From: Thalia democratica
Lineage: Eukaryota
Length of the DNA stretch: 64,000 nucleotides
NCBI GenBank assembly: GCA_965202585.1
Contig: OZ241831.1
Span: 14,880,001-14,944,000 of the forward strand
Reading direction: 5' to 3'
Shown here: positions 1-64,000 of the stretch, in pieces
Position numbering within the stretch: position 1 is the stretch's first letter
How the letters are laid out: each line of letters begins with the position of its first letter
Position numbers and translations under genes: made by a program
Notes under the pieces: model-generated
Database searches by the model: none
Told to the model about the DNA's origin: nothing
What the model saw: only the letters and a program-made list of their open reading frames with translations

Positions 1-2226
1 GATAAGCTTTCATCAATTATTTCAGCTATTTTTGTTTTGGTAAATCGCGTACTTGTTTATAGTGTTGTTTTTCTTTGAACAATCGATGTTGTTTACATTT
101 ATGTATTTTAATGTATGATTTTTAAATTACTATGCATGTTTATAATCGTGTTTTAGTTGTAATTAAACTATATTTTTAGTGAAACAAATATTGTTTGTTG
201 TTAACAATTGAAAACATACTTTGTTGATAAACCAAAGTAAGTTTTATTCTTATTACTACTTAAGTGTACTATTTTCATTGAAAAATATAACTAGTTTTTT
301 AAGTGACGTAGCGTAACTTTTTTTAATAAGTTAAAAAACAAATAATTGTTGAATGTTTAAGAAAAGTCCACAAAGTAAGAACGATTAAGATAGAGTTCTT
401 AGAAAAAAAACATATCAAGAAGAAAAAGACATCCAAGTTAGTTAATTATGTTAAGCATTCAATTACAGTAGGCAATAAATTAAGGATTATAGCAGTGATC
501 ACACTAGTTTACATCGCAAAAGTTAGATCAAAAATAATGTAAAAGTAGAGAAATCACAGCAAGCTTAACTGTTCAATTAATAATGGAAAGCGATAAAATA
601 TAGTTTGGAAGTAAACAGTGTTGTTCAGAGTTCTTTGATCCTTTATCATCACAAAGTAGATTTAGTATGTAAATTTGTGTCATTGAGTTTAGTACACATT
701 AGAAGCTTGCATCAATGACTGGTGATCCACGTAAGCTTTAGACTCATGGAAAATACAAAGAAAAAACAAATGATTTTTGGAGTTGTCTCATATACAGTAT
801 AAAAAAGAGATCAAGTTGTTCATTTTTTCTTTTGTATCATGTTTTTATGTGTCGACGTTTTTGTTTGATAGAGCCACAAACAATTTGAGTTCAACGAAAC
901 AAGTTTAAATATTTGTAAATATTTCAACTGTACTCTTAAACTATTGTTGTACTGAAACTGTATGTTTGTTTTGAACAGTCGCTGTTGTATACATTAATGC
1001 ATTGTACAACTTTCAATCTGCTTTTTATGGTTTCAGTTGCATTCTAACTAACAAGACTAGTATACTTTGAAAAATTAAACCTCAGTTTAATTCTTATCTT
1101 TGACTAAAGTGTTTTTGATATCAATACAAATTCAAGTTTTCTTCTCATTATAATCAACTGAAATTTGAATTTGAAAATTTAACAAATTTTTTCAGTGACA
1201 TGGTATTATTTTAGATATTTCATTTATAAAACTTATTTTGATATTAAAAATAACATTGTCTGTTTGAAAAACTTGTCCACAAAGTAAGCATGAATAAGAA
1301 TAAATTTTGTTTAATATACCTATTGAAAAACATTTTTACCTAACATTCAAATACTATTAAGAAAGGAAAACAGATAAATATTATCATTTAGAAGTAAAAT
1401 GTTTAGATACATAAGTAACTGGTTAAATCAGTTGGTGGTCCTTATTATTTTAGATTTATAACCAACATAACTTAGAACAAGCAATTAGAGTTACTTTAGG
1501 TCATCAAGTTGTCTAACACCTAGTCTAAACAAGTAACTTTACCATGAAAATAATAAAACAAGCATTTTTTAACCGTGTTTAAGCTAATGAATTGGTTTGT
1601 ATCATAGGGTGATGTTTTGGCTTGAAATGATATCTTAAATAAGCTAAATAGATGTCAGCCTTGTAGGTGGGAATACTTAAATGTGTTTGAAATTCACATT
1701 TGTTATCTTTTGTTCTGAACTTTTATTTCTATTTATATACTTATAACTTTTTAAAACATTTTACATGGTTTCAACTGCATTTAAGTTGATAAAAAGAAGA
1801 CGTTTAAAAGTTAAACCTTTGTTGTGTTGCTGATAATCAACAACAACTTAAAAATGTAACAAAAACTAAGGTTTTTTTTTGTTATAAGTTGAGTATACGT
1901 TACTGTATTATCTTTTTTTAAACACTTATTTACTGAATGTTTTAACAGAAATTCAACAAATGAACAAGAAGTTGTATAGAAAAAAAAAGTTCACGGACAA
2001 CGTATTGAAGTTAGTTAAATCCTTTTTTACAGATACTACTGTTTTTTCAAATTAGACTTATGCAATGGTAACCATAAGATTAAAACTTAAAAGTACGACA
2101 AATTTTAAATCAAACAACTAAAGTGTTTGATCTTTTAATTCTTATAACAACCAGTTTGTTTGTACAATTATCAATTTGTGGCTTGTACTTTAAGTAGATA
2201 TCAATAGCCGGTTTTGTTCAAATGGT

Positions 2227-2242
2227 GGTCCTAAAAAGGACC
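2227..2242 (-). terminator. Histone mRNA 3' stem-loop (H2B; repeated in every unit)
   Basis: Minus strand GGTCCTTTTTAGGACC followed by ACCA. Confidence 0.95.
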
Positions 2243-2255
2243 GGTTGTTGAGCAT

Positions 2256-2615
2256 TTATTTTGAGCTGGTGTACTTGGTAACAGCTTTAGTTCCCTCTGA
2301 AACTGCGTGCTTTGACAACTCGCCGGGGAGCAAGAGCCTGACAGCAGTTTGAATTTCGCGGCTGCTCACAGTTGACCTCTTGTTGTAATGAGCCAAACGT
2401 GAAGCCTCTGCTGCAATGCGCTCGAAGATGTCGTTGACAAATGAGTTCATGATTCCCATCGCCTTGCTGGAAATTCCGGTGTCGGGGTGCACTTGCTTCA
2501 AAACTTTGTACACGTAGATGCCGAAGCTTTCTTTGTGCCTCCTCCTTCGCTTCTTCTTGCCGTCGACCGGGGTGGTCTTGGCTACTGACTTCTTTGCGCC
2601 TTTGGTTGCGGTCAT
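2256..2615 (-). CDS. H2B: Histone H2B (unit 1)
   Basis: [17 protein letters not shown]...AVTKYTSSK histone fold; intronless; stem-loop 13 nt after the stop. Confidence 0.99.
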
Positions 2616-2663
2616 GATGATGTGTGAACTTCAGTCTCGGCGCCAGCTTATATACTGAAAGTT

Positions 2664-2675
2664 TATGCAAATTAG
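2664..2675 (+). promoter_or_regulatory. Extended octamer motif TATGCAAATTAG in the H2B promoter
   Basis: Contains ATGCAAAT; 49-60 nt upstream of the ATG, beyond a TATA-like element. Confidence 0.75.
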
Positions 2676-2744
2676 CATTTCCGTACGCGAACGACAGCCT
2701 CTCTCATTTTATGATTCTCTCGTTTGTCGTAAATATTTTTAGGT

Positions 2745-2760
2745 GGTCCTGAAAAGGACC
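2745..2760 (-). terminator. Histone mRNA 3' stem-loop (H2A)
   Basis: GGTCCTTTTCAGGACC followed by ACCT. Confidence 0.95.
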
Positions 2761-2774
2761 TGGTTTGTTTCAAC

Positions 2775-3155
2775 TTAGGCTGATTTTTTTGAAGCGGTCT
2801 TCTTGGGCAATAATACTGCCTGGATGTTTGGAAGAACACCTCCTTGAGCAATAGTGACGCCGCCGAGAAGTTTGTTCAACTCTTCGTCGTTGCGGATAGC
2901 TAGTTGCAAATGGCGGGGAATGATCCTGCTTTTCTTGTTGTCACGAGCAGCGTTACCGGCAAGCTCGAGCACTTCTGCGCTCAAATACTCGAGAACGGCA
3001 GCCAGATAAACTGGAGCACCAGCTCCGACTCTTTGGCTGTAGTTGCCAGTGCGCAACAGGCGGTGCACGCGACCGACTGGAAACTGCAGTCCTGCACGAG
3101 AAGACCTGCTCTTCGGCTTAGATTTGAGTTTTGATCCTTTACCACGTCCCGACAT
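2775..3155 (-). CDS. H2A: Histone H2A (unit 1)
   Basis: MSGRGK...[14 protein letters not shown]...VLLPKK. True ATG at 3155; the ORF track extends 12 aa upstream. Confidence 0.99.
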
Positions 3156-3233
3156 CTTGTTGTTCGAATGATTGTGCCAAGATGCTCGCACAGCTCTGTA
3201 TAAAACTCAAACCTAACCGCGTCGAACGAACAA

Positions 3234-3245
3234 CTAATTTGCATA
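3234..3245 (-). promoter_or_regulatory. Extended octamer motif in the H2A promoter
   Basis: CTAATTTGCATA on +; the same 12-mer as at H2B, inverted. Confidence 0.75.
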
Positions 3246-3318
3246 TGTCGTAGCTGCTCTTTAATCTTGTCAAAATGTTTGTTCAGCAGTGTTGAAGAAA
3301 TTTGATTTTGAAATGGGT

Positions 3319-3334
3319 GGTCCTAAAAAGGACC
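3319..3334 (-). terminator. Histone mRNA 3' stem-loop (H4)
   Basis: GGTCCTTTTTAGGACC followed by ACCCA. Confidence 0.95.
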
Positions 3335-3349
3335 GAGTTTGCTAGATGT

Positions 3350-3694
<345 letters not shown>

Positions 3695-3735
3695 TTATTT
3701 ATAAGCTGTTACGGACGCGTACGGTTACTACTAAA

Positions 3736-3747
3736 CTAATTTGCATA
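3736..3747 (-). promoter_or_regulatory. Extended octamer motif in the H4 promoter
   Basis: CTAATTTGCATA on +; TATAAATA-like box near 3695-3704. Confidence 0.75.
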
Positions 3748-3819
3748 CTCAGAAAAGTCTCTAACTTACATTCTTTCGTTTGGTTTATTTTCTCTCACTA
3801 TCAAACAAAGTTTAAAAGT

Positions 3820-3835
3820 GGCCCTGAAAAGGACC
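3820..3835 (-). terminator. Histone mRNA 3' stem-loop (H3)
   Basis: GGTCCTTTTCAGGGCC (one U-G pair) followed by AC. Confidence 0.95.
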
Positions 3836-3850
3836 GGTTTTAGCTAATGC

Positions 3851-4387
<537 letters not shown>

Positions 4388-4415
4388 TCATTTTTTGTTA
4401 ATATTTTGATTGAGT

Positions 4416-4431
4416 GGTCCTGAAAAGGACC
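4416..4431 (-). terminator. Histone mRNA 3' stem-loop (H1)
   Basis: GGTCCTTTTCAGGACC followed by ACTCA. Confidence 0.95.
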
Positions 4432-4448
4432 TTGGGTAAAAGAACAAC

Positions 4449-5033
4449 TTATTTCTTGCAGCTCTTCTTGGTACTTGCCTTCTTAGATGCTTTTTTGGCT
4501 ACCGGCTTCTTCTTGGTTACTTTCTTCTTCTTGCTTGCAGCTTTTTTAGATGCTGCTTTCTTAGGAGCACACTTTTTAGCAGGTCGCTTTTTGGCTGCTG
4601 GTTTTTTCGCTGCCTTCTTGGGAGCACACTTCTTTACTCGTTTCTTTGCTGCGGCCTTCTTTACTGCTGGCTTTTTAGCTACTTTTTTTGTCCTCTTCTT
4701 GGGACCAGCAGCTGGCATTGGAGCAAGCTTGAACGAGCCGGAAGCGCCTTTTCCAGTAGTCTGGAGAAAAGAACCTTTGGTCACGCCGCTGGTAAGTGCT
4801 CTCTTCAAGTGAGAATTAGAAGCTGAAAGGTCAAGCTTGTAGGTGTCCGCGATATATTTTTGTATCTTCTGGCGGGATGTACCTTTTCGTTCCTTCATTG
4901 CTCCCAGGGCAGAGCTAATCATCTCCCTGTAAGTCGGGTGTTCTGCCTTCTTGGCGCTTGGTCTCTTGGAAGACCTGGCCTTGGCTGCGGCCGCCGCTGC
5001 TACTGCTGGTGCTGCTACTGCTGTGGTAGACAT
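4449..5033 (-). CDS. H1: Linker histone H1 (unit 1)
   Basis: Globular domain HPTYREMI...GKGASGSFKL, Lys/Ala-rich tail, 3' stem-loop. Confidence 0.96.
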   Translation of the reverse strand: MSTTAVAAPAVAAAAAAKARSSKRPSAKKAEHPTYREMISSALGAMKERKGTSRQKIQKYIADTYKLDLSASNSHLKRALTSGVTKGSFLQTTGKGASGSFKLAPMPAAGPKKRTKKVAKKPAVKKAAAKKRVKKCAPKKAAKKPAAKKRPAKKCAPKKAASKKAASKKKKVTKKKPVAKKASKKASTKKSCKK

Positions 5034-5499
5034 TTTGTATGTATTTTAAAGCAACCGAAACAATACTTTTAGTAGTTACTGACTGTGACGAATTGACTGT
5101 TGAGCAGTTTTACTTTGTGAAGTACCTTTTACTGATTGTTACGAGCATTAGCATGTGAGTTTAAAGCGCATATGCTCATAAAAGCATAGTTATTTTTTTA
5201 CGAACGTCAAAAACATTCCAGTGACAAAGAAACCAGACTTAGCCTGGTCGGAAACAGAGTTTTTTTTAAAGCTTAGCTTTAAAGGTCCAGAAAAACAGTC
5301 TAAAAGTTACAGCACACCTCTGCATTTAATGATATAAACCTCAAATGAAACAAAATATACTACTACACATCCGGTTTAGTTTTCTTCAGCTGCAAACTTA
5401 AAACTGTAAGATTTTAGACAAGCACAAGTGTTTTTTTCCACTTCAAGCTTAAGTTAAGTTTTATTATTTTAATTTCATTCGGTTTTGTCAATTGTAAAA

Positions 5500-8400
5500 C
5501 CCATGAAGTATGTTTAACTTGATTACAACTTTAATTGTGCTGGTTAGTAAAAAGTAATTCATAAACAAACACAAGTATTTAATTTATGACACTTTACAAG
5601 TTATCATTACTTTAAGTATACTTATATTGAAAATGGCAGTACTAAACCACCTAAAAAAACTTAAGTACATAAGTTTTGAATTTGTTCTTCCACATACTAG
5701 TAACTTATCTTTTCAAAAATGTTCTGAACAGTAGCCATACAAAACTTGTTAAAAAGCTAGAAACTAATGTTTAACAAAGTTTGTTATATAAAACAGTCCC
5801 AACTAGTTACTAGTATTTCACAGTTAGAAAAATTTGAAACAACTTTTTAAAACTGTTACACAGTTGTTTAGATTTTTTAACAACGTTTTATTTGTTATAC
5901 TCAAAGCTGAACTAACAACTTTTTCTTTGTAGATTTCATGAAAAGAAAGCGAACAAATGGATTTGATCGTAACTTTCCAAAACAAGACGAAATAACTTAC
6001 ACTTAAATGAATATCAGTACTGTTCACTTATGTTCAAAGAAAAGGACCGAAATTTCAATATGAAGTTTAAAAGAGTTGCTTATTTTGAGACGAAAAACTT
6101 TACTTAGAAAAAGAGGTTAGGCTAATTTTAAAAGTAGTATCAAGTAAGTAACGATCATAAAAAAAAATATCAGTGTTTCATAACTAATTTGAAAAACTAG
6201 ATTGGATAAACTTTTTTTTACATTCAGTACTCATAAACTTGCGATGTGTTTAAGAAAGTCTATTTGACAATCATTTGTTGGATTAGTTCTTCATACTTAT
6301 TATGAAAGTTTCTAGTTTATCTTAAACATTTTCAATAATAAATGACACACTAACTAGACTGTCATTTAGTTGTAGACTTATTTTGTCTGTTGCTTTCATT
6401 TTGCTATTTATATAAAAGCCATAACTTTATTTTTTATAAGCGTTTCGTTCTGCTCTAGACTTTTAACAAATATTACTTGAAATAAACAGTTGCAGTAGTT
6501 TTTAGTTATCAAGTTGTCTCATACACAGTCTTCAATAAAGTTACAAAGCTGTTTACTTCTTTTCCTTTGCATAATGTTTCAGCTATTGGTTTTTTTACGC
6601 GTTGATGTTTTATGTTAAAAATCCATAAGCAACTAAGTTTAATAAAACAAGTCTAAGATTTGTAAAAAAATTCAACTTTGCTATTCATGACAGTTGTACT
6701 GAAATTGAATGCTTTTTGGTCGTTTTTTTTCTTTAGAACAATCACTGTTGTTTACATTTATTTATGTTTGAAAATACATTTTGATAAGCATGATCAGTAT
6801 AATTTTCATGAATAAACCTCTACTGTTCAAGTATTTTTAAAAATAAAACGAAATTTATTAAAACTAACTGTTTTATTTTCATTCCATAATGAAATTACTT
6901 TTTATAGTGACGTAGAACAAGTTTTAAAAATTAAGTTTAGTATTTATTAAATTAAAAAAAAGTCTACGAAGTAAGCATGGTTGAGAATTTTTTTTTGTCT
7001 AAATAAAGAAGTTAACAAGAAAAAGCCTTTGGACAACACGTTTAAGTTAGTTGAAGCTTTTTATGAAACATCAAATTACAACTAGTTTACAAAACTTATT
7101 CCACGATTTAGGCAATACTTTCAAAACATAAAACTAGCTCTCTTATCAAAAGTTGCTTAGAATGTCCAGTAAAAGTACAAAGGCAATAGTAAGTATGCAT
7201 AACTAGGTGACAAAAGAAAAGACAGAAAAAATATTATTTAGAAGTAAAATGTGTCATTCAACTAGCTCTAACTCTTACTTTTGATCCTTTACCACCACAA
7301 AGTTGGTTGAGTTGCACATTTTTGTTGTTTGTTTAACACTGCTTAGTAGACTTTAAAGCTGGTTAAATAAACTGGTTGTCCTGATTACATTAGATTAACT
7401 TGATAAAGCTATAAGTAATGCTAGATCAACTAAAAGATGTAAGCTTTTTAAAGTTTTAATAGATTCGAAATGTTCTTTTTCGTTCATGTTGTGATGCATA
7501 TATGTTGTTTTTTGTTTATGTATTTATGAGTTGTAATGCATGTTTTAAATGTGTTTTAGTTAAAGTTATTTTCTGAAACGATACAACATAAATTAGACCC
7601 AAAGCTAAACTAATTTTCAACTTGATAAATCTGTGAACAATTTGAGTTCAATAAAAAGCTTTTTAAAAAGAATTCGGTTGTAATACATGATGGTTGTTGT
7701 ACTGAAATTGCAGTTTTGTTGATTTTTTTATTTTGGTTTGAACAGCTTCTGTTGTTAACTGTATTTTAAACTGTTTTATTTAGTTTGAGTTGCATTGTAA
7801 TAAAAAGAAATAATACATTTTAGAAACTACTGGTTTATTAGATTGTAATTGTTAATATCCAAAGTTAATTTTGTTTTGTTATAATTTAATGTATTATTTT
7901 CATATAAAATCTAATACTTTTTACAGTGACGTAGAACAGTATTTTTTAAATAAACTAAATACTTTTTTAATTTTACAAAAAGAAGTATACAAAATAAGCA
8001 TAACGGGAATAAGTTTTGTTTAAAGAAAGAAGTTTACAAGAAAATCTTATGGACACAAAAATCAAGTTAGTTGAAGCTTTCTGCGAAACGTATATTTATT
8101 TGTAATGTAACAGACTTAAGCAATGGTTTTTAAATGCAACTAGCTCCCTCCTCAAAAGTAGTTTAAAATGTCATGTAAGAGAACAAAAACAATTGTAAAT
8201 ACAAGTATGTGACAAAAAGTTAAAACACAAAAGTATAAGTTAGAAGTAAACTGTTTCATACAAACATTCTAACTCACCTTTTACCAGCACAAAAAACAAT
8301 AAGTTTGGTTCGTTTTTGTCGTCTAGTTAGAGCTTGTTTAATGCTGCTTAGTGGACATTGATATCTGGTTGAATCAGTTGGTGGTCCTTATCACTTTAGA

Positions 8401-10843
8401 CTTATAACAGAAATAACTATAGACTGTAAAAGTCGTTTTAAGTCATCAAGTTGTCTCACATATAGTTGTAACAAGTAATACAAATGAGTGGTGACAAGCT
8501 GTTACTTCTTTTCCTTTCAGCTTATAAATTGAGTTCTTTCATGTATTCGACTAGTTAAGCAATTAAAAACAAACTAAATAGATGTCAGCTTTGTAAAATA
8601 AAAGTTTTAATGATAAGCTTTCATCAATTATTTCAGCTATTTTTGTTTTGGTAAATCGCGTACTTGTTTATAGTGTTGTTTTTCTTTGAACAATCGATGT
8701 TGTTTACATTTATGTATTTTAATGTATGATTTTTAAATTACTATGCATGTTTTTAATCGTGTTTTAGTTGTAATTAAACTATATTTTTAGTGAAACAAAT
8801 ATTGTTTGTTGTTAACAATTGAAAACATACTTTGTTGATAAACCAAAGTAAGTTTTATTCTTATTACTACTTAAGTGTACTATTTTCATTGAAAAATATA
8901 ACTAGTTTTTAAAGTGACGTAGCGTAACTTTTTTTAATAAGTTAAAAAACAAATAGTTGTTGAATGTTTAAGAAAAGTCCACAAAGTAAGAACGATTAAG
9001 ATAGAGTTCCTAGAAAAAAAAACATATCAAGAAGAAAAAGACATCCAAGTTAGTTAATTATGTTAAGCATTCAATTACAGTAGGCAATAAATTAAGGATT
9101 ATAGCAGTGATCACACTAGTTTACATCGCAAAAGTTAGATCAAAAATAATGTAAAAGTAGAGAAATCACAGCAAGCTTAACTGTTCAATTAATAATGGAA
9201 AGCGATAAAATATAGTTTGGAAGTAAACAGTGTTGTTCAGAGTTCTTTGATCCTTTATCATCACAAAGTAGATTTAGTATGTAAATTTGTGTCATTGAGT
9301 TTAGTACACATTAGAAGCTTGCATCAATGACTGGTGATCCACGTAAGCTTTAGACTCATGGAAAATACAAAGAAAAAACAAATGATTTTTGGAGTTGTCT
9401 CATATACAGTATAAAAAAGAGATCAAGTTGTTCATTTTTTCTTTTGTATCATGTTTTTATGTGTCGACGTTTTTGTTTGATAGAGCCACAAACAATTTGA
9501 GTTCAACGAAACAAGTTTAAATATTTGTAAATATTTCAACTGTACTCTTAAACTATTGTTGTACTGAAACTGTATGTTTGTTTTGAACAGTCGCTGTTGT
9601 ATACATTAATGCATTGTACAACTTTCAATCTGCTTTTTATGGTTTCAGTTGCATTCTAACTAACAAGACTAGTATACTTTGAAAAATTAAACCTCAGTTT
9701 AATTCTTATCTTTGACTAAAATGTTTTTGATATCAATACAAATTCAAGTTTTCTTCTCATTATAATCAACTGAAATTTGAATTTGAAAATTTAACTAATT
9801 TTTTCAGTGACATGGTATTATTTTAGATATTTCATTTATAAAACTTATTTTGATATTAAAAATAACATTGTCTGTTTGAAAAACTTGTCCACAAAGTAAG
9901 CATGAATAAGAATAAATTTTGTTTAATATACCTATTGAAAAACATTTTTACCTAACATTCAAATACTATTAAGAAAGGAAAACAGATAAATATTATCATT
10001 TAGAAGTAAAATGTTTAGATACATTAGTAACTGGTTAAATCAGTTGGTGGTCCTGATTATTTTAGATTTATAACCAACATAACTTAGAACAAACAATTAA
10101 AGTTACTTTAGGTCATCAAGTCGTCTAACACCTAGTCTAAACAAGTAACTTTACCATGAAAATAATAAAACAAGCATTTTTTAACCGTGTTTAAGCTAAA
10201 GCTGGTTTGTATCATAGGGTGATGTTTTGGCTTGAAATGATATCTTAAATAAGCTAAATAGATGTCAGCCTTGTAGGTGGGAATACTTAAATGTGTTTGA
10301 AATTCACATTTGTTATCTTTTGTTCTGAACTTTTATTTCTATTTATATACTTATAACTTTTTAAAACATTTTACATGGTTTCAACTGCATTTAAGTTGAT
10401 AAAAAGAAGACGTTTAAAAGTTAAACCTTTGTTGTGTTGCTGATAATCAACAACAACAACTTAAAAATGTAACAAAAACTAAGGTTTTTTTTGTTATAAG
10501 TTGAGTATACGTTACTGTATTATCTTTTTCTAAACACTTATTTACTGAATTTTAACAGAAATTCAACAAATGAACAAGAAGTTGTATAGAAAAAAAAAAG
10601 TTCACGGACAACGTATTGAAGTTAGTTAAATCCTTTTTTACAGATACTACTGTTTTTTCAAATTAGACTTATGCAATGGTAACCATAAGATTAAAACTTA
10701 AAAGTACGACAAATTTTAAATCAAACAACTAAAGTGTTTGATCTTTTAATTCTTATAACAACCAGTTTGTTTGTACAATTATCAATTTGTGGCTTGTACT
10801 TTAAGTAGATATCAATAGCCGGTTTTGTTCAAATGGTGGTCCT
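5500..10843. repeat. Intergenic spacer made of ~6 degenerate ~0.8-1.0 kb subrepeats (same in each unit)
   Basis: Recurring landmarks: GTGACGTAG at 6907, 7926 and 303; GTTGTACTGAAATTG at 6693 and 7696; AAGTTAGTTGAAGCTTT at 7044 and 8064; AACAATTTGAGTTCAA at 7636 and 879; TGGTGGTCCT at 8379 and 1433. The left boundary is approximate. Confidence 0.8.
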
Positions 10844-10866
10844 AAAAAGGACCGGTTGTTGAGCAT

Positions 10867-11226
10867 TTATTTTGAGCTGGTGTACTTGGTAACAGCTTTA
10901 GTTCCCTCTGAAACTGCGTGCTTTGACAACTCGCCGGGGAGCAAGAGCCTGACAGCAGTTTGAATTTCGCGGCTGCTCACAGTTGACCTCGTGTTGTAAT
11001 GAGCCAAACGTGAAGCCTCTGCTGCAATGCGCTCGAAGATGTCGTTGACAAATGAGTTCATGATTCCCATCGCCTTGCTGGAAATTCCGGTGTCGGGGTG
11101 CACTTGCTTCAAAACTTTGTACACGTAGATGCCAAAGCTTTCTTTGTGCCTCCTCCTTCGCTTCTTCTTGCCGTCGACCGGGGTGGTCTTGGCTACTGAC
11201 TTCTTCGCGCCTTTGGTTGCGGTCAT
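10867..11226 (-). CDS. H2B: Histone H2B (unit 2; K85T in human numbering)
   Basis: HYNTRST instead of HYNKRST (T>G at 10991). Confidence 0.97.
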
Positions 11227-11385
11227 GATGATGTGTGAACTTCAGTCTCGGCGCCAGCTTATATACTGAAAGTTTATGCAAATTAGCATTTCCGTACGCG
11301 AACGACAGCCTCTCTCATTTTATGATTCTCTCGTTTGTCGTAAATATTTTTAGGTGGTCCTGAAAAGGACCTGGTTTGTTTCAAC

Positions 11386-11766
11386 TTAGGCTGATTTTTT
11401 TGAAGCGGTCTTCTTGGGCAATAATACTGCCTGGATGTTTGGAAGAACACCTCCTTGAGCAATAGTGACGCCGCCGAGAAGTTTGTTCAACTCTTCGTCG
11501 TTGCGGATAGCTAGTTGCAAATGGCGGGGAATGATCCTGCTTTTCTTGTTGTCACGAGCAGCGTTACCGGCAAGCTCGAGCACTTCTGCGCTCAAATACT
11601 CGAGAACGGCAGCCAGATAAACTGGAGCACCAGCTCCGACTCTTTGGCTGTAGTTGCCAGTGCGCAACAGGCGGTGCACGCGACCGACTGGAAACTGCAG
11701 TCCTGCACGAGAAGACCTGCTCTTCGGCTTAGATTTGAGTTTTGATCCTTTACCACGTCCCGACAT
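11386..11766 (-). CDS. H2A: Histone H2A (unit 2)
   Basis: Same protein as unit 1. Confidence 0.99.
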
Positions 11767-11960
11767 CTTGTTGTTCGAATGATTGTGCCAAGATGCTCGC
11801 ACAGCTCTGTATAAAACTCAAACCTAACCGCGTCGAACGAACAACTAATTTGCATATGTCGTAGCTGCTCTTTAATCTTGTCAAAATGTTTGTTCAGCAG
11901 TGTTGAAGAAATTTGATTTTGAAATGGGTGGTCCTAAAAAGGACCGAGTTTGCTAAATGT

Positions 11961-12305
<345 letters not shown>

Positions 12306-12461
12306 TTATTTATAAGCTGTTACGGACGCGTACGGTTACTACTAAACTAATTTGCATACTCAGAAAAGTCTCTAACTTACATTCTTTCGTTTGGTTTATT
12401 TTCTCTCACTATCAAACAAAGTTTAAAAGTGGCCCTGAAAAGGACCGGTTTTAGCTAATGC

Positions 12462-12969
<508 letters not shown>

Positions 12970-13030
12970 TCATTTTTTGTTAATATTTTGATTGAGTGGT
13001 CCTGAAAAGGACCTTGGGTAAAAGAACAAC

Positions 13031-13615
13031 TTATTTCTTGCAGCTCTTCTTGGTACTTGCCTTCTTAGATGCTTTTTTGGCTACCGGCTTCTTCTTGGTT
13101 ACTTTCTTCTTCTTGCTTGCAGCTTTTTTAGATGCTGCCTTCTTAGGAGCACACTTTTTAGCAGGTCGCTTTTTGGCTGCTGGTTTTTTCGCTGCCTTCT
13201 TGGGAGCACACTTCTTTACTCGTTTCTTTGCTGCGGCCTTCTTTACTGCTGGCTTTTTAGCTACTTTTTTTGTCCTCTTCTTGGGACCAGCAGCTGGCAT
13301 TGGAGCAAGCTTGAACGAGCCGGAAGCGCCTTTTCCAGTAGTCTGGAGAAAAGAACCTTTGGTCACGCCGCTGGTAAGTGCTCTCTTCAAGTGAGAATTA
13401 GAAGCTGAAAGGTCAAGCTTGTAGGTGTCCGCGATATATTTTTGTATCTTCTGGCGGGATGTACCTTTTCGTTCCTTCATTGCTCCCAGGGCAGAGCTAA
13501 TCATCTCCCTGTAAGTCGGGTGTTCTGCCTTCTTGGCGCTTGGTCTCTTGGAAGACCTGGCCTTGGCTGCGGCCGCCGCTGCTACTGCTGGTGCTGCTAC
13601 TGCTGTGGTAGACAT
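13031..13615 (-). CDS. H1: Linker histone H1 (unit 2)
   Basis: Same protein as unit 1. Confidence 0.96.
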   Translation of the reverse strand: MSTTAVAAPAVAAAAAAKARSSKRPSAKKAEHPTYREMISSALGAMKERKGTSRQKIQKYIADTYKLDLSASNSHLKRALTSGVTKGSFLQTTGKGASGSFKLAPMPAAGPKKRTKKVAKKPAVKKAAAKKRVKKCAPKKAAKKPAAKKRPAKKCAPKKAASKKAASKKKKVTKKKPVAKKASKKASTKKSCKK

Positions 13616-16600
13616 TTTGTATGTATTTTAAAGCAACCGAAACAATACTTTTAGTAGTTACTGACTGTGACGAATTGACTGTTGAGCAGTTTTACTTTGT
13701 GAAGTACCTTTTACTGATTGTTACGAGCATTAGCATGTGAGTTTAAAGCGCATATGCTCATAAAAGCATAGTTATTTTTTTACGAACGTCAAAAACATTC
13801 CAGTGACAAAGAAACCAGACTTAGCCTGGTCGGAAACAGAGTTTTTTTTAAAGCTTAGCTTTAAAGGTCCAGAAAAACAGTCTAAAAGTTACAGCACACC
13901 TCTGCATTTAATGATATAAACCTCAAATGAAACAAAATATACTACTACACATCCGGTTTAGTTTTCTTCAGCTGCAAACTTAAAACTGTAAGATTTTAGA
14001 CAAGCACAAGTGTTTTTTCCACTTCAAGCTTAAGTTAAGTTTTATTATTTTAATTTCATTCGGTTTTGTCAATTGTAAAACCCATGAAGTATGTTTAACT
14101 TGATTACAACTTTAATTGTGCTGGTTAGTAAAAAGTAATTCATAAACAAACACAAGTATTTAATTTATGACACTTTACAAGTTATCATTACTTTAAGTAT
14201 ACTTATATTGAAAATGGCAGTACTAAACCACCTAAAAAAACTTAAGTACATAAGTTTTGAATTTGTTCTTCCACATACTAGTAACTTATCTTTTCAAAAA
14301 TGTTCTGAACAGTAGCCATACAAAACTTGTTAAAAAGCTAGAAACTAATGTTTAACAAAGTTTGTTATATAAAACAGTCCCAACTAGTTACTAGTATTTC
14401 ACAGTTAGAAAAATTTGAAGCAACTTTTTAAAACTGTTACACAGTTGTTTAGATTTTTTAACAACGTTTTATTTGTTATACTCAAAGCTGAACTAAGAAC
14501 TTTTTCTTTGTAGATTTCATGAAAAGAAAGCGAACAAATGGATTTGATCGTAACTTTCCAAAACAAGACGAAATAACTTACACTTAAATGAATATCAGTA
14601 CTGTTCACTTATGTTCAAAGAAAAGGACCGAAATTTCAATATGAAGTTTAAAAGAGTTGCTTATTTTGAGACGAAAAACTTTACTTAAAAAAAGAGGTTA
14701 GGCTAATTTTAAAAGTAGTATCAAGTAAGTAACGATCATAAAAAAAAATATCAGTGTTTCATAACTAATTTGAAAAACTAGATTGGATAAACTTTTTTTT
14801 ACATTCAGTACTCATAAACTTGCGATGTGTTTAAGAAAGTCTATTTGACAATCATTTGTTGGATTAGTTCTTCATACTTATTATGAAAGTTTCTAGTTTA
14901 TCTTAAACATTTTCAATAATAAATGACACACTAACTAGACTGTCATTTAGTTGTAGACTTATTTTGTCTGTTGCTTTCATTTTGCTATTTATATAAAAGC
15001 CATAACTTTATTTTTTATAAGCGTTTCGTTCTGCTCTAGACTTTTAACAAATATTACTTGAAATAAACAGTTGCAGTAGTTTTTAGTTATCAAGTTGTCT
15101 CATACACAGTCTTCAATAAAGTTACAAAGCTGTTTACTTCTTTTCCTTTGCATAATGTTTCAGCTATTGGTTTTTTTACGCGTTGATGTTTTATGTTAAA
15201 AATCCATAAGCAACTAAGTTTAATAAAACAAGTCTAAGATTTGTAAAAAAATTCAACTTTGCTATTCATGACAGTTGTACTGAAATTGAATGCTTTTTGG
15301 TCGTTTTTTTTCTTTAGAACAATCACTGTTGTTTACATTTATTTATGTTTGAAAATACATTTTGATAAGCATGATCAGTATAATTTTCATGAATAAACCT
15401 CTACTGTTCAAGTATTTTTAAAAATAAAACGAAATTTATTAAAACTAACTGTTTTATTTTCATTCCATAATGAAATTACTTTTTATAGTGACGTAGAACA
15501 AGTTTTAAAAATTAAGTTTAGTATTTATTAAATTAAAAAAAAGTCTACGAAGTAAGCATGGTTGAGAATTTTTTTTTGTCTAAATAAAGAAGTTAACAAG
15601 AAAAAGCCTTTGGACAACACGTTTAAGTTAGTTGAAGCTTTTTATGAAACATCAAATTACAACTAGTTTACAAAACTTATTCCACGATTTAGGCAATACT
15701 TTCAAAACATAAAACTAGCTCTCTTATCAAAAGTTGCTTAGAATGTCCAGTAAAAGTACAAAGGCAATAGTAAGTATGCATAACTAGGTGACAAAAGAAA
15801 AGACAGAAAAAATATTATTTAGAAGTAAAATGTGTCATTCAACTAGCTCTAACTCTTACTTTTGATCCTTTACCACCACAAAGTTGGTTGAGTTGCACAT
15901 TTTTGTTGTTTGTTTAACACTGCTTAGTAGACTTTAAAGCTGGTTAAATAAACTGGTTGTCCTGATTACATTAGATTAACTTGATAAAGCTATAAGTAAT
16001 GCTAGATCAACTAAAAGATGTAAGCTTTTTAAAGTTTTAATAGATTCGAAATGTTCTTTTTCGTTCATGTTGTGATGCATATATGTTGTTTTTTTTTTAT
16101 GTATTTATGAGTTGTAATGCATGTTTTAAATGTGTTTTAGTTAAAGTTATTTTCTGAAACGATACAACATAAATTAGACCCAAAGCTAAACTAATTTTCA
16201 ACTTGATAAATCTGTGAACAATTTGAGTTCAATAAAAAGCTTTTTAAAAAGAATTCGGTTGTAATACATGATGGTTGTTGTACTGAAATTGCAGTTTTGT
16301 TGATTTTTTTATTTTGGTTTGAACAGCTTCTGTTGTTAACTGTATTTTAAACTGTTTTATTTAGTTTGAGTTGCATTGTAATAAAAAGAAATAATACATT
16401 TTAGAAACTACTGGTTTATTAGATTGTAATTGTTAATATCCAAAGTTAATTTTGTTTTGTTATAATTTAATGTATTATTTTCATATAAAATCTAATACTT
16501 TTTACAGTGACGTAGAACAGTATTTTTTAAATAAACTAAATACTTTTTTAATTTTACAAAAAGAAGTATACAAAATAAGCATAACGGGAATAAGTTTTGT

Positions 16601-19447
16601 TTAAAGAAAGAAGTTTACAAGAAAATCTTATGGACACAAAAATCAAGTTAGTTGAAGCTTTCTGCGAAACGTATATTTATTTGTAATGTAACAGACTTAA
16701 GCAATGGTTTTTAAATGCAACTAGCTCCCTCCTCAAAAGTAGTTTAAAATGTCATGTAAGAGAACAAAAACAATTGTAAATACAAGTATGTGACAAAAAG
16801 TTAAAACACAAAAGTATAAGTTAGAAGTAAACTGTTTCATACAAACATTCTAACTCACCTTTTACCAGCACAAAAAACAATAAGTTTGGTTCGTTTTTGT
16901 CGTCTAGTTAGAGCTTGTTTAATGCTGCTTAGTGGACATTGATATCTGGTTGAATCAGTTGGTGGTCCTTATCACTTTAGACTTATAACAGAAATGACTA
17001 TAGACTGTAAAAGTCGTTTTAAGTCATCAAGTTGTCTCACATATAGTTGTAACAAGTAATACAAATGAGTGGTGACAAGCTGTTACTTCTTTTCCTTTCA
17101 GCTTATAAATTGAGTTCTTTCATGTATTCGACTAGTTAAGCAATTAAAAACAAACTAAATAGATGTCAGCTTTGTAAAATAAAAGTTTTAATGATAAGCT
17201 TTCATCAATTATTTCAGCTATTTTTGTTTTGGTAAATCGCGTACTTGTTTATAGTGTTGTTTTTCTTTGAACAATCGATGTTGTTTACATTTATGTATTT
17301 TAATGTATGATTTTTAAATTACTATGCATGTTTATAATCGTGTTTTAGTTGTAATTAAACTATATTTTTAGTGAAACAAATATTGTTTGTTGTTAACAAT
17401 TGAAAACATACTTTGTTGATAAACCAAAGTAAGTTTTATTCTTATTACTACTTAAGTGTACTATTTTCATTGAAAAATATAACTAGTTTTTTAAGTGACG
17501 TAGCGTAACTTTTTTTAATAAGTTAAAAAACAAATAATTGTTGAATGTTTAAGAAAAGTCCACAAAGTAAGAACGATTAAGATAGAGTTCTTAGAAAAAA
17601 AACATATCAAGAAGAAAAAGACATCCAAGTTAGTTAATTATGTTAAGCATTCAATTACAGTAGGCAATAAATTAAGGATTATAGCAGTGATCACACTAGT
17701 TTACATCGCAAAAGTTAGATCAAAAATAATGTAAAAGTAGAGAAATCACAGCAAGCTTAACTGTTCAATTAATAATGGAAAGCGATAAAATATAGTTTGG
17801 AAGTAAACAGTGTTGTTCAGAGTTCTTTGATCCTTTATCATCACAAAGTAGATTTAGTATGTAAATTTGTGTCATTGAGTTTAGTACACATTAGAAGCTT
17901 GCATCAATGACTGGTGATCCACGTAAGCTTTAGACTCATGGAAAATACAAAGAAAAAACAAATGATTTTTGGAGTTGTCTCATATACAGTATAAAAAAGA
18001 GATCAAGTTGTTCATTTTTTCTTTTGTATCATGTTTTTATGTGTCGACGTTTTTGTTTGATAGAGCCACAAACAATTTGAGTTCAACGAAACAAGTTTAA
18101 ATATTTGTAAATATTTCAACTGTACTCTTAAACTATTGTTGTACTGAAACTGTATGTTTGTTTTGAACAGTCGCTGTTGTATACATTAATGCATTGTACA
18201 ACTTTCAATCTGCTTTTTATGGTTTCAGTTGCATTCTAACTAACAAGACTAGTATACTTTGAAAAATTAAACCTCAGTTTAATTCTTATCTTTGACTAAA
18301 GTGTTTTTGATATCAATACAAATTCAAGTTTTCTTCTCATTATAATCAACTGAAATTTGAATTTGAAAATTTAACAAATTTTTTCAGTGACATGGTATTA
18401 TTTTAGATATTTCATTTATAAAACTTATTTTGATATTAAAAATAACATTGTCTGTTTGAAAAACTTGTCCACAAAGTAAGCATGAATAAGAATAAATTTT
18501 GTTTAATATACCTATTGAAAAACATTTTTACCTAACATTCAAATACTATTAAGAAAGGAAAACAGATAAATATTATCATTTAGAAGTAAAATGTTTAGAT
18601 ACATAAGTAACTGGTTAAATCAGTTGGTGGTCCTTATTATTTTAGATTTATAACCAACATAACTTAGAACAAGCAATTAGAGTTACTTTAGGTCATCAAG
18701 TTGTCTAACACCTAGTCTAAACAAGTAACTTTACCATGAAAATAATAAAACAAGCATTTTTTAACCGTGTTTAAGCTAATGAATTGGTTTGTATCATAGG
18801 GTGATGTTTTGGCTTGAAATGATATCTTAAATAAGCTAAATAGATGTCAGCCTTGTAGGTGGGAATACTTAAATGTGTTTGAAATTCACATTTGTTATCT
18901 TTTGTTCTGAACTTTTATTTCTATTTATATACTTATAACTTTTTAAAACATTTTACATGGTTTCAACTGCATTTAAGTTGATAAAAAGAAGACGTTTAAA
19001 AGTTAAACCTTTGTTGTGTTGCTGATAATCAACAACAACTTAAAAATGTAACAAAAACTAAGGTTTTTTTTTGTTATAAGTTGAGTATACGTTACTGTAT
19101 TATCTTTTTTTAAACACTTATTTACTGAATGTTTTAACAGAAATTCAACAAATGAACAAGAAGTTGTATAGAAAAAAAAAGTTCACGGACAACGTATTGA
19201 AGTTAGTTAAATCCTTTTTTACAGATACTACTGTTTTTTCAAATTAGACTTATGCAATGGTAACCATAAGATTAAAACTTAAAAGTACGACAAATTTTAA
19301 ATCAAACAACTAAAGTGTTTGATCTTTTAATTCTTATAACAACCAGTTTGTTTGTACAATTATCAATTTGTGGCTTGTACTTTAAGTAGATATCAATAGC
19401 CGGTTTTGTTCAAATGGTGGTCCTAAAAAGGACCGGTTGTTGAGCAT

Positions 19448-19807
19448 TTATTTTGAGCTGGTGTACTTGGTAACAGCTTTAGTTCCCTCTGAAACTGCGT
19501 GCTTTGACAACTCGCCGGGGAGCAAGAGCCTGACAGCAGTTTGAATTTCGCGGCTGCTCACAGTTGACCTCTTGTTGTAATGAGCCAAACGTGAAGCCTC
19601 TGCTGCAATGCGCTCGAAGATGTCGTTGACAAATGAGTTCATGATTCCCATCGCCTTGCTGGAAATTCCGGTGTCGGGGTGCACTTGCTTCAAAACTTTG
19701 TACACGTAGATGCCGAAGCTTTCTTTGTGCCTCCTCCTTCGCTTCTTCTTGCCGTCGACCGGGGTGGTCTTGGCTACTGACTTCTTTGCGCCTTTGGTTG
19801 CGGTCAT
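19448..19807 (-). CDS. H2B: Histone H2B (unit 3)
   Basis: Same protein as unit 1. Confidence 0.99.
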
Positions 19808-19966
19808 GATGATGTGTGAACTTCAGTCTCGGCGCCAGCTTATATACTGAAAGTTTATGCAAATTAGCATTTCCGTACGCGAACGACAGCCTCTCTCATT
19901 TTATGATTCTCTCGTTTGTCGTAAATATTTTTAGGTGGTCCTGAAAAGGACCTGGTTTGTTTCAAC

Positions 19967-20347
19967 TTAGGCTGATTTTTTTGAAGCGGTCTTCTTGGGC
20001 AATAATACTGCCTGGATGTTTGGAAGAACACCTCCTTGAGCAATAGTGACGCCGCCGAGAAGTTTGTTCAACTCTTCGTCGTTGCGGATAGCTAGTTGCA
20101 AATGGCGGGGAATGATCCTGCTTTTCTTGTTGTCACGAGCAGCGTTACCGGCAAGCTCGAGCACTTCTGCGCTCAAATACTCGAGAACGGCAGCCAGATA
20201 AACTGGAGCACCAGCTCCGACTCTTTGGCTGTAGTTGCCAGTGCGCAACAGGCGGTGCACGCGACCGACTGGAAACTGCAGTCCTGCACGAGAAGACCTG
20301 CTCTTCGGCTTAGATTTGAGTTTTGATCCTTTACCACGTCCCGACAT
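19967..20347 (-). CDS. H2A: Histone H2A (unit 3)
   Basis: Same protein as unit 1. Confidence 0.99.
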
Positions 20348-20541
20348 CTTGTTGTTCGAATGATTGTGCCAAGATGCTCGCACAGCTCTGTATAAAACTC
20401 AAACCTAACCGCGTCGAACGAACAACTAATTTGCATATGTCGTAGCTGCTCTTTAATCTTGTCAAAATGTTTGTTCAGCAGTGTTGAAGAAATTTGATTT
20501 TGAAATGGGTGGTCCTAAAAAGGACCGAGTTTGCTAAATGT

Positions 20542-20886
<345 letters not shown>

Positions 20887-21042
20887 TTATTTATAAGCTG
20901 TTACGGACGCGTACGGTTACTACTAAACTAATTTGCATACTCAGAAAAGTCTCTAACTTACATTCTTTCGTTTGGTTTATTTTCTCTCACTATCAAACAA
21001 AGTTTAAAAGTGGCCCTGAAAAGGACCGGTTTTAGCTAATGC

Positions 21043-21579
<537 letters not shown>

Positions 21580-21640
21580 TCATTTTTTGTTAATATTTTG
21601 ATTGAGTGGTCCTGAAAAGGACCTTGGGTAAAAGAACAAC

Positions 21641-22225
21641 TTATTTCTTGCAGCTCTTCTTGGTACTTGCCTTCTTAGATGCTTTTTTGGCTACCGGCTT
21701 CTTCTTGGTTACTTTCTTCTTCTTGCTTGCAGCTTTTTTAGATGCTGCTTTCTTAGGAGCACACTTTTTAGCAGGTCGCTTTTTGGCTGCTGGTTTTTTC
21801 GCTGCCTTCTTGGGAGCACACTTCTTTACTCGTTTCTTTGCTGCGGCCTTCTTTACTGCTGGCTTTTTAGCTACTTTTTTTGTCCTCTTCTTGGGACCAG
21901 CAGCTGGCATTGGAGCAAGCTTGAACGAGCCGGAAGCGCCTTTTCCAGTAGTCTGGAGAAAAGAACCTTTGGTCACGCCGCTGGTAAGTGCTCTCTTCAA
22001 GTGAGAATTAGAAGCTGAAAGGTCAAGCTTGTAGGTGTCCGCGATATATTTTTGTATCTTCTGGCGGGATGTACCTTTTCGTTCCTTCATTGCTCCCAGG
22101 GCAGAGCTAATCATCTCCCTGTAAGTCGGGTGTTCTGCCTTCTTGGCGCTTGGTCTCTTGGAAGACCTGGCCTTGGCTGCGGCCGCCGCTGCTACTGCTG
22201 GTGCTGCTACTGCTGTGGTAGACAT
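21641..22225 (-). CDS. H1: Linker histone H1 (unit 3)
   Basis: Same protein as unit 1. Confidence 0.96.
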   Translation of the reverse strand: MSTTAVAAPAVAAAAAAKARSSKRPSAKKAEHPTYREMISSALGAMKERKGTSRQKIQKYIADTYKLDLSASNSHLKRALTSGVTKGSFLQTTGKGASGSFKLAPMPAAGPKKRTKKVAKKPAVKKAAAKKRVKKCAPKKAAKKPAAKKRPAKKCAPKKAASKKAASKKKKVTKKKPVAKKASKKASTKKSCKK

Positions 22226-25200
22226 TTTGTATGTATTTTAAAGCAACCGAAACAATACTTTTAGTAGTTACTGACTGTGACGAATTGACTGTTGAGCAGT
22301 TTTACTTTGTGAAGTACCTTTTACTGATTGTTACGAGCATTAGCATGTGAGTTTAAAGCGCATATGCTCATAAAAGCATAGTTATTTTTTTACGAACGTC
22401 AAAAACATTCCAGTGACAAAGAAACCAGACTTAGCCTGGTCGGAAACAGAGTTTTTTTTAAAGCTTAGCTTTAAAGGTCCAGAAAAACAGTCTAAAAGTT
22501 ACAGCACACCTCTGCATTTAATGATATAAACCTCAAATGAAACAAAATATACTACTACACATCCGGTTTAGTTTTCTTCAGCTGCAAACTTAAAACTGTA
22601 AGATTTTAGACAAGCACAAGTGTTTTTTCCACTTCAAGCTTAAGTTAAGTTTTATTATTTTAATTTCATTCGGTTTTGTCAATTGTAAAACCCATGAAGT
22701 ATGTTTAACTTGATTACAACTTTAATTGTGCTGGTTAGTAAAAAGTAATTCATAAACAAACACAAGTATTTAATTTATGACACTTTACAAGTTATCATTA
22801 CTTTAAGTATACTTATATTGAAAATGGCAGTACTAAACCACCTAAAAAAACTTAAGTACATAAGTTTTGAATTTGTTCTTCCACATACTAGTAACTTATC
22901 TTTTCAAAAATGTTCTGAACAGTAGCCATACAAAACTTGTTAAAAAGCTAGAAACTAATGTTTAACAAAGTTTGTTATATAAAACAGTCCCAACTAGTTA
23001 CTAGTATTTCACAGTTAGAAAAATTTGAAACAACTTTTTAAAACTGTTACACAGTTGTTTAGATTTTTTAACAACGTTTTATTTGTTATACTCAAAGCTG
23101 AACTAAGAACTTTTTCTTTGTAGATTTCATGAAAAGAAAGCGAACAAATGGATTTGATCGTAACTTTCCAAAACAAGACGAAATAACTTACACTTAAATG
23201 AATATCAGTACTGTTCACTTATGTTCAAAGAAAAGGACCGAAATTTCAATATGAAGTTTAAAAGAGTTGCTTATTTTGAGACGAAAAACTTTACTTAGAA
23301 AAAGAGGTTAGGCTAATTTTAAAAGTAGTATCAAGTAAGTAACGATCATAAAAAAAAATATCAGTGTTTCATAACTAATTTGAAAAACTAGATTGGATAA
23401 ACTTTTTTTTACATTCAGTACTCATAAACTTGCGATGTGTTTAAGAAAGTCTATTTGACAATCATTTGTTGGATTAGTTCTTCATACTTATTATGAAAGT
23501 TTCTAGTTTATCTTAAACATTTTCAATAATAAATGACACACTAACTAGACTGTCATTTAGTTGTAGACTTATTTTGTCTGTTGCTTTCATTTTGCTATTT
23601 ATATAAAAGCCATAACTTTATTTTTTATAAGCGTTTCGTTCTGCTCTAGACTTTTAACAAATATTACTTGAAATAAACAGTTGCAGTAGTTTTTAGTTAT
23701 CAAGTTGTCTCATACACAGTCTTCAATAAAGTTACAAAGCTGTTTACTTCTTTTCCTTTGCATAATGTTTCAGCTATTGGTTTTTTTACGCGTTGATGTT
23801 TTATGTTAAAAATCCATAAGCAACTAAGTTTAATAAAACAAGTCTAAGATTTGTAAAAAAATTCAACTTTGCTATTCATGACAGTTGTACTGAAATTGAA
23901 TGCTTTTTGGTCGTTTTTTTTCTTTAGAACAATCACTGTTGTTTACATTTATTTATGTTTGAAAATACATTTTGATAAGCATGATCAGTATAATTTTCAT
24001 GAATAAACCTCTACTGTTCAAGTATTTTTAAAAATAAAACGAAATTTATTAAAACTAACTGTTTTATTTTCATTCCATAATGAAATTACTTTTTATAGTG
24101 ACGTAGAACAAGTTTTAAAAATTAAGTTTAGTATTTATTAAATTAAAAAAAAGTCTACGAAGTAAGCATGGTTGAGAATTTTTTTTTGTCTAAATAAAGA
24201 AGTTAACAAGAAAAAGCCTTTGGACAACACGTTTAAGTTAGTTGAAGCTTTTTATAAAACATCAAATTACAACTAGTTTACAAAACTTATTCCACGATTT
24301 AGGCAATACTTTCAAAACATAAAACTAGCTCTCTTATCAAAAGTTGCTTAGAATGTCCAGTAAAAGTACAAAGGCAATAGTAAGTATGCATAACTAGGTG
24401 ACAAAAGAAAAGACAGAAAAAATATTATTTAGAAGTAAAATGTGTCATTCAACTAGCTCTAACTCTTACTTTTGATCCTTTACCACCACAAAGTTGGTTG
24501 AGTTGCACATTTTTGTTGTTTAGTTAAAGCTGGTTTAACACTGCTTAGTAGACTTTAAAGCTGGTTAAATAAACTGGTTGTCCTGATTACATTAGATTAA
24601 CTTGATAAAGCTATAAGTAATGCTAGATCAACTAAAAGATGTAAGCTTTTTAAAGTTTTAATAGATTCGAAATGTTCTTTTTCGTTCATGTTGTGATGCA
24701 TATATGTTGTTTTTTTTTTATGTATTTATGAGTTGTAATGCATGTTTTAAATGTGTTTTAGTTAAAGTTATTTTCTGAAACGATACAACATAAATTAGAC
24801 CCAAAGCTAAACTAATTTTCAACTTGATAAATCTGTGAACAATTTGAGTTCAATAAAAAGCTTTTTAAAAAGAATTCGGTTGTAATACATGATGGTTGTT
24901 GTACTGAAATTGCAGTTTTGTTGATTTTTTTATTTTGGTTTGAACAGCTTCTGTTGTTAATTGTATTTTAAACTGTTTTATTTAGTTTGAGTTGCATTGT
25001 AATAAAAAGAAATAATACATTTTAGAAACTACTGGTTTATTAGATTGTAATTGTTAATATCCAAAGTTAATTTTGTTTTGTTATAATTTAATGCATTATT
25101 TTCATTTAAAATCTAATACTTTTTACAGTGACGTAGAACAGTATTTTTTAAATAAACTAAATACTTTTTCAATTTTACAAAAAGAAGTATACAAAATAAG

Positions 25201-28057
25201 CATAACGGGAATAAGTTTTGTTTAAAGAAAGAAGTTTACAAGAAAATCTTATGGACACAAAAATCAAGTTAGTTGAAGCTTTCTGCGAAACGTGTATTTA
25301 TTTGTAATGTAACAGACTTAAGCAATGGTTTTTAAATGCAACTAGCTACCTCCTCAAAAGTAGTTTAAAATGTCATGTAAGAGAACAAAAACAATTGTAA
25401 ATACAAGTATGTGACAAAAAGTTAAAACACAAAAGTATAAGTTAGAAGTAAACTGTTTCATACAAACATTCTAACTCACCTTTTACCAGCACAAAAAACA
25501 TTAAGTTTGGTTCGTTTTTGTCGTCTAGTTAGAGCTTGTTTAATGCTGCTTAGTGGACATTGATATCTGGTTGAATCAGTTGGTGGTCCTTATCACTTTA
25601 GACTTATAACAGAAATAACTATAGACTGTAAAAGTCGTTTTAAGTCATCAAGTTGTCTCACATATAGTTGTAACAAGTAATACAAATGAGTGGTGACAAG
25701 CTGTTACTTCTTTTCCTTTCAGCTTATAAATTGAGTTCTTTCATGTATTAGACTAGTTAAGCAATTAAAAACAAACTAAATAGATGTCAGCTTTGTAAAA
25801 TAAAAGTTTTAATGATAAGCTTTCATCAATTATTTCAGCTATTTTTGTTTTGGTAAATCGCGTACTTGTTTATAGTGTTGTTTTTCTTTGAACAATCGAT
25901 GTTGTTTACATTTATGTATTTTAATGTATGATTTTTAAATTACTATGCATGTTTTTAATCGTGTTTTAGTTGTAATTAAACTATATTTTTAGTGAAACAA
26001 ATATTGTTTGTTGTTAACAATTGAAAACATACTTTGTTGATAAACCAAAGTAAGTTTTATTCTTATTACTACTTAAGTGTACTATTTTCATTGAAAAATA
26101 TAACTAGTTTTTAAAGTGACGTAGCGTAACTTTTTTTAATAAGTTAAAAAACAAATAGTTGTTGAATGTTTAAGAAAAGTCCACAAAGTAAGAACGATTA
26201 AGATAGAGTTCCTAGAAAAAAAACATATCAAGAAGAAAAAGACATCCAAGTTAGTTAATTATGTTAAGCATTCAATTACAGTAGGCAATAAATTAAGGAT
26301 TATAGCAGTGATCACACTAGTTTACATCGCAAAAGTTAGATCAAAAATAAAGTAAAAGTAGAGAAATCACAGCAAGCTTAACTGTTCAATTAATAATGGA
26401 AAGCGATAAAATATAGTTTGGAAGTAAACAGTGTTGTTCAGAGTTCTTTGATCCTTTATCATCACAAAGTAGATTTAGTATGTAAATTTGTGTCATTGAG
26501 TTTAGTACACATTAGAAGCTTGCATCAATGACTGGTGATCCACGTAAGCTTTAGACTCATGGAAAATACAAAGAAAAAACAAATGATTTTTGGAGTTGTC
26601 TCATATACAGTATAAAAAAGAGATCAAGTTGTTCATTTTTTCTTTTGTATCATGTTTTTATGTGTCGACGTTTTTGTTTGATAGAGCCACAAACAATTTG
26701 AGTTTAACGAAACAAGTTTAAATATTTGTAAATATTTCAACTGTACTCTTAAACTATTGTTGTACTGAAACTGTATGTTTGTTTTGAACAGTCGCTGTTG
26801 TATACATTAATGCATTGTACAACTTTCAATCTGCTTTTTATGGTTTCAGTTGCATTCTAACTAACAAGACTAGTATACTTTGAAAAATTAAACCTCAGTT
26901 TAATTCTTATCTTTGACTAAAATGTTTTTGATATCAATACAAATTCAAGTTTTCTTCTCATTATAATCAACTGAAATTTGAATTTGAAAATTTAACAAAT
27001 TTTTTCAGTGACATGGTATTATTTTAGATATTTCATTTATAAAACTTATTTTGATATTAAAAATAACATTGTCTGTTTGAAAAACTTGTCCACAAAGTAA
27101 GCATGAATAAGAATAAATTTTGTTTAATATACCTATTGAAAAACATTTTTACCTAACATTCAAATACTATTAAGAAAGGAAAACAGATAAATATTATCAT
27201 TTAGAAGTAAAATGTTTAGATGCATTAGTAACTGGTTAAATCAGTTGGTGGTCCTGATTGTTTTAGATTTATAACCAACATAACTTAGAACAAACAATTA
27301 AAGTTACTTTAGGTCATCAAATCGTCTAACACCTAGTCTAAACAAGTAACTTTACCATGAAAATAATAAAACAAGCATTTTTTAACCGTGTTTAAGCTAA
27401 AGCTGGTTTGTATCATAGGGTGATGTTTTGGCTTGAAATGATATCTTAAATAAGCTAAATAGATGTCAGCCTTGTAGGTGGGAATACTTAAATGTGTTTG
27501 AAATTCACATTTGTTATCTTTTGTTCTGAACTTTTATTTCTATTTATATACTTATAACTTTTTAAAACATTTTACATGGTTTCAACTGCATTTAAGTTGA
27601 TAAAAAGAAGACGTTTAAAAGTTAAACCTTTGTTGTGTTGCTGATAATCAACAACTTAAAAGTGTAACAAAAACTAAGGTTTTTTTTGTTATAAGTTGAG
27701 TATACTTTAATGTAATATTTTTTTTAAACACTTATTTACTGAATGTTTCAACAGAAATTCAACAAATGAACAAGAAGTTGTATAGAAAAAAAAAAGTTCA
27801 CGGACAACGTATTGAAGTTAGTTAAATCCTTTTTTACAGATACTACTTTCAAATTAGACTTATGCAATGGTAACCATAAGATTAAAACTTAAAAGTACGA
27901 CAAATTTTAAATCAAACAACTAAAGTGTTTGATCTTTTAATTCTTATAACAACCAGTTTGTTTGTACAATTATCAATTTGTGGCTTGTACTTTAAGTAGA
28001 TATCAATAGCCGGTTTTGTTCAAATGGTGGTCCTAAAAAGGACCGGTTGTTGAGCAT

Positions 28058-28417
28058 TTATTTTGAGCTGGTGTACTTGGTAACAGCTTTAGTTCCCTCT
28101 GAAACTGCGTGCTTTGACAACTCGCCGGGGAGCAAGAGCCTGACAGCAGTTTGAATTTCGCGGCTGCTCACAGTTGACCTCTTGTTGTAATGAGCCAAAC
28201 GTGAGGCCTCTGCTGCAATGCGCTCGAAGATGTCGTTGACAAATGAGTTCATGATTCCCATCGCCTTGCTGGAAATTCCGGTGTCGGGGTGCACTTGCTT
28301 CAAAACTTTGTACACGTAGATGCCAAAGCTTTCTTTGTGCCTCCTCCTTCGCTTCTTCTTGCCGTCGACCGGGGTGGTCTTGGCTACTGACTTCTTCGCG
28401 CCTTTGGTTGCGGTCAT
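28058..28417 (-). CDS. H2B: Histone H2B (unit 4)
   Basis: Same protein as unit 1. Confidence 0.99.
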
Positions 28418-28576
28418 GATGATGTGTGAACTTCAGTCTCGGCGCCAGCTTATATACTGAAAGTTTATGCAAATTAGCATTTCCGTACGCGAACGACAGC
28501 CTCTCTCATTTTATGATTCTCTCGTTTGTCGTAAATATTTTTAGGTGGTCCTGAAAAGGACCTGGTTTGTTTTAAC

Positions 28577-28957
28577 TTAGGCTGATTTTTTTGAAGCGGT
28601 CTTCTTGGGCAATAATACTGCCTGGATGTTTGGAAGAACACCTCCTTGAGCAATAGTGACGCCGCCGAGAAGTTTGTTCAACTCTTCGTCGTTGCGGATA
28701 GCTAGTTGCAAATGGCGGGGAATGATCCTGCTTTTCTTGTTGTCACGAGCAGCGTTACCGGCAAGCTCGAGCACTTCTGCGCTCAAATACTCGAGAACGG
28801 CAGCCAGATAAACTGGAGCACCAGCTCCGACTCTTTGGCTGTAGTTGCCAGTGCGCAACAGGCGGTGCACGCGACCGACTGGAAACTGCAGTCCTGCACG
28901 AGAAGACCTGCTCTTCGGCTTAGATTTGAGTTTTGATCCTTTACCACGTCCAGACAT
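28577..28957 (-). CDS. H2A: Histone H2A (unit 4)
   Basis: Same protein as unit 1. Confidence 0.99.
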
Positions 28958-29151
28958 CTTGTTGTTCGAATGATTGTGCCAAGATGCTCGCACAGCTCTG
29001 TATAAAACTCAAACCTAACCGCGTCGAACGAACAACTAATTTGCATATGTCGTAGCTGCTCTTTAATCTTGTCAAAATGTTTGTTTAGCAGTGTTGAAGA
29101 AATTTGATTTTGAAATGGGTGGTCCTAAAAAGGACCGCGTTTGCTAAATGT

Positions 29152-29496
<345 letters not shown>

Positions 29497-29652
29497 CTAT
29501 TTATAAGCTGTTACGGACGCGTACGGTTACTACTAAACTAATTTGCATACTCAGAAAAGTCTCTAACTTACATTCTTTCGTTTGGTTTATTTTCTCTCAC
29601 TATCAAACAAAGTTTAAAAGTGGCCCTGAAAAGGACCGGTTTTAGCTAATGC

Positions 29653-30189
<537 letters not shown>

Positions 30190-30250
30190 TCATGTTTTGT
30201 TAATATTTTGATTGAGTGGTCCTGAAAAGGACCTTGGGTAAAAGAACAAC

Positions 30251-30835
30251 TTATTTTTTACAGCTCTTCTTGGTACTTGCCTTCTTAGATGCTTTTTTGG
30301 CTACCGGCTTCTTCTTGGTTACTTTCTTCTTCTTGCTTGCAGCTTTTTTAGATGCTGCTTTCTTAGGAGCACACTTTTTAGCAGGTCGCTTTTTGGCTGC
30401 TGGTTTTTTCGCTGCCTTCTTGGGAGCACACTTCTTTACTCGTTTCTTTGCTGCGGCCTTCTTTACTGCTGGCTTTTTAGCTACTTTTTTTGTCCTCTTC
30501 TTGGGACCAGCAGCTGGCATTGGAGCAAGCTTGAACGAGCCGGAAGCGCCTTTTCCAGTAGTCTGGAGAAAAGAACCTTTGGCCACGCCGCTGGTAAGTG
30601 CTCTCTTCAAGTGAGAATTAGAAGCTGAGAGGTCAAGCTTGTAGGTGTCCGCGATATATTTTTGTATCTTCTGGCGGGATGTACCTTTTCGTTCCTTCAT
30701 TGCTCCCAGGGCAGAGCTAATCATCTCCTTGTAAGTCGGGTGTTCTGCCTTCTTGGCGCTTGGTCTCTTGGAAGACCTGGCCTTGGCTGCGGCCGCCGCT
30801 GCTACTGCTGGTGCTGCTACTGCTGTCGTAGACAT
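30251..30835 (-). CDS. H1: Linker histone H1 (terminal unit; two amino-acid differences)
   Basis: HPTYKEM and GVAKG instead of HPTYREM and GVTKG. Confidence 0.96.
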   Translation of the reverse strand: MSTTAVAAPAVAAAAAAKARSSKRPSAKKAEHPTYKEMISSALGAMKERKGTSRQKIQKYIADTYKLDLSASNSHLKRALTSGVAKGSFLQTTGKGASGSFKLAPMPAAGPKKRTKKVAKKPAVKKAAAKKRVKKCAPKKAAKKPAAKKRPAKKCAPKKAASKKAASKKKKVTKKKPVAKKASKKASTKKSCKK

Positions 30836-32931
30836 TTTGTATGTATTTTAAAGCAACCGAAACAATACTTTCAGTAGTTACTGACTGTGACGAATTGACT
30901 GTTGAGCAGTTTTACTTTGTGAAGTACCTTTTACTGATTAATACGAGCATTAGCATGTGAGTTTAAAGCGCATATGCTCATAAAAGCATAGTTTTATTTT
31001 TACGTTTATGCAAATTAACTATTTCTTTTAGAATATTAATTCGTTACGGACGTATTTTAATGAAAACAGGTTTCACTTTACCATTGACCGTTTGATGGCG
31101 CAAGATTTTTTTTCCATAGTCAATTTGTTGCAAATTTCGTTTTTAAAGATGAAATTTTTGCCCGTTGCCCACTTGCGGCGCTGTTGAGTCAAACCATCCG
31201 TCCCCACCTACCACCCTAATAGTTTATAGGTTTATATAGTTTCTAGTTTTACTTTCAAAATGTTAAAGTTTGTGCTACGTCACTACTGTGAAAAATTTTT
31301 GCAATGAAGTTTAACATCTAAATTTAGTTAGCTTCATATAAAGCAAAAATTTCATAGTTGCTTATCAAAAAACAACTACAAAGAATTTTTAGTAAAGTTT
31401 TAAAAGTTTTTAATCACAATACAGGGCTACTATCAAATGTTGTGCACTTTTTCTTTACATTACAAAATAACCAGTTTTATGTCCAGTTTTCATATTAATA
31501 AAGTTTAATATGAATAAATCAATAAAATTTAAATACTTTAATGTCATTTATTAACCTGACTTAAATAAGTAATGGGTCTTTTAAAGTTTGTTTTAAATAT
31601 TTTGTACAAATGTACAATAATCTATTTCTTTAGAAGATTAAGAGACATTTAAAACCTAATAAGTTTATATAAAAACTTACAGACTAATCATTCAACCAAA
31701 ACTTTCAAAACATTTAATAACTTTTATATTTAAGGTTTTTGAAAATATTAATTATCAATGGATCGTTTATTAATATCTTTTATATACGGTTTATATACCT
31801 TTATAAAGAAACTACAACTGATAGTTCTAACAATAGAAGGGAGTGAAGTAAAAATTAAAACCATCACATATACACTACATCTGTCTTAGAGTAAATAATA
31901 TAAACAAAACTGTCATTAAATTTAGATTAAGTATAATTAAACGAATTTTTAAAATACACTTTTAGTATGTTTAATAATACAAGTAAATAAAGATGTCTTA
32001 TGAAGTCTTATGAATATTGTATTCAATAACAATCTAACAACCCTAATTACTTTTTTTTTTTTCATTAAGTAAAATTAGAAAAATTTAACTTGTATTTTAA
32101 TGTACAATAAAATTTACCGTATTATAAGAAAATACAATGATCAGTCTTATCTATGATAACATATGTTCTTTTAATATCTAACACATATTGTTACAAAACA
32201 TAATCAATAAATATATAAACGAATTGATTAATTGCACCACTTATATTTTGATAGAATATCTTGGTCAAAAATAAAACATAAATACATTAGCATAACTTTT
32301 ACTATGAATTAATTATTTATTGAGAATGTATTAACACATCATAAAGCAAAAGATTAAACTAAAAGTATTTTTGAAAATTCTATGTTTTTGAATAATTATC
32401 TGTTTTTTTTGTGTATTTTTAAGGTTGTAGGAAGAGTTTACTGCTGATTTATAAAAAGAATACATCTTAAACATATTTGAGTACAAATTTCTAAAGAGTA
32501 TAGATGTATTTTTACTTTTATAATTTTTACACATGCTGAGTATTTTTAATTACATTTAAAACCAAATAATGCAAAACCAGATGTAATTTTTTTTTTGAAA
32601 ATTTCAAATTTTTTTTTGCTGTAAGCTGGTTTTTACATTTTCATAATAACAGTGCAAAGTCTTCTTAGTTTAAACATGAACTGATTTTATTTTAGCAGTA
32701 CAAAATAAACAATAAATGACTATAAAATATTGTTTATTATTATAAAGTGGTTTTTTTTAATGAAGTTAAAGTTTTTATAAGTAGATGGTAACTTTTGTAA
32801 ATGTTGTTAGATCTTATACTTAAGACTTAATTTAAGTTGGTTTTTGTAAATTTGTTCAAATATAAATTATGCATTTATTATTTACATATAACAAAAAATT
32901 ACAAATGAATGATAAGTTTGTTTTATATAAT

Positions 32932-33917
32932 CAGGGTGGCCACAAAACCCAAAAACATGGAACTTGACAATTTAGGCAAAAAATCCTGGGAAATTTAAAA
33001 AAAAACTTGAAAAAACATGTACAAAATCGTAAATACATCGAATTTTTTAAAATTTCAATTATTTTTTAACTTTTTCCTAAAAAATATAAATTTTATCGTA
33101 GACTTAAAATAACATAGTACAAGTTTTTAATTAGTAATAAATAAATTAATTCTTTAACTAATGAAACTAATTTTTATTTTAAGTTAAATGTTTTGAATGT
33201 CAAGTAAAGTCAGTAAACAATAATCGATTTCTGACTGATGCAACTTAAGTTATTGACTTCGGCTATGAAATAAAAGAATGACATTTTTTTTAAATAGAAA
33301 GATACTTATACTTTTCAACATTTAGGTTTTAAAAGAAAATACTATCTAGTCTCTGTGAAGCGCTGTCATAGTTTTTGGAGTAGATAAATTTGCCTCTGTA
33401 ATTAAAAGAAGCTAAGAGAAAAAGAAATTTAAAAGCAAGATTAAAATAAGAGCAGAGCAAAACAAAAATGTCCGATGCAATATTTAATACCGTAGCAGCT
33501 ATAATAAACCTTAGTTTTATTGTATAAGTTATAATTCATTAGTTGCTTTTATTTAGCTTTGTATTAGTTGTTGCAAATTTTGTTAGATATCTTGATAATT
33601 ATTAATTAAAAGTAATAAATTGAAACTAACAAACTGTTTATATTATATATCAACATAAAGGCTTTTAACAGTCATATGAGAAGAATTTTGAAGAAATTGG
33701 TTTAAAATATTGGTACAGGTTATAATAGAAAAAAAAAAACAAATATTAGATAATAGTTATAATGTATCATTTAATTAGTTTAAATTTATCAAAGAACAAT
33801 TTTTTTATTTTAAGATTAATTTTTTACTGAAAATTTTCAAAAAAAGATGTGCTCTCAAATATCTAAAAAAAATTTTGAAAACCAGGAAAAATTTTCCAAC
33901 AACTAGTGGCCACCATG
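32932..33917. mobile_element. Non-autonomous DNA transposon with CAGGGTGGCCAC TIRs
   Basis: TIRs CAGGGTGGCCAC / GTGGCCACCATG (11/12); TATAAT on both flanks. Confidence 0.75.
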
Positions 33918-36023
33918 TATAATGCATCATCTCGTTTTAATAACTGTTTCCTTGAGCTTAAAATTAAAGAATTAATACATATATATAAGCTTTTAATGTG
34001 TCAAATAAAAAGAATAGTTATTAGAAAGTTGTACACTAATTACTAAAAAAAAGTGCACACTTAGTTTCGAACTCATGCTTATTTGAACAAAACGATAAAA
34101 ACTGCTGCTCATTTGTAATAAAACATGCAGCCATTTAAAACTTCTTAAGGAATAAAATAACGACCACAACAAATCTAGTTAGTATACATATCTAAAAATA
34201 TTTTTCTTTGAAAAATGTGGTACATAGTTAACTAATTTATACTATAAACTGTACTATTTTATCAACTGCAATAGCTAAGATGAATTAAACCTGTGTTTAT
34301 CAGCAAAAATTACTAATAAAACTATGTTTCATATTTATTTCTAAATTTCTTATCTATATAAAACAATAAAAATTTGCCATTTTTAAAACAGGTCTAATAT
34401 TAAAGTTCTGTACTGAAACGTTGTATTCAATTGTATAATAATAAACTATAAAATTACTGTGTGGCCATATGGTGTAGGGGTCCAATAATTGCTAGTATTG
34501 AAAACTCTTTGAGTTGAAAGTTACAAGGTCAAAACCCAGTTGTTAACACAAACAAAAAATTTAAAGTGTGACTTTTAATTAGTAAGGAAGCAAAAATGTA
34601 AATTAATAACTAATTAACATACACTAGATATTCTAGGGTTGTATGATAAGTAAAAAATAACTAAAACTACGGTCTGAGACCACCAAATGTCTGAATAAAA
34701 GGGGCAATATTTTCTGATAATGAGTTTGGTTTAGTGAAACAGCTATTAGCTAAATAGACTTAGTTTTAAATTTTGTGTTTGTATAGAGTTATTAGAAACA
34801 TTTTTACAAACTGCTTAACAGAACTAAGTTGAGCAAATAATAGAAGTCAATAAGTTCAAAATCCTTAATTTTTTACTAAACATTGTTTTCACTCTTTGTG
34901 TATTCAATACACTCAACGTGTTGTTATACATCATTTTCTGTTTAGTAAGTTGGGTTTTTATTTAATACATTAATAGTGAAGTTAATATATTCGATAATAA
35001 ATTTAAATACTCTATATTGAAATTCAGTAGTACACTTAATATTATCAAATAATTAAATAAGCTTATATGGTTAGTAAAATGATATTTGAAGCATCTACCT
35101 AATAAACATCTATTATTATAAAGACATCGTTTTCATTACGGTTTTATACAAAAACATTGATTTTTGCTGAATATTAAAATCTACTTCTTGACTGAAACCG
35201 GCCGGATTTCCGAGCATTCACTATTCTCAGTTAGTATGTTGATTGGGTTCTAATGGCGTTGATCCAGTTTAGATTGTGGCAATCACTACTTTATATTTAT
35301 ACTATTGTTAAAAATTTGTTAAATAAGTCTATATTTCTTTTTTTCCGTATATTTACTAAGTTCTTGATAAAATTGTTTTTAAATAAAGTTGAGTAGATTA
35401 ACTGCTAAAATAGAAAGTTAAAAATATCTTAGCTAATCTTTGTAAAGAGTTTATTAAAAATTATTTTTTGTTTTGTGTCTATTTTGGTGGTTTATCTTGC
35501 TTTATTTGAACTTAAATGTTTTGTCTACATTTACAGTTATATTAAAATTTATAATAGATAGTGAGAATACTTTTTTTTTAATAAGCGCATAGATTTTATG
35601 TTTCTAGACAAAAAACTCTAACAATTAAACACTAACTATTTTAAGAAATTCAATTATTCTAAGTTTTTTTAGTGTATGTTTTTTTTCTATTTATATATTC
35701 TTGTTTATTTAAAAGTTAAAACTTTCAATTTTTATTTTATTTTATAGCTTAAAACAGTTAAGATAAATATGTGGTGTGTAGCGAACTGAAAGGTCTTTCT
35801 ATACATCAGATCTTAAACCATATTTTTGGGCGTCGATTTCTTTATCATGTTCAATAAAATATAGACTTATATTACGCTTTAAAGAAGCTATGTGTTGATC
35901 ATTTCGACTAAAAATAAAAACAACAGTGAACATGCTATGCTTGAATTTTTGAAAACTGAAAAAAAAAAAAACAATCTCGTATATAAAAGCGAAAGTTACA
36001 TGAAAAAATTCAAACTATGTGTT

Positions 36024-36126
36024 TTAGTTTTGGTCTTCATCTACATACTCGTATTCAAATGTGTATTCTACATCAGTATTTCTATCAGGCTTGTTTTTTT
36101 CGCTTTTGTTTAAATTTTCTTTACTT
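36024..36126 (-). CDS. ATP8A: P4-ATPase putative last coding exon
   Basis: Phase-compatible open frame [34 protein letters not shown] after tttag. Confidence 0.5.
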
Positions 36127-39100
36127 CTAAATTAATTATAGGAAAATCAATATTTGAAAAAATACCTTTATGTAGAAGATTTTTTCTTAGAACCCTTGAA
36201 CTTAAATACTTAAAATCAAGGCTTAGTTTATAAAACACAAATTATAAAATCAATTCAGTAAACTAAAAGTTAAAATAAGAAAGTTAAAAAGTTCTATAAT
36301 TTTATTCATTAAACTAACTCTGATGGAAATCTTTGGTGAAACTTTTTCTGTTCAGCTATTTTAAATCGTACCTTGTTTCTTATCGTTTCCTGATTGAACG
36401 ACCGATTCCACCTAGATAATAGTTAATTAAATCTGATCAAGATTACATAAAAATAGCTTATACTACTACTTATGACTTAAAAATAACTAGTGTAACTTTT
36501 TTATAGTGACTATTTAATCATAAAAGGTTAAAAATATTATAAAGTTTAGTTTTTAATTCATATAATAGTAAATATATAAATTATAAAATTATCTATTTAA
36601 GTTCAAATAGTTTTTATTTTATTTCATAAATCTTGAAAACAAAACAGCCCAATCATTAAATGAAAACTACACATAAAATTTCAAGGTAAAACAAAAAACT
36701 TCGAGTTTGAACTCACACTTTGAATATGACGTCCCTGTACAGAGTTATGATGGGAAACAGAAGGCATCCGAGCCAGAAATGTGGCGATTCGCACATGTTC
36801 CAAAAAACCGCGTAAAATACATCTCCGAAGGGAAGGGTCGGAAACATGTATTGGTACAAAATGCAGAAGAGAAACCAGAAACCAATACTTCCCCACACCG
36901 AAATATGCGCCCACTGTAATATTATTATTGTATAAAAGAAATCACTCAAGTATAAACACTTCTTTTTCATATTTTAAAAATCTGAGAAAAAAGCACTCAC
37001 TTGCTTAGGACAGCGCAACCTTTTATCTAAACCGCAACATTTAGAAACTTTAATTACTTTAACAAAATTAATTCATTTTGCAGTAGCACTATATTTACTT
37101 AAGCAATTACTGAGCAGATAAATGTTTAACACAACTTACTTTATAGTAAACATTTGTTTTGTAGTTTGTTATAGTTAAGCAATTTAGATAGTTAGAGAAA
37201 TCAAAAGATAGACTTTTTAGATCAATCTTGTCCCAATTTTAGATAAAAAAGTTTTAAAATCAATTTAAGATCAAACTTTAAACTAGTTTGTAGAATATGG
37301 CCTTTATAATATTAAATTGTTGGTAAATTCATACATCATTGAGGACATTCCTGGCTTAGGGCAGTGCTTAAACATTTTAATAAGATTACCCCATACAAAA
37401 ACCATTTGTCCAATACTATAAAATAAATTTTTAATTTTAATCTGTTTTTTCAATGAATTAACTTCGTTTTTAAGGCTTTAAAAAGAATTTAAATAAATTT
37501 AGTCCATCCGATTAGGGTTTTTGTATATACTTATAGGCAGGTTTTAATAAAACAGTAAAGTATCCATATGCAGATACTTAAGTCCAATTTTGGGATACAA
37601 GATAAAAAAAAATCCTGAATGTGTGCTCTAAAAAGTGACAAGTTAAATTCACATTTATTGAATTTTAGTTTAGGTTGATTTATTACTATATTTTGAAATA
37701 GGATTGCATCACAAGCTACTTATTACTTTTTAAATAAAATTAATTTTTAATAATTTTGTTAGATACATAGTTTAAACCAATGAAATATATTTCAATAGCT
37801 AAAAAAAACCTTGTATAAAACAAACTTTAAGAATCTTATTTAACTTAACAAATAGTAAAACTTTGAAACTATAACTATTGTAAATTCAAATAAGTTTACA
37901 TATTCCATCTAAACATACTTTTTTTAGTTTAGGTTTTTTAGGTGAAAAATCGTAAAAAATGAAAGCTTTGAAAATAATACATTTTTTTTTTACTAACATT
38001 TTAAATTGTTATTCTGAAAAAGCATGTAGCTTTTAATTTACTAAACAAACAATATACAAGTACTACTATGTTTTAAATTTAAAATAAAACTAACTTTAGT
38101 CCAGCTATTGAATTCTAAACCGGCTTTTAGTGATACGGTGATACAAACATACTGTTGAAAATTTTATATTTATTAATGTACTTTATTTAGCGACTAAACT
38201 TCAGTTTTACAAAACTTTTTTTGAAAGTAAAAAAAACAGTTTTGTTACATTAACTGACAATACTATCTATTATTTTTCATAGTAACACTTAAATTTTAAT
38301 TAAACTAATTTAACTTTAATTAAGTATTCTAAGTGAGTTATCAAACACAGTTGTAAAAAAAAGTATTGAAGTATAAACTAACTAATGACTATAATTAAAA
38401 AACATAAGATATGATTTTATAACGATGTATAAATATAAGTAAATAGTATAGTAAAAAAACAATTTTTTGAACACTTTATTAAGTTATATTAAAATGAAAT
38501 TAGATGCTTAAATAAATTTATTAACTTTTATAAGCAGGGCTGCAAAATGTTTTTGGCAAATTTCATCCAGGTTTTTAAAAATTACCCCCAGGTTTTTAAA
38601 AGTACACGTTTTTGGGTCTATTTTTAGTTTGAAGTTAAGTTGAAGGTAAAAAACTGTGTTTAATAGTATAAAATCATTGAAAAGATACTGTAAAGCTGCT
38701 TCAAATGTGTTAAAAAAAATATTTTATGATGACAATATTTTTTTATTTATATGGCAGATCTTTTGAGTCAAATCAAAAGTTTTCTACGTAACATGTAAAA
38801 ATTGTTTAAAATTTTAGGTTTTTCCAAGTTTTTTTTTTTTCAAATAAACTCAAATTCCAGGTTTTCGAGTTTTTTGGCAACCCTGTAAAAGTTATCAATA
38901 TTTGTGTATAGTCTAAAAATTTCAAACTAACAGTGAAAATAAAGTTTCCAAGAAATAAATAACTGTGCATTTTTCCATTTGGTAAGAGAGAGGCTGAAAA
39001 ACATATAATTACTACCTAAAGAAAATGACACTTTCTTAATCAGTACGTTGTTTATTTTTATAAATTTATCAAATATTAAAGCTTTTCGAAATATTTAATA

Positions 39101-42100
39101 CATTATTATAAGTAAAATAAAACTTCAAACTGTTTTTCAAAAGACATATTAAAATTTAAATTGATCATGACGCAATCATACAAGGTTATAAAAAGCAAGC
39201 TCAACTTAATAAACTAAAAAAAAAGAAGCAAGTTAACAAATTTTCGATAAAGATTTTTTTAATTTCATTTTAACAGCAAATTTTTGGCTACTTCAAACTA
39301 AAAAAACTAATACATCTATCATACTATAAAAATTATAAATCAGTAATCAAAACAAAGCGGACCTTTTTCCAGGACGATGGTGGGCAAGAAGAAGAGGATG
39401 AAGGAGTGGAGCAGCGCGCCGGCCGCCATCTGCCAGAACACGTACGTGTTGAAGTCGTCGCAGTGCTGCGTGCAACCGTACAGCACCGGGTACTTGTACA
39501 TGACGTCGCGCGGGAAAGTCCGGTCGAATATTCCGATGGTGAACGGCTGCAGCGCCGTGAATATCTGTTTCGGGGATTTTTTCGAATGTTTAGTGGAAAT
39601 GTTCATGTGCGAGTTTTAAACGGGGTTTTGTATTTGTTTTGTATTGCGCTAAATGAGCTGATTTTTCAGGCTTTAAAAAACTCGGGAAAAAGCTTCCATT
39701 GACAAAAGGCTTTAAACTTTTGCACAGCTTGTTTAATACAGGGTAAGCGTGCACTACTTCTTTAATGAACGTTTATCAAACATTCTGATATGCCGTGAGT
39801 GCCACTAAAATTTTAAGGGAATTTTCATGTACAAGTTTTATTTTTCTCCAGTGTATGCTCTTCGATTTCAATACGTTTCAAAGCCATAAGATGCGAAATA
39901 TATAAAAATTGAGTCTTATTGGTTTCAGTAAATACAACTTTGTAGGGAATTGCGTAAAAGTATAAAAATTAATCACGCATTTTCAATGTGGAAGAACACT
40001 TAAAACCTTATTGAGATGTCCTTTAAACTACATGGTATATAGGATATTGCTTGAAATAAATAAAAGCACTAAACAATTATAAAAAAAAATCTTACCCATA
40101 TAATTAAATACTGAAGATAATAAAGCTTCAGGACTTATAGAAATGAAATAAACGGTTTTTGTGTTTTATTTAATTTTGTAAAGTAATAAATTGATTTAAT
40201 ATTTAGTAATTTAGATGCTAAATGAACCCAATCTTCAAATATTTTATTTATATTACAACCTGAACTAAAACTTTATACTAGCTTAACAATTTTATTATAA
40301 ACAACTTTATAAAACAATTTTATTATCTGAACTAAACTAACAGAATTTTTGAAATTATAATAGCATAAAAAAACCAAATTTTGCTTTAACAAACAATAAC
40401 ATAAAACAAAGTTCTGATATGCTTTAAAAAGGGCATTAAAAAGTTTTACGGAACTTTTTTTATGTATTTTGAACTTATTCCATCATTTTTAAACTATATG
40501 TTTCTTTGTCCCTTTTTAAAAATTAAATCAGGTGGTTTAATAAATTTAACATGTTTTGAATTTTCTATTGCAACCAGCATTTTTTATCATGTTTTTGTCA
40601 TAAAATTGTTTAAAGCCTTATATATAGATAAAACAAAAAAGTCTTATTACCTAGTTGCGTTTTTAAGCTACCGTTTTATTTATTAAACAAACACGGCCTC
40701 ACTGTTTAAAAACTTAATTTGTTTTTGGTAATATCTTAAAAAATTTGGTGTAATACAGAAGTAGCTTACATACATGTTAGTATTAAGTTCTTTTTTTAAT
40801 ATTATAGTATATTATAATTGGTCTTTCAAACTCAAATTACTATTTCCATTACAAGATAAAAATATTCATATAAATATCAAATAATTATCTAAACTTAACT
40901 TTTGTACAAGTGTTCAGTAAAAAAAACTATTTTTAGAAAAATTTAGGTAAAAATGCTGGTTTCTTTATACAGAAATGTGTTTATTTATTTCTTTATTGTT
41001 AAGGAACATAAAGTGTCAAGCAAATTTTTTACAAAATATAAAATTGTGAAAAATAAATTAACTTTTAAGCAAACAAGAAAAATATTTAGCTTTTGGAAAA
41101 AAAAAAAACACAAAGCTTTCTATACTTTCAAATATAAAAACATTTTCAAAGCCATTTTTTGGATACATTTAAACTAACTAAAAGTTTATCATAACTTTCA
41201 TAGAAGTATGCCTTTTATAGTTTTAAAACGTTCATATTTAAAACCAAAATAACAAAAGTGAAATTAAATGTAAGATGTATGTTTTAAAATAAACCAAAAG
41301 TTCAAGGGTTTTTCGAAAAAAAAAGCTAAAAATTCCAGTGAATTTTACGATCTTTAAAAAATATCAGAATCAAAAATTTTTGAGGATACTATGATATTTG
41401 GCCACCTTAAACTTAGTATACTTATTATTAGAAAATAGTAGCGTTGTATTATTCTACAGATAAAAAAAAAGTATGGTATAACTAACACAAAAAATTTTTT
41501 TTAGAGCTTTTACAATTAAGTAAAAAAAAATGTTATTCAACTAAATATTTAACGGAAAATATTTAAAATCCAGTTGTACAACAACCTTACTAAAAATTTG
41601 AAAATTTATATAAATTAATTTATGGATTATACGCTTTAAAAAAATATTTTTTTCTTACTACTTAAGTAATTTTTTTCGCATTGCATTATATAGTTTATTA
41701 AAAAAATCTGCTATAAAATTATAATTTTATTTATGTTAAAACTAAATTAGCCTGAAACATATAAGTAGAATCAAAGCCTATAACTTTTAAGACTAACTAA
41801 TACTTATTAAATTTTAACAATTAAAATATAACTGACCATATTGTAAACAGAGATGGTCCATCTATCAAAAAGAATCTGACCAGTGAACCCATTGTAAAAA
41901 GCATACCAAAACTGTAGAAAATAACGTAAGATAAAAAATCACAACTTATTTGATATTTTTTATAAGGTAACATAATAGTTATATTTTATGTTATTTTAGA
42001 AATAAAGTGATTTTATTTAGGGAAGGAGTCGTCAGCTTTTTATAAGTTTGAAAGGCCATAACTACTACAAAAAGCCTTCAGCGGGCAACAAAACTTTGAA

Positions 42101-45100
42101 AAGTTATATAAAAAAAAAACCATTTTTATTTAAAGTTGTAACAAACAGAGCATTTAATAATCAAAAATGTTTTTATCAAGTAATTATAAACAAATAATCA
42201 AGTAAACATACTTGAATCATGTACAAGCATATATTTTTGTAAAACGAATACAAAACACATTTGGCCAGTCTCGTGTAATTCCAACTACCATGGACTAGAA
42301 GCAGTGGCTTTAAATATTTGAACTGAAAAAATGTAGATATGTGACAATATTAAAACAAAACAAAAATTACATGTTTTTTATTTAAGTAGTAAAATATTTT
42401 CAATACTACAATTAGAGGCTAAAAATAGATTTCTTAAAAAATAATTTTAAATGCCTGTTCATAAATACAAACAATAAAAACAGTAATACATAAACGAAAA
42501 TAAAAACTTGTTTTAAATTTTTAAAACTTTCACCTCAATACAAACTTCGTGTTTAAAACAATCAGGGTTGCCAATCTACGAGGAAATAAAGCCAGCCTGA
42601 GTGACAAAAACCTAGTCTGAGTACATAAGAAAATTGAAAAATAAAACTAATATGCACCAAAAACAAAAAGTCTTGCGATAACGGTTTTTTACAAACATAG
42701 TTCAGCTTTGCTAAACTATTTAAAAAAGTAATTTTTAACTCTAAGCAACAGTGTAATCTTATTCATTTTGGAAAACTTTTAAATCATATATAAATGTCTC
42801 TTCCAATAGAAACTACTTTTTTCAAAATTAAAAAATGCATTCATTGGCATAGAATTTTATTTTTTTATTATTTAAACCTGAGCAACAGAGTAATCAGACG
42901 CGTTGGCGGCCTGAAGTCCTTCTTGCCCCGATATACCGACACCCACGTGTGCTGACTGGATCATCGGGACATCGTTTCCTCCGTCGCCTATCGCTAGCGT
43001 CACCTTGTGAACGTGTCCTTTCACCTGTATAAATATTGAACTTTCCACCTTTAAAAGTTTTATCTAAAATTTTACAAAATAAATAAAATAGCTTATAAAA
43101 AATATGACCATTTTATATCTAAAATATCCAAAACTTGTATCTTGCATTACTAACAATATCTTTATTATGATTTAAAAACTATGGTTAAAAAATTTAAATT
43201 TTATGAATGTATTTATTAAAACACACAATAATCTAACTAGCAAATTATCGCTAATTTTTAGTTTTTCTAATTCTTACGAAAACAGCATATTTTTATTAAT
43301 TAAAAAAAGGTTTTTTGTACTACAAAAGCCTTAATACTCTTTAAAAAAGGTCTAACATTTTTTTTCAAATACTTTTTACAACACGTTGTTTTGAATGTAA
43401 ATAAATAAATAGTATAAAGGTAATTTATTTAAATTAATTGTTTTTGTAATCTAAGTAATAAAGAATAATGTGTTTTCTACTATAAGTTACTAAATTTATT
43501 TTAAGCTTTCAAAAAAAAAAAGTTTGGACCATAGGTAACTAAAACTAATAAATAACAATTTTTAGATCTTGTTTAATTTTTTTATACATTTTTATTTTAT
43601 TTTCTCGTTTTAGCTAATAGTTCATGTTTATTAATAGTTTTTTTATATGACATTAATGTTTTCAAACTTTTTATTCTGACAAGATCATTGAGCGAAACAT
43701 TGTTTATGAAATAAATTTGTGAAAAGACAAATATCAATATGTTTACTTTTCTTTGCTGAAGTTCAGAACTTTAGTTTTTTGATTAACAACTTAAATCATA
43801 ATAATTGTAATAATTTCAAGAGTAAATGATAACACATTGTTTTATTACCAGATCGACGATGTCAGCTTTTTGAATGGGGGAAACCCGGCAACAGAGAACA
43901 GCTTTGCACGACAGGGCGACGTCGAGGAACTTTGTGACGTCATGAGTGGCGAGATGGAGGGAGGGGCCGGCGACGACGAGTCCCAGGTTGAGTTGGTCGG
44001 CCTGGCGCAAGTTGGTCTCTCCTATGTGGATGAGCGCTCTCTCGATCTCCTGCTGGATCGCCTGTTCGACGTTTGTTGAAAAGTTTAACGGCGCTTGTTT
44101 TAACTAAAAAAGATTTAAAAAAGTATTTCAAATGAAATAGTTAGTTTAAATTGATGTTATTTGGAAAAAAAAACTTTTGTTCGTTCTTAAATAAAGTATT
44201 GTTACTGAGTAGTGAAAGTTAAAAAAAAAAACAGAAACAGAGTATTTTGCTATTAAAAAAAAATAGTATTGCTTTTTTGCCGATACACGCACTTTTTTCA
44301 GATATGAATAGTTCTTTTACAAAAGTTTTTTCAAATCTCACTAATATTAATCAAACTTTTATTACAAAAATAAATCTTTAACAATCCCATTTTATACCAT
44401 GAAAACAAACGAACGTCGAAGCTGTTGCTCTTCAACACGAACAACTTCATGTTTTCGTTGATGAGCTTGCACGAGTTGGCGATGTTCAGCGCGGTTTCGA
44501 TCTTGTCCCCGGTCAGCACCCACACCTTGATGTTGGCCCGCAGCAAAATTTCTATCGTGTCCGGCACCTCGTCCTGCAGCTTGTCTTCTATGGCGGTCGC
44601 CCCGAGAAGGTACAAGTTCTGAAAAAAACTGAATAAAAGGAAATTAGGACAAAGTAACTTTTTCCTCAAATGTGTGTTCTTATTTTATAGATTTAAAAGA
44701 GGTTCTTTGGAATTAAAAATAAGTTTAACTAACATAGACAACATTAGAAGGTTAAGAGTTTAATCAAAAATACATACTGAATAACTTATTATTCATAAGT
44801 TTTTATTCAGTGCACATCTTTGAAAAATTTAGAAATTATATTTTTAGGCTGATAATTTGAGGTAGCGTGAAAATCATAATAAAAAGTAAGTAACTGTCAA
44901 AGGTGATAAAACTTAATGGATAAAAATATTTAAACTATTAAAATGAACCTTAACAACTCTGACCTGCAAAAAATGTTCTAAAAAATAGATTTAAGCTTTC
45001 TTCAAGGGAATGCACTGAAATTCAATTTAGCTATTTCTGAAGTGCTAACAGTTATTTTATAATTCATTCTAATTATTTATTTCATGGTTCATTTGCAGAG

Positions 45101-48100
45101 GTTCATAGCTTGGGGTATCATTATTGGTGGTTTAACAAACAAATATGTTTGTCCTTTAAAAATATCGAATATTTTAAGATTTCGAAATTAAAAAAAAGAG
45201 GAAAGCCTTAAAATTATACAAGTACCTTTAATACGCTTTGCAAAAAGTTTGTTTTAAATAACTTATGTGTTTACTCTTATTTCTTTTGGCAACGAATACT
45301 TAAACAACTTTTATCTCTTTGAAAAATTTAATTTCAGAAGCTTTAAAATTTAGGATTTTTGCATTAAAAACACATTTAAAAATCAAAATGTATAAAACTT
45401 TTATATTGTAAATTAATTTTCACCTTTTCAATTTTTTCGTAAGCTTCTGCAAGTAACAGTTCTCTATTATGTATTGCATTGCTTGCCGGTTGGTAATAAC
45501 CTTGATTCCATTTCTGTGTTTTAATTATAATTAAAATAAATAATTACAATATTCTAACTATTATTGTTTAACTTAAACATCTATTTAATTGCATTAAATA
45601 CAAATACTCGTTTTTGAAAAGAATTTTTAAACGAGTATTTGTATTCTATATTTCTGTTTATAACAGCTTATATAAGTGTTCTAAAAGCAGTCGGTATAAA
45701 TTATTTTTTCATATTTAACTTCATCTTTATACAGTTATGAAACATTTTTGAAATCAAACAACTGTTTTATAAAATCAGTAACCTTTAATAGGAAATTCTT
45801 AAGTATTCTATTAAAAATAATGTAAAATAAATCGTCACTTAAGTTTTTTATAGTTTTAAATTTTAAACTGCTATAAAAACACTTATCTTTCAAACAGTGT
45901 AAAAACTAACTTCAAATTCGTAATCGGTTAGTTTTCTTTGTGCAAAACATAAAGTTCTGAGCCCTTCTACGGCATACTCTTTTAATTGGACGATTGTTGT
46001 TTCTATTTGAATAAAAAAGTAAGCGTTTACAATAAATAAACTACCAAAGTATTATTTTTCAACTAATAAAAAGCTAATAAAGCGAATGTCGCGGATTCGA
46101 TCCCCGTACTGGCCACATATCTTCCCCGTTAATATGGTGCTGAGTATTCTCGGGCGACCGAGGTTCGATTTCCCGACAGGGGTATCAACTTAATTATTTG
46201 TAGAATATATAGATATAAAAATATTTAATGTTTATCCGTTACAGTTTGAAAAATGATAAATAAAATAATATTAGACGTTATGATTATTTTCCTACAAATT
46301 ATAAAATTACTATTGTTAATCTGTAAAAAAAAATTAAAGCTGTCATATAACCCTGGTTTAATCGAATGAGTTTTAAATTTAAAGTAAACTTTAGAAAATA
46401 ATAGCTTAAGTATTTGTTAAAGACAACTGTTAAAATATAGTTCCACTGCACAAAAATTTTATTAAATCTTCACACTTAATTTTTTTTAATTTACTCATTT
46501 GTTAAGTACAAACAAACTTATTCGCATTTAAAAATATGTAACTTACTATTTTTCTACGTCAAAAAGTTATAAAAATCTAGAGAGTATCATAATTTAAACT
46601 TGAGTTTATTAATTCATTTCAATCATTCAAAAATATTTTTGGTACTATGGAATTTGATAAAATATTTATTATGCCAATAAACATTAGTTCATCAGTTTTA
46701 GGCGTTAACTTATTTGAAACCTTAACTAATATATATATATATACTTTTAAACATAAAAAAACACTTCTTTTTGATAACTTTATTTATTTGTTTTTGTTTC
46801 TATGCACGAATAAGTTTTAATTATTTTATTAATATTTGACAAGATCAGAATTTTTTCCCACTGAAACCTGGTAATAAATAGAATAACTAATTCGCACTAA
46901 TACTACTATTATTTAAATAAAATATACACATAAACTTCGACTTCAAATAATGATGCTTCTTTTATCATCATTTAGTTTTGAGCATCAAAGATGTTTGTGT
47001 TTAACTTGATTAACTTATACACATAAATAATACAAAATAATTGAACACAATTAAATGTTTTTAGTTTATTCAATTTAATACGTTTACATTTTATTACTGT
47101 CATATAACATTCAAGCAGTATGTTTAGAGCTCATCCTACAGCATTATTACGTCATATTACGCTAATGTTTTTATATAAGCAAAATAAATGTAATCTAGAC
47201 GTGTGGCCGGTTAGCTCAGTCGGTTAGAGCGTCGTGCTAATAATTTGAATGTCGCGGACTCGATCTTCGTACTGTCCACATAGCTTAGAAGTGAGTATTC
47301 CCGCCTGTTACGCGGAAACCGGAGTTCGATTCCCCGACGGGGGTATTTTCAATTTAATTATTTGTAAAATATTAAGAAATAAAAATATTTGGTGGTTATT
47401 CTTTACAATTTAAAATATGATAAATGAAATAATATTAGACTTTATGTATAAATTCGAAGTCTTTCTACAAATTACTATTGTTAATCTTTAAAAAAATTAA
47501 AACTGTCATATCTGCAATCTTTTAAATTGTGCATCGTATATATTGAACTTTTTTATACTCTAACTACTATTTTTAAATTTAGTTTTTATTATAATTATTT
47601 GATGTATTTAGGGCACGGGATGTAAATCACGTTCTTCAAAGTTACTCTTATTTTTTACATAAATAACCAGGCTATCAGTAGGTTTTACCATTAAAAAAAA
47701 GTTACTTTTGAGATACAAGCTATGAATTTTTTGTAGATTTTTATGAATTGTTTCATAAGATATTGCAAGAACTAAATATCATCACAAAACACAGTCCAGA
47801 TTTCAATATAAAATTAGTTCTTAAAGCTTTTTTTAAAAACTTCAAACAACCTTTATAATTTGAATCGGGCGCCAGTCTCGGCATTATGACATCGTCTGCC
47901 CCTTTCGTCATCAGGTAGATCTGGTTTTCAGGACTCCTGACAATCACCGACATTCTCTTCCTGTTCGAGTTGAACTCGAGAACTGCCAGTATCTTGTACT
48001 GACGGTCCTGGCCTAGCTGTTGGATACAAAATTGTGTTTTTTACAAGTATATTAAAGTTTAAATAACTTTTAGTTGTTGAGACATGTCTAAACAGTTTAA

Positions 48101-51100
48101 AAAAAAACTATGAACTTCTTGTCTAACTAACAAAAAACACAAAAACAACATAAATATTAATTATTAATAACTTTTACAGTCGGTCTTTCTTTACTTGTTG
48201 TAAATAAATATCACTTTTTACGGAAAACATTTTACTTTTAGAGCAATAAGATTGTTTTAAAATTTAGTTTTGTTAAAATATATGTAAAATATTTTTTATA
48301 CTTTTCTAAGCAAAAGTATATTGGTCATAGCTAATTATATTTATTAACTTAAAAAAGATTTTGTTTATCTTCAAAACTTGTAACCACAAAGACATTTAAT
48401 CAAAACTGTAAAAAGAATAAACCACAACAGTAATTTTTTGAAACAAAATACATTTGTACTAAGGGGAATATATGACTTTAAAAAGATCAAATTACTAAAA
48501 TTTAGAATTCTTTTAATTAAAGAAAGTAATATATCTTTAAAAAAGTAAAAAAAAACTTTAATAATACATAAAAACAACTGTTGACTGACAAGTCTTCTTT
48601 ATATTAATATATATATATATATATCAGCATTAAAATTTATTTAATTATGTGTTAGATATATTCACTTAAAACACACGCTTGTAAGTATACAACAATAAAA
48701 AACTAGATTTAAACGTAAAAATTTAGGTTTATTTAAGAACAACATAGCAATTTTATGATAAAAACTTGTCAAAATTGTTATCAATGTAAATGCTGAAACT
48801 AAGATATTATACTACAAATATAAATATGTTTTGTTTGAAAAAACTTAAAAAAACATATCAGCAACAAAAAACTAAAATTTCTAAGTGTGCACGACTTTTA
48901 AGTAGAAATTTTACTATATACTAAAAATAAACTTGATGGTCTATAGGAATAATTAATTCTTAGACATATATAAGCACAAATATTATGAAAACATTTAAAA
49001 AATAAGCTACACAAAACTTATAATACTTTAAACATTTCTATTAATAATAAACTCATGTAGACTGTTACAAACTTTCAATGTCATTAACTAATTAAACAAG
49101 AAAAAATAAACTATTAAATTTTGTAGATATTAATTAAACTATTGTTAGAAATGACAACTACCTCATAAATTAGATCAAGTATAAATAAATATATTTTAAT
49201 TGTACAAAAAAAAACTTATTAAAATGATTTCAGAAAAATAACTCGACCTACTTATTAAAGAAATAAAACAAATTGTTTATTTTAGACAAAAAACTAACTA
49301 AACTAGTGTTAGAAATAAAAGTTACCTATTCTATTAATTAAATTAAATAACAAAAATATGTATTTCTATAAAAAAAACTAATAGAAACAAAAGTAACCTA
49401 ACTAACTAAAGAAAAAAAAATATTTCTAACAAAATATCTAGTTGAAATACTTTTAGAGACAAAAATTACCTCATCAACTAATATAGTATCCGGAGTTCTC
49501 ACGCAAAAGACAAAGCCGAGATTTTTAGCTGATTTTATCAGAGCGTTTTCGTCAGGACTGGCTGCTTGGTATCTGAATGTTAATAATAAGCTATCAAACA
49601 ACTCAAATAAATATTATTTTATACTTTGCTATTTTATTATGATAGTTAAAACTGTTGCTTTAACGAAGTTTCTCAATATAAACTGAAAAAAAAAATTAGA
49701 AAAAGATGTATAACAAAACATATGCTTAATTCAATTTTAATAACAAAGTTTACAGATTTTAAAAGCCGCAGAGATCACGGTTTTAGATTTAGAAAGTTTA
49801 ATAATTTCGTAGAAATAAAGCAAATTTTGTTATAACGTTTGATAACTTTTTGTTAATAAATTATTCATAACTTAAAAATAAACTCCAACAAATATTCTTA
49901 TTCTTCTATACGAATATTTTAAACAAAAAATGCTCCCCGTCGGGGAATCGAACCCCGGTCGCCCGCGTGACAGGCGGGAATACTCACCACTATACTAACG
50001 AGGAAGATATGTGGCCAGTACGGGGATCGAACCCGCGACATTCGCGTTATTAGCACGACGCTCTAACCAACTGAGCTAACCGGCCACACGCCTAGATTGC
50101 ATTTGTTCTGGTTATATAAACATAATAGCGAATTATGACGTAATAAAGCTGTAGGATTAACTTTGTGCAAGCTGTTTGACTGGATTAAACTACAACTTGT
50201 TCACGTTTTCATCTGTAGTTATTGATGTAATTTATAATTATCCTCTAATACTTTACTGATTTTTTATTTTATCGAAATACATCAAATGTTTTACTTCTTT
50301 TTTATTATAAATACTTTCTTGTATACTTTCAACAAGTTTTAATCATTTTATACCAGCATTAACCCATCTCGTAAGAAAACAAAACTGAAATTTTGAACAA
50401 ATGTAAAAGTAAAATGCGTTTAATTTAAAAAAAAATTATAGAATGATGTTTTTTACTAATATAAGTGTAATCTATAATACGATGTTCAATTAAACTAATT
50501 AAATACAGACTAAATAGTTAACATAATTTGTTTCATTTTAAATATTTTACTAAAGAGTTATAAATTTAAAGAAAACAGTTAGTATTATAACCATAAATAT
50601 ATGTATAAAACCGTTTATTATACTAAATAAAACTTAATTTTTTATAACAACACCATATTTTGCATTAGCTGAATATACAGAACAGTAGTCTTCAATTTTT
50701 TTTTAGTTTATGCATAGCAAATAGAAATTAACTATGTGAACACAAGATAGTTAAGTAAACACTTTTTTCTTGAAGTAATACTACTGTTATATTGCTGTAT
50801 GTTTTTTACTACAATTATATTACAAGTGTTTCTAAGTTTTAAAAACAACAACTTATAAGTACAAAACAAAAAATTTAATATTTTTAAAATAGTTTTACAA
50901 CTAATCAAAATTTATGTGCACAGTATTTTCATTTATGTACACATTTTGAGATACACTGAGAGAAAACAACATAAACATATCAATAACTTTATTTCAGGGA
51001 AATATCTGTGTTTACATACAATCTGAAATTTCTAAAATACTAGTACAAAAATACTGAATATTTCTTAAATAATAAAGCTAAAGAATTAAACAAATTAGCA

Positions 51101-54100
51101 TAAGTCTATACAGCAATGCTTGAATACTAAAATATAGAACAAATTTTTAGGTAATGATTTTAACAAACTAAAGCTATAAGCTACCAACTTTATCCACAAT
51201 GCAACCAACTTTTTTTGAACTAACATTTTTTAACAAAATATATACTAAATGAAGGTAGAATAAACAAATGCTTTATGTATATCTAAAAACTGTTGAAATT
51301 AGAATATATTAGTAAAGTTCCAAACGCTTTAATTTTTGGTTGTCTATAAAAATAAACCTATACAGCACTGTTTTTTTATAAGTAAAATATTGCAGTTTTT
51401 TAAACCCTGGAAAAATAAGTTCATCAATTGTACGAAAAAACAAAAATTTAATTTAATTTCTCAATTTAAAAAAAAAAACTTATGTAAAAGTATTATTATT
51501 TATAACTCAAAAATAGTAGTATATCAAAATAGTCTCAATAAAGTGATTGAGAAACCAACTCTAGGTTCTTGTAGCCGTGGTTGTCTTGCCTCAAATTGAT
51601 CAGGCCGGCAGGAGTGACCAGGTCGCGGGTGGAGCTTTCCTCAGAAATCAGTTCGGGTACGACCGTGTGGCAGACGGACATCAACCTGAGAAAGTCAACG
51701 ACCGAGTCGTCGCCGCTTTTCTGTGCAAAATATTTTGAAAGCTTATCTACTGTTTTTATATTCACCAAGAAACTACTTTTCAGAATTAAAAAAAAAAGTT
51801 TTGAATAAGTCAATTTATGAGAGGAAGGTTTGAAATATTCTGTTTATTGTAGGTCTAAAAATTTTATTTATAAATAATTAGCAATAGTTTAAGATGTTAA
51901 AGAATACATAATGCACTTAGTAGTAATAATAAAATACTTTACTGATAAATACTAAATAGTCTGATATATTTATAATTCAGCTAAAATCAATATTAAAAAA
52001 AAAACTCTAAACTGAAGCGTAGTTGACATAAATTTTTAAAACTGTATTTACCAGTGTTAGAATACTCGAGATAAATGAAAAATATATAAATGTCCAAGTT
52101 AACATGTTTATTGTAAAATCCTAACGCAAAACAGACATATAAAAAAGTTATGTTAATATACAATCGAAAGCTAATCTAATCTACATTCAAAGCTAAACTA
52201 TTTTTAAACACTAGTTACTTTACTTAATTTATAATCTGATATATAAAAAAAAGTTTATTTTATTTAATATACCTATTATTTATTTTTACAGTTTATTATT
52301 AACAAAACAATGTTTCACTCCTATATTGGCATATAGGAGATCATCAGTTGTTATAAACAAATCTGAAAAACTTTATTGAACAAAATAAATGGAAGTTATG
52401 TGAAAATATTAAGTAAAACAAAATGAAAAACAAAGTATTGAACTTATGGTTTAAAAACTTGTGGTTTAACAAAAAATACCAGCATTTTTAAGCATATTTG
52501 TTGAAAGAGCAGGTAAAGTTTTTAAATGTTTTGTTAAAGAAGTATGACTAGTTATAAAAAAAGAGGAAAAGTAATAATATGTGATATTCAAAAAAGTCAA
52601 CTTTAATAATTAGTAAGTTAATTGAACACCATAAAGAAGTCGACGCTCAAAAGTACGGTCAAATAATATGTTAGAAAAAGTTAAAAACAGTTAGTTAAAA
52701 AATTATTAAATCACTAATAATGGATAAAAACCTAAAGATGAATAATATTATTTCCATTTATAAAACAGCTTGAAAAAAAGTACTTTTAAGTGCTTACTTT
52801 CTTTATTAAAATAGTTATTCAATAAATATGATAACCAAAGTATTAAACTTGTGGTTTAAACAAACTTTCATTTCAAACATAAGTTTAATACTTTGGTTTT
52901 CATTTTGTTTTACTTAATATTTTCACATAACTTCCATTTATTTTGTTCAAAAACTTTTTTCAGATTTGTTTATAACAACTGATGATCTCCTATATCCCAA
53001 TATAAAAGTGAAACATTGTTTTGTTTATAATAAACCGTAAAAATAAATAATAAATAAAAATCTCCTTAAAGCTATTTAAGTCGAGAACTTTGATTTATTT
53101 GATTTAAAACAAATTACAATATTATTTAATATACCAACAGTTTCTCGTACACCTACAAAAATGAGTACATTTATTCAAGTATAACTAGAAAAAGTAAATG
53201 CTACAACTGTCAAAATCGTAAACGAGAACTAAACAAAAACTAACTAGTTTCTGAAGAAATGTAACGTCACTGAAAGAGGGCAATTCATTTTTTTCCCTGA
53301 AACAATACTTTACTGTCAACTTAAAAACAAATTTTATTGCTAAATACTCACTTGGTGTACGCCAACGCTTCTTAAACCGTGCGTGTTTTAAAATTTTTGT
53401 TTAAACCAAAATACACCCGTTGACAGTTGAAACTATTGCTTACAAACTGAACTCACCCGTACTTGACGCTGGCGACCGTCACTTTTTTGAGCACCATGAT
53501 GTTTTGGGTGAGCGTGCCCGTTTTGTCGCTGAAAATGTACTCGATCTGCCCCAGCTCCTCGTTCAAGTTTGACGTTTTGGCCCTGGCCGGCGTATCGTTC
53601 TCTTCGTAGTACATTTCCAAGTCCTTTGAAAAGATAAAATAAAAAATACAAAAAATCAATGATGTTCGTAATTACTTGTTTAGATTTTGAAATCTGTGAA
53701 AACTATAACAAGTTCTTGAATGGCAGAAAGTTTCACGGTTGTTAGATTTTTAGTAAGCTTTTAACTTGTTGAAAAACACAGAATACCTATTTTTATAAAT
53801 CGAAAGTCTGGTTAAAAAATTTATAACAACAACAATTTAAAGAGTTCTTAATTTATTAAAGTAACAAGGTTTCTATTTAGTTCCAAAATTTTAAAAGTTT
53901 TTATATTTCAAAGAAATTGTTTTATTTAGATATTTTTTAGCAAACATTATCGACAGCTATATTTTTAAAGACTAAAATATATCCACCAAGTTTGTTATGA
54001 AAAATGTGATAAATGTTTTGTATTCTTTTGTAGTACATTTCTAGGTTCTTGTTAATAAAAATTGTACCGCGTGAGCGGTAATTGTCTCTTTTTTACTTTC

Positions 54101-57100
54101 TTCTTTTTTCTCTAGCGATATAAAGTCAATAGTCTCGATTAATTTACGGTTCAGTTTTTTTAGTTTCTACTGCATTAGAGCGGTCTGAACTCAGTGCAGC
54201 TTTTTGCTGCACTTAATTTTTAATGGTTTCAATCTTGTTGAAGTGATTTCGATTTTAGAATGTTTTTTGAGTTTGGTTTAAACATTTAGTGTTTAGTTTC
54301 TGTTATTCGAGTATTGTCGTCTTTTAAAAGAATTGATAATTTGATTTATTAGTGTAATGTTGTGCAGTATTTTATCATCTTTTCATTTCGCAGCTTCATT
54401 GTAAATAAAATCATTATCACAAATTCGAACTCAGTTTAAATTAGTATAAGTAACTGATTGATTAAACCTTTAGTAAATAGTAAGTAATTCATATTAGTTT
54501 AGTTAAAACAACTATAGTTTAAGCGTTATCTTGGGGGGCATCTACTATACAAGTTAGAGCGCACGTTGCGTTATAAATCAGGCCAATAATAGTTGTATAA
54601 GTAGAACCTCTAGGGATGGCGACATGATGACCCGGACGTCCAGTTATTTATAGCTGGAATTGAACACAGATACCTTCATTAAATTTTCTACGTTTTTTAG
54701 ATGGTGACATGGGGACAGAGTGGAATAAACCTAATTTAATAATAGTATAAATTCGATAAACTTTATGGCATTTATTTAACCTAGTCATCAGGTCTGTAAA
54801 ATTTATAAAAATGAGTTTAAAATTTCTAGTTGGAAAAACAACTAAGTAGTTCGAGTTTGTGATAGATTTGAGTTGTTTTTTTCTAATGGTAATTAGTTTT
54901 ATTGTGTTTAATTTTATGTTAAAGTGGTTTGGGGAAAGGCTAATCGACATGTGTTAGAACTAAAATGTATTTGTTGTGTAGATATTATTGCAATTCATTG
55001 TTGAAGCGTTTTTCAAAATGAGTTTTAAACTTGTACGAGCAAGTTTAACAAAAGTTAGTCTTGTTTTCAAGTTGTTCCGCGTTTTGTCAAATTAATTAAA
55101 TATCGTTCAATCGTTTTAAACATTTTATTAAAAATTAAAATGAAATAAAAGGCTTCTAATAATAAAACTTTCTTATAACAAAAAGAGTTTTAAACGTCTA
55201 TAAAAGTTAGCAACTGTAAAGTTTAATTGTTTTGTTTTCAAACAATCGGTTTAATTTGAACTATAACGGGTAATAAACTTTTTAAACTGCATGTAAAAAA
55301 CATTGTTGTTTTTTCGTTCGTCCTTGTAAAAATATTTGTATGAGGTTATTAAAACTTGTTTTCGAGTGCATAATCGGTTATTAAAGTGAAATTTCTTAAA
55401 TTTATGAAGCTTAATTGAGTTTTATATTTAGCAACAATGTTATGTTCAAACTTTAAACTATAATATTTAAAGTTTTTTTTTTACAATGACCTTGTTAATT
55501 GCTTTTAACAAACTTTATTGGCATGTTTTTTGTTGTTTTAAAGCTAGCCGTACTTACAAAAAATAATTTTTAACAAGGTCATTCGAGCTATTTAATGTCT
55601 TACCCGGTATTTAAAATCTGAAAATAAAAAACAATTTTGTTTAAAATTTTTAGAATATTAAAATTTTCAAAATCAGTACAAGTTCACTGGCTATATTTTT
55701 ACGAAAATAAGTTTAAACTTTTGAGACGCATGTGAATGCTTGTTTTGTCAACTAATTCGTGTAAAATGTGAAATGTTTTTTATTTTAAAGCTTGTAGAGA
55801 ATTACTGTATATTGATTGGAGCCAAAAATGTTTCTCATTTACTTTGAAACTTAACAAACTTTAAAGTTAAAATAAAAATAGACTAATGGATTAATGCAAT
55901 GTTGTTGCTAACTAGTAGCATATAAGTTTGTAAATTGAATTTTTTTATCTTTTAATGTTTTAACTTGTTTTTAAAATTGATATCAAGTAGTGACGTACAT
56001 TCTAATTGCACTTTCGCACGAACGGCTCGAGAAACGAATCGGCGAGGAGCGGTAGAGGGGACTTATGTACGAGGTGAGGAACGAGGAGCTGAAAGAGGAG
56101 ATGTATGGAGAGACGGATCAGAGGATTCCGTAGCACCAAGAGACCGCTGGGTGAGGCAAGGAGACGGATTCCGTGGCGCCAAGAGACCGCTGGTTGAGGC
56201 AAGGAGACGGATTCCGTGGCGCCAAGAGACCGCTGGGTGAGGCAAGGAGACGGTTCCGTAGCGCCAAGAGACCGCTGGTTGAGGCAAGGAGACGGATTCC
56301 GTGGCGCCAAGAGACCGCTGGTTGAGGCAAGGAGACGGTTTCGTAGCGCCAAGAGACCGCGGGGTGAGGCAAGGAGACGGATTACGTGGCGCCAAGAGAC
56401 CGTTGGGTGAGGCGAGGAGACGGATCGGCGTGGACCGGTCAGACGACGTGGAGATGTGCAGGGGCGGAGCGAGTTCCGGCGGCGAGGAGATTTTTTGAAC
56501 TTTCTACATTTTTCTGTTATTTTGAAAAACTGTACCATACTTTTATCATTTTTGTGTATTTTAAACCGGTTTATAGAATTTATAGAATTAAGTAAAGTAA
56601 TACTTTTTAAACTAAAGAGGTAAAAGTCGGCGGTCGTTTTTTCGTTCATTTTTCTATATAGGGAGTTTTAAGCATTCTTACAAGTGTTAGAGAATAAAAA
56701 TTAATGTATTTTTTCGGAAAACCAAGAATAAATTTTTAAAGTACGAAGGTAAGAGGAGAAAATGTACCGCGTGAGCGGTAATTGTCTCTTTTTTACTTTC
56801 TTCTTTTTTCTCTAGCGATATAAAGTCAATAGTCTCGATTAATTTACGGTTCAGTTTTTTTAGTTTCTACTGCATTAGAGTGGTCTGAACTCAGTGCAGC
56901 TTTTTGCTGCACTTAAGTTTTAATGGTTTCAATCTTGTTGAAGTGATTTCGATTTTAGAATGTTTTTTGAGTTTGGTTTAAACATTTAGTGTTTAGTTTC
57001 TGTTATTCGAGTATTGTCGTCTTTTAAAAGAATTGATAATTTGATTTATTAGTGTAATGTTGTGCAGTATTTTATCATCTTTTCGTTTCGCAGCTTCATT

Positions 57101-60100
57101 GTAAATAAAATCATTATCACAAATTCGAACTCAGTTTAAATTAGTATAAGTAACTGATTGATTAAACCTTTAGTAAATAGTAAGTAATTCATATTAGTTT
57201 AGTTAAAACAATTATAATTTAAGCGTTATCTTGGGGACTTCTATTATACAAGTTAGAGCGCACGTTGCGTAATAAACCAGGCCAAAAAAAGTGTATAAGT
57301 AGACCCGGTTAGCGACAAAATAATACAACAAATATAATTGAGACGTTTAAACTCTATATGACACGTTTTTCTTTTCCTTTAAGTGCTACGTATATTTTTA
57401 CAGAACTAAAAGTTCAGGAAAAGAAGTATATTTATATACAAAATACGTTTCCTTTGTTGTATATTTTTAACTCATTAAAAAACTATGACATATTAAACTT
57501 CAAAATTAATTATTTAATAGTTTTACTTTAATTAAAATACCATCTTAAAGCAAAAAAATGCATGTATCTAAGCTAATTTAAAATGCTTAAAAGTTAGACA
57601 GAAGTGTTTAACAAAATAGGTTTATTTTATTTATATACTTTTTTACTAACAACTCAATTATTAAAATATTGTGTATATAACAAAGCAACAAGATATAACA
57701 ATCCTTTATATAGTTCCAAAATATGAGATAATTTTTTTTAAGTACGTCTCTCCGTGTTAAAAATTTACAGCAATTTTTGACTATTTCTATTTTAAAATAA
57801 TCATTTTTTTAAATAACTTAAATTTTTATTATTTTATCATAAAAAAGAGGCTTCATTTCTGTACATAATTTCACAATCACTACAAATAAAAAAGTTAATT
57901 AGAAACTGATATAACCTGATTGATAAACATGGCTTGAACATATTTCACTACTTCTAATGTTACCATAAGCGAAATGGGAACCAAATTGTTGTACACAATC
58001 ACAAAGGTAATGAATGATTTCACCGGCCCAGAATGCTCTGTGAAATTTGAAACATTTATAAAACAAAATTGCTATTTTCAAAATTAAATAAAAGTTTAAA
58101 TTAAAGATCTCATTAAATTAATAAATGTAATATTAAAAATTAAAATAAATCGAAACTAGATTTTTCTAACAGAGTTTTGACTAGTTATCATTAAGATTAC
58201 TTAATTTGTAATGATTTTAATAAAATTTTCCAATGTAATTTTAACAGTTATCTAACTTTTGTTTGGAAATTTACAAACAGTATTTATTAATTTCAAAATA
58301 TAAGTATTTGTTAATTATGAAGATTTCAAATAGTGATGTATCGGACTCACTATCCGGGTCCGGCCGGATATTGCCATTTTTGTCTGATATCCGGATCCGG
58401 CCGGATTCTAATTTGTAAAAAAAGTTCGGGTCCGGTTCCGGCAGGATTCTTATTTGAAAAAAAAGTCCGGATCCGGGTCTAGTTAGTAAAAAAGAGCATA
58501 CTGAAAAGTATTTTATCAAAAACAAACCCTGTGTAAATTAATAATAGTCATTTTCGTCAGTTAAAAAAAACACCTACCGTGATTGGCTAATTTTGTACAC
58601 GTGACTAATTTACATTTGTTAACATTTAAACTATGAAATAAACATTTCATGAAATGCAACTCTTTACATATGTTGTAAAATTGAAAACTTTGGAATGAAT
58701 ACTTGCATTATTTATTGTTTAAAGTTGAGCTCAGAGAAAATTTAGAGTTAATACGGTTGAATGTACGAGCCAATGAGAATCATATGACGAAATTTTTCAA
58801 ACTAAATACTGATGCAACAAAACATCAGAACATGGCAGGCAGTTTATATGTAAGCAGTTAGTTAGTTTGGTATGTAGCGTGAAGCAACAAAACATCTTGA
58901 ACGTTTTTGTGAATGCTTATTGTAAGTAGTGTTTTGTTTTAAAAGTGAATATTTCATCAGGTGTTTAATTGTTTAAATATTTAAGCCAGGTTTATAGTTT
59001 AATAGTTTATTAAAAATTTTACAGTTTCTTGTTTGCTAAAAGTTTTATTTAATTTTTAATTTTTTGTTTTAAGCCTTTTGATATAGATTTAAATAGATTC
59101 CAGTTTTTAAAGTGTTACCAAAGTAATTAATGGTTTTGTATAAGCTATCATTTTTTGTTGTGTTTTATATAAAAGATTCATCACTCAAAACTGTCGTGTC
59201 TGATTATAGAAAGTAGTCTCAGTTAGAATTTAGTATTTGTAAGATATTAATTAAATAAGGTAGGATTTAATTATGATGGGTAGTACTAATAAGTTAAGTG
59301 TACCACAATCAGTCCACAACTTTACTACCAAATTGTCAACCTTTGCTAGCTGTTCTACTGATTATTAGATTAAAGTAATTTTTTCAGTTTTTAAAAACCT
59401 CATTTTGACTCAGGCTTGTTTATACTCACTCTAGCTAGTTTTATTGACTTAAACAGTGGCAACCCTGCTAATTTTAAAATTTTTGGGAATTTTAGAAAAT
59501 CTTGGACTGCCTCAGGCTAGTTTAGTTTTTTATAAAAACTCAGGCTAGTTTTCTTTTAGATTTTGAATGAGTTTTAGCTAATCCAGTTTTCAATATTTTG
59601 TAATTTTCTAGTTTATTTTGTTCAAGAACTTGATTTCAGATTTTTAATTGTAAATAACACCTAAATTTGTAAACCTTGTGGCTAGTTGTTCTACTTATTA
59701 TTAGATTAAAGTTCTTTTTTTTCAGTTTTTAAAAACCTCATTCTGACTCAGGCTAGTTTATTCTAGTGATGTATCGGACTCACTATCCGGGTCCAGGTCC
59801 GGCCGGATATTGCCATTTTTGTCTGATATCCGGATCCGGCCGGATTCTAATTTGGAAAAAAAAGTCCGGATCCGGTTCCGGCCGGACTCTAATTTGAAAA
59901 AAAAGTCTGGATCCGGTTCCGGCCGGATCCTAATTTGAAAAAAAAGTCCGGATCTGGGTCCGGTACATCACTAATTTCAAACAACTTTTACTTATTATAG
60001 CTCTTTTTGTTTATAAATTTTCAAAATATAGGAAAATAAGTACTTTTTGTTGGAAGAAGACATTAATTTTTAAACAATAATCTACCTCAGAAACTATTTG

Positions 60101-61829
60101 TAAACAAAAACTGACCACTTCCGAAGGGAACGTACCAGAGATTTTCCTCAGGTTGTGATTGGTGGAAAAATTGTGAACCCACTGTCGATATGATGGACAC
60201 AAATATAAGTATCAAGAACAAATTCATAATCTGTTTTAATTAAATACAGTTTAGTTTTTAATTAAAATTGTATAAAAAACATGATAGGTAAGTTGCTATC
60301 ATGAAACAAATTGACTTGAAAAAAAACATATATAGAACTTTTATACACATTTCTTTAATCAATTTTTGTGTTGCTACATTAAAAAAGTTTTTAAAAAACT
60401 AGTATTTTTTTAATCTGTTGACGCTATTATTTTTCTGTATAAAAAAACTAGGAGAAGAAGTCCATTCACCACAGTAGAGGCTAAATTTTATTTAGCTAAA
60501 TTAGTAAAGGTAATTACTATGTAATGTAAAATACATCAACCTGCAAATTAGTGGAATTTTCAATAGTGGATCTTTTAATGGGAGTTTCTTTTGCATTCAT
60601 CATAATCTTGCTCTCATGGCCGGTATAAACTGCAATTCCTACGATCCACTCCGTATTGCGCAAGATGCAGCTACGCAGCAATACTTGGTTGGAAGACAAA
60701 GAGTGTCTGTTTTAGTACATAAAGGAAATATTTAATTTTTTGTTGTTGTAATTGTTAGTGATTAAAGTAATAAAAAAAAGAATTGGTAAAATAAAATAAT
60801 ATTAATCAAACTTTTGTTTAATCAAACTTTCGTTTAATCAAGTTTTTAATATATTCTGTACAAACTTTTGTGTCCCTGGTTCGAGCTGAATGCTTCCGTT
60901 GAACTCATATAAGTTAGTGTTTGGCAGATCACACTCGAAATAAGGAGTAAAATTTTGCAAGTCTTCCTCACTTTGCAGGTGAGTGGTTTCTTCAATGGCC
61001 TGCACATGGTTTTTTATCAACATGGTACACTTGCCGTTTCAATTAAAATTATCAAAATTACTTGTTTTAACTTGAGATTGGTCTCACCATCTAGCATGGC
61101 AGTTTCAACGTAACACAAACTCTGGGGTTCACTGCTTGACAGTAGAATTAAATCTGCGGGGAATGGTTGTCCGTTCCATACCTTCACTATTTCGCCAACT
61201 TTTACCTGGAAAGTGTCTTGAACTAATTAAGTTATAGTAATGAAATGTTTTAATCTAATAATTCTCTATTAATCTTCATTGGATATATTTTTTTTCCAGA
61301 TTTAAAACTATTCAACTTTAGGCTTTAATGTACACGAAGGAATTATAAATTCACCCTCACAATATGACAAAATTTTATATTTGTTGATTCAAAAAAAATT
61401 TAGTTGTGAATTGATAATTTTAGGAGCTATAAACCAATAAGTGCTCTTCGTTTAACAGATTTTAAAAATCTAGTAAAAAATATTGTTTATCAGCAAGAGG
61501 GTAAAATCTTCACTATTTGATCAATTTTTACCTGGAAAACTTATTCATTAATCTTATTTATCAACAAATTGTTTACCTTAAGGTTAAACATAAAAAACAT
61601 TTTTAAAACGAACAAATTTATAGTTTGAATACTTTAAGTTATCTAATTTTATACTAAGTATATTTGCCATAAAAACTAATTTTTACTTGAAAATGTTTTA
61701 ACTTAAATTAAAGTAAAAAACTAAAAAAAGCTTTTAACTAACCTCTTTCCATAATGTTTTTTTGAAAGCATTGTTAATATAAACAAGGCATTGTTTGAAA
61801 TTTATATTTTTGTCATCAACATGTCTTTT
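36024..61829 (-). CDS. ATP8A: P4-type ATPase (phospholipid flippase), ATP8A-like; spliced, 24 exons found, 5' part missing
   Basis: [39 protein letters not shown] and GDGGND motifs appear in order; exon phases are consistent; GT-AG introns. ATP8A1 vs ATP8A2 cannot be resolved. Confidence 0.95.
36319..36411 (-). CDS. ATP8A: P4-ATPase exon w (C-terminal tail)
   Basis: [31 protein letters not shown]; gttagt donor. An alternative donor is possible at 36371. Confidence 0.6.
36717..36913 (-). CDS. ATP8A: P4-ATPase exon v (TM9-10)
   Basis: [14 protein letters not shown]...[20 protein letters not shown]. Confidence 0.92.
38095..38151 (-). CDS. ATP8A: P4-ATPase exon u
   Basis: [19 protein letters not shown]. 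Confidence 0.88.
38535..38885. mobile_element. MITE with CAGGG(C/T)TGC TIRs
   Basis: CAGGGCTGCAAAA / TTTGGCAACCCTG (11/13); flanks TATAAG / TAAAAG. Confidence 0.65.
38932..38993 (-). CDS. ATP8A: P4-ATPase exon t
   Basis: [20 protein letters not shown]; phase 1 to phase 0. Confidence 0.85.
39363..39564 (-). CDS. ATP8A: P4-ATPase exon s
   Basis: [15 protein letters not shown]...YPVLY...FNTYVFW...HSFILF. Confidence 0.93.
41837..41911 (-). CDS. ATP8A: P4-ATPase exon r
   Basis: [25 protein letters not shown]. Confidence 0.92.
42212..42322 (-). CDS. ATP8A: P4-ATPase exon q
   Basis: [37 protein letters not shown]. Confidence 0.93.
42878..43024 (-). CDS. ATP8A: P4-ATPase exon p (GDGxND)
   Basis: [42 protein letters not shown]. 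Confidence 0.95.
43849..44061 (-). CDS. ATP8A: P4-ATPase exon o
   Basis: ...[27 protein letters not shown]. The acceptor is uncertain by a few codons (nearby CAGs). Confidence 0.85.
44415..44618 (-). CDS. ATP8A: P4-ATPase exon n (TGDK)
   Basis: [19 protein letters not shown]...[12 protein letters not shown]. Confidence 0.95.
45424..45513 (-). CDS. ATP8A: P4-ATPase exon m
   Basis: [30 protein letters not shown]. Confidence 0.9.
45911..46002 (-). CDS. ATP8A: P4-ATPase exon l
   Basis: [30 protein letters not shown]. Confidence 0.92.
46082..46185 (+). pseudogene. 5'-truncated, decayed tRNA-Ile/tRNA-Asp dimer copy
   Basis: 3' half of Ile (GTCGCGGATTCGATCCCCGTACTGGCCA), CATATCT spacer, and an internally deleted Asp. 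Confidence 0.8.
47205..47343 (+). pseudogene. Decayed tRNA-Ile/tRNA-Asp dimer copy with upstream flank
   Basis: Ile-like 47205-47278 with broken anticodon and T stems; Asp-like part lacks its 5' end. Confidence 0.85.
47851..48016 (-). CDS. ATP8A: P4-ATPase exon k
   Basis: [21 protein letters not shown]...KGADDVI. Confidence 0.93.
49470..49572 (-). CDS. ATP8A: P4-ATPase exon j
   Basis: [34 protein letters not shown]. Confidence 0.93.
49933..50004 (-). tRNA. tRNA-Asp(GTC)
   Basis: 72 nt TCCTCGTTAGTATAGTGG...CTGTCAC...GGTTCGATTCCCCGACGGGGAG; a T6 terminator follows. Confidence 0.96.
50012..50085 (-). tRNA. tRNA-Ile(AAT)
   Basis: 74 nt GGCCGGTTAGCTCAGTTGGTTAGAGC...CTAATAA...GGTTCGATCCCCGTACTGGCCA. 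Confidence 0.96.
51560..51720 (-). CDS. ATP8A: P4-ATPase exon i
   Basis: [23 protein letters not shown]...GYKNL. Confidence 0.85.
52274..53051. repeat. Fold-back element: ~175 bp inverted arms around a ~430 bp loop
   Basis: 52274-52448 is the reverse complement of 52878-53051 at roughly 90% identity or more (by eye). Confidence 0.85.
53245..53296 (-). CDS. ATP8A: P4-ATPase exon h (short)
   Basis: [17 protein letters not shown]; bridges phase 2 to phase 0; tttcag / gttagt. Confidence 0.7.
53457..53623 (-). CDS. ATP8A: P4-ATPase exon g (phosphorylation site DKTGT)
   Basis: DLEMYYEE...[25 protein letters not shown]. Confidence 0.96.
54063..57317 (+). mobile_element. Non-autonomous LTR retroelement (no gag/pol ORF seen)
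   Basis: LTRs 54063-54624 and 56763-57317 (TGT...ACA); AAAT 4-bp TSD; PBS-like TGATGACCCGGACGT; polypurine tract GAAGGTAAGAGGAGAAAA before the 3' LTR. Confidence 0.88.
56118..56425 (+). repeat. GC-rich 42/43-bp minisatellite (~7 units) inside the LTR element
   Basis: GAGACGG recurs at 56161, 56204, 56247, 56289, 56332, 56374 and 56417. Confidence 0.93.
57916..58037 (-). CDS. ATP8A: P4-ATPase exon f (TM4, PISL)
   Basis: [33 protein letters not shown]. Confidence 0.93.
58331..59973. mobile_element. hAT-like non-autonomous composite element
   Basis: TIR TAGTGATGTATCGGA / TCCGGTACATCACTA (14/15); 8-bp TSD ATTTCAAA at 58323-58330 and 59974-59981; CCGGATCCGG subterminal repeats; a second left end at 59764. 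Confidence 0.85.
60116..60230 (-). CDS. ATP8A: P4-ATPase exon e (TM3)
   Basis: [22 protein letters not shown]...LWYVPFGS; phase 0 to phase 1. Confidence 0.85.
60541..60706 (-). CDS. ATP8A: P4-ATPase exon d
   Basis: [32 protein letters not shown]...IKRS...NLQ. Confidence 0.93.
60866..60999 (-). CDS. ATP8A: P4-ATPase exon c
   Basis: AIEET...[14 protein letters not shown]...; ends in phase 2. Confidence 0.9.
61062..61205 (-). CDS. ATP8A: P4-ATPase exon b (A-domain DGET)
   Basis: VKVGEIVKV...[12 protein letters not shown]...[11 protein letters not shown]. Confidence 0.93.
61743..61829 (-). CDS. ATP8A: P4-ATPase exon a
   Basis: [29 protein letters not shown]; tttcag / gttagt. Confidence 0.85.
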
Positions 61830-61954
61830 CTGAAATTAAACTTTGATATAATGAACTTGTTAAAAAAAACACAGTATAAATTAAAAGAACCATTATCATC
61901 TGAAATACAAAATATAATTGCATAAAGCTTTTTTATGATCATATAGCTCTGTTG

Positions 61955-63413
61955 ACCTGCTGGACCCACAAAATTAGGATTCGGATCTTTTTTTTTGAAA
62001 TTAAGGTTCTGTCAGAACCGGATGCAAATTCATTTTTTAAACTAGGATCTGGCCGGCTAGAGTCAGATTTAAATCCATTTTAAAAAAGTAGGATCTGGCC
62101 AGACCTGGATATTAGTGAAAAAAAGCCGGATCCTGCCAGATACAAATGTCACTTTTAATTCAATAAAAAAACTAATTACAAGTTATAAATAAATAAATGA
62201 TCATCACTAAGTTTTTGTTTAGACTAATTATCTTATAAGTTAAATAGTTTTGTCTATTGTGTTTTGTACATTCATTTCTTTTAAACAATTCCTAATGCTT
62301 AAAACAGTGTGTGTTCTAATAAACTTAAAGTGTAAAACAGAACTTTGTTATCCATTGGATCCTATTAGTTGAGCTTTTTTTTGAATAAAACTTACTTATA
62401 AAGTAAAGCCTCCCAGAAAGTTCATGTCAAATAAATCTCGCCTGTTATGTACAAAACGACAGATAAGTTGACTATGTTATCATAAAACATTGAAAAAGTG
62501 TTCTAAACTGATTTACTTATAAGTAAAAATAATCTTTTAAATCTTAAACAGTAGATATAATAAAACATTGGTTTGTTATGTAGTAAGGAAGCAAAACTAC
62601 TATGCATTAATCCAGTGGTCTTCAAAGTGTGCGCACCAGTGCACACAAAATTTATTTAGGGGTGCATGAACCGTAACTGGAAAAATTATATTAAATTTTG
62701 ATACTAGATAGTATAGAACACTTTTTTGAAACTGACACTAGATATTCTGGAGTTGATGATGAAAAGCAAAAAAAAAGAAAGATCTTAAAGAGGTTTTTAT
62801 GGTTGTTTTTTTGAGAAATATTTGGGAAACCCTGCCCTATATATTACAAAAAATTTAAAACCTATAGTAGATATTCGAACATTGGGGTACACAGAATTTT
62901 AATTTTGCAATTTAAGGTGCACAGATTATGATTAGCTTGAAGACCACTGCAATCAACCATAATGCTTTTATTGATACAGCTCTATGCTTTTGTATGGCAT
63001 AAAAGAGCAAATAAAAAGTTTACCTTGTTTTCTTCATCAAAAATTTTGTTTGATAGCAACGAAAATACATAAACAAATACTTGTAAATATACAATACACA
63101 TCAACTAAAATTATAAAAAAATAATACTGACATTGTGAGTTTGTTTATGCTTAATAGTTTACATGCGTCTTTTAATGTAACATTTTGTAATGACTTTAGT
63201 GTGGTTATTTATTTATGTAAAGATATTTTTTTCAACAAATAAAATGGCTATTGTTCTCTTTACATAATTGGATCCCAATATCTAAATTTGCTTAACATAA
63301 GCCAAAACTATTGATCTATTGGAGCCACAAAATTAGGACCCGGCCGGAACCGGACAGTAGTGAAATAATGCAATACCCGGTCAGATCCGGATAGTGGATC
63401 TGGTATATCATTA
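61955..63413 (-). mobile_element. Older degenerate relative of the TAGTGATG/CCGGATCCGG family
   Basis: Decayed GGATC/CCGG repeats at 61955-62150; a reverse left-end-like sequence at ~63355-63413. Confidence 0.45.
62613..62949. mobile_element. hAT/Charlie-like MITE
   Basis: Perfect 13-bp TIR CAGTGGTCTTCAA / TTGAAGACCACTG; the 8-bp TSD is only 5/8 conserved. Confidence 0.75.
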
Positions 63414-64000
63414 TAAAGCTAATTTAATAACATTTTTCATCATACTTTATTACATTACTATATTGAAAAGTTAATTGGAAATATGTTCCTCAAATTACAA
63501 TTTACTATATTGAATTATTTCTCTAAACAAACTAACTATCAAACAAATTCTTTTAAAATATTTAGTTGATACAAATTTAAAGTAACTACTTAGTTATAAT
63601 TAAGAAAATTTGAAAAACCAAATGCTAAAAAACAACTTTTTTAGTGAGTTATCATATAATATATTATATAATATATATTATATAACATATAACTTTAAAA
63701 TCGTTGCTACTTTTACTTATATAGTTTTACAGTCAATACTTGAACCCAGCATTTTAATGCGTATAATACATTGTTAAATTAAAAAATGGTTCGAGTTATA
63801 AAAAAGATTACATGTTTAAACTTAGCATACTAAGTTTCGCTCAAAGAGCTTGTCACTGCAGTTATCTAAAACTTAAGTAAAAAACATGTAAAATTCATGG
63901 AAAATAAACTGTTAATAGTGAAATAAGTTTAAATATGGAACAAAAACAAAACTAGACAATACTAACCATAGCAACATTATCTTGAGACAAAGCTAACTAA

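What the first reader, a model, noticed from the sequence alone, without database searches (positions are those of the whole stretch)
5500..10853. The histone-array spacer is a tandem amplification of the H2B 3' flank, and several subunits keep half of the histone stem-loop
Seen: the 5.6 kb spacer is ~6 old, degenerate ~0.8-1.0 kb subunits. The last subunit runs without a break into the H2B stem-loop. TAAGTAGATATCAATAGCCGGTTTTGTTCAAATGGTGGTCCT (ends 2232) aligns 29/42 with TTAGTGGACATTGATATCTGGTTGAATCAGTTGGTGGTCCT (ends 8388). Similar ends occur at 1442, 7382 and ~728. A TTTGATCYTTTA landmark lies 95-107 nt from the half-stem at 2126, 7280 and 634. On the transcribed strand the best-kept subunits therefore carry AGGACCACCA, the 3' arm of the stem plus the ACCA cleavage context. 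A CRE-like GTGACGTAG is kept in 3 subunits. Inference: the array's last gene may be followed by serial copies of its own termination region, acting as fail-safe terminators, insulators or enhancer repeats, by analogy with rDNA spacer repeats. Alternatively these are AT-decayed relics of H2B-containing units.
Basis: partly seen in the sequence, partly recalled or inferred. Interest (0 to 1): 0.75.

Follow-up and report, generated by a model that had tools for sequence, protein, structure and literature searches.

The report
Old repeats in a histone spacer
The long AT-rich spacer of this tandem histone gene array is an old five-fold head-to-tail copy of the DNA just downstream of the H2B gene; the leftover half of the histone stem-loop at each joint looks like a scar of the duplication, not a working signal, although one short motif inside the repeats is kept unusually well.

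Summary
Observation confirmed, with one correction: five subunits, not six. Window 1-31004 holds about 3.6 tandem 8.6-kb histone units, all genes on the minus strand in the order H1-H3-H4-H2A-H2B. Spacer 6446-10843 is five direct subunits of 0.7-1.0 kb, 50-64% alike. The last one is the H2B 3' flank and runs into the H2B stem-loop. Region 5034-6445 shows no detectable homology.

Each subunit ends in the 3' arm of the stem-loop plus ACCA: two copies are exact and two are decayed.

The functional reading is not supported for the half stems.
- No spacer copy is a complete stem-loop.
- In diverged array variants from marine metagenomes, the same joints carry different single substitutions.
- The half-stem window is not kept better than chance among the subunits.
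- Subunits are lost or fused in some variants.
- No H2B coding relic is detectable.
- No RNA data exist for this stretch.

New here: a 12-nt motif, TTTAACTAACTT on the histone strand, lies about 215 nt downstream of the H2B cleavage site. It is invariant in eight array lineages and is the best-kept 12-mer among four subunits. It is a candidate cis-element.

The scan had found this spacer structure before on other pieces of this genome. One earlier follow-up called it neutral relics, and I largely agree.

The parts
6446..7382 (-). Subunit S2, the one farthest from H2B. On the plus strand it ends in the decayed half stem GGTTGTCCT. Its far edge abuts non-repeat spacer.
   Evidence: Left-out profile test: E 4e-71. 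Alignment A1.
7383..8388 (-). Subunit S3. It ends in an exact half stem plus ACCA (plus-strand TGGTGGTCCT, 8379-8388).
8389..9340 (-). Subunit S4. It ends in the decayed half stem GGTGATCC.
9341..10054 (-). Subunit S5, shortened by two internal deletions that the variant L011 does not share. It ends in an exact half stem (10045-10054).
   Evidence: Left-out profile test: E 2e-29. Alignment with L011.
10055..10843 (-). Subunit S6, which is the H2B 3' flank itself. It is continuous with the real H2B stem-loop.
   Evidence: Left-out profile hit at 10060-10680, E 1.8e-12. Terminal 150 nt: p 0.003 without the 9-mer, below 0.0003 with it.
10813..10858 (-). Complete H2B 3' stem-loop: 6-bp stem, UUUU loop, then ACCA. 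The duplication breakpoint lies at the boundary between the loop and the 3' arm.
   Evidence: Rfam RF00032, 31.7 bits, E 4.6e-06. Joint sequences.
5034..6445 (.). Non-repeat part of the spacer, including the H1 promoter. It is not a sixth subunit.
   Evidence: No profile hit on either strand.
10542..10646 (-). Conserved non-coding element in the H2B flank. Its core is TTTAACTAACTT on the histone strand (plus 10619-10630).
   Evidence: A 12-nt run invariant in 8 lineages, permutation p<0.0002. 30 of 60 columns invariant against 10.6 expected. No conserved RNA fold.
7044..7055 (-). Copy of the conserved 12-mer in S2. Further copies lie at 8064-8075 (S3) and 9047-9058 (S4, one mismatch). S5 has none.
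   Evidence: Best-kept 12-mer among S2, S3, S4 and S6, p 0.002.
6907..6915 (+). CRE-like GTGACGTAG in S2. It also occurs at 7926-7934 (S3) and 8914-8922 (S4). It is decayed at the CpG in S5 (9807-9815) and deleted in S6.

Best explanation
A piece of about 0.95 kb was duplicated head to tail until five copies stood between H2B and the next unit's H1. The piece starts at the boundary between the loop and the 3' arm of the H2B stem-loop and runs downstream. This happened before the present array variants diverged.

The 3' arm plus ACCA at each joint is a scar of that breakpoint. Without the 5' arm it cannot form the hairpin that the histone processing machinery binds.

Since then the copies have mostly decayed toward AT, to 50-64% identity. 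The whole 8.6-kb unit is kept about 99% uniform by array-level homogenisation. Subunits are occasionally lost or fused by deletion or unequal exchange.

Shown: the homology, the joints, the decay and the copy-number differences. Inferred: that the half stems have no function.

A short motif downstream of H2B (TTTAACTAACTT) is under constraint and was multiplied along with the flank. What it does is unknown.
For: - Periodic self-similarity far above composition-matched controls.
- Leave-one-out profiles recover every subunit, including the H2B flank.
- The subunit ends match only the H2B flank, not the flanks of the other four histone genes.
- No complete stem-loop in the spacer at E up to 5.
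- Orthologous joints in variants L003, L011, L013 and L017 carry different single substitutions in the half stem.
- The half-stem window is not kept better than chance among subunits, p 0.07 and 0.45.
- G/C positions are kept less well than A/T positions, 0.47 against 0.67 across lineages, as expected for AT-biased decay.
- Variants with fewer or fused subunits exist, and full-depth joints 8024>9934 and 9083>10114 appear in genomic contigs of two organisms.
- The subunit profile has no hit in the 33 kb outside the array.
Against: - Two of the four spacer half stems are still exact 10-mers in this lineage. Their 24-nt contexts differ at only one position, which is more than uniform decay predicts. 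Local gene conversion would explain it, and so would selection.
- Several short motifs are kept significantly better than background among subunits, p 0.002-0.015, and one of them across eight lineages. The subunits are therefore not wholly free of constraint.
- There is no transcription, termination or chromatin data for this animal, so function is argued from sequence alone.
Confidence: 0.7

Rival explanations
1. The subunits are working modules. The amplification multiplied a cis-element of the H2B downstream region, and the copies act together as an enhancer, insulator or terminator for the array, as subrepeats of rDNA spacers do. The element would be the TTTAACTAACTT motif, perhaps with the CRE-like/TATA-like site.
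For: - The 12-mer is invariant in eight array lineages against a background of 18% invariant columns, p<0.0002.
- The same 12-mer is the best-kept window among S2, S3, S4 and S6, p 0.002.
- It is present in the S4 orthologues of L013 and L015.
- The CRE-like site is kept in three subunits here, and with one change or none in L013 and L015.
- Conservation among paralogs and conservation among lineages are correlated per site, r 0.30.
Against: - S5 lacks the 12-mer, and S5 and S6 lack an intact CRE-like site.
- After smoothing, the paralog-lineage correlation is only borderline, p 0.05, and part of it is a base-composition effect.
- Subunit number is not held constant among variants.
- Constraint is firmly shown only for the copy next to H2B.
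- No binding factor or activity is known.
Confidence: 0.2
2. The half stems plus ACCA are serial fail-safe terminators or processing sites for transcripts that read through the H2B 3' end.
For: - Exact AGGACCACCA at two spacer joints, always on the transcribed strand.
- H2B is the last gene of each unit, upstream of the next H1.
Against: - No 5' arm, so no hairpin. There is no Rfam Histone3 hit in the spacer at E up to 5.
- The half stems decay independently in related variants.
- They show no excess conservation among subunits.
- From established knowledge: SLBP needs the complete stem-loop.
Confidence: 0.05
3. The subunits are decayed copies of whole H2B-containing units or of some other gene ('fossil coding modules'), not of non-coding flank.
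For: - Subunit length of about 0.95 kb could hold a small gene plus its flank.
- A CRE-like site directly followed by a TATA-like run on the histone strand resembles a promoter.
Against: - tblastn with all five histones against the spacer and against the subunit consensus gives nothing better than E 0.03, at inconsistent places.
- The subunit profile does not hit the gene region.
- The longest stop-free stretch is 67 codons in the spacer and 70 in the consensus.
- At 50-64% identity between copies, a relic of the conserved H2B gene should still be detectable.
Confidence: 0.04
4. The subunit is a dispersed repeat or transposon remnant that landed next to H2B and then formed a satellite. Its likeness to the stem-loop would be chance.
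For: Spacers of rDNA arrays are reported to be filled with transposon remnants (bioRxiv 10.1101/2023.02.20.529178, seen).
Against: - No profile hit in the 33 kb of non-array sequence in this window.
- The repeat is collinear with the H2B flank right up to the real stem-loop.
- Most genomic contigs that match the spacer stay within array sequence.
Confidence: 0.02

Closest known systems
Internally repetitive intergenic spacers of rDNA arrays (subrepeats that duplicate promoters, enhancers or terminators)
   Same: - Head-to-tail subrepeats nested inside the spacer of a tandem gene array.
- Derived from the gene's own flank.
- Copy number differs between units.
- The whole unit is homogenised while the subrepeats stay diverged. 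Compare PMC3036644 on the Daphnia IGS (abstract seen).
   Different: - A Pol II histone array, not rDNA.
- The subunits are long (0.7-1.0 kb), few (five) and old (50-64% identity).
- No regulatory activity has been shown.
- The joint lies inside an RNA-processing hairpin.
Sea urchin alpha-histone repeat, with an enhancer and the sns5 insulator flanking the H2A gene (PMC2794192)
   Same: - A tandem unit with all five histone genes.
- A functional non-coding element sits in the 3' flank of one histone gene. This is the best precedent for the conserved motif downstream of H2B.
   Different: - The sea urchin element is single-copy per unit and experimentally defined.
- Here the element is known only from conservation and is multiplied.
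- No sequence likeness was tested or claimed.
Canonical histone pre-mRNA 3' processing signal (stem-loop, ACCA, downstream element)
   Same: The spacer joints carry the 3' arm and the ACCA context, identical to the H2B signal.
   Different: - The 5' arm and the loop are missing, so the defining hairpin is absent.
- Read-through and coupled termination at real histone genes depend on processing at the complete signal (PMC4896052, abstract seen).

Membership tests
Histone 3' UTR stem-loop (Rfam RF00032) | 6-bp stem with a 4-nt loop that matches the covariance model | tested here: not met
   All five genes of the unit match, at 22-33 bits. No spacer position matches at E up to 5.
Histone 3' UTR stem-loop (Rfam RF00032) | ACCA cleavage context directly after the 3' arm | tested here: met
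   AGGACCACCA is exact at the S3 and S5 ends and decayed at the S2 and S4 ends.
Histone 3' UTR stem-loop (Rfam RF00032) | Downstream element complementary to the 5' end of U7 snRNA | not testable with these tools
   The U7 snRNA of this animal is not known, and there is no U7 hit in the window.
Internally repetitive spacer of a tandem gene array (rDNA-IGS type) | Direct head-to-tail subrepeats inside the spacer, above chance | tested here: met
   356-bit self-match against a random maximum of 39.7 bits. Leave-one-out profiles give E 1e-12 to 1e-71.
Internally repetitive spacer of a tandem gene array (rDNA-IGS type) | Subrepeats homologous to the gene's own flank | tested here: met
   The H2B flank is the fifth subunit. 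Other histone flanks do not match.
Internally repetitive spacer of a tandem gene array (rDNA-IGS type) | Subrepeat number varies between units | tested here: met
   Variants L013/L014/L016/L018 and L015 lack or fuse subunits. Joints 8024>9934 and 9083>10114 appear at full depth in two genomic runs. Several other joints have short sides and are not counted.
Internally repetitive spacer of a tandem gene array (rDNA-IGS type) | Subrepeats have enhancer, promoter or terminator activity | not testable with these tools
   No RNA run holds the stretch.
Histone pseudogene / relic gene unit | Detectable similarity to a histone coding sequence | tested here: not met
   Best tblastn E is 0.03 in the spacer and 0.24 in the consensus. 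The profile does not hit the genes.
Dispersed repeat / transposon remnant | Copies outside the histone array | tested here: inconclusive
   None in 31005-64000. The rest of the genome could not be searched.

The most novel reading that the evidence does not exclude
The amplification multiplied a real cis-regulatory element of the H2B downstream region, with TTTAACTAACTT as its core and possibly the CRE-like site as a partner. The histone array would then carry a bank of repeated binding sites that sets insulation, termination or locus-body assembly between units. That would make it a Pol II counterpart of rDNA spacer subrepeats.
Probability: 0.2. Interest if true: 0.55.

Novelty: new variant of a known kind. 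Interest (0 to 1): 0.3.

Why it matters
The finding gives a dated, well-defined example of how the spacer of a tandem gene array grows. A single breakpoint inside a small hairpin was copied four more times, and the result was then frozen into an array that is homogenised only at the level of the whole unit.

It removes an attractive but unsupported idea, half stem-loops acting as serial terminators. It points instead to one short, strongly conserved motif downstream of H2B, which is the sensible place to look for a regulatory element in this array.

The subunit joints and their lineage-specific decay are also usable markers for tracing how the different histone arrays of this genome are related.

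Tried and rejected
- Tandem Repeats Finder sees nothing at this period, because the copies are too diverged and the period limit is 500.
- Rfam at gathering and at E up to 5 finds no small-RNA gene and no extra stem-loop in the spacer.
- tRNA scan: none in the array.
- Sixth subunit at 5500-6445: rejected.
- Histone relics or fossil ORFs: rejected.
- The first metagenome pattern scan, with the spacer half stem plus its flank, found nothing. The second, with the H2B stem-loop, gave one useful contig.
- A look-up of the H1 protein gave one short contig with no upstream DNA.
- Using 4-fold sites of H2A/H2B as a neutral yardstick failed. They differ less (5-12%) than the flank (15-39%), probably through codon bias or conversion of the genes.
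- Consensus RNA folding of the conserved element on both strands gave no structure and no covariation.
- Splice-site-like readings of the conserved element are possible on both strands, but the GT is not kept in all lineages. I do not rely on them.
- The metatranscriptome run matched only the H2B coding end, at 80-90% likeness and from other organisms, so it says nothing about read-through.
- The organism names are coded, and I did not try to decode them.
Full report
**Setting.** The window begins inside a tandem histone array that ends at 31004, about 170 nt upstream of the last H1 start codon.
- Each 8.6-kb unit carries H1, H3, H4, H2A and H2B, in that order and all on the minus strand.
- Each gene is followed by a match to the Rfam histone stem-loop model.
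- The genes sit 150-190 nt apart. After H2B comes a 5.8-kb spacer at about 26% G+C, which runs to the next H1.
- The units in the window are 99-99.7% identical.

**Is the periodicity real?** Yes.
- A relaxed self-comparison of the spacer aligns 6619-9001 with 7627-9911 over 2.5 kb at 60.8% identity (356 bits).
- Further matches lie at two, three and four periods (135, 105 and 50 bits).
- Twenty random sequences with the same dinucleotide make-up gave a best self-match of 35 +/- 2 bits, with a maximum of 39.7.
- Tandem Repeats Finder misses this, because the period is beyond its limit and the copies are too diverged.
- I set the subunit borders at the half-stem ends: S2 6446-7382, S3 7383-8388, S4 8389-9340, S5 9341-10054, S6 10055-10843.
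- Pairwise identity is 50-64%, against 30% expected from composition. S6 is the most divergent.

**Is the H2B flank one of the subunits?** Yes.
- A profile built only from S2-S5 finds 10060-10680 at E 1.8e-12 (40 bits). The best hit in 107 kb of random sequence was 6.4 bits.
- The last 150 nt before the stem-loop were tested separately against a profile of the subunit ends. Without the shared 9-mer they rank ninth against 3000 random sequences (p about 0.003). With the 9-mer they beat all 3000.
- The 3' flanks of H2A, H4, H3 and H1 carry the same stem sequence but score nothing. The likeness is therefore specific to H2B and is not a by-product of the stem.
Once the 9-mer is removed it is 20/33, which is not significant alone (P 0.16). 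The case rests on the profile and on collinearity along about 790 nt.

**How many subunits?** Five.
- Region 5034-6445 is not hit by any profile on either strand.
- S2 ends within a few bases of the phase at which the other subunits end, and is followed by unique sequence.
- This is what a simple tandem multiplication of one segment predicts: H2B, 5' arm, loop, then five copies of the segment, then the old unique spacer.

**The joints.** On the histone strand every subunit starts with the 3' arm of the stem plus the cleavage context.
- It is exact (AGGACCACCA) at the S3 and S5 ends.
- There is one change at the S2 end and two at the S4 end.
- The 15 nt before each half stem are homologous to the far end of S2, not to the 5' arm or the loop.
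- The breakpoint therefore lies at the boundary between the loop and the 3' arm.
- All near-matches to this 9-mer in the 64-kb window are in the array and on the histone strand.

**Related sequences.**
- Exact look-ups of the H2B protein and of a two-residue variant, plus one pattern scan, fetched 21 contigs from marine metagenomes.
- Their genes are 92-99% identical to the window. Two flanks are near-identical to it, and the others fall into about seven lineages at 61-85% identity.
- Genomic contigs of two coded organisms also hold many spacer variants under 90% alike. At least some of these lineages are probably other arrays of the same genome; others may be related species. I cannot tell which.
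- They share recognisable S4, S5 and S6, so the amplification is older than their divergence.
- L011 keeps two stretches that S5 of the window has lost.
- L013, L014, L016 and L018 pass from S6 into S5/S4, and L015 passes from S6 into S4.
- Genomic contigs show joints 8024>9934 and 9083>10114 at about the same depth as the main form. Subunit number is therefore not fixed.

**Are the half stems kept by selection?** The evidence says no.
- At the S5/S6 joint, the window and L003 have the exact 10-mer, L011 has one change and L017 has two.
- At the S4/S5 joint, the window, L011 and L013 each have a different change.
- Among the subunits of the window, the half-stem window is not better kept than column shuffling predicts (p 0.07 with five subunits, 0.45 with four).
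- The two exact copies sit in 24-nt contexts that differ at one base, and the S3/S4 and S5/S6 joint regions align at 67%. This fits a local conversion or a later duplication step as well as it fits selection.
- No spacer copy can form the hairpin. From established knowledge, SLBP binds the complete stem-loop, and termination at histone genes is coupled to processing at that signal (PMC4896052 and PMC2781718, abstracts seen).

**Are the subunits relics of genes?** No sign of it.
- tblastn with all five histones, with composition correction off and 2-letter words, finds nothing better than E 0.03 in the spacer and 0.24 in a G/C-favouring consensus of the subunits.
- The nucleotide profile does not hit the gene region.
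- Open frames are short.
- The subunits are still 50-64% alike, so a copy of the strongly conserved H2B gene would be expected to show.

**What is conserved.** Most of the flank decays.
- Across lineages, G/C positions are kept at 0.47 and A/T positions at 0.67.
- CpG is depleted: 61 observed against 105 expected.
- One block stands out. On the histone strand, TTTAACTAACTT (plus 10619-10630, about 215 nt past the cleavage site) is invariant in all eight lineages. Only 18% of columns are invariant overall.
- The longest invariant run in 5000 column shuffles was 9. The surrounding 60 columns hold 30 invariant positions against 10.6 expected (both p<0.0003).
- A second block lies 20-60 nt further downstream, separated by a stretch of variable length.
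- The same 12-mer is the best-kept window among S2, S3, S4 and S6 (p 0.002). It is also present in the S4 orthologues of L013 and L015. S5 lacks it.
- Other windows kept above chance among S2-S5 include the left half of the CRE-like site (p 0.003) and TTTAGAAGTAAA on the plus strand (p 0.002).
- The CRE-like site is intact in S2, S3 and S4 and in L015. It has one change in L013. It has lost its CpG in S5 of the window, L011 and L017, and it is deleted in S6.
- The conserved element has no conserved RNA fold on either strand and no Rfam match. I read it as a candidate protein-binding site, but its function is unknown.

**What could not be tested.** No RNA run holds the stretch. The one metatranscriptome laid on it matched only the H2B coding end, at low likeness. 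There is therefore no evidence for or against read-through, termination or spacer transcripts.

**Verdict.**
- The structural observation is right, apart from the count of subunits.
- The spacer is an old five-fold tandem amplification of the H2B downstream flank, with its breakpoint at the stem-loop.
- The half stems are best read as junction scars.

The scan had noted the same structure several times on other pieces of this genome. One earlier follow-up called it neutral relics. My tests agree. They add the cross-lineage decay of the half stems, the subunit loss in variants and the conserved 12-mer.

Noticed in passing
window 12666-12720 (unit 2, H3 gene): The H3 copy of the second unit has a 29-nt deletion inside the coding sequence; unit 1 positions 4085-4113 are missing. 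The deletion shifts the frame, so this H3 copy is broken in an otherwise 99.7% identical unit.
   Followed up: partly
window 10867-11226 and 11961-12272: Unit 2 also carries single amino-acid changes in very conserved histones: H2B K79T (HYNTRST) and H4 G3R (MSRRGKGG).
   Followed up: no
window 30980-31040: The array ends at about 31004, some 170 nt upstream of the last H1 start codon and inside the H1 promoter region. Unrelated AT-rich sequence follows. That sequence begins with TATGCAAATTAAC, which resembles the extended octamer of the core-histone promoters.
   Followed up: partly
window 2664, 3234, 3736, 4348: The 12-nt extended octamer TATGCAAATTAG is present once in each core-histone promoter, inverted at H2B. 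It is absent from the spacer subunits and from the H1 promoter.
   Followed up: partly
window 49932-50085 and 47205-47278: Two adjacent tRNA genes (Asp-GTC and Ile-AAT) lie seven bases apart on the minus strand. A third, weaker tRNA match lies at 47.2 kb.
   Followed up: no
window 56001-57000: An isolated G+C-rich kilobase (0.447, against about 0.25 around it) with strong G over C skew (+0.29). It was not examined.
   Followed up: no
L019 (metagenome contig, coverage about 1250): Histone-array contigs of this lineage reach very high coverage in some marine metagenomes, and spacer contigs reach depths of 1200-5000 in two genomic runs. This indicates a very high copy number of the array.
   Followed up: no
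H2A/H2B genes against the flank in L003-L022: Four-fold degenerate sites of the histone genes differ by only 5-12% between array lineages, while the adjacent flank differs by 15-39%. The coding regions are therefore homogenised or constrained at silent sites separately from the spacer.
   Followed up: partly
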